From assembly GCA_964016885.1 (NCBI GenBank), contig OZ024742.1, positions 171,492,001 through 171,556,000 on the forward strand: a stretch of 64,000 nucleotides of DNA. The letters run 5' to 3'. Under the pieces are notes generated by a model that saw only the letters and a list, made by a program, of their open reading frames with translations, was not told the origin of the DNA and did not search any database. This DNA comes from Eledone cirrhosa (taxonomy: Eukaryota). The position numbers were made by a program, and so were the translations under genes. Position 1 is the stretch's first letter; every line of letters starts with the position of its first letter. Below, one piece after another: positions 1-64,000 of the stretch.

Positions 1-1320
1 CGATCAGAATATTAAACTTAGCACTACTGGACATTGCTGAGTTTTTGAGTATCAGTTATTTGGAGGCCATGGGTCTAGCGTAGTGTGAGTGGAGAATTTG
101 GGCTCTCTCGTCTATAGTGTTAATCCAGAGTGCTGTGTCTAATACAGGCAGTCTATTGTTAGGGTGTTTGGAAGGGTAGTCGATAGTTACAGTTATACTC
201 TGGTGTATGGAATTAGCTATCTGCTATATTGCTTTCCATTGCGCTACGTTCTAAATCAAACTTGTTAGTACTCTCTTGTGGGGATGTCCTTATTACTATA
301 TTAATGTCGTCTACGTGACGGGAGTAAATGATGAGGTCTATGGAGCTCTCATCAAGGAGATCTTTGAGTCTCCTTTCCCACCATACCATAAAGAGGTTGG
401 CAACGTCACCAGCTATGCTGACGCCAATGGCTGCTCCCTCATTTTGGGTGTAGATCTTCTCGTTGAATTTGAATATGTGGCCCTTTAGGGTATATTTGAT
501 ACTAGCCCCTATTGCATGTGCGACCATTTTTCTTACCTGATCATTGTTTTAGGGGTCTGTATAGCTTTGGTCCACCCAATCTACCTTCCCATGGGAGTTC
601 TTTTTGCCATTGAGGTTATGGGAGGGGGGATCTAGCTCTTATGTGTACTGGGACAGAAACGTCTAAGGTCATGGCTGTCTACGTAGTCAGTGTCATAGGT
701 AAGTCTAAGTAGGAGGCCCAGTTCGTCTGTGTCGACGTCGCAGAACTCCACCTCACTCTCAATGATCATCTCCACACATTTTTCCACAGCAAAATCAATG
801 TTAATGGATGGGTACAATGATACGACATCCATACTGCCTATTATGCAGTTGGATAGGTTTTTGTTTTTGTCGCACTCACTGATTCTGCTGAGGAGGTCCT
901 CTGTACTGTCACATACATCTGGGGACATCTTGATTATGGGGCGTATAACCATTGAGAGGAAGTAAGAGATCCTGTAGTTGCTAGCTATATTGGCTCCGCA
1001 TACAGGTCTTGTTGGTTGTCCTGTTGTCGGGTCATCGACTGTCTTATGGTCTTTGCGGAGCCCATACAAGTTTGGTATGCTATTGTTAGACGCCTGGAAG
1101 TTGTTGGCAGTGCGTCTGCTTGGCTTTAGAATGTAGGTCCACATCATCATGTGAGCGTTGAGGATTTTCTCTCTCGCCTCATGTATTTGCTGTGCAATCT
1201 CGCTCGTGTTGGTGATGTGGGGTTGCATAGCCTTGATGTAGTTCGGCATGCTGTCTATTGACATCCTACCAGACTTATCCGTGAGTAGACATACTACCTC
1301 ACCATCCCTTGTGTGCTTCT
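1..1320 (-). mobile_element. Penelope-like retroelement reverse transcriptase, decayed (frameshift/stops), 5'-truncated, runs off window edge
   Basis: ORF 632-1366 has TDKSG, LYGLRKDHK, TRPVC and SMDVVSLYPSI. ORF 213-527 has FKFNEKIYTQNEGAAIG...ANLFM...YSRHVDD. The downstream minus strand reads TIDYPSKHPNNRLPVLD and HYARPMASK*LILKNSA. These are PLE RT motifs in the correct order. Confidence 0.9.
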
Positions 1321-1446
1321 TGAGGCTATGTATGTCTACCCAGGGATAAGTCTGGTAGCATGTCAATAGACAGCATGCCGAAATACATCAAGGCTATGCA
1401 TCGCCACATCACCAACACGAGCGAAATTGCATAGCAAATACATGGG
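1179..1446. repeat. Inverted duplication (fold-back) at the 5' truncation point of the PLE, arms of about 115 bp
   Basis: About 1179-1294 (catgtatttgct...gtagacatac) is the reverse complement of about 1330-1446 (gtatgtctac...gcaaatacatg), with scattered mismatches. Confidence 0.9.
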
Positions 1447-2310
1447 TTCACATATATATTGACCTGTATCAATCGTTTCTCTCGGTGGCCTGAAGCCATA
1501 CTCCTAGTGGACATAACAGCCGGGTCCGTTGCCCGAGCTTTCATTTCCAATTGGGTTGCTCTGTTTGGTGTTCCTTCTAAAATAACCACGGATCGCGGAT
1601 GACAGTTCGAAGCTTCCTTATTTCGTGAAATATCCCGACTTTTGGGTGCTCATCACATACATACAACCAGCTATCACCCAGCCTCCAACAGAATGGTGGA
1701 GAGGTTTCACAGACAGTTGAAAGCTGCACTACGCGCTACTCCTGATCCGCAACGTTGGACCGAATATTTGCCAATCGTACTTCTTGTTTGTCGTTCTGCC
1801 GTTAAGACAGATTTGGGTTTCTCCTCAGCTGAACTTCTTTATGGTACCACCTTGACTCTTCCCAGTCAAATGCTAGCAGCGGTTGATTCATCGCATCTTG
1901 ACACCAGGATTATTTCTTACTTCTCGGATCTTCCACCAATGAACCCTCATGACCAGTCTATTTCTTCTGCTGTACCATCGGATATCTCTACGTGGACACA
2001 CACTTTTATACGGAATGATTCCGTCAAGGGACCGCTTAAATCACCCTATAATGGACCCTTTCGTGTGCGTTCGCACGCACCAGAACATTTCACAGTGGCT
2101 GTTAATGGTCGAAAAGTGACAATATACATTGACAGAGCAAAGAGCGCTTTCTCTGAAAGTCTCATTACAATGTCTGATACACCTCGTACATACACTCCCA
2201 TACCAACACCTTCACCTCCACCGCAAACACCACATACCACACAACCTTATGTCACATGAGGTGGGAGAACAGTGAAATGGCCACGTAAACTGTCAAAAAC
2301 TATATACATA
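1444..2310 (+). mobile_element. Gypsy/Ty3 LTR retrotransposon integrase fragment (pseudogenised)
   Basis: Reads FTYILTCINRFSRWPEA...FGVPSKITTDRG*QFE...TTSYHPASNRMVERFHRQLKAAL...SAELLYG...LKSPYNGPFRV. This is an rve core plus GPY/F motif, with an in-frame stop. Confidence 0.92.
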
Positions 2311-2669
2311 TAACCCCTAGTGGAATTAACAAACCTTTTTTCAGTTTCGGATAGAATTAGTGTCGGAAAGGTCTGTACAATGATGATGTATGAACTATTT
2401 GATTTTGAAGAACCTTTGAACTTACCATTGAGCATTAATTTTTCTCTGCTCCTTTATGTTAACTTTGAATTATCAGTTTTGTTACATTTACATTTTCTCT
2501 TTGAAAATGCATTTACTTGTTTTGTGCTTTTGTGCTATTTGCTTCAGTTGCGAGCTCATGTTTTATTCATGCACTTTCTTGTACCTTTGCCTTGCTCCTC
2601 ATTTCTTACAGGTTCTCGCTACAATGACCTTCGGTTGGTTATTCGACTTCTCGTCTGAGAGGTGAGTCT

Positions 2670-2990
2670 TGTAACGCTCTCTAGACAAAGGGAAGTAGCT
2701 AGAGTTACTTCCCGTAGAATATCTAGAATATTCCTTGAACTTCCGTTCCAGAGATTATAAAAGAAAGAGCAAAGGACAATCTCTCTCTCTTTTACCAGCA
2801 GGCTCTAGAACTGACCACACCAAGCACAAATATGTTAAGCTTTTTCTAATCCTATCTTGTATCTCAGGATTACACCATATCATGGCACGAGGTATGTTTT
2901 ACTACCAAAATTGTAACAAGCACACTTCAATAAATACAAGTTATTATTGATACTCGTTTCTGAAATATTCGTCATGCTTCAATTATTACA
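2670..2990 (+). mobile_element. 3' LTR of the Gypsy element
   Basis: TGTAA...TTACA termini, purine-rich PPT-like gagaggtgag just upstream, TATAAAA near 2756 and AATAAA near 2929, located downstream of the integrase. Confidence 0.75.
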
Positions 2991-3120
2991 TCGTCATTTC
3001 TTTTACATCTTCTAAACAAATTAAATTAATGGCTGGCATGTAGAGGTGTTTACTGGAGTAGATAACCCTATGGCCAATTCACTAAATATATATACATATA
3101 TATATATATATATTTATATA

Positions 3121-3496
3121 TCCGTCAACGAGCGGAGGAACTCAGCAGTGTCAACGGCCATCCATTTTTAAGACTTGTTTATTTTCATTGTGGACCGAGA
3201 CTCCAAATCCTCAGTATGGCATCTCGCTAGGAGAATGTCACACTGATATTAAACTTGCAACTTCGTTTGAATCAAATGATCTCAATCAGTTCTTCTTTTT
3301 GAGCAAATGCATTCGATGTTCAGAGAGTAGGATTGCCTCCTTGCAAAGTCTTTTCTCATCTAAAAGAGCTTCAATCAAAGGCATCGCTTGGTATTTGACA
3401 TTTTCTGCGATGCATAGTATTGCTGGCCATAGGGAAGTCCCTAGCAGGACTAAAAAGCATCAAGCGATGGCATTACTCGAAATCGAGTTTCAGCTA

Positions 3497-3497
<1 letters not shown>
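3121..3497 (-). mobile_element. (TA)n-flanked PLE-like terminal fragment with hammerhead-like motifs
   Basis: TA tracts on both sides. The minus strand has GAAAC-TCGA-tt-TCGA-GTA near 3475-3491 and CTGAGGA...tgga/tcca...GAAA at 3183-3214. Between them is the peptide RLCKEAILLSEHRMHLLKKKN*L, which resembles a PLE C-terminus. Confidence 0.5.
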
Positions 3498-3812
<315 letters not shown>

Positions 3813-4552
3813 AGCTGATTGCACTCTTATTTAGAGCAAACACGTTGACACAAGCAGACAGGCATAGAGAGAAGTGATGACAAGTGAAGATATAATGATA
3901 GATATACTGATACAGATCAATATAGTCGTTCCTCTGTAATGCTGAATGTTGACACCATTGAACTTTGACCGTTTGATAAGCCTTTCCATCAGTGGAACAG
4001 CTGATTGACAATTAGAACATATGTCACATCACCTCTGACATTTCTCTCATTAATATCTATTCTGTTATGCATTCAAAAATAACAACAGCATTTTTTGAAT
4101 ATACAGCACGCTGATTTCTATGTACATAAGTACATACATACAATTTTAGCATGCTTTCCTGTCTATATCATTCACAGTAAATTCTCTAAGTAGTTGGCAA
4201 ATACTGAATTACACCGTAATATTTAATGATATCTTATTCTTTTATTTATCATTGTATCATTCTTTTATGTTTTTGCGTGCGTTCATGATGGAGTAAAACG
4301 TTGAAGCTATTTAGCTGATTAGATCAACTCTCGTGCATATATCTTAAAAATTCTGGATTTATTTTTTTACCGATTTATTTTCGTTGAACTGCTAAGTACG
4401 GTACATTAAAATAGTAATGTCATACACAGGCACAGAGATATACACAAATAAATCCATACATAAAAGCACCCCCCCACCCACACCCACAGACACACACACA
4501 CGCGCACACACACACGCACACACACACACACATACACATACACACACACACA

Positions 4553-4584
<32 letters not shown>

Positions 4585-6158
4585 TATATATGATTTGATA
4601 TTTTCCAATTACCTTTTGAAATATAAGATTCTAAAAGTTTGTGTCTAGAACTAACTGAAATATCAAAGCCTTACCTTTTAGTAAGGAGTCGATCCTCAGA
4701 GGAATCCAATGAGGCTATGTAACTGTTAGTGTTTCTGCTGCTGTTATTATCTGCCGGGTGAAACACATGGCAGAAGAAAGCGAGATTTGAACTCAGAATG
4801 CACAGATCCGAAACAGATACAGGACACACCTCCCACTTCACTGGCACCTTAAACATTTCGCCAATGCCTCTCGGATAAATGAAAGACTTTGCTGACCTCG
4901 GCAGGATTTGATCGCAGTCTGTAGAGCACCTGATCACCTAACGCAAATTATCCCACCCGACACTTTTACAATTTTACCAATCCATCACTCCGGGACTGGC
5001 ATTTTATTTATCAAGCCACATTCGTAAGGCAATGTTGGTTCCGGTAATATTTGAAAGTAGAAAAACGGAACAAATATCGATGTTACAACCATCCTATTAA
5101 ATGTCCGTTGAATAATTTCGGCAGTTTTCAACAGATATTTTTGTATACATAATCATCTACAGTCTGATACACACAGAAATTTCTAGATTCATGCTTCTTT
5201 ACTATTTATACGAGATGACTTCTAAAATACAGTGTATATTTGAAAATGTCATTATACCCATGCTATTTGGATGTTTCAAAGAAATCGATAAGGTGAAAAT
5301 TCTTTAAAAACAAGGAAACATATCAAAAATATAAAATATATATGAGTTCCACATGAAAAGAGATAATCCGGTCTTATCATATAGATAAATCTTTTTACTT
5401 AACTCTTAACATTTGTGTATATTTTGTTTGCGGAAGCATAAAACGAGACGAGGGATCTCTCTATTCATACATGCGGTGTGTAAAAAAAAAGTATAACGGA
5501 GTAACAAAAATCAGCATCCATGTTGAATCCTATTAAACGTAGATAAATCAATTTCAATGTAGGCGTTTAATGTTCGTTTTTACTTTTGATACAATTAAGA
5601 CTGTGGAAGCCATTTGGGGGAGAATTTATATTATCTGATCATTGATGCTCAACTAACACAGCTCTGACATAAGTATGGGATGAAAATACGATAGATTATA
5701 TCAAATGTGTATGTAAAGAACTAATGAAGGTTCTTACATATGGATGCGTATAACACCAAAATTACACATCTCAAACAACAAAAACACACTTACACATAAG
5801 TATTGCATGTAAGTTTGTATGTATGCCATATACACGGAAGCTTACATGTATGTGTGCATGTATGTATGTGTATAAACACACACATACGCACACACATATA
5901 TATGTAAATACATGTATGTGTGTATATTCATTATAATATACAGGGTGCGAACGATATTTGTCCTCCCAGCGCGGATTCCAAGAAGAAATCCGTGTCTCTT
6001 CCACAAATTTGGAGGTTCAGAATTATTCATAATCAGTTATCCTGAAAATAAATAATGGAAATATAGTCACTGTTTTTATGAAGACAAGAGTGACAACGGA
6101 TAGTAAAAAAAATTTGCATAAAAGTGTCGGCAACTAACCAACACATATTCAAATTTAT

Positions 6159-6190
<32 letters not shown>

Positions 6191-6585
6191 ACACACACAT
6201 ATATATATATAATAGTCATGCTCCTGCCTGCCAGTATTGTAAACAAGAACTGTTGAAAATTATCAACAATGCCAGTATGGGTTAAATAGCCTCACGAAAA
6301 CAAAATTGGGCAAGCGTGGTGTGTATGGTTACACCATGACATGGCCGAAACCAAACAAAAAGCGTGAGACTGTTACCAAGGAGGAGTTTCTCCAGCAAGA
6401 GAAGCCACAGGGATGGATTAGATTGCATATATATATTGCATATGTATACAAACACCTAAACATAGACACACACACATATATATGTATATTTCCCCCAAAA
6501 ATGACTTGCTGAACACACACGTACTTTCTCCCCAGAATAGCTTTTACTCTTCTCACTCTTCCCTCTGTATTCTCTTAGTGATCAT

Positions 6586-6626
6586 TCTATCTCCAGATGA
6601 AGGACTAGCGTCCGAAACCTATAGAT
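6586..6626 (+). ncRNA. Degenerate minimal hammerhead ribozyme motif
   Basis: CAGATGA-a-GGAC-tagc-GTCC-GAAAC. Stem II is perfect and the core has one substitution versus CTGATGA. Confidence 0.45.
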
Positions 6627-7487
6627 TGTTTTAAACTAATATATATCTTAATTGTACTGTATTCTTTGCTTTCTTGTTTTCCGTTGCCATTTTGAATCCC
6701 AGGTACAATACTTGGCCAGCCATGTCACACGTTCTCACACCTTGATTACCACTAGAATTACACTATGTGTTCGAGTGTATGTGGAATACTCAAGCCGTTA
6801 CATGTCCTTTTATTAGAGGCTGTTCAATTGATTGGAAAACAGGAACAATCACCCATGGTCGCAACTGACGGAGTTCCTTCCAACTCTATTTCTCGTAGCT
6901 CTTGGTAGCCAAATCTTATTAAAGAGATCTGCTATTTTGGTTCCTCTCATCTCTGTTAATAGATGGTTTAACTAAGTATGACACCTAGAAATAAATATGT
7001 ATTCTAGTATCGTGAATGATGGATCCTCTGTCAGTTTGAATAACGAGCATCCTGTGGAATGTCCAACTCGTGAATTAAAATGTAAATGTTGAGAATTCAA
7101 TAGACATTTGTAATTACCTAGACAAAACAGCATGACATAATTTATATGAAATCTTAATCACCGACTACCAATTTCAGTCAAATAGCCTTGGACAACGTGC
7201 TGTTATGGCAAAGATATGATGCAGTGAGATCGACCCCGGAACTTTATTATTGCGAATTAAACGTCTTTACTACTCAGCTCACTCAGTGTATGAATTGGGC
7301 AATGGATGCAGACGATATGTAAAAACTATTTGATCAATGTCATTGAGCATGAAACACAGACGTAAAATAAGAATAAATATACATTGTCAATAAAGTGAGT
7401 TGTACAATGATACATCTGTTCGGCGGGATAACGGTGTTCTACAAGGCATGTAATACAAATGTATAACACATACTGCATTGGTGTCGC

Positions 7488-7810
7488 AGCGTGGCCGATT
7501 AGTTGAAAAGCCACATTTGTTATCATAGAGTGTCGAGTTCGATCATATTCCGTAACATTTTTTTATAAATATCATTTAACTTTTGAGTAAAAGTGTGTAG
7601 ACGGGAATTGTTACAAAACTTATCGGTAGGACTGTATATATCATTTAAATAACTACCTGCATCACACATTGTGTCACGCTGAGTATCTACTAGAATTCTA
7701 TTTAAGGCACAAGTACATGTGGAATGCTCACTAACTTGCAGAATAATATGCTGAGAAAGCTATTCCGTTGACGGAAAAACCGGACCACCTATCATAAAAT
7801 CGAGAGACAA
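7488..7810 (+). mobile_element. Old tRNA-derived SINE, second family
   Basis: A-box-like tggccgattagtt and B-box-like gagttcgatc. The body is related to segments at about 14540-14870, 48370-48670, 53520-53770, 55180-55460 and 55595-55920. Confidence 0.5.
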
Positions 7811-8796
7811 CCATTTATTTACTAACATTTAAGGATATGGTAACATGTGGAGATACAGCCGAAAAGAAAAAAATCCAATCTCGTATCATTAAGAAGATTG
7901 CTGTGTAATTGTCTAGTTTCAGGTTTGATTCCACTACACAGCATTTTTGACAAGTGTTTCTTATTATAATCTAGAGCAGAGATTTTCAATACCCTTTTAC
8001 CATGACCCATAGTAAAAGCTGCTTTTGTATTGCGAGCCATTTATGTAGATGTTTGCATATTTTAGCAGAATTTTACTTCATATCGTGACTAGATTTATCC
8101 ATATTGCTATATACTAAGGAGGCCCGAGCCGCAGTTTGAACCCCTCAACTATAAGGTATAAGATTGGTGAGTGGAATTTGCTTGACTGAAAACAAGAAGA
8201 AACAGATTGCTTGAAATATAATGGTTATTGCTTGTTAGACCCAAGGAAATACTGAGTTTAACAAACCCTTCTTGGATCTTGGGTGATATGAATATACTGC
8301 CAGATTTATTGGTTTAAGCATAATTGATCAGGCATGGTTCGGTCCACTCTCCACTCCACACAAGTCTATGACACAGGAAAAAAAAACAAAACAAAAAAAA
8401 AAACACTTATATTAACAAAAATCATTTATTTTCCGCGTCGGCTTCTATATGGCCATTGTAATTTCATGCATAAAATTGAGAATGGAAATATCGAGCCTAT
8501 GTTGCATGAGAGTTAGAACAATCTGTCAGAAAGATGTGTATAAGACATCAGAACAACATGGAGATATAAAAACTACAGTGTGTTTCGACTATGACATCGA
8601 AGCGTATACATAAATAAATAATAATACAAATGGCAACGGTGCTGCCCTCCCCTTCAGAATAATTCAGACAAAATAATAAATAAAAAAGAAAGTAATACAA
8701 AAAACATGATGAGACCGGATCTATAGATATGTGATTCCAGGGATGGCATGACACTTGTCAAAACCATTCCTGCATGAAAAGACAGATGCCAGAACA

Positions 8797-8990
8797 ATGA
8801 CAATGATGATGTTGTTGGTGATTTTATTGATGTTAATGATGATGATGGTGATAGTTGTGGTGATGGTGATGAGAATGATGATGATAAGGGTGACATAGTT
8901 GGTGGTGATGATGATCTAAATAATATAGATGCTCATGATGAATTTAAAGTAATGGTTATTTTGGTGAGAATGGTGGTATTGATGATACTG
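8797..8990. repeat. Degenerate (GAT/GGT)n trinucleotide repeat
   Basis: Visible gatgat/ggtgat runs. Confidence 0.8.
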
Positions 8991-9694
8991 AAAAAGACAT
9001 ATATTCTGTTAACTGTCTGCAACGTGATACTGAAGAGATTTATTAACGAAAATTCATCTTGGAAACAGTATGACATTCTTGTCTGGTATGTTAATAATGA
9101 ATATAAGTGGCATCAAACTCTTACGTTTACCATTAATTTATGATTCCTTTCATCTGAAAATCAAACAAATATTTCTTTATTTTCCTCATAAACCTTGAAA
9201 TTATATATGAAATATTTTAGTAAAATATATCGTAAGAATCAGATGGGGAATTGGCGGAGTCGTTAGAGAGTCGGATTCGATTCTATCATATTTCTTCTGA
9301 TCGTTTGTCCTCTGAGCTGAAATCCCTTGGAGGTCAACTTTGTCTTTAATTCTTTAGCTGTTTATAAACACAGAACCATTACATGGGTGGTGCATTTGCG
9401 GACTTGTTAAAGAGTCAGTCAGGCTGCTTTGCGAAATAAGATGCGTTCCGCGTTCATATTGTTTCTCCTACGAGCAGATGCTACCTGCAGAAAATATCAG
9501 CAATAGAAAATATCAATACGGGGAATATCCACTGTTTATCATTTTGAAGTCATGTTTAGTTTCCTCTATATTTTATATTTGCTGTTATTAAGTGTTCAGC
9601 AATATTCAAACACATCTAAGAGAAACGACGTTCCAACTATGACTATCCCACCAGATAATTCAGACAGTATATCTAAGGCAACACACGCGGAAAA

Positions 9695-9842
9695 TTAGCA
9701 GAGTGGTTAGAACGTCGGGTGGAATGCTTAGCTACATTTGTGCCGACTCAGCGTTCTGAGTTCATGTCCCTCCGAGGTGAACTATGCATTTCATTCATTC
9801 GCGGTCGATAACAAATTACCAGCCCAGTACTGGGGTCGATTC
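9695..9842 (+). mobile_element. tRNA-derived SINE family A, diverged copy
   Basis: tagcagagtggtt...ctgagttcatgtcc...tttcattcattcgcggtcgata...ccag matches the family consensus. Confidence 0.65.
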
Positions 9843-10267
9843 TTCCAGTATATTTCTTTCTCATCCTCTCTATATCACTCCCACTCCTTCTTTGAAAGAA
9901 GTTAGCTTTGTTCAGACTTAGTGAGGAGATGCGTTACACCAGGTTTTAAAGTGTCCAAGAAATGCATTATGTCACTGCAGCACCCCAACAAATCTACCTG
10001 AGTTCAGGTACATATATACGTCTAAAGATACTTTTTCCAATGCATTAAACTTTTTATAATTCAGTAAGGTGTGAAATTGTTGCTGGCAGCTTTAAGAAGG
10101 ACTTCTACACCACCTCTGTCTAATAATATTCAAACACAAGGAATTCGTAAAAAAAAAAGGGAGGCTAAAGTAGAAGGAACTTACCCGATGTATCATATGT
10201 TTGCAAAGTGAATTCCTTCACCAAACAAACATTATAAAACCTATGATTTATAGAAGTTAATCTTGAT

Positions 10268-10405
10268 TAATAATTGTTTCTACGTTTGGCTCAAGGCCAG
10301 CAATTATCCCAGTGTATTACTGGCACTTTATTTTATCGACCCCGTAAGGATGAAAGGCAAAGTTAACCTCGGCGGAATTTGAACTCAGACCGTAAAGGGC
10401 CGTAA
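10268..10405 (-). mobile_element. tRNA-derived SINE family A, 5'-truncated
   Basis: Near-identical to the other copies (ttttatcgaccccgtaaggatgaaaggcaaagttaacctcggcggaatttgaactcag). Confidence 0.9.
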
Positions 10406-10540
10406 TACTTAATAACATTAGACACGTAGAGTTTGTTTTCAACCCGATGATAAAGAAACATGAATATATTCAGCCTGATCAGTCAAAATAATTCGCGAGC
10501 AGATATACGTACTTCCTCATCACTTTATGGGCCTCGCTTT

Positions 10541-10772
10541 TTAACCCTTTCCTTATATTTCTAATAAAAAAACATTACCCATGATTTTCAAATCATTTTG
10601 AAATAATCATGAACTTGAAGGGATTTTGTAATTTAACTCAATTTCTGTTTGGGACATAACTTAAGAAAGGTTCTTACTCAAAATTATGATGGAAGGTGTT
10701 TAGATAAATAAATGTTTTTTATTATCATAGAACCAATGTTTGTATTAGGTGAGTCGGTTTTAAAAGAGTTAA
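10541..10772. mobile_element. piggyBac-like MITE
   Basis: TTAA-CCCTTT...AAAGAG-TTAA termini (TTAA target site, CCC/GGG-type ends with one mismatch), non-coding interior. Confidence 0.5.
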
Positions 10773-11631
10773 GACTAAAGCTTCCACATCAACAAAACTA
10801 TGCTACTGGACTACTGGACTAAACATTCTTCTATACTCATAATTGATTTTGACGTATGGTGCATTAATAAATTATTGCACCATATTTCTTGTCAAACTTA
10901 CACCAACTGTAAACAACTACGGAATATCAATACATCATTTATAACCTCACGAGAGAATGCTTCGTTTTGGCTATATTTAATATGATGGTAGCCAAGTCCA
11001 TAATCACAAGATATTGATTGCCAGGAGGAAGAAGAAGCTTTCTTTCTCTCTATCTTGGGCTTTTAATCACAAAATTACTTTAAGATGCAGGACTCCATAT
11101 TCTTTCATATACAGAATTGATTAAGACATACACTTACAGATATCATGCAAATATAAACAGACTAGCTGTCGTATCCGGCCTTGCTCAGGTTTACATATTC
11201 CTAAAATCTCTGTAATGATTATTGTATTACATCTTTTTGTCCGTCTGTCACAAAAATGAAGTTCAAACATTTCATTCAGAATTCATAAAACAGAAATGTT
11301 GGTGAAAGAATGAATTAGGGAGGTCAACATTTCTAAATGCCCTAACATGCGTTCCTGTCAACGTTGTTGTCTCTATATCTCTAATCGATCTCCACCTGTC
11401 TATCACCCTCTATATATCTGTCTTTTTCCGTCTAAAACTCTGTTTTTTTTTATTTCTGTTTATCTATGTATGTATCTGTCTATGTGTCAGTCTGTCTCTA
11501 CCAGTCTATATATCTCTGTATAATCCATAAAAATAGCTTTGAGTAGGAAACGACTGCTAAATGTTAAAAATATCAAGGATATTCATGAATGTTGGTTTAT
11601 CTAGAATTGGTGAACCCAAACCATCTATAGG

Positions 11632-11745
11632 ATGGCTCAATATGGCTGGTTTAAGCTGGCTGGCTCAAGTTGACTGATATAAGTTCGATGACTCAAGCTG
11701 ACTCGCTCAAGTGTGTTGGCTCAAGTTGGCTGACACAAGTTGTCT
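11632..11745. repeat. Degenerate 14-bp minisatellite (ggctcaagttggct), about 8 units
   Basis: Repeated ggctcaag/gactcaag/gacacaag at about 14 bp spacing. Confidence 0.75.
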
Positions 11746-12789
11746 GTATTGATAGTAATAGGAAGAAATATATTGCAGTTTTTTTTTAAGACTCTCTACG
11801 TCCTGGTTTCAAATCCCAACCAAATAGACCGTGCGTTTTTTTTCTTTCGGCGAATCTTTAAAATAAGTATCAGTGAATTACTGTGGTCGGGATATTCGAT
11901 ATTCTTCACTTCTCAATTGTGGTAATTGTGCCTAAATTAGAAACCATCATCGAAAACATTCTACTAAATAAAATCCTTTTATAAAGCTTACTTTAGTATT
12001 TTTGGAAACATTAACTGTTGACGTAATTCAACAATGTCAGCTGCAGCTATAAAAAGGGGAGTGTAATATATTAGTTTTGTAATTTGAAGCTAAAAGAATA
12101 TAGTAAACAAAATGAAAAGTCACCTTATCGTGTAAAATATACCTTTGTGCAAAGTACTGTCAACTAAGGGCAAAATGGGGCCTAAGGTTTGGGGCATATC
12201 GAATACAGTCAAATTGTCTCGAAGGTTCTCTGTTGGTTTCGACGAAAAGTGTTCTAGTAGTTCAATCAAAGGAATCAACTGTTAACGAAATTAAAATGTA
12301 AATTTATGAGCATTGCACAGGTATGTACAGCCATAAAATAACTCTCAGTTAGAACAGCTTGTTCAAGAAATTACTGTGTAAATGGAAGAGCATGACAAAG
12401 ACACGTGCACACATAATATATTTATCATGTAGACACAGCGTGAGGCAGTGTAACAAAGCCAAAACAACCTGAGAATTATGTTAAGCGTAAACGAGCCTGT
12501 GAAATACTCAGCCACTTGCTATCACAATGAGACGATTCTGTGAATTGAACATAGTGGAAGCCGACGGAGGTCCATTCCATTGGTAATAAATAGAATAAAT
12601 AAAGAAATTTCAAAGAAAATTCTCTCAAACTATGGGAGATTTCGCAAAGGCAGGAGACATAAACAGAAGGAAAGGCAGCAGGTAAAAAAACGGGAAAAAA
12701 ATTCTGAAGATCTGAAGAATTATAAAAGGCTCCGGGAGACTGGCAATACGCAAATGGATAGATTTATGCAGATAACCCATTTACGTACG

Positions 12790-12830
<41 letters not shown>

Positions 12831-12833
<3 letters not shown>

Positions 12834-13440
12834 TATTAGGATTGGTGCTCTGAAATAGCGATGTATACATGAATGTATGTATAGTATATTTGGCAATATA
12901 CCGTATGTTTAATTAAAAACATTTTGAAGACCTTACGCTATCATTTTAAAAGTAGTAACTATGTCACTTATTTTTTTCGGCAAAATAAGGGGGAGAAGCT
13001 AACAGAGTCTGTTTCACACTGCTGGTGATCATCAGAGTACCGTACTCCCTTTGCCGAAAATTATAGAAGCTGGATTCTTATAGAATTCCAGTAATAATCA
13101 AGAGCTGATTATACAGAGCGATTGCCGGTCCAGCAAAAATTAGGTCTTCAAAATGTTTTAAATTAATCATACGGTATATTGCCAAATATACTACATATAC
13201 ATCGCTATTTCAGCGCACCTCTCCTAATACCTAATCTTTGCTGGACCGGCAATCGCTCTGTACGTTGCTCTGGTGATCACCAACAGTGTGAAACAGACTC
13301 TGTTAGCTTCTCTCCCTTCTTTTGCTGAAAAGGAGAAGTAACTGACATAGTAACTACTTTAAAAATGATAGCGCAAGGTCTTCAAAATGTTTTTAATTAA
13401 ACATACGGTATATTGCCAAATATACTATACATACATTCAT
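12831..13440. mobile_element. (TA)n-embedded inverted pair of a hammerhead-containing unit of about 235-245 nt
   Basis: The left arm 12831-13045 is the reverse complement of parts of 13143-13440. Direct repeat at 13143-13200 and 13377-13440. Hammerheads at 12998-13038 (-) and 13267-13307 (+). TA tracts at 12793-12830 and 13440-13501. Confidence 0.85.
12998..13038 (-). ncRNA. Minimal type I hammerhead ribozyme motif
   Basis: act-CTGATGA-t-CAC-cagca-GTG-t-GAAAC-agactct-GTT-agc. Stem III is near-palindromic (AACAGAcTCTGTT). The partner copy has stem I gct/agc. Confidence 0.7.
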
Positions 13441-13460
13441 ATATATATATATATATATAC

Positions 13461-13502
<42 letters not shown>

Positions 13503-14274
13503 CAGTATTGTATATTGCAAATATAAAGTAATATTTCATTGATTAAACTGATCCCTCAGTTTTTGGAAATTTTAGCGCCTTTACGGCAAGGGGTTATCGG
13601 CCACTAAATTCTTAAAACCTGATCAGATGAGAGTTACGTCCATTATCAAGTACTGTATTTTCGGTGACATAAGGGAAAAAGATATAACCATTTGCGGCCA
13701 GTTTGTCACAAAAATATACGCAAAAATAACATTACACACGGAACATTAGAACATTAGACATGAAATACATTTTGAGAAGCTGTTTAAGTGAAACCGGTTA
13801 AGTACAAAAACTATTCTTTTTGATGTGAAAAATGTGTTTTCGTTGTGTAATATACACATAGCATATATATAATAAAGAAATACACATTAGGTGCTTTTTA
13901 AAATCTTTATTATTATTTTTCCTATATATATATCATTACTGATACATATATATATGTGCACAGTTACAAATTCTTGCCAACCTAAACACACACATGCGTA
14001 TATATATATATATATATATATATACATACATGAATATGCACACAATTACATTGACTAATACATATATAGGAATATGCACATACATTCAGAAATATAATCA
14101 AAGAATTGAATTGGTACTTGTTTATTTACTAATGCTAAAACAATTGAAAGGAAGACATGCGACTGGAGATTCGAGTAATTTAATGTTATAAGAAGACATT
14201 TGCTAAAATACTTAAACTATTTTGAGAATAAGTGTATTTTATCGTATGGAAATCTGATAGAAAGCAATTTGTAG

Positions 14275-14458
14275 TAATAATTGTTTCCACTATTGTCACA
14301 AGGCCAGCAATTACCCAGTACATTAATGGTACTTTATTTTATCGACCCCGTAAGGAGGAAAGGCAAAGATAACCTCGGCGGGATTTGAATTCAGAATGGC
14401 AAGGGCCGTAACTCTATGCGCCAAAGCATGGCGTCCGACCCTCTACCGATACTGCCAG
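14275..14458 (-). mobile_element. tRNA-derived SINE family A, near full length
   Basis: A box TGGCAGTATCGG and B-box-like GAATTCAAATCC on the minus strand, with (ATT) tail. Confidence 0.9.
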
Positions 14459-15555
14459 AACACTAAACATATTACACATTAATCATTAAAGCGCACACAA
14501 AATATACAAAGGAACACAGAATGGAAAGGGCATCAGGCAATTTTGACGATGAGTGTTCCAGTTGTTTCATAGTTAGAATAGCTTGCTCATGAAATTAACG
14601 TGTACTTGATTGTGCATACCATAGGCCTATGCGATCTTAATATAATTCTGAAGGAGATTCAACGTGACCCGTTGTATGATTTGTTGACTTTCTGAATTTC
14701 ATGTACAGATATATTACATCTGAGGGATTATCAAATTGTGTCTCTCAACACCTTTTCACTAACGAGTCATTCATCGACGACAAGCTATGGTAAATGTTAC
14801 TTACCGTATATACCAAGCAATGCGATTGAACCCATACACTAATGATTACGAAATGAGCTCCTTAATACGGGATCTAATGATTACGAAGCGAATTCCTAAC
14901 GTTTGGATGGCAGTGTATTCTAATGATACGCCTTATTGTAATTCTCAGGGAGATTCAGTGTGACATATTGTGTAACGAGGGCAGCGTTTTTAGTTACAGG
15001 CAGTCAATCCAACTGACTTCGAAACAGCTTCCGTTTATCCAATTTTACACACAAAACATAGGTCGACCCGAAGCTATAGTAGATGACATTTGCCCATGCT
15101 GCATCCACAAATATACATTAACGATCAATCGAACACAAAATATATAAAGACACAGGAATGAAAGTTGCGAAAACAAAACATATTAACAGACATTAATCAG
15201 TACGGCGACTTGAAACTGAAAGAAATTATTGGTGAAATGTGGTTTAGATAATATAATGCGCTAAATTGATTGTTATTTTGTTATGTTATAGTTAATATTT
15301 GTTATTTACTCATTTATTTCGTTTATTTGTGTATTAGTTTCCTCCCTTTTAAGTTTTAAAGTCTATCTTGTTTTCTCCAAGAATCTGTCAATCCATATTA
15401 AGTGAGGAAACATCGTCTACACAACCCACTGTTACTTGTCTCTACCTAATTTGCTTTCAAATTGGAAAATGTCCAGATCTATCGATATACTTCATTGAAT
15501 TATATTTCTCCATTTAGCATGAATTGAAAAACAAAATACATTACGTTATCTTTGC

Positions 15556-15608
<53 letters not shown>

Positions 15609-15673
15609 TATATATATGTATATATATATAGACGTATATTTAATCATGCACCTCTATCTGTTTATATAATAAC

Positions 15674-15787
<114 letters not shown>

Positions 15788-15966
15788 TGTTTCTACTTTA
15801 GGCACAAGGCCACCAATTACCCAGTGCATTACTGGTACTTTATTTTATCGACCCCGTAAGGATGAAAGGCAAAGTCAACCTCGGCGGGATTTGAACTCAG
15901 ATCGTAAAGGGACGTAACTATGCTGGAAAGCATGGCGTCCGACCCTCTCCCGATACTGCCAATCCA
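15788..15966 (-). mobile_element. tRNA-derived SINE family A
   Basis: Full family body with A and B boxes. Its 3' end runs into the (TAA)n tract. Confidence 0.9.
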
Positions 15967-16372
15967 CATGGTGGTTTTGGACAAGGAAAAAAGATCGTGC
16001 CTGGTTGTGGATGTGGCCTGCCCATTCGACACGAGAGTGCAAGAGAAGGAGAAGGAGAAAATTAACCAGGACTTAAAGTGGGAGGTAAAAAGGATTTGGA
16101 ACTGCCATGAAGTCAAAGTGGTCCCGATTGTCATAGGCGCACTAGGTACTATCTCAAAAAGTTTTCAGGGATGGTTAAAGAAAATTGGCCCCTGCCACGC
16201 TTTTTGGAACGCTTCAAAAGGCATGCTTGCTGGGAACAGCAAGAACCCTCCAATACGTCCTGAATATCTGAGGCTGCAGGTAGTGACTTGATATTCATTT
16301 CAACAAACTTTCCAGTCAACTAACATCAATGACTGAGACTCAAAGAACAATAACAATAATAATAATAATAAT
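15967..16372 (+). mobile_element. 3' end of an RLE-endonuclease non-LTR retrotransposon (R4/Dong-like)
   Basis: MVVLDKEKRSCLVVDVACPFD...EKEKEKI..DLKWEVKRIW...VVPIVIGALG, then after a frameshift LQKACLLGTARTL. The 3' UTR ends in (TAA)n, the known Dong target. Confidence 0.8.
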
Positions 16373-16569
16373 TGCAGTGAGACTATATTTATAAGCCAAA
16401 TAGTAACATGAGATTACATCGCTCTCAATTTCATCATTGCTTTTCCATATTATAAAATAAGTAACTCTCTTTACACATACACGAACACATCTATCTATGT
16501 ATCTGTCTATCTATGCATCTACCTATCTATCTATCTCTCTATCTATGTATCTGTCTATCTATCTGTCTG

Positions 16570-16642
<73 letters not shown>

Positions 16643-16702
16643 ATATATATATATACAGTATTTTCCGTTATATAAAATGTCCATTCATAACCTACACACA
16701 CA

Positions 16703-16786
<84 letters not shown>

Positions 16787-16793
<7 letters not shown>

Positions 16794-16993
16794 AACAAGT
16801 AGGACCCCGACGGCTGAGCTCAAGCCGTTTCGACGGCTAATTCTGGACTAAAAAAAAAAAAAATTAGCCGTCGAAACGGCTTGAGCTCAGCCGTCGGGGT
16901 CCTACTCGTTCCTATTACCCACTCTACTACCCTAAGTATTGAGTACTGTGGTGCGTTATGGTCCATCTGGTTCCTTACCACATTTCCTTCGTT
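16787..16993 (+). mobile_element. (TA)n-embedded short element family B with inverted partial copy and the 3' half of a hammerhead
   Basis: 16787-16842 is the reverse complement of 16862-16916. GAAAC-ggct-tgagctc-agcc-GTC forms stem III. Homologues at 49236-49372 and 20815-20965. Confidence 0.8.
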
Positions 16994-17085
16994 ATATATA
17001 TAAATATATATATATAAAAACAAATAACGAAACGAAATTAAATTTCGTTTCGTTTGTAACTCACTTTTGTATGACTGACGCTTAA

Positions 17086-17523
17086 ACAATTAAGTTAAAA
17101 GTGTACATCCACATATGTATACTGAAATACTAGTATGCATATAAATACACACACGTATACATATGTACATGTACCGAGTTTTTCACTGGACACTTTACTG
17201 TGAGTGTCTAGCTAGTCTGTATGTAACCAAACAGACAAACCGGGTTTTAGAGTCATACGGGTTTTCAAGGAAACACCTTTCCTCTATTCTCCAGAGAGCC
17301 AGACAGGAATATTGGACTAGTTTCGAGGAAAGGTGTTTCCTTGAAAACCCGTATGACTCTAAAACCTGGTTTGTCTGTTTGGTTACATACAGACTAGCTA
17401 GACACTCACAGTAAAGTGTCCAGTGAAAAACTCGGTACATGTACATATGTATACGTGTGTGTATTTATATGCATACTAGTATTTCAGTATACATATGTGG
17501 ATGTACACTTTTAACTTAATTGT
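17086..17523. repeat. Near-perfect palindrome with 199-bp arms and a 40-bp spacer
   Basis: 17086-17284 is the reverse complement of 17325-17523, with one mismatch seen. It ends in a TA tract. Confidence 0.95.
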
Positions 17524-17581
17524 ATATATATATATATAAATATATATATAAATATATATATATAAATATATATATAAATAT

Positions 17582-17667
<86 letters not shown>

Positions 17668-17818
17668 TGTGTGTGTGTAGGTTATGAATGGACATTTTAT
17701 ATTAAAGTATTCATAATATACCCAAACATTAACTGAAATAGTACACCATACATGAAAACAGACTATAAAATTCATTCCGCGAACAAACGTGTAGCGATGA
17801 CTTCAAATATTCAGCAGT

Positions 17819-17991
<173 letters not shown>

Positions 17992-18534
17992 TGTTTATAC
18001 AGATTTCATTAAAATCATGTAATCAAATGCTACTTACTTATGTACATGTTGCACAGTCGAAAGACTTCATTCCGAATTAGATTAAAAATATTCAAGGAAT
18101 GTGTGTGTATAATCAAACCGAATATGTAGTTAAAGAAAATACGGCGATAAGGTCGTTGCTATGTCAATGCCCAACATGATAAATATAACAGTTAAATCAC
18201 ATTCAAATTAACCATGCTGCCATCCACAGTCATAACATACCATAGGATATAGTGGATACCGTTATGTTGTAATTTCCCTTGATACATGGAGGTGAAGGCG
18301 AAGAATGTTAACAAAGGATTCAATAAATAATTCAACAGTTAACTATTTAATCCTTTCACCGTCCAGCCTCTATATAAATAGTAGAACACACCTAGATCAT
18401 TTTAACATGAACGAAATGCTTTTGCTCATAAATCTGCCTGATAAGAGCTCATTTGCGGCTAAACAGAAATATCGTCAAGAATAATAAAAACAACTACATT
18501 AACAGCAACATCGACAAAAACTGCATGAATATTG

Positions 18535-18607
18535 ACCAGACCTACAATAATACCAGACCTACAATAATACAAGACCTACAATAATACCAGACCTACAATA
18601 ATACCAG
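18535..18607. repeat. 17-bp minisatellite (accagacctacaataat) x4
   Basis: Four near-identical tandem units. Confidence 0.9.
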
Positions 18608-20604
18608 CAATATTAATGATAATAAAATTGACAACAATAGCAACTAAAGCACTTCGACAACAAAACCAACACTGTAGATAAAAACATGTATAAAATGGAA
18701 AACAATAACAACACAAAAAGCAACAGCAGCAATATTAACAACAATAAGGACGGCAACAAAAAGCACTTTCAGAGATACACCATATTTTTCAATCCCCACC
18801 TAAATTATGATGATTATCTCTTTGTTGGGGTGCTATTTGCAATGCCTAAAATTAGAACGCAGTTATTTATTAGAAATATTTTCTAAAATTCTCTGTTTGC
18901 ATGTCTGATAAATATTTTCCAACACAATATTTCCATACAGCTACTTGATTTATTGCATGCCAGTGGAGTTTTCCTAATCCATAAATATCCGTTAGATTAT
19001 CAGAGATTGCTTGTTCTGTCATCTAAAATAGATATAAGTTACTCCCCTATAATTGCTGGTTTTGGTGATTGATAGTTTTTAAACAACGAATAACAGTCGT
19101 TATATTCCTACGTTGCTTTCACAGAATTAACGATCCACAACCTACACCAGCATTGAAATAGTTATAATTTACGTTCGTTAAGTCAACACACCAAATGTAG
19201 TGTGGGTAAAATATTCAATCAATCAACAAATGTTTCTGCGGTGAGATAGAAAAAATAAATCATTAGCTAAATGATCGACTCAGGTAGCCATCTTTTGTCT
19301 GTTGCTATTAAATTCCTATCGGAATGAAACTCCGTCGATGTCGACGATGCGTATTCCATGTGTTCCAATAATGCAACAGCCATCCCATGAATTTAACATG
19401 TAAGTGAAATGCTCAGAGAGATTCAAATTGAGTGACAAAGCTGGCTCTTTGGATTGTATGCACAGACCAGCCACCTGGTTTCCAAAGAGTATCAGTTTAT
19501 ATAGTTTCACTGAGAAGGCATGAGAGTTCTTGGGGCTATGCTGAATGACCCTTCCACGTAGTAGAATCGAATCTGGGACATAATGATTACAAACCGAAAT
19601 CCGCAAAACATTCGGCCATGATATGTCTACACTCCTGTTTATAAGCCATATTTAGATACGGTAGTAAATGCACAGAGGCGATTGTGCATCGGAAGAAGTG
19701 GTTTGTGCTTATTTATTACAGTTATTTCCCTCTTGATTTGCAAAGGAATTGAGGCCTAAATTTACTTGATACCATTTGTGGATCAATAAATAAAAGTACC
19801 AGACTAGAAGCGGTGATGCAGCCGTTTGCATTCCGAGTTTTATATTCAAATCCCGACATCGCCGTGCAGGTAGTCACTGTCGAAGGGAATGGAAATCCAA
19901 CCTGTAAAATCCACTAGTTAACTATAATAGTCAACCAGCTTAGAACAATCTATCTCCGATGATATAGACACCAAATAGACACCAAATCTATCTATTTGAT
20001 AGAAAGAACAATGTAGTTCATATAGCACACATCCACTGAGAACGAATTAAATAGGGATTTGGTTGCTTATGAGTCCTTGCCGAATGTCAATGGTAAACAT
20101 ATTAAATGACTGACTGCAAAGTCCATCTGGCCTTCAACTAGGTACCACTGTTATTAGCCTGGATAACTCTTTAGGAGTAGAATTTCTGTTATTTTGAGAG
20201 ACGAAACTATGAAAAAATTCATCCGAAATCCAGGATGGGCTTTTAATATAAACGAGACATTTGCCATTTACCAGTACTAAGTTCAGTTTGTCCCGGAATC
20301 AAACATATTGATCTATGATAATTTAGAGTGGCCCGGTTGATTGAATTTCAAACTGTCTGTGAGTTAAAAGAGTCCACTTCACAGAATTGTTGTTTCGGGA
20401 CCAATCGTTTTATTGTACTTTGCACATTTGTGTCTCACGAAGGAGGAACGATTTGTGAATGAAATTTGATAGGCAGTAAATATAAAAATAACAGTAAACA
20501 CAGTCACCTAAACCCATATATATATATGTCAACTCTGGATGTCGGTGAGCATGTCCAGCCAACCTCAGTCTCCTCTGTGTCATTTTTGAGCTGACTTTTG
20601 GGAT

Positions 20605-20815
20605 GCTCCCATACAGCTCTGAGTTTGGGAGCCCCTACATGGACACACTAGAAGAGGAAGACCAAGGTTAACGTATGTTAATGCCCTAAGGACAGACACT
20701 GGTCTGTTGGAGATGCAGGACATGGCAGCGATAATGAGGGACAGAGACCGCTGGAGAGAACTCGTCCATGGATCTCGGGAATTTTACCCGCCTTAGATAG
20801 ATAGATAGATAGATA
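20605..20815 (+). mobile_element. 3' end of an RTE-clade LINE with (TAGA)n tail
   Basis: Reads VWEPLHGHTRRGRPRLTYVNALRTDTG...MRDRDRWRELV followed by tagatagataga. Confidence 0.75.
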
Positions 20816-20965
20816 TATAACAAACAGGGTGTGGTAGGATACTAGGTGGACCGTAACGCACCAGAGTACTCGATACTTGGGGTAGTAGAATGAGTAATAT
20901 GAAAAGATTCAGGATCCCGACGGCTGACTGAGCTCCGGCCGTTTCGACAGCTAGATCCGAACTAA
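20815..20965 (-). mobile_element. Diverged copy of element family B
   Basis: Colinear similarity to 16862-16993 (ggaccgtaacgcacc...gtagtagaatgagtaat...cgacggctg...ccgtttcgac). Confidence 0.75.
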
Positions 20966-21167
20966 GCCATATAAGAACGGCGGGAATATAGCTGAACTTA
21001 TCAATGGGTACAATCCATATATGGGCATGCAGTCAAAGCAAAAAAGGCAACACAAAAAATATAATATGGGTTGAGGTGACTGTATTGACCATTATGTTTA
21101 CAGTTATGTATGTTGGAAAATATGAAGACATGGTTCTACATTTCCATACTTGAATTTATTAAATAAC

Positions 21168-21233
21168 GACCGATATGCACATTTCAAAGGCGTTAGACAA
21201 ATTTTCGTCAGTCTAACGACATCATCAGGCGGG
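21168..21233 (-). ncRNA. Minimal type I hammerhead ribozyme motif
   Basis: ccgc-CTGATGA-tgt-CGTTAGAC...GTCTAACG-cctt t-GAAAT-gtgc-ATA-tcgg, then AATAAA. Stem II is 8 bp. Confidence 0.7.
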
Positions 21234-22296
21234 AATTAATAATATATGTGACTGCGGAACATGAAATGATGTAGATTGTCCAAAATTCGATCAGCAAATT
21301 CGGTTTACCCACACACAGACACACAAATACACACCCACCCACACACTCATACACACACGCACATACAGAAACATTACACACACAGATATATGAATCTATA
21401 TGGTCAGTTTCTGTTTATCCAGCCCGGGGCTATAGAAGATATTTGCAATATGAGTGAACCAGAAACCACATGGGTGCGAAGCGAACTTCTTAACCACATA
21501 GCTATATATCTCTGCTTATAATAGTTATGTTCATTGTTGGCACGATTAGGCCATTGAATGAATGAATATACGTTGTTAGCAGACTAAAAATACAACGATT
21601 GAAACTTCTAAAGATGGCAGAACATGTTTGAAAATACATCTGCTTCGGCAAGTAATTCGGAACGGATGTACATTAGTCTATTTTCAATCTCTAACCAACC
21701 AGCAGGAGGTTTTAATAACATTAATAAATTTGATTATAGATATTTAATGATGCTTCCAATGTTACCAGCATTGGCTAAAAATTGATGAACTTTTAGCTTT
21801 AATAAAAAGTCTATTAAATGTAGAGAGGAAATTATTTTCTTCAGAAATCCTCACTCTGTTCTTCCTCTCTCAAAATATCAGCATTTTCCATCCAAAGTCA
21901 TTATATTTACTTTAATTATTTTACGCATTTCTTTCATTTTTCTGTTATATGATAGTTAAATATTCTTACTATTTTCTTTCTTTATTTTTTTTTAATTTGT
22001 TATTCTATTCTCCATATTTTTATTTTATTCTTCGGGAAAAAATAAATTGACTAGTTAATCAAGACTGAAATTAATATCCAGCTTAGAATATACAATAGAT
22101 AAATAAATAAATAACAATAAAAGCACGAAGAGATAAACAAACAAAGAAACGACTACATACAACTATTTGAATAAAATGTTATAAATTAAAAACAATTGTT
22201 TTTTTCTTTTCTGAAGAGGAAGTTTTAATAAAGAAAATGCCATCACATCGTTTAGATATTTTACATTCGATAAAGACATTAATACGCATACGTGTG

Positions 22297-22627
<331 letters not shown>

Positions 22628-23289
22628 TGCTTGAGTCTGAGTGTGCATTCATGTATGAGTAAGTGAATTTGTATGCTTATATATATGTATATGTGAGTGT
22701 GAGTGTGTGTGTGTGTGTGTGAGGGAGAGAGACGTTGGGGAAGATAATCTTCAGTTTAAAATCTAACAACAAGATTCACTATTGAATAATAATAGTAACG
22801 AGGATTGTCTGAATAACAGTGAAGTTGATCTGACGTATTCACCTTTGTATGTAGAAAGACAAAAGGTAAAGAAATTCAATTACTCATTAAAGATATCTGA
22901 AGAGTAAAAGTAGTTTTGTTTTGTTACCAGAGATGAAACTGGAAAACAATACGGAAAAAAAAATGTATTCGAGATATTTTTCATTCAAATTTAAAACACA
23001 ATATAATAGAAATAATCGGCTCTTCTATAACAATTCTATATGGTTATCATATTAAATAGATTAACATTTCTCTTGCATTTTCTCTGCATCTAAGGAAAAA
23101 TCTAAAAGAATCCAGTTCTCTCCATTTTAAATATAGTTGATAAAGCAAACCAAATGCGCTAGTCCAGCATACGATTGGTGTGTATTTCGATTCCGGGTGA
23201 GTGAATCTGTCTGCTTTTACCTCATTTCTATGGGTGTATATGCTAGGCGTGTATCTCTTGTGACGCTAAATTCCGCCAGTTGCAGACTG

Positions 23290-23800
23290 CGCATAAACAT
23301 GTGATATCTCTCTCCACAAAGTTCGATTACCAACAGAAGAGTTCAAAGAGCAAAGATCAAGTCCAGTCCATAAGTTGACATTGTCAAGCAATCGTTTTGG
23401 CTGCCAGTCTTTGCTTCTCTTACCAGTCAACCTTCCTTACATACATAACCTACTCACACCACGAGTTGATCTTTTTATATGGCCGAATAGTTTGAGTACT
23501 CTTGACTTGATGTAATTGCTCTAAGTTTGATAATGTTGAGCAACTCATTGATACAGATACAGTCGCTGAGCCGCTTGCCAGTTATAAGTCTTATGATGTG
23601 GTTCTGGAATGTAGAGAGCTTCTGAAGTGACCTTGTCATCCAATTAACACAGTCAAGACCATATAACACAACTGGTAGGATGTAAGTATCAAATATCTTA
23701 GCCTTCAAATGGTAGGAAACTCGTTTTGATCTTAGTACTTCCTTGTTCTTGTTGAAAGCTGCCCAACCTAGAGCGATTCGATATTGCGCAGCAACCATTC
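23290..23800 (-). mobile_element. RTE-clade LINE 3' ORF fragment
   Basis: RIALGWAAF...KAKIFDTYILPVVLYGLD..W...LSTFQNHIIRLI, then LFGHIKR...GKRS...LWREI. This is the post-RT domain typical of RTE elements. Confidence 0.8.
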
Positions 23801-24117
23801 TGGCAGTGTATCATGTTCGACTAATTAGCACCTATAGCAGCATACTTTTATATTTAAGAGATACACAATAGGTGTCGGCTATTCGACGAGGATTGGTTGA
23901 AATGTTCATAGGCTGACTACAACGGAGTGATGCTAGGGCTTTGAAATCTTGCAAGCATTAATTTCAATTCTTCATATTAATAACTGTAGTCTTTCTTTCC
24001 AGAGACTATTTTGAAAAATAAGCCTCATTTGGTCATTTCATGAGAATATCTTGATCACCATATGAACTGTTTAGTCTACACTCGAATAACAATTTTATAT
24101 GTTTTATAATGTTAAAT

Positions 24118-24310
24118 CATTGTTTCTACTTTTAGCACAAAGCCAAAAGTTATCCCAGTGCATTACTGGTACTTTATTTTATCGACCGCGACAGGATGAA
24201 AGGCAAAGCTAATCTCGGTGAGATTTGAACGCAGACCGTAAAGGAGGGTAAATCTATGCTGCAAAGCATGATGTCCGACCCGCTACCGATACTGCTAATC
24301 CACCACCCTT
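24118..24310 (-). mobile_element. tRNA-derived SINE family A
   Basis: Full-length family body. Confidence 0.85.
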
Positions 24311-24742
24311 AATATAATATGAAATAATGTGCGTTTATTCTTCAAATTTAAAAGAAATATGTAAGAATCCAGATTACTAATCTTTAAATATAGTTAATAA
24401 ATGAACTAAGTTGGTATTTGTGTGACGCGTTGGTCGAATCTTTGTACGTGTCTCATTTCGTATTTTTCCGTATCTTGGGGTACGCTACCCGATTTTACAA
24501 TAGATATCATTTATCATTATTGTTGCTTGCAGAATAACGAATATACTTTTGAAATTTCAAAGTTTCCTGTTTTCTGTTCATTAAATTTTATGTTGCAATT
24601 TTCGTCTACCACATTCTAATTACGAGGCAATGGTAACCTCCGTGGTTACGATATAATGAACTTGCCCAAAGTACCACGGAGTAGAGTGGGGGGAACACGA
24701 AACTTAGCGGATGTGAAGAGAGCTTTTAAACCACACATCCAT

Positions 24743-25195
<453 letters not shown>

Positions 25196-26453
25196 GCGTG
25201 CGTATATATGCATGTTTGTATGTACGTGTGGATACTACTTTGATCGTTCTATAGATCTGAAGACAGCTTACAACTAGTAGATGTTGAAACAACAGTTGTC
25301 TAGATTATCAGAAAAAGTAGAGCCCGATAGATATTTGTTTTACTGGTCACAACCAATAGGTTTCGATTTTCGATTTTATTATATATCAGTAGCCTGTAGA
25401 TGCTAACTTCTATCAAAAGGAATCGATGACATGTTGACAGTTTGCGGTGATTACTTTCAACAATAGACCAATTATATTGATCTTAATGATTCAGACATCT
25501 TAAAAGATCAAATTTATATTCTTAAAACTGAAGGATGCTTAGAAAATCAGTTTTTAGCCAGACGCAAGTGAAAACCTTTATAAAATCATATAACGTGTTA
25601 TAAAATCACATAAAGCGTTGCTGTGAAGGCGCATAACGTTTTGAGATCACAATCATGAATCAGGAAGGTGGAACATTTCATTCTCAGATTAAGGGGAGCG
25701 TTGTTCTTGCCCAAAACACTCGATTTCAACTTCCTCAAGATCACTAATCTTAAAAGAGCCATTTTCATGTTGGTCTCTCATATTTTCAGAACATTTCCCC
25801 CGTAAATCATAATACTAAGGTTGCCATTCAGCGAATGAAATGTGACCTTATAAGACTTATCTAAAGCGAATATTACATATATTTGATATCTCCTTATTAT
25901 TTTCTTTGTCTCTGCCATTAGAATATAGTTATACTAGACCAGAACCTGATAAGGGATTCTAGTCTACAATATCCATAATATTTTGCAATTGTTTCAATGT
26001 TTTCGACCCGCTAAGCCATACGACATAACGACAAACATAATAAATATAGAGACCAGAATTACGTGCAGCAGCGAGGCGACTATGATTGCTCCCCGCTTGG
26101 GAATTCCACATGCGTGAAAAAATTAAAGAAGAACATTTGCATTTGAAAAGAATGTTCTAGCCTTGAAATATTTTGTTGAAATATGTTTGCTTTATTTGTC
26201 ATCATTTTACCTAACACCACCTTTATATGTCACTGTGAAGGCGCGTGTCTGAGTGTGTGTGGTTTTGAGTTCTATTCCCGGACAGGGGGATGCGTTGTGT
26301 CCTTGAGCAAGACATATTATTTCACGTTGCTCCGTCTACCTGGATTTGCGAACGATAGATAGTATTAGTAATTGGAAAGACCAATGGAAACCTTGTCTCC
26401 TCTGTCGATTTGAGGAAAGTCGATCGACAATCTTTCTCTTTCTCTCTCTCTGC

Positions 26454-26484
<31 letters not shown>

Positions 26485-26514
26485 CCTATATATAAACACA
26501 CACACAGACACACA

Positions 26515-26604
<90 letters not shown>

Positions 26605-26729
26605 CGCACACACACATATATATATACATATATATATATATTTTTTTTTTACCGCATTCTAACGGCTTTGTGAAGTTCTCATCGTATTAACTATACTGAT
26701 ATAAAATTAAATAGAAAACATGAATGGAA

Positions 26730-27118
26730 TAGCACATCACAACTTACAATTAAGGACACAATGAAAAACCCACACACTTAGAACAAACAACCAACCAGTA
26801 ACATGTAAATAAACAAATAAATAAACAAATACAAACAAATAAAAACACACACAGACACCCGGATGTAACACATGAGCAAACTAAGCACACAACATACACA
26901 CAAACAAGATGGCGTAGGATAGAACACAGGAGAGGCACAAAACAAAGAAAAGAATCTCCAGTCACTGAAGAGGTTTCAGAATGTGTGACGAAAGAACTTA
27001 CACAATATATGAACAACCGTCCGACCAGAAGTTTATAAATTTTTAAATTTATAATAAATTGCCGTGAAAGCAACTGGTGCGTGTGTTTCTTATTGGCAAC
27101 ATGACCCTCCCAAAGTAT

Positions 27119-27124
<6 letters not shown>
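26730..27124 (+). mobile_element. Hammerhead element family C, single copy ending in (TA)n
   Basis: Homologous to 50144-50902. gtca-CTGAAGA...GAAAG-aa-CTT at 26961-27003. Ends cccaaagtataacaat(at)n. Confidence 0.85.
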
Positions 27125-27201
<77 letters not shown>

Positions 27202-29953
27202 TATATATATATAGTTAATAAAGGAAACGAAACTAACGCAGGGATGCAAAAATACACAGTTAGATTCGGTTACAGTAGATGAAATTTACCCAAGGTGCTA
27301 CAAATTAAAATTGAACCAAAAACCATGTGCCTACAACACAATTCTCTTCGCCACGAAGCCATATCTGCGCTTATATTTAATGTTTTTGGGTATACTTGAT
27401 ACGTTAAAAGACTGGTTGCCGTGGTATTAGGTAAGTACTATTGTCTACAATTTATTATTAGCTTGAATAGGATTTTGTCATCTTTTTATAATAAAATGGT
27501 AAGAGTTACTCAATATATCTTTTATAGTCACATTAAATAGTGAAACTGAAGCATTCAAACAACACTCTTAAGACCAATAATCTATATGTCATTTAACTGG
27601 CGCATTTCTCATAAGTATTTTCTAAGGCAGCAGGTGATAATTCTTTTCTTTCGTTTGCATAGCCTTATAATTAAGATTCCACGGGGAATCTAATTTAGAG
27701 AGTAACCATTCATGGCTGGTTTTATCTAAGCTCTTAAATAGATCATTCTTTAGAACTTAATCTTTTTCGTTAGTAAGGTGTTCATTTTTCCGATTTCTTT
27801 GGTAATTTCATTTTTAAGCACGGTCATATTTCATTCCCTTAATCAATGATTTTTCGCCGTTCGATCTGGTTATCACCCCGCCATACCTCATCATTGTAAT
27901 TTCCTTAGTAGAGCACCATACGTTTCACAACTTTCCGATCTCTTTCATTTCCTTGCAGGATTTTACCATTCATTCCCATTGCCAAGTATCATGTCAGTCG
28001 CATTTCTTTTACTTTATATAACACATTGATACACTTGGTAATTTTGTTTGTATTTTTTTTTTCATAGTATGAATAACATAACTGCGAATATTTGTGCCAA
28101 GCACGAGTTTCTCTATTGGGATTCTTATAATGAATGCATCCAGCATCTGTAGAAAATGTTTCCTTTTCTGAACTACCTTTACCATAACCCCAGACACTGA
28201 AACTATTCGTTCATGTATAACTTCTTCTAAATTTTCGGATAGTTCCAATTTTTTCACTCTGAATTCGAATTCACGAGAAATTCTTGGATATTATTATTTT
28301 TACTATTACATGATTACACCTTTTTTGAGAATAGCTCTATATCCTCCTTCTTTCGCCCTTTCTTCACTTTCGAAATCTCGATTTATTGCGACGCCATTGC
28401 ATGTTCTTGCGTCGTAAGTTTCACGTTTTCATTTGCCAAGAATAATATGACAAATTTTCTTTTACAACAGAATTTGCCAACTCGTAGTTTCAGATGAGTC
28501 AAATAAATATTTATGGGATTCCGCTGGTAATAATTATGAAAAGATCAACCAACTTCACGTGTCTCTGTTATGATCGTACACTATTCAAGAATAAACGTTA
28601 ATGATAATTGGTTGCCTGATTCATCTGTGTTAAATGATTATTTACAACCTCATTACAGCTTGTTTTAATTTCTACGTGGAGAATTGGCAGAGTAGTTAGA
28701 ATGTAGAATTAAATGCCACAGAGGAAAAGTTTGTCTTTCGTCATTTCGAAATTGATAAAGTACCAGTCCAGAGTCCATGGATTGGTAGAATTCTTAAAAT
28801 ATCAAGTGGGATGTTTTTCGGAATCTCATTCGTCTCGCTGATTTCGGAGTTTCAATCACTCCTCCATTCAGCCAGGAGTTGCAACCGGCAAATAGTATCA
28901 GCAAAGAAAAAAAACGAAAACAAGATCATTAAATAAAACGTAATTCCCGTGGTATGATCTGACGATCATCTCCTTTCCGTTTCTTCTAAATATGGAGGTG
29001 AAGAATGGATTATCTCTCGTAAGTTTGGTGCAGAAAATGCAGAAATGTCCTTGAATCTGTGAGAAAAACATGAATAAAACACTACTAAGTGATTTTTTGT
29101 CCTTTGTTTTTTAACCCCATGTCTGCCTTAATCGACACGTCATATACTTAAAAGATTTCTTCCAGATATTACCGTTCCATGTTCTCTGCACACCTACTAG
29201 AATTTGGGGAAAAGAGCTGAGATAAATTTGGTTGTTGTTTCTAGTAGATTCAACTGCCACGTAGATGTTCTATCTTTAGCTGGTGTCCTACTTAGTCTAC
29301 TTACAGATATGATGCCATTCCCGTGATTTATTTACTTTATGCCAAAATATAATCCACAATCACCTCCTACTGTGTTGGATGAACGAACTTCTGGTTGTAT
29401 TTTGAAAGATGATATATTGATAGCAGTGAATAGAACTGCGACTGTGTCTGTTGATGCACGTAGATGTGTGGTAATGCGCTTAAAGAGGGAAAAGTTGAAA
29501 TGAAATGATGTATCACAGAATCTTTATATCACGTGTTCAGTTGAAATATATATAAACATATACATAAATATGTGTGTGGTTGCATGTGAGTGCTTGCGTA
29601 TGTAAATACCTACGTACGTGTGTGCATGTTTGTATGTACGTGTGTATGTGTGTGTCTATGCATGTATGCATGTATTCTCGTGAGTGTGTCCACATCTTTA
29701 CTGAAGCAACTCAAGATGACCCCGTTTATTTAGCCACTCCCACAATGACTTATCCTTGTCTCCAGCATCGTTCTTCCGGTTCGTTCCTCGGCCCCCTCAT
29801 CCCTGTTAGTTTTCCTCCACCGTTTGTCTTTCAATTTTTACGTCATTTTCCTCTCGTCCCCTATTCTAATTTTCATGTCTGGGGGAAAACTAACGTACGA
29901 AATATAGAAGAGACGATCCTCAATTCCTTTATAGAAAGTTTTAAATAAATAAC

Positions 29954-30140
29954 TGTTTCTACTTTAGGCACAAGGCCAGCAATTAACCAGTGTATTACTG
30001 GTACTTTATTTTATCGACCCCGTGGGGATGAAAGGCAAAGTTAACCTCGGAGGGATTTGAACTCAGAATGGCAAGGGCCGTAACTCTATGCGCCAAAGCA
30101 TGGCATCCGACACTCTACCAATACTGCCAATCCACCGCCC
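29954..30140 (-). mobile_element. Full-length tRNA-derived SINE family A with an 18-bp target-site duplication
   Basis: AAGTTTTAAATAAATAAC at 29936-29953 and 30141-30158. A and B boxes present. Confidence 0.93.
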
Positions 30141-30532
30141 AAGTTTTAAATAAATAACATTCAACGTAATTTGCTGCCGATTTCTGCTTCAATCTAATTT
30201 TTGTTTTCAGGTTGTCTCTAATATATAGCACATATAGATATAAGTTTATGGAGCACTTTATAGGAACACTGTATCAAAATATCAATCAATTTTTGCTTTC
30301 AAAGTGCCTTGGAAGGGAAAGATAGTTTTGACTCTTAACAGAAAGGTCCTAATATATGAAGGACTTATAAATAATATGTGGCTTGGTGATGCTTGTGTGT
30401 GGTGCTATCAGTGGGGCTGGCATGTCACGGATTTGGAAGTAAGTCCATTATTTCCTATCTGGCTGGCATTGAATTTAAGAAGAACAGCAGAGCAGTGATT
30501 CATGAAGAGATATCTTCATTATGAATAGAGCA

Positions 30533-30690
30533 GAGGAGGTGGATTGGCAGTGTCAGTAGATCGTCGGACAACATGCTTTGCGGCATATAGTTCTGACCCT
30601 TTACGTTCTGAATTCATATCACGCCTATGTTAGCTTTGTCTTTCATCCTGAGTGTTTAGGAAATAAAATACCAGAAATGTAACTGGTTGT
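30533..30690 (+). mobile_element. SINE family A, diverged
   Basis: ggattggcagtgtcagtaga...ctgaattcatatc...tttgtctttcatcc...aaaataccag. Confidence 0.7.
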
Positions 30691-30704
30691 TCACCCCACC
30701 CCCA

Positions 30705-30754
<50 letters not shown>

Positions 30755-31689
30755 CGAGTGTGTGTCTTTGTGTATGTGTATATGAGTGTGTGTTCTGTGT
30801 GTTCTTTTGACTGTGCTTAAAGATACCTCATGACTTATCGTGTCGACATTAAGAGATCGATAAAATATCTACCAAATTTGTAAAACCCAAATTACTGTCG
30901 ATATGATCGACTTCAATGCGTTCCCCAGCATGACACTAGTCTAATAACAGAAACTAGTAAAATGTTAAAAAAACAAAACAGGATAAATAGAATAGTGTTC
31001 CTCCGATCTACGTATTGTTACACTTCTTATCAAAAGTTAATTCCTAGGCGTTATTGTCGATAACGATTGTTTCACTTTGTTATCAAATAACAATTATTTC
31101 ATCAATACACAGCATATAGAAATTGTCATCTACTACAAAAACCCCGTTGTCAATGAGTGGGTTGGTGTTTTTATTTAATCTTATGGTATAAATTTTCAGA
31201 CTAATTTCAAATTATATTTTCAGAAGTTAATATCGAGTGTTTTTATTTCCTCAGTACCTCGGCAAGTACAACTCTATGTTCGCAAGGTGTGTGCAGTAAT
31301 GTCTTTTGAGAGAGGAAAAGGTGTTATATTCAATTTCTTGTGTTGTGGTGGTGAGTATATTTTGTTTATTCTATTTTCGATAGTTTAATGTTTCATTTGC
31401 TACAGAAAAAATAGATTCTTTGTATTGTACTGAGAGTTGATGGTGTATAATATAAGCTGCGTGAGTTTGTTTTTAACCTGACAATGTTTTGACAACATAG
31501 AATGTGTTCTGTGTATGATCAGGATATTTTCGGGATTGTCAGAAAAATTGGGTCTCCTGGTAGGATGATTTTGTTTGTGTTTTCTTTTTTTTACATCTGC
31601 ACTGGTTGTTATTTCAAAAATACTGTATGTCATGTCATAAAAGTGAAATACCCATCTATGTTATTTTTTCTGTATTACAAATCTTCACT

Positions 31690-31836
31690 AAGGCGTTGGA
31701 TTGGCAGAATTGTTGGAGCCTCCCTTAAATGCTTAGCAGAATTTGTTCCGGTACTTCACGTTCTGAGTTCAAATCCCGCCAAAGTCAACTTTTCCTGATA
31801 TTTTTTCCGGGACCGATAAAATAAAGTACCAGTTAA
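31690..31836 (+). mobile_element. SINE family A, diverged
   Basis: ggattggcagaat...ctgagttcaaatcccgcc...gataaaataaagtaccag. Confidence 0.75.
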
Positions 31837-32178
31837 CTAAATATATATATATATTTAGTTCAAGAACAAACAAGATATAATCTCAACACACACACACATA
31901 TATATACACACATAAACACACACATATGTATATATATACATATTTACATGTGTACTGCTGTGCTTGTGTGGGAGTTTGTTTATATATGAGTAGATATACA
32001 CGTGTGAGTTTAAATTATAATGTATTTTTTGTGTGGGTGTATTTATATACGCATGTGTGAGTTTATGCGGTTATTTTTCTATGTATAAGAGTTTTTATGC
32101 TTCTATCCCTGTGTGGTAGAATCCATGGCTGTGATTGATATATACGGAAAGGAATAAATACTGATATACATACACATA

Positions 32179-32268
<90 letters not shown>

Positions 32269-33149
32269 TACATGCATGCCGTGCATCTACATAGTGACCG
32301 TATACTGAATTTCAAGACATTGGTTAAGTCAAAGATGTAGTAGAAGATATTAGCCCAATGTGACAGGCGGTGTACACCGAGTGAACACAGATCCACATAG
32401 TTTCGAAGCGGGCCCTTTAAGCTCACAACCAAGCTTGCCTATATATTACTAACATATAATGCCATTGTTACCTTTTATACAGATTTCATTTCAGGATTGT
32501 TGTGAATTTACGGAGTGATAAATATTGGATAGGAAACTTCAACTATATTACATATTGGATTCCAGATTTTTCATCACAGAATCTATATAGAACGTCAACA
32601 CTTCTACTGGCAAATATAATTTGTCATGAATGGAATTTTCTTGTGCGAAATATCCGATATCAGATATGATCATTCGTTTTTCTAAATATCATTTATTAAA
32701 AATATCCAAATACAATATTACAAAATATATACAAATATGATTCTATGAAATATTCTACATCAGTTATCAACATTCCTGTGAACTCTCGAATTTCAAATAT
32801 TTGCATTAGTTTATGCAATATTAGTATAGGAAATATCAAATATTATTGTGCAGATGATTGATATAAAAACATATCAAAATTCCTTTCTAAATATCGTATA
32901 ACAGACAGGCAAATTAAAACTACATAACATAAGTGATTAATAAGGATGTTTCAATTGAAATGTAAAAATAATTAGGAAGAAATCTTCAAATATATTCCAG
33001 GAATTAATAAATGGTAACCGTACGCATGCATAAAGTATAATACGACTTGGCTCCACATATATTAAATATATGTATACCTATCTTGCTAATTCATATACAT
33101 GAGAAGTTAGTTGTGAATGTAAGATTCAACACATGCACATACGTATGTA

Positions 33150-33516
<367 letters not shown>

Positions 33517-33768
33517 TACACTCTATTAGCCTTCTGTTAAATTTTTATCAGGCGTATGTAATCAATCTTCAGTATAGGAAACGTTAAAGATTTCTGGTTC
33601 ACCACCAGGAGGAAAAGATTTCAAGTAATTATATTTCTGTTCTACATTGAATATCGAGTTAGATATTGAGATGTTGAGAAAGAAAATAAGCTTACGATAC
33701 GTGTGAAATAAAACGAAAACTACATAGGAAAAACACGTCCATATCTATATCAATATCAATATCAATAT

Positions 33769-33834
<66 letters not shown>

Positions 33835-33859
33835 GTATACATATATAAAATTATATCGG

Positions 33860-33921
<62 letters not shown>

Positions 33922-33927
33922 GGAAAT

Positions 33928-34291
33928 AATTTAGCTTCGTTTATTTCTGCTATATATATTTCAGCGACAGCCATCTTTGGCTGTGACATCTTCAGGTAGT
34001 TTGAATTAGTATGGTATAGACAAGTACATATGTTGTTTAGGTGTATAATATTGTCAATACTCTGATATGCCCAGTTCCTTGTTGGGTTGTTAGTTCACTG
34101 AACAAATGTTAGTTCACTGAGTGAACTAACAACCCAACAAGGAACTGGGCATATCAGAGTATTGACAATATTATACACCTAAACAACATATGTACTTGTC
34201 TATACCATACTAATTCAAACTGCCTGAACAGGTCACAGCAAAAGATGGCTGTCACTGAAATATATATAGCAGTAATAAACGAAGCTAAATT
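33928..34291. mobile_element. (TA)n-embedded palindrome with 172-bp arms and an outward-facing hammerhead in each arm (family D)
   Basis: 33928-34099 is the reverse complement of 34120-34291. The minus motif CTGAAGA...GAAAT-atat-ATA-gcag is at 33946-34000. The plus motif actgc-CTGAACA...GAAAT-atat-ATA-gcagt is at 34219-34273. Each is followed by AATAAA. Confidence 0.88.
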
Positions 34292-34317
34292 TTAATCATT
34301 TGACTTTTATATAACTT

Positions 34318-34348
<31 letters not shown>

Positions 34349-34377
34349 AATTTAGGTATACATATATAAAATTATAA

Positions 34378-34436
<59 letters not shown>

Positions 34437-36518
34437 TATACATATATAAAATTATATCTGTATATATGTAGAGTGGGTGATCCAGACTGCGCCAAAGTGT
34501 ATATAAATATACATATATTTAATATATAGACATTTGGACATACTAGGAATACGAATTTCCTTGTAAATTGAAAAAACGATAAGCAAATCTAATCAACATT
34601 CCGACCTAGTTGGCTTTTCCTCGAAAGGTATGTATATCATCTAAATAACCAGTGAGAAACATGTATTTGATCGGCTTTTATACTCATTCGATCATCGTAA
34701 TATTCTGAAATACACGTACAAATCTGCAAATAATTAGCGATCATACCTTTAGATCATACCTTACCTTTAGCCTTACATATTGGATAATGTGGATTTAGAT
34801 TTACTAATTTAAATGTAGTAGATAGTCTTCACTCAGCAACGACATAGATTTATTCAATAACAACTACAACATCAATAGCAAAGCTACTTACCATTTTGCA
34901 CCTGTGTTTGTGTCTATGTTTAAAATGTTTTACAAATAATTAGGAATTTCAAATGATTAAGTAAAAACATTTAATATTCCCAATATAAAATATTGTTTAG
35001 AACATATCAAAATGTTTTTGCTCTTCTGTGTTTCATTTCTTTCATATAAAATGTTATTGGAAGGTTTTAATTTAAATTAAAGGCGGAGCTTTTTATCAGA
35101 ATCAAATTTTTCAAAGGGATTATTCGATAAAGCTTTATCAATCTCGTGAGCAATCTAGTAATCGAGAGTTAAACTGACAATTGGAAGCTGAATGGACTAA
35201 CGATTATCCGGAAATAGAGTCCTGTAATTTTGTTTTAAGAGATTCTTAGTGAATTGTTTGGCTTAACGATCATTCTCAGTTTGTTTGGAAATTGTAATAA
35301 TGCCTTTTGGTCAACTATTAATATCTTAACGTCAGATATGCTTTCTTATTTTTAGGACTTCTTACTTCAGAATATCTCATTCATCACCTCTTAAATTTCC
35401 TCTTCTTCCTTCGACTCCTACTCATCACTACAATCACCACACCCCTTATCATCGTCATTATTAATATTACTGTCACTGTTTTGGTATTATCTTTCAAAAT
35501 GTTTTTCAGAAGAATTGCCAGTAAGCTCGTAAAATTACTTATTTTAATTTTATACTCCGAACCTGTATTTCCGGTTAAGAACCTAACATTCCCTTATTGG
35601 ATATTCTTACACTTATTACGAAAATGTTAAAATTTCTGCATGAAAAATTAGGTGTAAAAATTGAGAAGATTGATTCAAAATGTCTACCGCCATTAGTCAT
35701 GAAAATAACATGGTTGTTTGCTACAGCGTGCAGTGAAGAAGGCAGAAATAGAGGGGGCAAAATTGAAGATTAATGTCCTTTCTAAGAAAATTGATAATGT
35801 AAAGTTGTTAGTCTAGAGAAGCCACGAATGTATGATGAATGATGAAAAGCATTCTGTAATTCAGTACACTTTTACTTTTCACATTTTTTTGCTTTTATTT
35901 TGTGTAGAGTATCCTCTTTTGACAAACACAACATTCATCATCCAAATGCTATTTATGTCATATAAAGTATCTCCTATTTCTTAGTACATTCGTAATAAAT
36001 TGTTTTCTTTTGTTTGTTTCTTGACTACTTAACGCAATTCTTTACTCTTGCTATTTTAGCATAACGACCTTTTTCTTCTCGTGAATCCGGAGAGAGAGAG
36101 TTGCCATAAATTATTCAGCAAAAGAGACCGGCTAGTTGTAATACACACAGCTGTTTAAGAATTGAACCTGGATGAGATAAATTCTGTTCCACCTGCTTTA
36201 AGTATCATTGATTAAAGCAAGAGTCAAGACTATTGAAACCATAAACTTCTCAAAACGTACAGTGCTCACAGAAGCAAAACCGTGTAGACTTCACCCTAAC
36301 ACAACTTCACTTAATTCAACCAGACTAGACACATTGCTCAGTCAATAAATATATGAATAGAAAAAAGAACTAAAAGCTTACATATTTATTTTGTTATCTA
36401 TTCTTTTACTATTTTAGTTGTTTTAGTCGTTAGATTGCGGCCATGCTGAGGCCCTTCCTTAAAGGTGTTTAGTAAATCATATCGAACCCAGAAATTTATA
36501 TTTTCAAGACTGATACTT

Positions 36519-36647
<129 letters not shown>

Positions 36648-38261
36648 GGCAAACTTCTTCATAGTTTCCGCCTACCAAATTACAATCACATGGCATTCTT
36701 TAAGCACGTGTCTATAGAGGTCACTTGCCAAAGATGACACGCAGTTGGACTGAACCAGAAATTCCGTGTTTGCGTAACAAACCTGTTTACCACACAGTCA
36801 TACCTGCGCATAGGCCGCTATATTCCTACTGATATTATTGTTTTTTTTTTGTTGGCATCCATATTATCTATATTCGTCTGAATATACAGAGACAGATTGT
36901 TTAACAAACAACGGTACTCATCAACTTCTTCGATAAATCAGAATGTATTTCCTTTTATTTTATTTTGCCTGAAGCTGTTGGTTAAAAACAGTTTGATTAT
37001 TGTTCGTATTTCTTTTAAACGTCTTAAGGGGATTCTAAGAACTTAACAGAACACGTGAACTTCAAATATATTTCTTACCTATTATTATTCATTCCTTTTT
37101 TTCCCATTTATCTATTGTGTGAAATGTATGTGTTATACTAATACTAATGTGAATTAAAATGGATGCCTTACACACATAAAAAGGACGCCAGATATTCGAC
37201 AGCATTTTGCGTTGCAGTACTACCGCATCTAGTAATTGCTACTGTTTTGATCATGTTAATAACTAGTACATAACCTATTGCTTTAGGGACGGAATAATAA
37301 TATTCAATCCCTTCATCTAAGCTTAACAAACATGATTTTCACTTACATGCATGGAGAGCGGGAACGACAAAAAGTAGAGCTGCCACTCTCAATCGAGTAG
37401 AACTTAATAGTGTATACCATGGTTTGATTAAGCGTTTAATGTATCACATGCCGGCACGAAGAGGCACTGACACTTTTTCGAACAGCAATCCCTTGAATCA
37501 ACCAAGGATGCAGGATGTGATATTTCGCAGGATCTCGCTGCATAAGATCTTGGCTGCAATTTTCTTTATTAGGCCAAACGAATGAACGGCATAGAATTCG
37601 GCGGGGCTGGAATTAAACAAATTTCTATGATATGAAAATATCATATTCTATCTAAATTTGCCATATTTCTATGAGAAAACAACCGCTACCATCCATTGGG
37701 TGAGTCTAAAAACACAACTGCCACACTCTGGACATTCCCTCTGAATACAACAATATATGCATAATTCATAACCATCTCACAGAAGTGTGCATGAGAATGT
37801 ATGTCGTCTATAGGGACAATGTGGTTCCTCGTACATCGGAAGCACTGTCTGTGTGTTAAATATACGATCCAAAGAGCACATGACAAAAAAAGAGCTTCCT
37901 CTGTCACAAATCACCTTCACAAATGCTGCAACAGAGACAACGAGTCAGCATAGAAACGACGGAAAAAAGGACTAAAAAGCTTTACTTATTCACACAGAGA
38001 AGCCAAAAATAACAATAGAACATATCTGCATGCAACTGAGTGTCTTCTATGACTGCTCCACGTATGTACAATCCACGCATTCGAACTAGTAAATGAAGAA
38101 CGCATCATATGTGATTAGCATTTGAAAAGGAGTTTCTAAAGTTGAAATATGATTTTGGAATATATTGGGTAAAAACATTTTTTTTGTTTTATTTGTCATA
38201 CTTTGCCTTTCATATATTTCTAGCACTCTGTACCGGCTTTCTGAAATCCTCATCAATTATT

Positions 38262-38319
<58 letters not shown>

Positions 38320-38452
38320 ATGTGGTGACGAAGAGGGTATATAAATCGAAGTATGTTATATGCAAAGAAATTGTGCAGATGAGAGAAGAAAATATAGGGT
38401 GTGTGGGAAGAACAGATCAATACTATTTTGTTATAAATTCATATATATATAC

Positions 38453-38504
<52 letters not shown>

Positions 38505-41352
38505 GTGTGAGGGGGGAGTTAGTATGTGTGTGTGTGGAAGTCTATCCTATTCCTACCCTTATTTAATCACGATGGTGATAGATAAGTTCTGACAAACGGA
38601 CATAAAATATAAAATATATCCTATATTGAATTACTGACATAAAATCCAGATGGGAGCTCTTGCTAAATCAATAGAAAGGTTCACATTGCGTGTTATATTC
38701 TAGTATAAAGTAATATATTTTTATATTATGGTAAAAAGGAATATAGTTAGCCATAAAAATGAAAAAAAGAAACTGTAAAGGCGTTGAATCCACTTAAACT
38801 TAACGTTAGATTTTGAAAAAAAAAGAAAATGGATTAAATATATTTTAAAGATTTTGGTGTACAGCACTATATAAACTATAATTTACATTGATACAGTCAT
38901 ACATACGTAAGTATGTTTGTACAAGACCGTAACAAGTGATGGATTCATATGGGAGCTGTAGTGAAATACTGTTTTTTCGTGCATTTCTCCTAATACCTGG
39001 CTGAGCACATCCCTCTCCTCTTCTGAATACAGCCGGTTTATTCCGAGGGTGAGAGAGAGAGGAGAGGAGGGGGTAGGAGTGGTGGGTGGGATTAGAAATA
39101 GATAGAGAGAAATGCATTGAGAAAAAGATATACGGAAAGACACAAAAGAACTGAACTGGTTGTTTTTTTATTGACCTCAAACGGATGAATGTTAAATTTG
39201 ACCTCGACGGGATGTAAACACAGAACTCGCTCAAAGAAAGTAAAATAGTACATCCAAGCATTCTATTTGACATTCTACCGATTTTCCAAATTCGCTGTCC
39301 ACACCTATGTACATGCACAATTAATTTGTTATATGGTAAGACTCGTGGCTTGTTGGTTTGTGTGCTCTGTCGTTTAATGTAAAACGCTAAATATATATTT
39401 TAGTAATTTCAGTAATCAACATCAACTACTAATTTTCTTTAATGCATTTAATAAATTTACCAAAATGGAAATTTCACACCTCGTATGATTATTCACATAT
39501 ACAGCAATCCTGGCATGTATGCTATACTGGTCTCCAAAAATTAACTGTATTCAATACTATTGCTGCCATTATTGACGGCGCTGGTACATATCAAATATTA
39601 AACAAAATCTGGCAGCGAAAAGAAAACTATGATGTTATGTCCATATAATCATGGGTGTCCTTACACATAACTGTGAATTGAGAGAAAAATACTGGCGAAT
39701 AGGAAAAATACTGGCGAATAGGGAAAAAGATAAACAGATAATATTGAAGAATAGTGAGGTTCTTAATTAGCGGATACCCCTTATATAGCTAAATACGATG
39801 GCGCTCCTGCAAATTCATCATCTCTGTCTTTACGTAATACAAATACACAATGCTTATGAAAGCATGAAGGATATTATAGCGCCCTCCCTCATCTGACTAA
39901 GATGTAGAAACTTCACATTATACAATATTAACAATATAGTTTCATCTACATGCTCTGCATATATTTTCTTATGCTACCGTCTGTATGTACGTGTATTTAT
40001 ATATTTTACATTATTGTCAATGTTTATATCCCTTAAATTGGAATTCCGACAAAATAACATCGATAAAACAAGTATGAGACTTGTACAAATGTACTTGGGT
40101 CGATTTGATGGGCTCAAAACATATCAGGTGCTGCCACAGCGTGGGCGCAGTTTCTTGACTGAAACCAGTAAATGAATACAAGAATACTATTTTTTTTCGT
40201 TTTTTGTCTTATTCAGCTACATCTTAAGTTTCTTTCAATTGTTATATTCACCTTCAGCATTTATTTCGTAAGTTCAGTTGAGGAGAATCTGACTGAAATT
40301 CATCATTTCGGTTCCTTTAGTATTACAACTGGTATTGAATAGGATGGATACTTCAATTAGTTGATATTCGGTGAGTATGTTCAGTGCACAGAATGTATAG
40401 CATATTCCTGTTACAGTTATCCTTTTCTTCACTGAGCTGCTTTTTCGTGTTTAGTTTAGTTTATGCAAGGATTTTCATAGTTATCGATTTTCTTATGCCC
40501 TCATCTATTTACTTTAATGTTCTGTTAGGATCCCTCAATGTCAACTCTGCTTGATGCGTTCTACAGTGTTTTTGTTTTAGTTTTTCACTTTGTTTAATTG
40601 TTGACTGCAGAGTGAAGGATAGATTTTTATGTTTGGCTTGGGTATTCCGTTGAATGTTTCCATGGGAACTTGTGTAATCTCTGCCATTATTTTGGCTTTT
40701 ATGTCATTTTTTCTAGTTTTTCTTCCTGTTGTCATGTGTAATGTGTTCCGTGGTAATTTTATTGTGTTTTAAGGGCTCCTTTATTATATTTCTGGCCGTT
40801 TCTGTTCCGTATTTTTCTTTATAGTGGCGGGGGGGGGGGGGGAGAGTTGTGTGTTTTATGGAGGGTAGGGTCTGTCGAGATACATTCATTGGTTTATGGG
40901 GGCTTATCTTGTTCTTTTTTCTGTATGTTTAGTTGTTTTTGTTGTATACTCTGAGTGAAATTTTTCTAAAAGTGTTTTCTAATCCCGTGTGTTTTTGTAT
41001 CCTTCGATAGCTTTATGGTACTTGCGTGATGTATATAATATAGATGTATGATTTATAGTGGACGTAATGTATGGGAGATGGTTAGGAGGTTCGTTTCGCA
41101 ATCACGTAGTTTGGAGTTAAGTCATACGGCATGTCTACGTGGACAAGTGACACTCACTCACACAGATACTTGAGCAAGTGACACAAACACACACACACAC
41201 ACGCGCACACATACGCACGCACACACACACACACATATATATATATGGTTGACTGAAAACTCACGTGCTTTCCTCCTGTAAGATGGTTTTGCTGTCAATT
41301 TCCCTTCTTTTTCTCGTCTATTTTTCTATTTATTCTACTATCTCAGGAATTA

Positions 41353-41389
41353 TCTTCTGTTGAAAGAAGATAAATCCGAAACGTTAAGA
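41353..41389 (+). ncRNA. Degenerate hammerhead-like motif
   Basis: tctt-CTGTTGA...tcc-GAAAC-GTT-aaga. Stem I tctt/aaga is present, but the core and stem II are eroded. Confidence 0.35.
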
Positions 41390-41489
41390 CACACTTCTTA
41401 ACCTATCAAATGTTAAATTAATATATATCATATTCTACTTCTACCGGCATCAAGATCTCCAACACTTACCAAAATACTACTGCTACTAC

Positions 41490-41690
41490 TACTATACTCC
41501 AATTTGTGGGAGAGGAAAGTCGACCAAATTGACCGCAGTGCGTGACAGGTACTTTATTTCATCGACCCCGTAAGGCTGAAAGGCAAAGCTAACCTCGGTG
41601 GGATTTAAGCTCAGAACGTAAATGGCCTAGCTCTATGAAACAAAGCATGGTCTCTGAGGCTCTACCGATTCTGCCACTTCACCGCTCTAC
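41490..41690 (-). mobile_element. SINE family A variant with (AGT)n-type tail
   Basis: Family body (tcgaccccgtaaggctgaaaggcaaag), with ctactact repeats at both flanks. Confidence 0.75.
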
Positions 41691-44447
41691 TACTCCTAAT
41701 AATAATAAACTTAATGGTGTCGTTACTTGCCATGATTGAGTCATACTTTGGTGCTGTATAAGTGGCTGAGTATTCCCCAGTCACATGTAACCGAAATTTT
41801 ATTTCAGAGGTATTTAACATGACAGTGTATGAGATGGCTGCCCCAATGTATTAGAGATAAAGTCTATCAGCGGTATCCCAAACAATTTCTCTCCCCCTAA
41901 TTCAGTTTAATATGCATGGGTCAACACGAAGCTCGGGTAGCAGACAACAGTCCAAAATGTCACGTAATGAAATTTAGCCAGAGCAAAGCGATTTTTTAAT
42001 TATTCGGCCATGCAGCGTCCACGAGAGTTTAGTATAGCAGTAATATATACATATAGAACAGAAACATATATACCTATCCTGTCTATGTATGCCACTTTTG
42101 TTATATTTATTAGAGTATATGTGTAAATTCAGACGTTTCTTTCAGATTGCCATCATTTTCATCGAAAGAACATTTAAGATTTTCTTAATGAAAAAGTCAC
42201 ATTGAATATTATAGTTCTGAGCTCCTTGTTTATTCCATTGGATAACCTCAGGATCCGTACCGAAGTTGATCAATACATCACGTGATAAGGGTTGAGACAG
42301 GACTAAACAACCACCGCAACAATAGAAACAACAACAGCCTCTAATCACAATCAAGCCAGCGTTTCACTGTGTCTGTTCATAATGCAAATACAAATTAGTC
42401 TGCATGTGGGTTCTGAGCCTTACATCTGAATAAGCAATAATTACATTTGTGCACACACATGCTCGTCCAACAGAAACACACACGTACACACATATACACA
42501 CACAATACACACACATATATATTAACTATATTCTTTGCGTATTAAATGTAATTCTATAAAAAATATATGATTAATTTAACATAAATATCAATATCATCTA
42601 ATAGTCGTCATCATCTTCATCTTATTTATCATCATGTTCATCATCTCTCTTATATTCATCGTGATCACCACCCTCCACCTCCTCATCATTATCATCATGT
42701 TCATCATCGTGATATCATATGTCAGTGCTCATCTACACATGTGTGCATTATATGCATCAACAAAAATTATATTAACGTTATATTTAGGTGTGTATATTAA
42801 ATGCAATTTAATAGGAATATCTGCTTCGCTTCATATACGCTTAATTTAATATGAATACGAGTTGAATTTCAGCAAGTTTTTGTGTATTAAAATATCGTTC
42901 AGCTTATAACTTTGAATACGTTTTATCTAATATATGCAAGAATGCAGAAAATATTTAGATATTTACCTGAAATGAGAGACTGAAATATTTTGCAAGTAAA
43001 GATATAATATCACATTTACTGTTTTTAAGCTGATGAATTGGCAGCGTGGTTAGGGCATAGGTTATGATATTTAGTGATATTCCAACTCTTGTTGTTCTGA
43101 GCTAAAATCTCACCAATATCAAATTTGGTTTACATACTTTAGGAATCCATAAATACAGTACCAGTTAAGCAATGGGTTAATTTCTACTCTGTCTGTCTGA
43201 CACTTTCTCTCTTTATTTTTCTTTTCTCTCTGTCATAATCGGCCATGTGAGGGAACCAAGGACGTATTGTTTATATCCCGTTCCTACCTAACAATCATTT
43301 ACTCGTGGGGACACAAACAGGGAGAACGTGACATTGAGAAGTAATTGTAGGACACTGTACAATACATTTAACTGTTCTTAGTTTATTCATTATGCCTATA
43401 TCATGCATTTATTTGAATTCTAAAGTAGTGGATCGGAATCACGATCTAAACCGTCTTGCTCGTTTTATATTTGAGCAATACTCTTCGTTTCACGTTGCCT
43501 TTCATAATAACACTAGCGTACCTAATCTGAAAACAACATAGAAACCTTCTATAAAATATAACATCATTTATGTGTAAGCTGTACACTTCATTTTCAATTC
43601 ATTGGCAAACTTTGTAGAGCGCAATCGTTATACTTATGTTCTTTTCCATCACATGTGCAAATTACGCCAGTGTCCATTGAAATTTCTATTTTATTGGGTT
43701 CAGTCAATAAGTACCAGTCAAGTATTGGGGTTGAAATATTTGACTACATAATCCTACAAGAAAATAGTTGATATTGTGAAAGTCTTTATGGGTATGAGTA
43801 ACATTCCAACGATAGATGACGTTTTTCATATTGGAAGCTGCAATGTGAGTTTACAGGAAGGATGTGTTTGATCCACAAAATCAATTGAATATCTACAACC
43901 ATTTGTAGATCTTTAAAATCTGTTTCGAGTAACGCATAACCCAGTTCCCGACGTTGAAGAGAGAGAGACAGTATCAAGAGTTACAGGAAGAAGGAATAAC
44001 TTCTGTAAGAGATATGACTAACCATTCGGATAATAATATCTCTTGGAAATACACAGACGTCTTAAAACACAGGGAGATTTAAAATAGCAATAATTTTGTT
44101 GGCAATGTTAATACCTGGGTAAATTAAATAACAAAGCTGTGTGCTACAGAAATAATGTAATAAAGCTGTGTGCTACAGAAATAATAGAAAACAACAATAG
44201 TTTTTTAAATCCAGAAATGATTATTAATATAAACAATCTATCTATTGCTTGTAGAAAATTGTTTTCATTAGATATCTATAATTATAGAATTATAATTCAA
44301 CTATACATAGACGTCTCTATTTTCTGCGTGGTTTCTAGATATCCAAACCATAATGTAGCCAACATTTCCCCATCACTGATGAGGATAATGCGACAAATTA
44401 TGAATACATAGAGTTGATTTATAGGAATAATAAAAATAATATAACGG

Positions 44448-44460
44448 AATTATAATTATA

Positions 44461-44528
<68 letters not shown>

Positions 44529-44530
44529 TA
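44448..44530. repeat. (ATT)n microsatellite
   Basis: Directly visible. Confidence 0.95.
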
Positions 44531-45057
44531 ACATCATTATAGGACAGTACATGTATTCATGCAGATAAAAAATGAGAAATTATGAAAAGATATCTACATG
44601 AAACTTTGGCAAGCACATAAAAACATTGAATATATATATATTCCTATTATATACACATATATAGATATAAATATGGAACTATGACAGACGGACATAGACA
44701 TAAATATAATGGGAAGTTATAAATACCTGTATCCTCCAAAGAAAGAACTACAACGCAAGGAAAAAAATGTATATATATATGTATGTATAATATACAAAGT
44801 TAAAATAGTACGTTATACAGCAATAATCATATTATAAGACCGTACACCGATAGAAAATAGATGCATTAATTGTAATAACATTACTGACAAAATTGTAAAT
44901 ATATTTTGTCATTATTATGAAAAGACTATGGTTAAACGTTAGAGTCGGTCATATTTGAAGAAGGAAAATTGAAATCTAGAAAATAGTCAAAGAATAATGT
45001 AAAATAAACAGAAATAATATAAAGAATTTATTATAAATTTCGATGACGATTCGTCTG

Positions 45058-45452
45058 AAACCGCCTCAGGGTTCCACGATACAAACGTTTTCTTTTAACG
45101 TGTTTATTTATAACCTAAACACCTTAATGTTACATCAAAATTCTATGTAAAACTTTTGTTATGTTATGTTCCAACTAGCCTGTCACACATTTTGAGAGCA
45201 AACCGCCTGAAATATCCTCTGGTTCTACGATACAGAATTTTCCGTTTGACAGTGTTTATATTTATCTAAAACCCTTAATTTCCCATCATAATGTCTATAT
45301 GGGACTCTTTGTTAAATTGTGTTAAAAGCAGCCCCAGAAAACGTACTGTACAACATGGTTGTACGATACAACGTTTTGTTTTAAAGTGTTTATATTTATC
45401 TAAATCCCTTCAGTCATAATTTATGTAAGAAACTTTTGAAGTTATGTTCCAA
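45058..45452. repeat. Degenerate tandem repeat of about 135-150 bp x3
   Basis: ggttc..cgatac...gtgtttat...taaa.ccctt...tatg.aa.acttttg...tatgttccaa recurs three times. Confidence 0.7.
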
Positions 45453-45801
45453 ATACCAACATAATAGGTTTATTCTACTTTTGGCACAAGGCCTGGAATT
45501 ATCTCAGTGAATTACTGGTGCTTATTTTATCAACCCCGTAAGGATGAAAGACAAAAGAAATTTTATATATCCTAAATCCTTTCAAATTCTAAATTATTTT
45601 CCAATTTCTTGAAGGTCAATGGTACTGTATTTCGTCAGATATATGGTAGCAAAAGGGTTACACTAATACAGTTTGTATCGGAAGCAGGCTTTATGTAGCA
45701 AACACAAGAATATAACATGATGTATGCAGAATATACTTTTATTCAGCCATTACCATATACAATGCCATTATTTCAAGTCTGGCACGTATTTTATCAATCA
45801 T

Positions 45802-45990
45802 TGGATTGGCAGTATTGGTAGAGGGTCGGACGCCATGCTTAGCAGCAAAGAGTTACGTCCCTTTATGGTTTGAGTTCAAATACCGCCGAGGTTAACTTTG
45901 CCTTTCATCCTCACGGGGTCGATAAAATAAAGTACCAGTTATACACTGGAATAATTGTTGGCCTTGTGCCAAAAGTAGAAACAATTATTT
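45802..45990 (+). mobile_element. tRNA-derived SINE family A, full length
   Basis: A box tggcagtattgg, B box gagttcaaatac, body and attatt tail. Confidence 0.9.
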
Positions 45991-46037
45991 GTTCAATCAC
46001 TAAGATATGGAACATAAACAAACAAGCACATGCGCGG

Positions 46038-46079
<42 letters not shown>

Positions 46080-46290
46080 TCCTTTTTAAATAAAATATTT
46101 TTTCCTCATAGCCGGTACTGGTCAAAAATAATGCTGTAACTCTCAACGAGCATTGGTAATTACCTCCCTTAGCGAATTATATCCCTTTCATCGTATCCAT
46201 ACCTATAACATCTAAAATCGCAATGCATAGCGATGAGATATTATTATACCCTCTCAGGGCTTTGTAATTAGGACTTTACTATCTGAATAT

Positions 46291-46332
46291 CTGCCTCCGA
46301 CGAGCCCCTCTGGGCGAAACACGTATAAGAGC
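46291..46332 (+). ncRNA. Hammerhead motif about 75 bp upstream of a (TA)n tract
   Basis: CCGACGA-GCCC-ctct-GGGC-GAAAC-ac-GTA. Stem II is perfect, the core has one change (U4C) and stem I is weak. Confidence 0.55.
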
Positions 46333-46407
46333 TTTATAAAGATATATTTTATATATTTTAACTTCTTGTAACTCTTTCATTCACTCATTCTTTTGTATAT
46401 TCTATAA

Positions 46408-46640
<233 letters not shown>

Positions 46641-47249
46641 TTTGTGTGAGTAAATCACCGTCGGTCACGACCGATCTTGGGTTTTGCACCTAGAAGGTTT
46701 CCCTCTTATGGAAGACCAGCAGTTGTCCATACACATCAGTCTTCCATCTCCACGCCACCGATTGTCCAGCAGCTGATTCAACTACAGCAGCGCTTATTAA
46801 ACTATCATTTTGAAGGATACAAAGTACCACCCTGACCGGTGGAACGATCTTATAACCTCACGATTGTAAATCCAACTTTAAACCTTCCTAAGCCACGTTT
46901 CTTTACACAATTACACACACACATATGTATGTATGTATATTGAGTGCTACTGGTAACATGTAACCTAGTACAACCTGTCGGATGGTCGGGTCGTCGGTGA
47001 CTAAACCGGCAACCCCACCAAGTTTACTTGGTGAGGAGGGTGACATTTGGACACCCTGCAGGACAAAAAACAAAACTTGACAAAAAGAAGACCTGACACC
47101 CTGCAGGACAAAAAAAACAACAAAACCTGACTTCAACGGCCATCAAAAAATGTGTAAATATGTATATACATGTATAAATGTATATATATGTATATGTATG
47201 TATATATATATATGTGTGTATATACATGTATGCATGTGTATGAATATGC

Positions 47250-47410
47250 GCGGGGACATAGAAATAATCGGGCTGGATACCCGATCGCGCGGTTAAACCA
47301 CTGGGAGTGAAGGACCCCTAGCTTTTGTCTGGGCATTTTTCTAGGAGAAGGCAACTCAGGAAACTAGGATAACTCCGACATAAAACCCACGGCTCAGTAG
47401 TTACCGATGA
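47250..47410 (+). mobile_element. Possible RTE LINE 5'-UTR-derived fragment
   Basis: ctaggagaaggcaactc...aaacc resembles a motif common in RTE 5' UTRs (recalled, not searched). Confidence 0.35.
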
Positions 47411-49061
47411 TGTTGATCTATTCTTCTTTTCTGGTTATAACTACTGTCACTCAGAGAGTGGGATTGCCTCAGTGCACAGTCTTTCCTCACTTTAAAAAAA
47501 TCTTCACGCACACGCATTGCATCATAGCATTAATTAATTATTAATAATGTTATATCGTTCGATGGCCATACTCGGTATCGAAGGGCCAGCCATCAAGTAT
47601 GTATGTATGTAAATATTATTTGGTTAAATTATGGAGATCAGAATATCAGGGGACATTTTCTGAATCTGGATTGCATTTTTACTTCAGTGAGTAATTGTTT
47701 ATGTATAGTACCGTGCTAATGAAAAAAATAGTGGTAGCACGATAAAAAGCAGAACTGTCTAGTTTTTCTCTTCGTTTTCCTACCCCTCAGCTATCGCAAT
47801 GCAAGTAAGGATTATTGAGAATTTTATAAATGTCAGTTCATCATAAATTATAAATGTCAGTTGATTTTAAAACACCACTTCCTAACATGGCTTATTATTT
47901 CAAATCGCCATGAACATTTTGATCGTGGATTTTAAAACCATGATTATACCGTTTAAATTATTGATAACAGTGAAATGATTTTATCATATTTATATTATTA
48001 TTATTTTTTGCATATGAATGTTGGATGTTTTACTTGTTCCTAACAGTGGCATCCCTAGCACTCCATCGTGAATTGTGGAATTAGTAATCACAGTTGTAAT
48101 GACAGGAGGGTTACATGGTCCTTTAGCTTTGTTGATGTATTGGTTTTTTTTATATTGAAAATATTAAAAAAATATTTCCCATTGCACGGATTTCAAAGTA
48201 ATCTTAATCTTCTAACGAATTTGATATTAGAATTATGAGAAATTAAGTATTTAATATCAGCGAATATATCTAGATTTGAATTATTATTTTCATAAACATG
48301 AACATTTCTACTCGTGATGACTAAAATTAGCATTATATATCCATGTTCGATCTCTAGTAATATATTTCAACATAATAGATCTCCTATCAATTTCAGTTGC
48401 GAGAACCCAGTTATTAGATCAAAGGAAAGTCTAGCACATGAATTAACAAGTGGTATAGACACTTGTACCCTCAACGGATTTCTCAAGCTGATATATGACA
48501 TTTGAAATACAAATACAATCCACCCGATGTGTTTCCTTGTAGATTCAATCTATCATATTTCAATCTATATAATTATGTGAAAACCAGGTTATGCTAAAAT
48601 CATTGGCTCAAGATACCAAGCAGTGGAAGCGAACTTGAAATATCCTGGTAGTGAAGGAACACTTTTAGTCTTTAATGAAATCTAATAGACCCAAGCCATC
48701 AATAATGACAATAACAGCATTCAACATGTGTTGTTTTGGGAGTCTAGGATTGTTATGTCATACGTAACAGGATTACCAGGTATATGCACGATCATACAAA
48801 GTAGAAAATTTGCATTATGGTAAACTAATGATGAGTATGAAAGAAATCCAATAGTTTATGTTAATTACTGAAGTGATTAAAGATAATGATATTTGAACAA
48901 ACATATTCATTGTTCAGCATATATGTAAACATATATAAGGAACTTGGGTGATAAGGTATTAACAGGGACTCATTTTGAGTGAGATATCAGGGTATTGTGA
49001 TTGGAATGACATTTTTTTTATTGTAGCAACTGTAGTATGATAGGTAAAAAAAAAAATCATT

Positions 49062-49153
49062 CTTCTGCAGAGAGACTTGAACCCGCGACCCTCAGATACC
49101 TTCACAGTATATCTTATAAAAGTCTGATGCTTTACCGTCCGAGGTACGTGGGC
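49062..49153 (-). tRNA. tRNA-Lys(TTT) pseudogene with a 19-nt intron
   Basis: GCCCACGTACCTCGGACGGTAAAGCATCAGACTTTTA-[taagatatactgtgaaggt]-ATCTGAGGGTCGCGGGTTCAAGTC. The intron lies after position 37 and an oligo-T terminator follows. Acceptor and T stems are broken. Confidence 0.8.
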
Positions 49154-49235
49154 GGTGCTTGTTACTTGATATGAAACCACGAATAAATTTACTTATCCGC
49201 TATGTTAAAGCGAAAAACCAAATTCTATATACTAT

Positions 49236-49372
49236 ATATAACGAAGGAAATGTGGTAAGGAACCAGATGGACCATAACGCACCAAAATACTCAATACTTA
49301 GAGTAGTAGAGTGGGTAATAGGAACGAGTAGGACCACGACGGCTGAGCTCAAGACGTTTCGACGGCTCGTTC
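49236..49372 (-). mobile_element. Element family B copy flanked by TA
   Basis: Reverse complement of 16866-16993 with few differences and the same 3' end, ccttcgtt(at)n. Confidence 0.85.
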
Positions 49373-49373
49373 C

Positions 49374-49406
<33 letters not shown>

Positions 49407-49612
49407 TAATAAATATAATGAATAAAAACAAAGAAACAGTTCCTTATATTAAAAATTCATCATTTTACGATCGTTTCTAGGATATATATGTGTGTGTTGG
49501 TATGTATATCATATAGACCTATGTAAAATGTTTACAAACTATCAGAGGGAATATACATACCTACACATATATATGCTGTCTTCAGAAATAATGATATTTT
49601 GGTAGATTTATC

Positions 49613-49650
<38 letters not shown>

Positions 49651-49695
49651 CATACATACATACGCACGTACGTACATACATACATACATACACAC

Positions 49696-49756
<61 letters not shown>

Positions 49757-49842
49757 TGTAAAACACTGAAAGGTAATATCCCTAGTGGTAGAGCACTCAG
49801 TCCATGGGACGCATTGGGTAGAAGTGATAACACAACATATTA

Positions 49843-49880
49843 CGAGCTGAGGATCCGCTAAGGTGAAACAATTGTTCTCG
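49843..49880 (+). ncRNA. Minimal type I hammerhead ribozyme within a 150-bp microsatellite-flanked insert (49758-49910)
   Basis: CGAG-CTGAGGA-t-CC-gctaa-GG-t-GAAAC-aatt-GTT-CTCG. Stem I is perfect and stem III is palindromic (AACAATTGTT). A TA tract starts 30 bp downstream. Confidence 0.78.
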
Positions 49881-49908
49881 GTTTGGTGAACTAACTGTTG
49901 TTTTACCA

Positions 49909-49984
<76 letters not shown>

Positions 49985-50014
49985 AATATATATACTTAAA
50001 ATACATATACATAC

Positions 50015-50088
<74 letters not shown>

Positions 50089-50090
<2 letters not shown>

Positions 50091-50894
50091 GTTTCTGAAT
50101 TTGCTTAGCAAGATTCTTTATCTGAAAACGTGTGTTGAAACCGATATTGTTATACTTTGGGAGGGTCATGTTGCCAAAAAGAAACACACGCACCAGTTGC
50201 TTTCACTTCAATTTATTATAATAAATTTATAAATTTAGGAATTTATGAATTTCCATTTGGTTGGTTGGTTGGTTTCACAACCAGATGGTTGTTTATATAT
50301 TGTCAAAGTTCTTTCGTCACACATTCTGTGACCTCCTCATTGACTGGGGATTATTTTCTTTGTTTTTGTGCCTCTCCTTTGTTCTTCTCCTACGCCATCT
50401 TGTTTCTGTGTGTGTTGTGTGCTCAGTCTGCGCATGCGCCACATCCGGGTGTCTGTGTGTGTTTATATTCGTTTATTTATTTGTTTATTTACATGTTACA
50501 GGTTGGTTGTTTGTTCTATGTGCGTGCGTGTTTTCATTTTGTCCTTAATTGTAAGTTGTGATGTTGCTGTAAATAAACGAATATAAACACACACAGATAC
50601 CCGGATGGGGCGCATGCGCAGACTGAGCACACAACACACACTCAGAAACAAGATGGCGTAGGACAGAACAAAGGAAGGGCAGAAAAACAAAGAAAATTAT
50701 CCCCAGTCACTGAAGAGGTCACAAAATGTGTGACGAAAGAACTTTGACAATATATAAACAACCATCTGGTTGTGGAACCAACCAACCAACCGGAAATTTA
50801 TAAATTCCTAAATTTATAAATTTATTATAATAAATTGAAGTGAAAGCAACTGGTGCGTCTGTTTCTTATTGGCAACATGACCCTCCCAAAGTAT

Positions 50895-50902
<8 letters not shown>
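50089..50902. mobile_element. (TA)n-embedded head-to-head pair of hammerhead element family C, arms of about 335 bp
   Basis: 50144-50478 is the reverse complement of 50571-50902. Intact motif GTCA-CTGAAGA-g-GTCACA-aaatg-TGTGAC-GAAAG-aa-CTT-TGAC at 50706-50748. The mirror motif at 50302-50344 has core ATGAGGA. Confidence 0.9.
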
Positions 50903-50961
<59 letters not shown>

Positions 50962-51363
50962 TATATAATAATAATAATAATACTAATAAGTGGTTAACGG
51001 GACTAGCATGACGTATCCCTGCTAGTACCTGTTGGATCTCAGCCTACTCAGTAGGTAAGGGTTATGAATAAATACCAGAGTAGACAAAGTTATTTGCCTC
51101 GATACAACACACGTAAATGGGTACCATAAATTTATAACCAGACTAGGCACTAGTTTCTGCTACCCTATGTGCAGGCGGCAGTTCATTGTGGATTGGCGTG
51201 AACAGAAATAGGTAATGTTATTAAATGAGATGAAGGGTTTGTGGTTCACAAACCCTCCATCTCAGTTCTACTTTTGAAAAGCATAAGAACTGTGAAACGG
51301 GTAAAGGAAACAAATAAATATTCTTAAAAAGAGTCCAGTTGCTTTTTCGATTTCATATTTTTT

Positions 51364-51405
<42 letters not shown>

Positions 51406-51633
51406 GGACCCTTGCCCAAGATGAAACACAGTGGAATTGTGCCCCCAAACCACGACATTGCCAACTGTATTCGTTAACCGGACAGCCATCTTGCTCCTAC
51501 AAATGTAACATGGTAACATGTAAATGCTTTACATACTTCTCATTGACAACCTAATAAAATGTATTTCTAAATCTTGTTATATTCACCTGTCAAGCGACAT
51601 TTACTGAATCGAATATTGATATATATATTTATG

Positions 51634-51711
<78 letters not shown>

Positions 51712-53829
51712 CGTGAGTGAATGTGTGTGCGTACATACATACACTCATGGCATGAAAAAATATGATTTGCTAACCTTTCCAAAAATGCTTATTTACCCAA
51801 TGCCAAATTCCCTACGGTCTCACAATGCAGTTAAACTGTCCTCTTCTTTCCATTTCTTCCCAATATTAGCTTCGTGTTGTTACAGAAGGCAACAACATAC
51901 TTGGATTTGATTGGGTGAATCCTAGTTTATGGCATTACACATGTCAATTCATTTTCAGTAGTCCGATGTAACATTCTTAAACTAATTATATATTCACGTT
52001 TGTTGATGTATTTCAGGAGATACGGGATAATATATTAAGACAGCCATCGTTCCAACATACACCCTGTTATAATATCTTCTTCTTTTACAGAAAATACTTT
52101 CCTTATTTCTGTTTAATATTTTCATACACAAAAAAACAACAAAACCATGCAAGATTCCTTATCTTATCGTAAATATACGACGAGTGTCTTTAATAATATG
52201 AACAATTTAAATGATGAAAAGATGGCATGGATTGAGGAGGGCATATCAAACAATGCTACAGGTTATTCTGCGAAAATGCAACAATGCGCCTTTCACCATT
52301 TAATCAATAGTAGTCAACATATTGATATTAAATCTTAAATGTTATTTTCTTTGCGGTAGTCAGTTCACAAAGATGTGATACGCATATTATATTAACTATG
52401 CGTTCTCGAATAGCAATAAACTGTGACTTTCTTTGTCGAGGATAGATTATAACAGTATTTATAGTATTACCGATTCTTCCTACTTCTAACATCATTTCAA
52501 GAACAATTCTGTTTGCCGAAGAAGTATCGATGAATGCAAAATCAATTGCGAATGTACGCAAATTAAAGGAACAACTCTATTGATTAATGTAAGATGGGTT
52601 AGCGGTGTTGGAGGAGGCCAAGGAGAAGGGGGAGGGAAGTAAAATATATAAGTTATTAGGTATTTGCAAGTGCTTTCGCATGAGAAATCTTGCGCTTGTT
52701 GGAAATTAAATGGCGGTGTAGCAGAAAATGTATTGTCAGAGAAATGTTAGCAAGTATATCAATTTAATGATATTCAGTTGGCTATCGTGAAAGACTGGTG
52801 AAGTCATTGATGTGAGGCATACAGCTACATTACATACACATCAGTTCTCTGGCATTAGTGAACACAGTTGCCGATTATTGCAATCATTTTGCAGACCACT
52901 GAGAGAAGAAGTAAATTAGAAAATATAAACCAATTCCGATTCCATAGAACGATGCGTAGTTGCTATAGTAATCAGTTAATTTACACGTAGTCATTTCAAA
53001 AAATGAGGTTATTTCAAATAGCTGCAAATATATAATTGTATTACATATACATGCACACCCACACATGTACACATGCACGAACGCGCGCACACACACACAC
53101 ACGCATATATATATATATATATGGCAATTTGGGATATCTTTTGGAGTACACCACACTTGTATAGTGTAGGTATGTAGCTATCGATATATTTCATCGATCT
53201 GATACATGATCATCGTGATTTTCAATTGTAATATATCGGACATAAGAATATGATTTTAGAGACGGATTGGCTAGTAAATTTAACAAGTGGAATAATCACG
53301 TAAATTATATGGTTACAAATATGATCTTGCCGGAAGTATATCACTACTGAAATTAAATCACTGTGTGTAAATGTTATAAGCCACATCTAATAGGTCACAT
53401 ATCTCCCATTAGTAAGGTATAGGATGTAAAATAGGGGCAGCGTTCTGTTAGAGAATTATTTCTACAATATTTATAAATTTGCAGTGAGGAAGTTTGTCAT
53501 CTATAGCTTTCCCAGTGCTGGATCTCCATCGGTTTCGACAACGAATGTTCCAGTTGATTCAATCATAGGAACAGGTTGTTAGTGAATTCAATCGAGTAGT
53601 TTTCGGGGAGATTCAGCTTTACACAAGATGTGACGGGACGGGCTCTTTGTATTACAATTACAACTAACTCACTCGTCACTCAACAGAGAAAAGTATAACC
53701 ACGTTAAATAAAATGTCTTGCTCAAGGCACATCATTGACCAGGAATCGATGTATTGACTTACGAAGACACTATCCACCAAAAGAAAAGTGTTCCTACAAT
53801 TATACTTTCCTGTGACATTCCGAAATATT

Positions 53830-53892
53830 TGTTTCTACTTTAGGCACAAGGCCAGCAATTACCCAGTTCATTACTGGTACTTTATTTTATCG
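53830..53892 (-). mobile_element. 5'-truncated SINE family A with a 9-bp TSD
   Basis: CGAAATATT at 53821-53829 and 53893-53901 flanks the SINE 3' segment. Confidence 0.8.
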
Positions 53893-54548
53893 CGAAATAT
53901 TGAAAGTAAAACGATTAAAATACATTTATCTCGAATGTAAATATTTTTCCAGTACTAGAAGAAAGTTATATTCCGTACAACATTTCTTTACATCAATCTG
54001 TTTCCTACTTAAACTGTGGCTTTCATATGTTTTCTATATTTACTTCTCTGTTTTCATATCTCTATGTATTATACTAAAATTCATTGTTATATTCATATAA
54101 GATTAACATCGTGTATGTCAGAAGCTCTGTATGATAAGCGCTATAGTTCATATTCATTCCGTCAAAGTCTATATTAAGTGTACGTTTATACACCACAATA
54201 TCCGTTACAATAAGTTAAATACACGCATGCCAATACAACTCACTGTTATCCATTCATGTAGTTTTTCATTGACATTTCTGTGTCTTTTGTTTAAATCCAG
54301 TTTCATTCAACAGCTGAAGATATAATTTATCGTTGATTCTGATATCCACCAACTTTCTCTCTGACAGATCTATGCAGGAATTTAGGACTTCTGTATGTAA
54401 CATACACAATCTATTATATGTTTGACAACAATGCTTGCAATGGTCACATTTATTCATTCTTAAATAATCAGTTTCACGTTGAAATACTTATGTGACTTTG
54501 AAATTATATCCACTATGTAACCCCCCCCCACGCACACACACCCATACC

Positions 54549-54706
<158 letters not shown>

Positions 54707-55594
54707 AAATAGAAAATTACTGATATATCCTATTATTATTTCTGACAAGACAACCGACGTTTCCTTTCAAATACATTTTATACTCACATAGTTGCCTCAA
54801 TAGAAATGCTTTATATACACTAAAACACTACCCACCATGTGATATCCATATCTTCTTAATAATTTGGTTTTTACTTTGGAACAGCTGTACTGCCAAATGA
54901 AACACATTCACCGGTGATTTTATAGTTAATTATGTATTGAATTAAAGCATCAACTAATTGACTAATCAGTCAACTAATTAATTAACTATTTGTCAAAATC
55001 CATCTATCTCACAATATGTCACCTTATCGATGACATTTGGCTCTTAGTGTTTTCCCGCTGACTTGTCCTCTATTTTCCTCCACCTTTACTAAAAACTAAT
55101 TGATGAAATGTCAGCAACTATATATCTACGTTTTCATTATCTAGTCGATGTAACATGGTCGAATATCAAAGAGGTTTGTTTTGTAATTATTAGGCCCCTG
55201 GTTCAATCCTACAGAGTGGCATCTATTTTATATGTTATTATCGATAGTTTAGGGTCAATCCATGCCATGTGAATGAAATTTGGCTAAGTGGAAATGGTTT
55301 GATAACCTGTAATTCAAAAAGTTTGGTTTGCTACACAGTTTCACGTTGATTTTCACCGTGAATTACATCAAAGCTACACTCAGCCACTTACATATCAATT
55401 CCACAAGCACGCTGTTCTGTTGATGGAACAACTAGAATACTCATCGGCAAAACTAACAGATATTCATTGTTCTGTTTATATCCTTTCAGATTTCCAATGA
55501 CATTTGTTTTGAAATTTTGTTGGAAAACAGGCAATAGCTTTCTTCAGATTTAGGTGACTGAAAGAACAAAATCTGTAATTCTATAGTGAACGAA

Positions 55595-55920
55595 CCTCTC
55601 ACGTCTTGCGATCAGTGTGCCAGTTGATTTGATCAACGGAACAGCTTTCGCATGAAATTATCGTATAGGTTGTTGAGAATTCTAGAAATATGTATAACCA
55701 TATCCTAATTCTCAGAAACATTTAGTCAGATAGATTGTGTGACAAGGCCAGCCCTATAAATTACAAATACACTCCATGTGATGGGGTTACAAGCAGTTGT
55801 TATCCACCCAATGTCCTTATCTAAGTCTATCGTAAATTACTCTCGCTCAGGATACCACACAGTCGGATTGAACCAGAAACTCGATGATTGCAAAGCGAAA
55901 TGTTTAACCAATCGGCCATG
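55595..55920 (-). mobile_element. Old SINE, second family
   Basis: ccagttgat...caacggaacag...tgtgacaaggcc...aattaca...ggattgaaccag is shared with other copies. Confidence 0.55.
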
Positions 55921-56034
55921 ATTTATCCACAGACCTATATATTAGTGGTCGATATAGGTTACATTGTTCATTGAGCAAGCACACGGAGATCTGGGTTAAG
56001 TCCAGCGCCGCAACCCGTGTAAGTGTCTTCTATT

Positions 56035-56172
56035 ATGTATGTATGTATGCATGTTTGTATGTGTGTATGTATGTATACATGTATGTATGTATGTATGTAT
56101 GTATGTATGTATGTATGTATGTATGTATGTATGTATGTATGTATGTATGTATGAATGTATGTATGTATGTAT
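56035..56172. repeat. (ATGT)n tetranucleotide microsatellite
   Basis: Directly visible. Confidence 0.95.
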
Positions 56173-56314
56173 CTTTATATATATATAAGAACATAAGGAG
56201 CTGGATTGTTAGGTGTGTGGTCGTCTACTGTTCTCTAAATCTGGAGACATCATTCATTTAAAATCAATAAAAAGCCAACTATATGCTGCTCTATCCCTCC
56301 AATGCTAGGTAAGA

Positions 56315-56480
56315 CAACATGTGTGGTATGAAAAAAGGATTTGCAAATCAATCACTGGTCTTAAAAGGCATATGAGGGTACATACGGATGACATCCCACA
56401 AACTGACCCAATCAATCCAGTAGAGGGCACATCTTTTGTCTGTCACATTTGCTTCAGACCGTGCAGATCAGATACTGGAG
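56315..56480 (+). pseudogene. Decayed C2H2 zinc-finger fragment, probably a LINE C-terminus
   Basis: ICKSITGLKRHMRVH...FVCHICFRPCRS: two partial C2H2 fingers with no clear splice context. Confidence 0.5.
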
Positions 56481-57082
56481 ACAAATTGTTCAGTAATCAC
56501 TATGAAACATCAAACTCCCGACTGAGCCCTGTATATTATTAAGCTAAAAAGAACCCTAACCACAACTTCCGTCTAAATAGAAAACTAAATGAAAATCTTG
56601 AATGTAACATTTCGAAAATATATTAACGGAGCGTTGAGTAGTAAGAAATCTCAAATGCAGAAAGAAAAATATACCCACAGTCAATTGCTCTAAATAATAG
56701 GTTATCCCTAACTCTAACTACATCAATGAATTAATGTAAACACATATCCATGTGAAAACTGGAATATTGTATACTTTACAATATATATAGTAAGTAAAAC
56801 CAGTTAGCCAACGAGCCGGGCTTCTGCTTAATAGCTAACCAATATATTGATTTCCAGTACAGGCACAACGCCATCAAATGTGGCGGAAGGATATACGTGA
56901 GCAAATCAATCCCAATCCGTGACTGGTACTTTATTGTATCGCCTGCGGATGGAGGAAATTCAGAGATGATCTTGGCAGGATTTAAATACAGAATAAAGAA
57001 ATCCAGAACAAATACAGTAACAGCATTTTATCCGGCGCTCTACAAGATATCGCGATCTACCACCCTAGAATTAGACCAATAA

Positions 57083-57259
57083 CAGACCTGCCAACCTGGG
57101 AGTACCATGAAAAAGTGCACCAAAACTGGGAGAAATGAAGTAAAATGGGGAATTTTACAGAATGAAAGCTATACCCATTTTCACAAGAGAAAACACTCTC
57201 ACCCACCCTTAAGTGGGTGGGTGATCTCCTCCTCTAAACAGGCTGAGTTAACAGGTCTG
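57083..57259. mobile_element. MITE with 13-bp imperfect TIRs (hAT-like ends)
   Basis: CAGACCTGCCAAC...GTTAACAGGTCTG, with CAATAA on both flanks and an internal hairpin tcacccaccc...gggtgggtga. Confidence 0.7.
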
Positions 57260-57589
57260 CAATAATAATCAATGAATAATATCGATCTTTCCGTTTTCCT
57301 CTCCATATATTATTTCCAGGTACCATGTTAAATCTCACTATATTAAATGGGTTAACATCATTTTCACTAATGGCTTTATGACAAGAACGTAATTTCTATT
57401 CGCACTAAAAATTTAACCTTAAAAAAATCTACGCTTTTTACTATGATTTTATGATCAAAGACGCTTGCTGTGTTTTAACAATGGCGACTTTTAAAGTATA
57501 GTCACGTTCGTTGATATAGATACACATTCGAATACCATCTGTGCTGTCGGCATTTCTTAAACTTCATAATCTATTAAAAGTTGTGTCAG

Positions 57590-58054
<465 letters not shown>

Positions 58055-61000
58055 TGTTTGGCCCGAATCTTCCTCTATCGATTTTAAATCGTATGGTTGA
58101 TTGTAGACTTGTTCTATATGTGACGGTATTTTAACGATAGTTATAGCTCTGATTCACCTGAATTATTGAGCCCTCTGCCGCTCATATCGAATTTCGTTTA
58201 TCGTGAACTCGTGCGCCGATTTTTCGATACTCGATCTTTCTAATATATTTAGCTCTGGACATAGCTATCCACCAGTTAATTTTATTGCTCATTTTTTGTC
58301 GATTCTATTGAGTGATGAATAGCTTTTGTTTTATTTTAACATGTCTATTGAGCACTCTAATTCGATATGTGTATTTCCACATTCACTCGAATTGTTTTCG
58401 CGGATATAGGGGTCATCTCCCTTGTCTAATGCCATGTGCGTTTTTCACTGGTAGTTGGCTCCTCTGCCGCCAGGAAAAAACCTCGTTGATAAAGTAAACC
58501 TCCGTTCTACTTGCTCTAGTAGGCTTTTATATTTATATGTGAGCTGATAGAGTACAGTCTAAGGATTTACAGAAACCCATGAAGCTAGATTTAACACCTG
58601 TCTAGTGGGTCCGGGTATGATTTTACATTCATTTAAATTATTGACGTATTGTTTTATTGATATTTTTTATCTGTTTGGCCCGAATCTTCCTCTATCGATT
58701 TTAAATCGTATGGTTGATTGTAGACTTGTTCTATATGTGACGGTATTTTAACGATAGTTATAGCTCTGATTCACCTGAATTATTGAGCCCTCTGCCGCTC
58801 ATATCGAATTTCGTTTATCGTGAACTCGTGCGCCGATTTTTCGATACTCGATCTTTCTAATATATTTAGCTCTGGACATAGCTATCCACCAGTTAATTTT
58901 ATTGCTCATTTTTTGTCGATTCTATTGAGTGATGAATAGCTTTTGTTTTATTTTAACATGTCTATTGAGCACTCTAATTCGATATGTGTATTTCCACATT
59001 CACTCGAATTGTTTTCGCGGATATAGGGGTCATCTCCCTTGTCTAATGCCATGTGCGTTTTTCACTGGTAGTTGGCTCCTCTGCCGCCAGGAAAAAACCT
59101 CGTTGATAAAGTAAACCTCCGTTCTACTTGCTCTAGTAGGCTTTTATATTTATATGTGAGCTGATAGAGTACAGTCTAAGGATTTACAGAAACCCATGAA
59201 GCTAGATTTAACACCTGTCTAGTGGGTCCGGGTATGATTTTACATTCATTTAAATTATTGACGTATTGTTTTATTGATATTTTTTATCTGTTTGGCCCGA
59301 ATCTTCCTCTATCGATTTTAAATCGTATGGTTGATTGTAGACTTGTTCTATATGTGACGGTATTTTAACGATAGTTATAGCTCTGATTCACCTGAATTAT
59401 TGAGCCCTCTGCCGCTCATATCGAATTTCGTTTATCGTGAACTCGTGCGCCGATTTTTCGATACTCGATCTTTCTAATATATTTAGCTCTGGACATAGCT
59501 ATCCACCAGTTAATTTTATTGCTCATTTTTTGTCGATTCTATTGAGTGATGAATAGCTTTTGTTTTATTTTAACATGTCTATTGAGCACTCTAATTCGAT
59601 ATGTGTATTTCCACATTCACTCGAATTGTTTTCGCGGATATAGGGGTCATCTCCCTTGTCTAATGCCATGTGCGTTTTTCACTGGTAGTTGGCTCCTCTG
59701 CCGCCAGGAAAAAACTCGTTGATAAAGTAAACCTCCGTTCCACTTGCTCTAGTAGGCTTTTATATTTATATGTGAGCTGATAGAGTACAGTCTAAGGATT
59801 TACAGAAACCCATGAAGCTAGATTTAACACCTGTCTAGTGGGTCCGGGTATGATTTTACATTCATTTAAATTATTGACGTATTGTTTTATTGATATTTTT
59901 TATCTGTTTGGCCCGAATCTTCCTCTATCGATTTTAAATCGTATGGTTGATTGTAGACTTGTTCTATATGTGACGGTATTTTAACGATAGTTATAGCTCT
60001 GATTCACCTGAATTATTGAGCCCTCTGCCGCTCATATCGAATTTCGTTTATCGTGAACTCGTGCGCCGATTTTTCGATACTCGATCTTTCTAATATATTT
60101 AGCTCTGGACATAGCTATCCACCAGTTAATTTTATTGCTCATTTTTTGTCGATTCTATTGAGTGATGAATAGCTTTTGTTTTATTTTAACATGTCTATTG
60201 AGCACTCTAATTCGATATGTGTATTTCCACATTCACTCGAATTGTTTTCGCGGATATAGGGGTCATCTCCCTTGTCTAATGCCATGTGCGTTTTTCACTG
60301 GTAGTTGGCTCCTCTGCCGCCAGGAAAAAACTCGTTGATAAAGTAAACCTCCGTTCCACTTGCTCTAGTAGGCTTTTATATTTATATGTGAGCTGATAGA
60401 GTACAGTCTAAGGATTTACAGAAACCCATGAAGCTAGATTTAACACCTGTCTAGTGGGTCCGGGTATGATTTTACATTCATTTAAATTATTGACGTATTG
60501 TTTTATTGATATTTTTTATCTGTTTGGCCCGAATCTTCCTCTATCGATTTTAAATCGTATGGTTGATTGTAGACTTGTTCTATATGTGACGGTATTTTAA
60601 CGATAGTTATAGCTCTGATTCACCTGAATTATTGAGCCCTCTGCCGCTCATATCGAATTTCGTTTATCGTGAACTCGTGCGCCGATTTTTCGATACTCGA
60701 TCTTTCTAATATATTTAGCTCTGGACATAGCTATCCACCAGTTAATTTTATTGCTCATTTTTTGTCGATTCTATTGAGTGATGAATAGCTTTTGTTTTAT
60801 TTTAACATGTCTATTGAGCACTCTAATTCGATATGTGTATTTCCACATTCACTCGAATTGTTTTCGCGGATATAGGGGTCATCTCCCTTGTCTAATGCCA
60901 TGTGCGTTTTTCACTGGTAGTTGGCTCCTCTGCCGCCAGGAAAAAACTCGTTGATAAAGTAAACCTCCGTTCCACTTGCTCTAGTAGGCTTTTATATTTA

Positions 61001-61329
61001 TATGTGAGCTGATAGAGTACAGTCTAAGGATTTACAGAAACCCATGAAGCTAGATTTAACACCTGTCTAGTGGGTCCGGGTATGATTTTACATTCATTTA
61101 AATTATTGACGTATTGTTTTATTGATATTTTTTATCTGTTTGGCCCGAATCTTCCTCTATCGATTTTAAATCGTATGGTTGATTGTAGACTTGTTCTATA
61201 TGTGACGGTATTTTAACGATAGTTATAGCTCTGATTCACCTGAATTATTGAGCCCTCTGCCGCTCATATCGAATTTCGTTTATCGTGAACTCGTGCGCCG
61301 ATTTTTCGATACTCGATCTTTCTAATATA
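58055..61329. repeat. Tandem array of a 616-617-bp unit, five full copies plus about 190 bp, embedded in (TA)n
   Basis: The unit start tgtttggcccgaatc occurs at 58055, 58672, 59289, 59905, 60521 and 61137. Copies are near-identical. Confidence 0.97.
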
Positions 61330-61353
61330 TATATATATGTATATATATATTTA

Positions 61354-61386
<33 letters not shown>

Positions 61387-61434
61387 ATATATGTATATAT
61401 ATATATATGTATATGTATATATATATGTATATAC

Positions 61435-62115
<681 letters not shown>

Positions 62116-62133
62116 GCAAGCACACACTCACAT

Positions 62134-62166
<33 letters not shown>

Positions 62167-62719
62167 ATGTACGTTTCCATACGTCGGATTTACTGTCGCT
62201 GCTCTCTGACTTAAAATGCCACCACTTTCTATTAGGAGTTGCAACCGACAGATATGAATAACAATAGAAACAACAATGGCTATAAGCTTTTCTCAAGCTA
62301 ATATTTTAGTAGAGGTCGGTATGAAACGAACTCCTTAAGCACACGGCCTTATATATAACTGAAATAATTCCTACAAAAATTCCGTGGCTGTTTTATGTAG
62401 GGTGGTCTTGCTGTTGATGTGTGATAGGGGTTGATTTAATGATAGTAGTGGATGGAATTTAGAACAATGAGATACTCCCAAGAAAACATTCAACAGCAGA
62501 TCTATTTTATGTAGTAGATGAGGAGATAGCAATCTATATGTTATGGTATTTCTTACACCTAATGTTTTTGAAAGAACAATAGTGAAACAGCTGCTCCATG
62601 ACAAATACATAAGTATACACACGTTAATATAAAGGGCGTGGTGGATTAAGGTAGGATAAGAGTGTGAAGTATTCCACTTGTAACATATTTCAAGAAGAAC
62701 GAATATTGTAGAGAGGAAT

Positions 62720-62731
62720 ACGCGTGCGCGT

Positions 62732-62828
<97 letters not shown>

Positions 62829-63015
62829 CATATAAATATATGTATATATGTGTGTGTGCATATAAATATATGTATATATGTGTGTGTGCATATAAATATA
62901 TGTGTATATATATATGTATATGCACACACACATACATACATATGTGTGTGTGTTTATATATATCTATATTTACATATATGTATATATATATATGCACACA
63001 CACACACACGCACAT

Positions 63016-63052
<37 letters not shown>

Positions 63053-63130
63053 CATATTGCTCTCTCGCACACACACTCTCTCTCTCTCTGTATATATATT
63101 TTTTTCATTTATATATATATTTATGTATAT
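62720..63130. repeat. Compound microsatellite with a 30-bp tandem unit x3 (tgtgtgtgcatataaatatatgtatatatg)
   Basis: Directly visible. Confidence 0.9.
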
Positions 63131-64000
63131 AAACTATATTTTGTTTAGTTGCCTAATACTCTACAATTCTTTTCATACCTCATTGTGTATCTCACCCGAA
63201 ATTATGCAATATCTTTAATTTTATATATCCGTATGTGCAACTTTCATTGATAGAAAAAAACACGTACCCGGAACACATGCAAGGCGACATTACTAAACAA
63301 TATCATAGGCTCCACTACTAAATGTTGTGTTTCCTGTGTGGCGAATTCAAGTATGTCTTATATCAAAATTGTTCTATACATACACAGGTTCTTGCATCAG
63401 TGGAATAAAGAGCCATGGAACAAAAGTGGTTAAACCACCGGGTGTTAATGGTCTAATGCTGAAAAACTGAACCTAAATTGTACTGTAGTATGAATTCTAC
63501 AGACGTTTTGTGATTCAAGTCACCTTAAATAACTTCGAAAGTCTCACAGAAAATATAAATACATCCGAATAAAATACAAATTTCTCTGCATATATATATA
63601 CATACGAAACTGAAATGTAAAAACTACCCCTTCTTCTTCCTCAGATAATTTTCTGCATGAGGCTGCTATGGTGCCTACAACTTAAAGACAAATGTTATCG
63701 GAGTACACAAAAACAGTGTTTGTATATAGACAATTTCAGGTCCTATGCTGTATATGATAAACAACTAGAAACATTTCTGCATGCAGTACAGGGATTTGTA
63801 AGAGGAATTCATATTAGAGGCGGTTGACTAACACTAGGAAATCTTGAACATATGAAATCTAATTAATATCCCTAATAACACGTATATAGAAAAAGAAAGA
63901 GATACGAGGATTTAACCAAACACAGACACAGATATTTATGTTTGGAGTCAATGAACTAGACGTAGTAAAACAAAATAACAATCAAATAGTAAAACACTAA

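Follow-up and report, generated by a model that had tools for sequence, protein, structure and literature searches.

A TA-targeted tandem retroelement in Eledone cirrhosa with a conserved hammerhead-like junction, possibly copied from circular RNA

The window, a stretch of 64,000 nucleotides from the genome of Eledone cirrhosa, contains a tandem array of 5.32 copies of a non-coding unit: five full units of 616-617 bp and 194 bp of a sixth. The full units start at positions 58055, 58672, 59289, 59905 and 60521 and are 617, 617, 616, 616 and 616 bp long, while the sixth stops after 194 matching bases (Table 1). One additional C and one substitution separate copies 1-2 from copies 3-5. The unit has a GC content of 37%. 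In no frame does a stop-free run exceed 62 codons, and the RT/GIY-YIG ORF of an autonomous Penelope-like element is absent. TA-rich DNA adjoins the array on both sides. An initial annotation of this DNA had described five near-identical units plus a partial one (about 5.3 copies), TA-rich DNA at both ends and no meaningful ORF; unit boundaries, flanking tracts and reading frames bear this out.

The motif CTGATAGA...GAAACCC...GGGTC occupies positions 58544-58611 of the first copy, and the hammerhead-like order of elements noted there initially is indeed present. TRF missed the array because the longest TRF period was 500. Three contigs from run X1, which is possibly not independent of the assembly, pass from the unit into (AT)n at the 3' phase of the array (58865). 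Since the same anatomy is found at 39 other loci and in these three contigs, an assembly artefact is ruled out. Run X15, presumably RNA, holds short partial unit pieces only, which have no bearing on expression.

Table 1. Features of the array and of the conserved junction in its first copy (window positions).
Feature	Position	Strand	Remark
Tandem insertion, 5.32 copies of a 616/617-bp non-coding unit	58055..61330	+	+ is the likely RNA sense (circular-fold z)
First full unit, 617 bp; 5' start phase varies among insertions	58055..58671	+	
Last, partial unit; stops at the fixed 3' phase of the family, unit position 194-197	61137..61330	+	40/40 arrays, 705 exact junctions
Fixed 3' junction, unit AUAUAU into (AT)n target; putative priming site of reverse transcription	61320..61333	+	
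Left TA-rich microsatellite tract, target side	57590..58054 (reported to 58055)	.	
Right (AT)n tract, target or tail	61325..61551	.	
Conserved hammerhead-like junction, first copy	58537..58628	+	97.5% of 606 cells paired
Junction P1	58537-58543 with 58622-58628	+	
Junction CUG(A)	58544-58547	+	
Junction P2, covarying	58548-58551 with 58566-58569	+	
Junction CAGAA	58570-58574	+	
Junction P3	58575-58578 with 58607-58610	+	
Junction P4	58584-58589 with 58601-58606	+	
GUC then C; putative site of RNA cutting, 58611/58612; the 5'-end pile-up has its upstream limit here	58609..58612	+	
P5, optional: potential pairing of CGGG 58612-58615 and CCCG 58679-58682 over a U-rich loop	58612..58682	+	

The array represents a single insertion. 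The non-coding family to which it belongs is dispersed, with hundreds of copies scattered through TA microsatellites. A search of its own 3.0-Gb genome with the unit gave 883 first-look candidates, and 40 of these were scored. Our first array set consists of 40 loci chosen by whole-unit similarity, the window array and 39 others. In all 40 arrays the 3' end lies at unit position 194-197, the point at which the AUAUAU inside the unit passes into (AT)n. Their 5' starts are scattered over the phases of the unit, and they hold between 1.4 and 13.4 copies. The exact 3' junction has 705 matches genome-wide and its control has 0. TA-rich sequence fills the 20 bases past the 3' end in 36 of the 40 arrays and the 5' flank in 29. 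Clean target-site duplications were not found among these 40 arrays, which yielded one offset 20-mer only. Older subfamilies, found via other motifs, are 65-95% alike, form at least four groups and have the same 3' phase; one copy (L277) is an exception and ends at another phase.

We also assembled a set picked by junction, drawn from contig C1: of its first 86 listed junctions, 80 were taken, and the six left out had already been sampled. More than one unit is present in 49 of these 80 insertions, 22 extend beyond 1.9 kb (the sampled length) and a 5' inversion was flagged in one.

A fixed 3' end together with a ragged 5' end is the hallmark of target-primed reverse transcription. The element is a young, mobile, TA-targeted retroelement, and we are highly confident that target-primed reverse transcription is its mode of copying. 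The initial annotation had proposed a rolling-circle insertion, and had named dispersed arrays with different start phases in TA as the pattern that would support mobility. That pattern is present in the 705 junctions and the scattered 5' starts. The insertions are mobile, TA-targeted, non-integer and homogeneous, as proposed; unforeseen was the constancy of the 3' phase, variation being confined to the 5' phase.

The folding of the unit differs between strands. For four subfamily consensuses (12 shuffles each), the circular-fold z-score ranges from -4.0 to -5.8 on the plus strand and from -0.4 to -4.0 on the minus strand. Substitutions alternate G-U with A-U or G-C pairs on the plus strand only. 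Hence, an RNA of plus sense fits.

Units of the same array resemble each other closely: they differ by 1.3 positions within arrays vs 6.9 between arrays (40 arrays). There are 19 haplotypes in the 40 arrays and one internal haplotype in each. When a variant is common to at least two arrays it is fixed within the array in 158 cases and polymorphic in 16, nearly all of the latter in single units. Among variants private to one array, 8 are fixed in all units covering them and 71 are polymorphic. A multi-site haplotype switch or a common internal variant pattern was found in none of the 40 arrays. Internal rearrangement occurs later, between copies 1-2 and 3-5 of the window array and in two further arrays (L036 and L039), and also in an array of some 65 copies, where 0-24 differences separate the 18 units sampled.

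A monomer that is copied repeatedly explains one-haplotype arrays directly, whereas linear multimers need a long homogeneous source for every haplotype. The insertion pattern fits well with what is expected from target-primed reverse transcription that circles one template.

The 5' ends pile up immediately after the GUC of the hammerhead-like motif, the triplet at which the initial annotation had placed the predicted cut. In the junction-picked set, phases 557-580 account for 14 of the 58 5' ends that were resolved, with 2.3 expected, or 2.7 when weighted for TA microhomology; 22 long insertions without a resolved 5' end lie outside the 58. Phase 557 is the base after the GUC, window position 58612. 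None of 20000 scan-corrected permutations matches the pile-up. Adding the six left-out junctions, none of which starts at phases 557-580, gives 14 of 64. Fall-off at the site amounts to 9 of 72, 3 of 36 and 2 of 25 on successive passes, 7.5 times the rate elsewhere. The pile-up is weaker in the first array set (3 of 40 vs about 1.6 expected). In older subfamilies these 24 nt hold 4 of 38 ends (p 0.06); the count rises to 8 of 38 only when the window is widened, after looking, to 31 nt.

Genome-wide, 48 matches were classified by eye. The largest class, 27 matches, joins at a TAT four bases past the site, and three are blunt joins at the first C after the GUC. The others are one ambiguous match, one that skips the hairpin, 12 upstream joins or point variants and four indels. 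A control TAT that is about as abundant (116 vs 130) has joins in 5-6 of 30 matches, with no blunt C/G join among them (by eye). These ends point to a likely cut of the RNA at the conserved fold, after the GUC that ends at 58611. A stall at the base of P3 would produce this edge equally.

How much of a hammerhead surrounds this site? The order of elements is uncommon but not beyond chance in a single sequence, since a relaxed descriptor of hammerhead order matches 49 of 2000 dinucleotide shuffles of the unit on either strand. No Rfam ribozyme reaches its gathering score in the window, and none reaches E ≤ 10 over 58000-59400 or in six loci of divergent members. A standard hammerhead descriptor identifies 43 distinct motifs in 1.19 Mb of sampled DNA, none of them in the unit family. 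The exact pattern of the core has 0 matches in JGI metagenome contigs and 0 in IMG/VR contigs. By itself, the core region is no more stable than shuffled sequences (z from -0.84 to +0.39).

The fold alignment holds 21 sequences from about four related groups, 20 of them chosen via the core motif. Here the hammerhead as first drawn does not stand. It pairs 71.7% of the cells and shows no covariation beyond shuffles. Stem I pairs in 62% of cells, with a single G-C pair followed by two pairs that are broken in 21 of 21 sequences. Stem II, which in a hammerhead abuts A9 and G12, pairs in 55%, and its covariation count is reached by 424 of 500 shuffles. A search of all stems of the unit gave as top covarying helix one that uses the four bases after CUGA, which a hammerhead requires as N7-G8-A9. 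The unpaired CUGANGA core is therefore absent: CUGA is kept, and the next four bases read UAGA, UAGU, CGGU or CAGU and covary with their partner.

An alternative junction (Table 1) accommodates this helix. It has three pairs changed on both sides and a score that 0 of 500 shuffles reach, in the same 21 sequences from which it was derived. P1 and P2 are weak helices, and the purines of P1 vary only between A and G, opposite U. P5 would form either a pseudoknot with P1 or an alternative to it; three of its four pairs are invariant, two-sided changes number 0, and one pair is broken in a subfamily lineage.

Several hammerhead features are nonetheless retained. The GAAA, the A15.1-U16.1 pair and a NUH triplet are all present, and CUGA, GAAA, the A15.1-U16.1 pair, GUC and the G-C pair beside the site are invariant or nearly so. 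In 23 copies chosen by a different part of the unit, some of them loci already in the fold alignment, CUGA is kept in 22, CAGAAA in 23, GGGUCC in 21 and CCGGG in 23. The conservation of CUGA, CAGAAA and GGGUCC holds across 30% divergence. Judged by its sequence, the unit appears to carry half of a hammerhead core with a break in the right place, inside a rewired junction; it is not a standard hammerhead. Cleavage at the GUC by the RNA itself is a proposal to which we give slightly less than even odds.

Other ribozyme readings were set aside. A second CUGAUGA in the unit, intact in older subfamilies only, has no GAAA partner. For the non-circular hammerhead permutations described in excerpts of PMC10085705, a CUGANGA after the CCCG strand is missing. 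HDV-like, twister, pistol and hatchet readings were dropped by eye on consensus features. Likewise by eye, a hairpin ribozyme (PMC8216279, excerpts) was rejected: the would-be G8 is not conserved and the loops are unable to dock.

The same retroelement could also spread with no self-cutting at all. The edge at phase 557 would then arise from a stall of the reverse transcriptase at the P3/P4 hairpin, from a transcription start or from a cut by a host nuclease, and the decayed hammerhead would bind a protein. Such an element would be expected to have a core without in-register N7-G8-A9 and without a proximal stem I, no Rfam ribozyme match and an unexceptional fold stability, and a stall accounts simply for ends that recur at the site on passes two and three. 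However, the other predicted hairpins of the unit have no comparable peak, the three blunt joins lie exactly after the GUC with none at the control C/G, and CUGA, CAGAAA and GGGUCC persist in almost all of the 23 copies despite their divergence. We consider this explanation unlikely, if by no means negligible. A linear multimeric read-through template would do away with the circle, long arrays coming from long sources or from later unequal crossing-over. Constant fall-off per pass fits partly cut multimers, later internal rearrangement is seen in the window array, L036, L039 and the array of about 65 copies, and excerpts of bioRxiv 10.64898/2026.07.22.740005 favour local amplification. But 19 haplotypes would each need a long homogeneous source of their own, arrays copied in this way could only shrink, and the 40 arrays contain no haplotype switch and no common internal variant pattern. 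Because local rearrangement also occurs later, these points only weaken the linear multimer, which we regard as improbable.

The remaining alternatives carry far less weight. If the hammerhead were active and near-standard, of type I as first drawn, the element would be an ordinary non-LTR retrozyme. The (nearly) invariant CUGA, GAAA, A15.1-U16.1, GUC and adjoining G-C speak for it, and some activity persists in natural hammerheads that have A9U or an insertion following A6 (PMC3088659 and PMC10085705, excerpts). With two stem I pairs broken in every aligned sequence, stem II paired in little more than half of the cells and none of the 43 descriptor motifs in the unit family, we hold it to be very improbable. 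The 250 nt from the pile-up to the 3' end might instead be a spliceosomal intron, with a GT-R-W-G donor at 58615 and a YAG just past the 3' end, which would make the ends splicing products. Donor-like variants occur in most subfamilies, the YAG past the 3' phase is kept, and introns are retained in Penelope-like elements (PMC4209133, excerpts). But 0 of 29 matches to a junction pattern that misses exons beginning with G are intron-less, the donor G is lost in a lineage at eight loci, and the blunt joins begin 3 nt before the donor, so that this reading is scarcely credible. We give just as little credence to a DNA rolling-circle element (Helitron/Helentron) or a satellite propagated through recombination. 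Such elements likewise leave tandem arrays dispersed close to microsatellites, and Helitron/Helentron ends are precise TC/CTRR or subterminal repeats. In our family one end is ragged and shows microhomology, the junction sequences reveal termini without TC/CTRR or subterminal inverted repeats, and the strand that folds better is the only one with G-U alternations.

The genome offers candidates for a partner enzyme. An RT fragment at window positions 213-1387 led to 12238 genome candidates, 150 of which were scored. Intact 1217-aa RT/GIY-YIG ORFs are present in the copies sampled, among them a head-to-tail pair spaced 4117 bp. Pfam reports 0 families on the 1217-aa ORF; its Atlas neighbours have RT, GIY-YIG and animal HTH domains, and its label rests on these neighbours and on motifs described in 10.1101/2021.04.23.441226. 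These Penelope-like elements are young. Among 56 matches to their tail, 53 end no more than 60 nt away from one or other of a few fixed phases, whereas three continue into the next copy. The printed flanks of the 53 run into (AT)n, some after a few extra bases. A minimal hammerhead lies 220-278 nt before these Penelope-like ends; from the cut site of the unit to its 3' end there are 250 nt.

Sequence kinship between the unit and these elements was not apparent in the two families compared. The unit has no significant blastn or covariance-model match to 44 loci around the RT of one Penelope-like family, and the pLTR of a second family is unlike it (by eye). A positive-control search for 5' ends of one Penelope-like family at its own hammerhead gave 630 matches; among the 100 matches listed, most are point variants. 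Because target and anatomy are held in common, we infer a partner of the Penelope type. One of the TA-targeting Penelope-like elements of the genome fairly probably supplies the enzyme in trans, and another TA-targeting retroelement is a possible partner.

Taken together, we propose a TA-ended tandem element that is copied by a Penelope-type reverse transcriptase from a likely circular RNA, and that this RNA is likely opened and closed at the GUC within a hammerhead-like fold. Our rough probability for this reading is 0.5. Read-through transcripts of an array would be cut after the GUC at 58611, probably by the RNA itself. Cut RNA would be ligated into circles of about 616 nt, and a monomer read repeatedly is a step of which we are reasonably sure. 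A GIY-YIG endonuclease would nick (TA)n, and the nicked DNA end would pair with the internal AUAUAU of the unit, 250 nt downstream of the cut, so that every copy starts there. The enzyme, supplied in trans by a TA-targeting Penelope-like element, would circle until it falls off, about 7-fold likelier at the cut site than elsewhere. Finally, the 5' end would be joined through a short microhomology.

A bolder version of this proposal is tentative, and we think it unlikely as a whole: an animal circular-RNA retroelement with an undescribed ribozyme. This ribozyme would be a rewired hammerhead derivative, in which CUGA, GAAA and GUC are kept and the register of G8 and A9 is lost, and its host element's insertions would preserve the trace of rolling-circle, target-primed copying by a Penelope-type reverse transcriptase acting in trans.

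The mechanism that produces head-to-tail copies is still debated. Excerpts of PMC7229834 and PMC4209133 put forward circle-templated reverse transcription as a hypothesis for retrozymes and Penelope-like elements, and those of the 2026 preprint argue for local amplification (further retrozyme background in excerpts of PMC7761336 and PMC6765202). The present family is young and numerous and offers direct genomic signatures for circle templating: a fixed priming phase, ragged 5' ends more than one unit away and single haplotypes. With it come a template, a target and an intact candidate enzyme that could be tried in vitro. If the conserved junction cleaves, it is either a new ribozyme architecture or a sign that the hammerhead core is much more tolerant than had been supposed. 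Should it fail to cleave, circles of the retrozyme kind are able to spread in the absence of a standard ribozyme. Were the rewired ribozyme real, screens for retrozymes that rely on the hammerhead would all miss such elements.

Among known systems, Neptune-type Penelope-like elements and their pLTRs have the same 5' truncation, head-to-tail tandems and (TA)n 3' ends (10.1101/2021.04.23.441226 and PMC4209133, excerpts). In these excerpts they also lack a clear target duplication and carry a hammerhead-type site some 250 nt upstream of the 3' end. The unit departs from Penelope-like elements in having no ORF, no sequence match to either of the two local families compared and few 5' inversions. 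The local Penelope-like elements bear standard minimal hammerheads, which the unit does not. For comparison, excerpts of bioRxiv 10.64898/2026.07.22.740005 report sequence kinship to a pLTR in 24 of 57 Xenopus families; the supplements of that preprint could list similar families.

With the type I hammerhead the unit shares the order of CUGA, a stem, GAAA, a stem starting with A-U and GUC, as well as an apparent break after C (PMC3088659 and PMC10085705, excerpts). It differs in that its N7-G8-A9 lie in a covarying helix, two additional bases precede GAAA, and stem I lies some 10 nt away from the site, or else P5 takes its place; in addition, its stem III is both long and stable. Our literature coverage, incomplete and without supplements, turned up no account of this fold or of such an insertion polarity in retrozymes.

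What defines non-LTR retrozymes is the type I hammerhead that every one of their tandem units contains (PMC7229834, excerpts). As in those of metazoans, the units here are non-coding, low in GC, tandem and dispersed, and are predicted to yield well-folded RNA; Penelope-like elements reside in the same genome, and the proposed copying is circle-templated. The unit measures 600-625 bp, whereas invertebrate retrozyme circles have 170-400 nt and the 2026 preprint, in its excerpts, gives a range of 51-972 bp. The present family displays a fixed phase of priming, TA targeting and arrays of a single haplotype, none of which is described for non-LTR retrozymes in the excerpts at hand. It also differs from them in that neither a descriptor nor Rfam nor covariation reveals a type I hammerhead in the unit. 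The unit appears to work as a non-LTR retrozyme does, and we set it outside that class because it fails the hammerhead feature by which the class is defined.

The unit family ends at a fixed 3' position that runs into (AT)n, and this usual 3' phase is also kept in a very large array of an older subfamily elsewhere in the genome (see table). The 18 units that we sampled from this array differ from one another by 0-24 bases. Hence, the array probably grew after insertion. Changes of a different kind are found close to the inferred cut after GUC. Two internal deletions (locus L279 and G000:C4:214825169) have a breakpoint at the cut or at most 3 bases from it: one skips about 190 nt, the other the P3/P4 hairpin, the stems of the hammerhead-like junction just before the cut.

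Positions of the large array and of hammerhead-type and Penelope-like features
Feature	Location	Strand	Remarks
Array of an older unit subfamily	G000:C1:81709243-81749050 (L142, L143)		about 65 copies, about 40 kb
Inverted-repeat remnant	window 61552-62078	- (core)	core CUGAUGA from 61863; right of unit array, TA tracts either side
Further standard hammerhead-type motifs and tails of an abundant Penelope-like family	window 50710	+	
	window 25257	+	
	window about 27100		
Neptune-type Penelope-like RT	window 213-1387	-	broken fragment

The window also contains standard hammerhead-type motifs outside the unit array. The inverted-repeat remnant contains a standard minimal type I hammerhead, which an Rfam scan at the gathering score did not pick up, and the remnant looks like a fragment of a pLTR, the terminal repeat of Penelope-like elements. 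The abundant Penelope-like family whose tails are listed in the table has (AT)n as its terminus. The broken Neptune-type fragment belongs to a family with numerous intact copies of 1217 aa, some members of which are arranged in tandem or carry inverted 5' copies. Two further ORF fragments (window 1603-2259 and 15908-16291, both +) resemble a retrotransposon integrase and the endonuclease at the C-terminus of an R2/R4-type LINE.

We also compared window 58062-59300 with two sequencing runs labelled as other organisms. In both, contigs match the unit at about 99% identity (X2: 470 nt, 5 differences and 1 gap; X9: 269 nt, 5 differences). These contigs may stem from close relatives, transfer or contamination alike.

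At a single locus (L094, about 1150-1310) the 5' end of a unit insertion is joined directly to an inverted-plus-direct Penelope-like tail, without an intervening TA tract. One possibility is that the same enzyme switched templates here; another is that a small deletion accompanied the insertion. Judged by eye, a 16-base stretch in a Penelope-like element with an intact ORF (L132, about 5225-5240) matches one within the last 25 bases of the unit at 13 of 16 positions. The stretch lies near the 3' ends of both elements and is a possible candidate for an enzyme-recognition motif.
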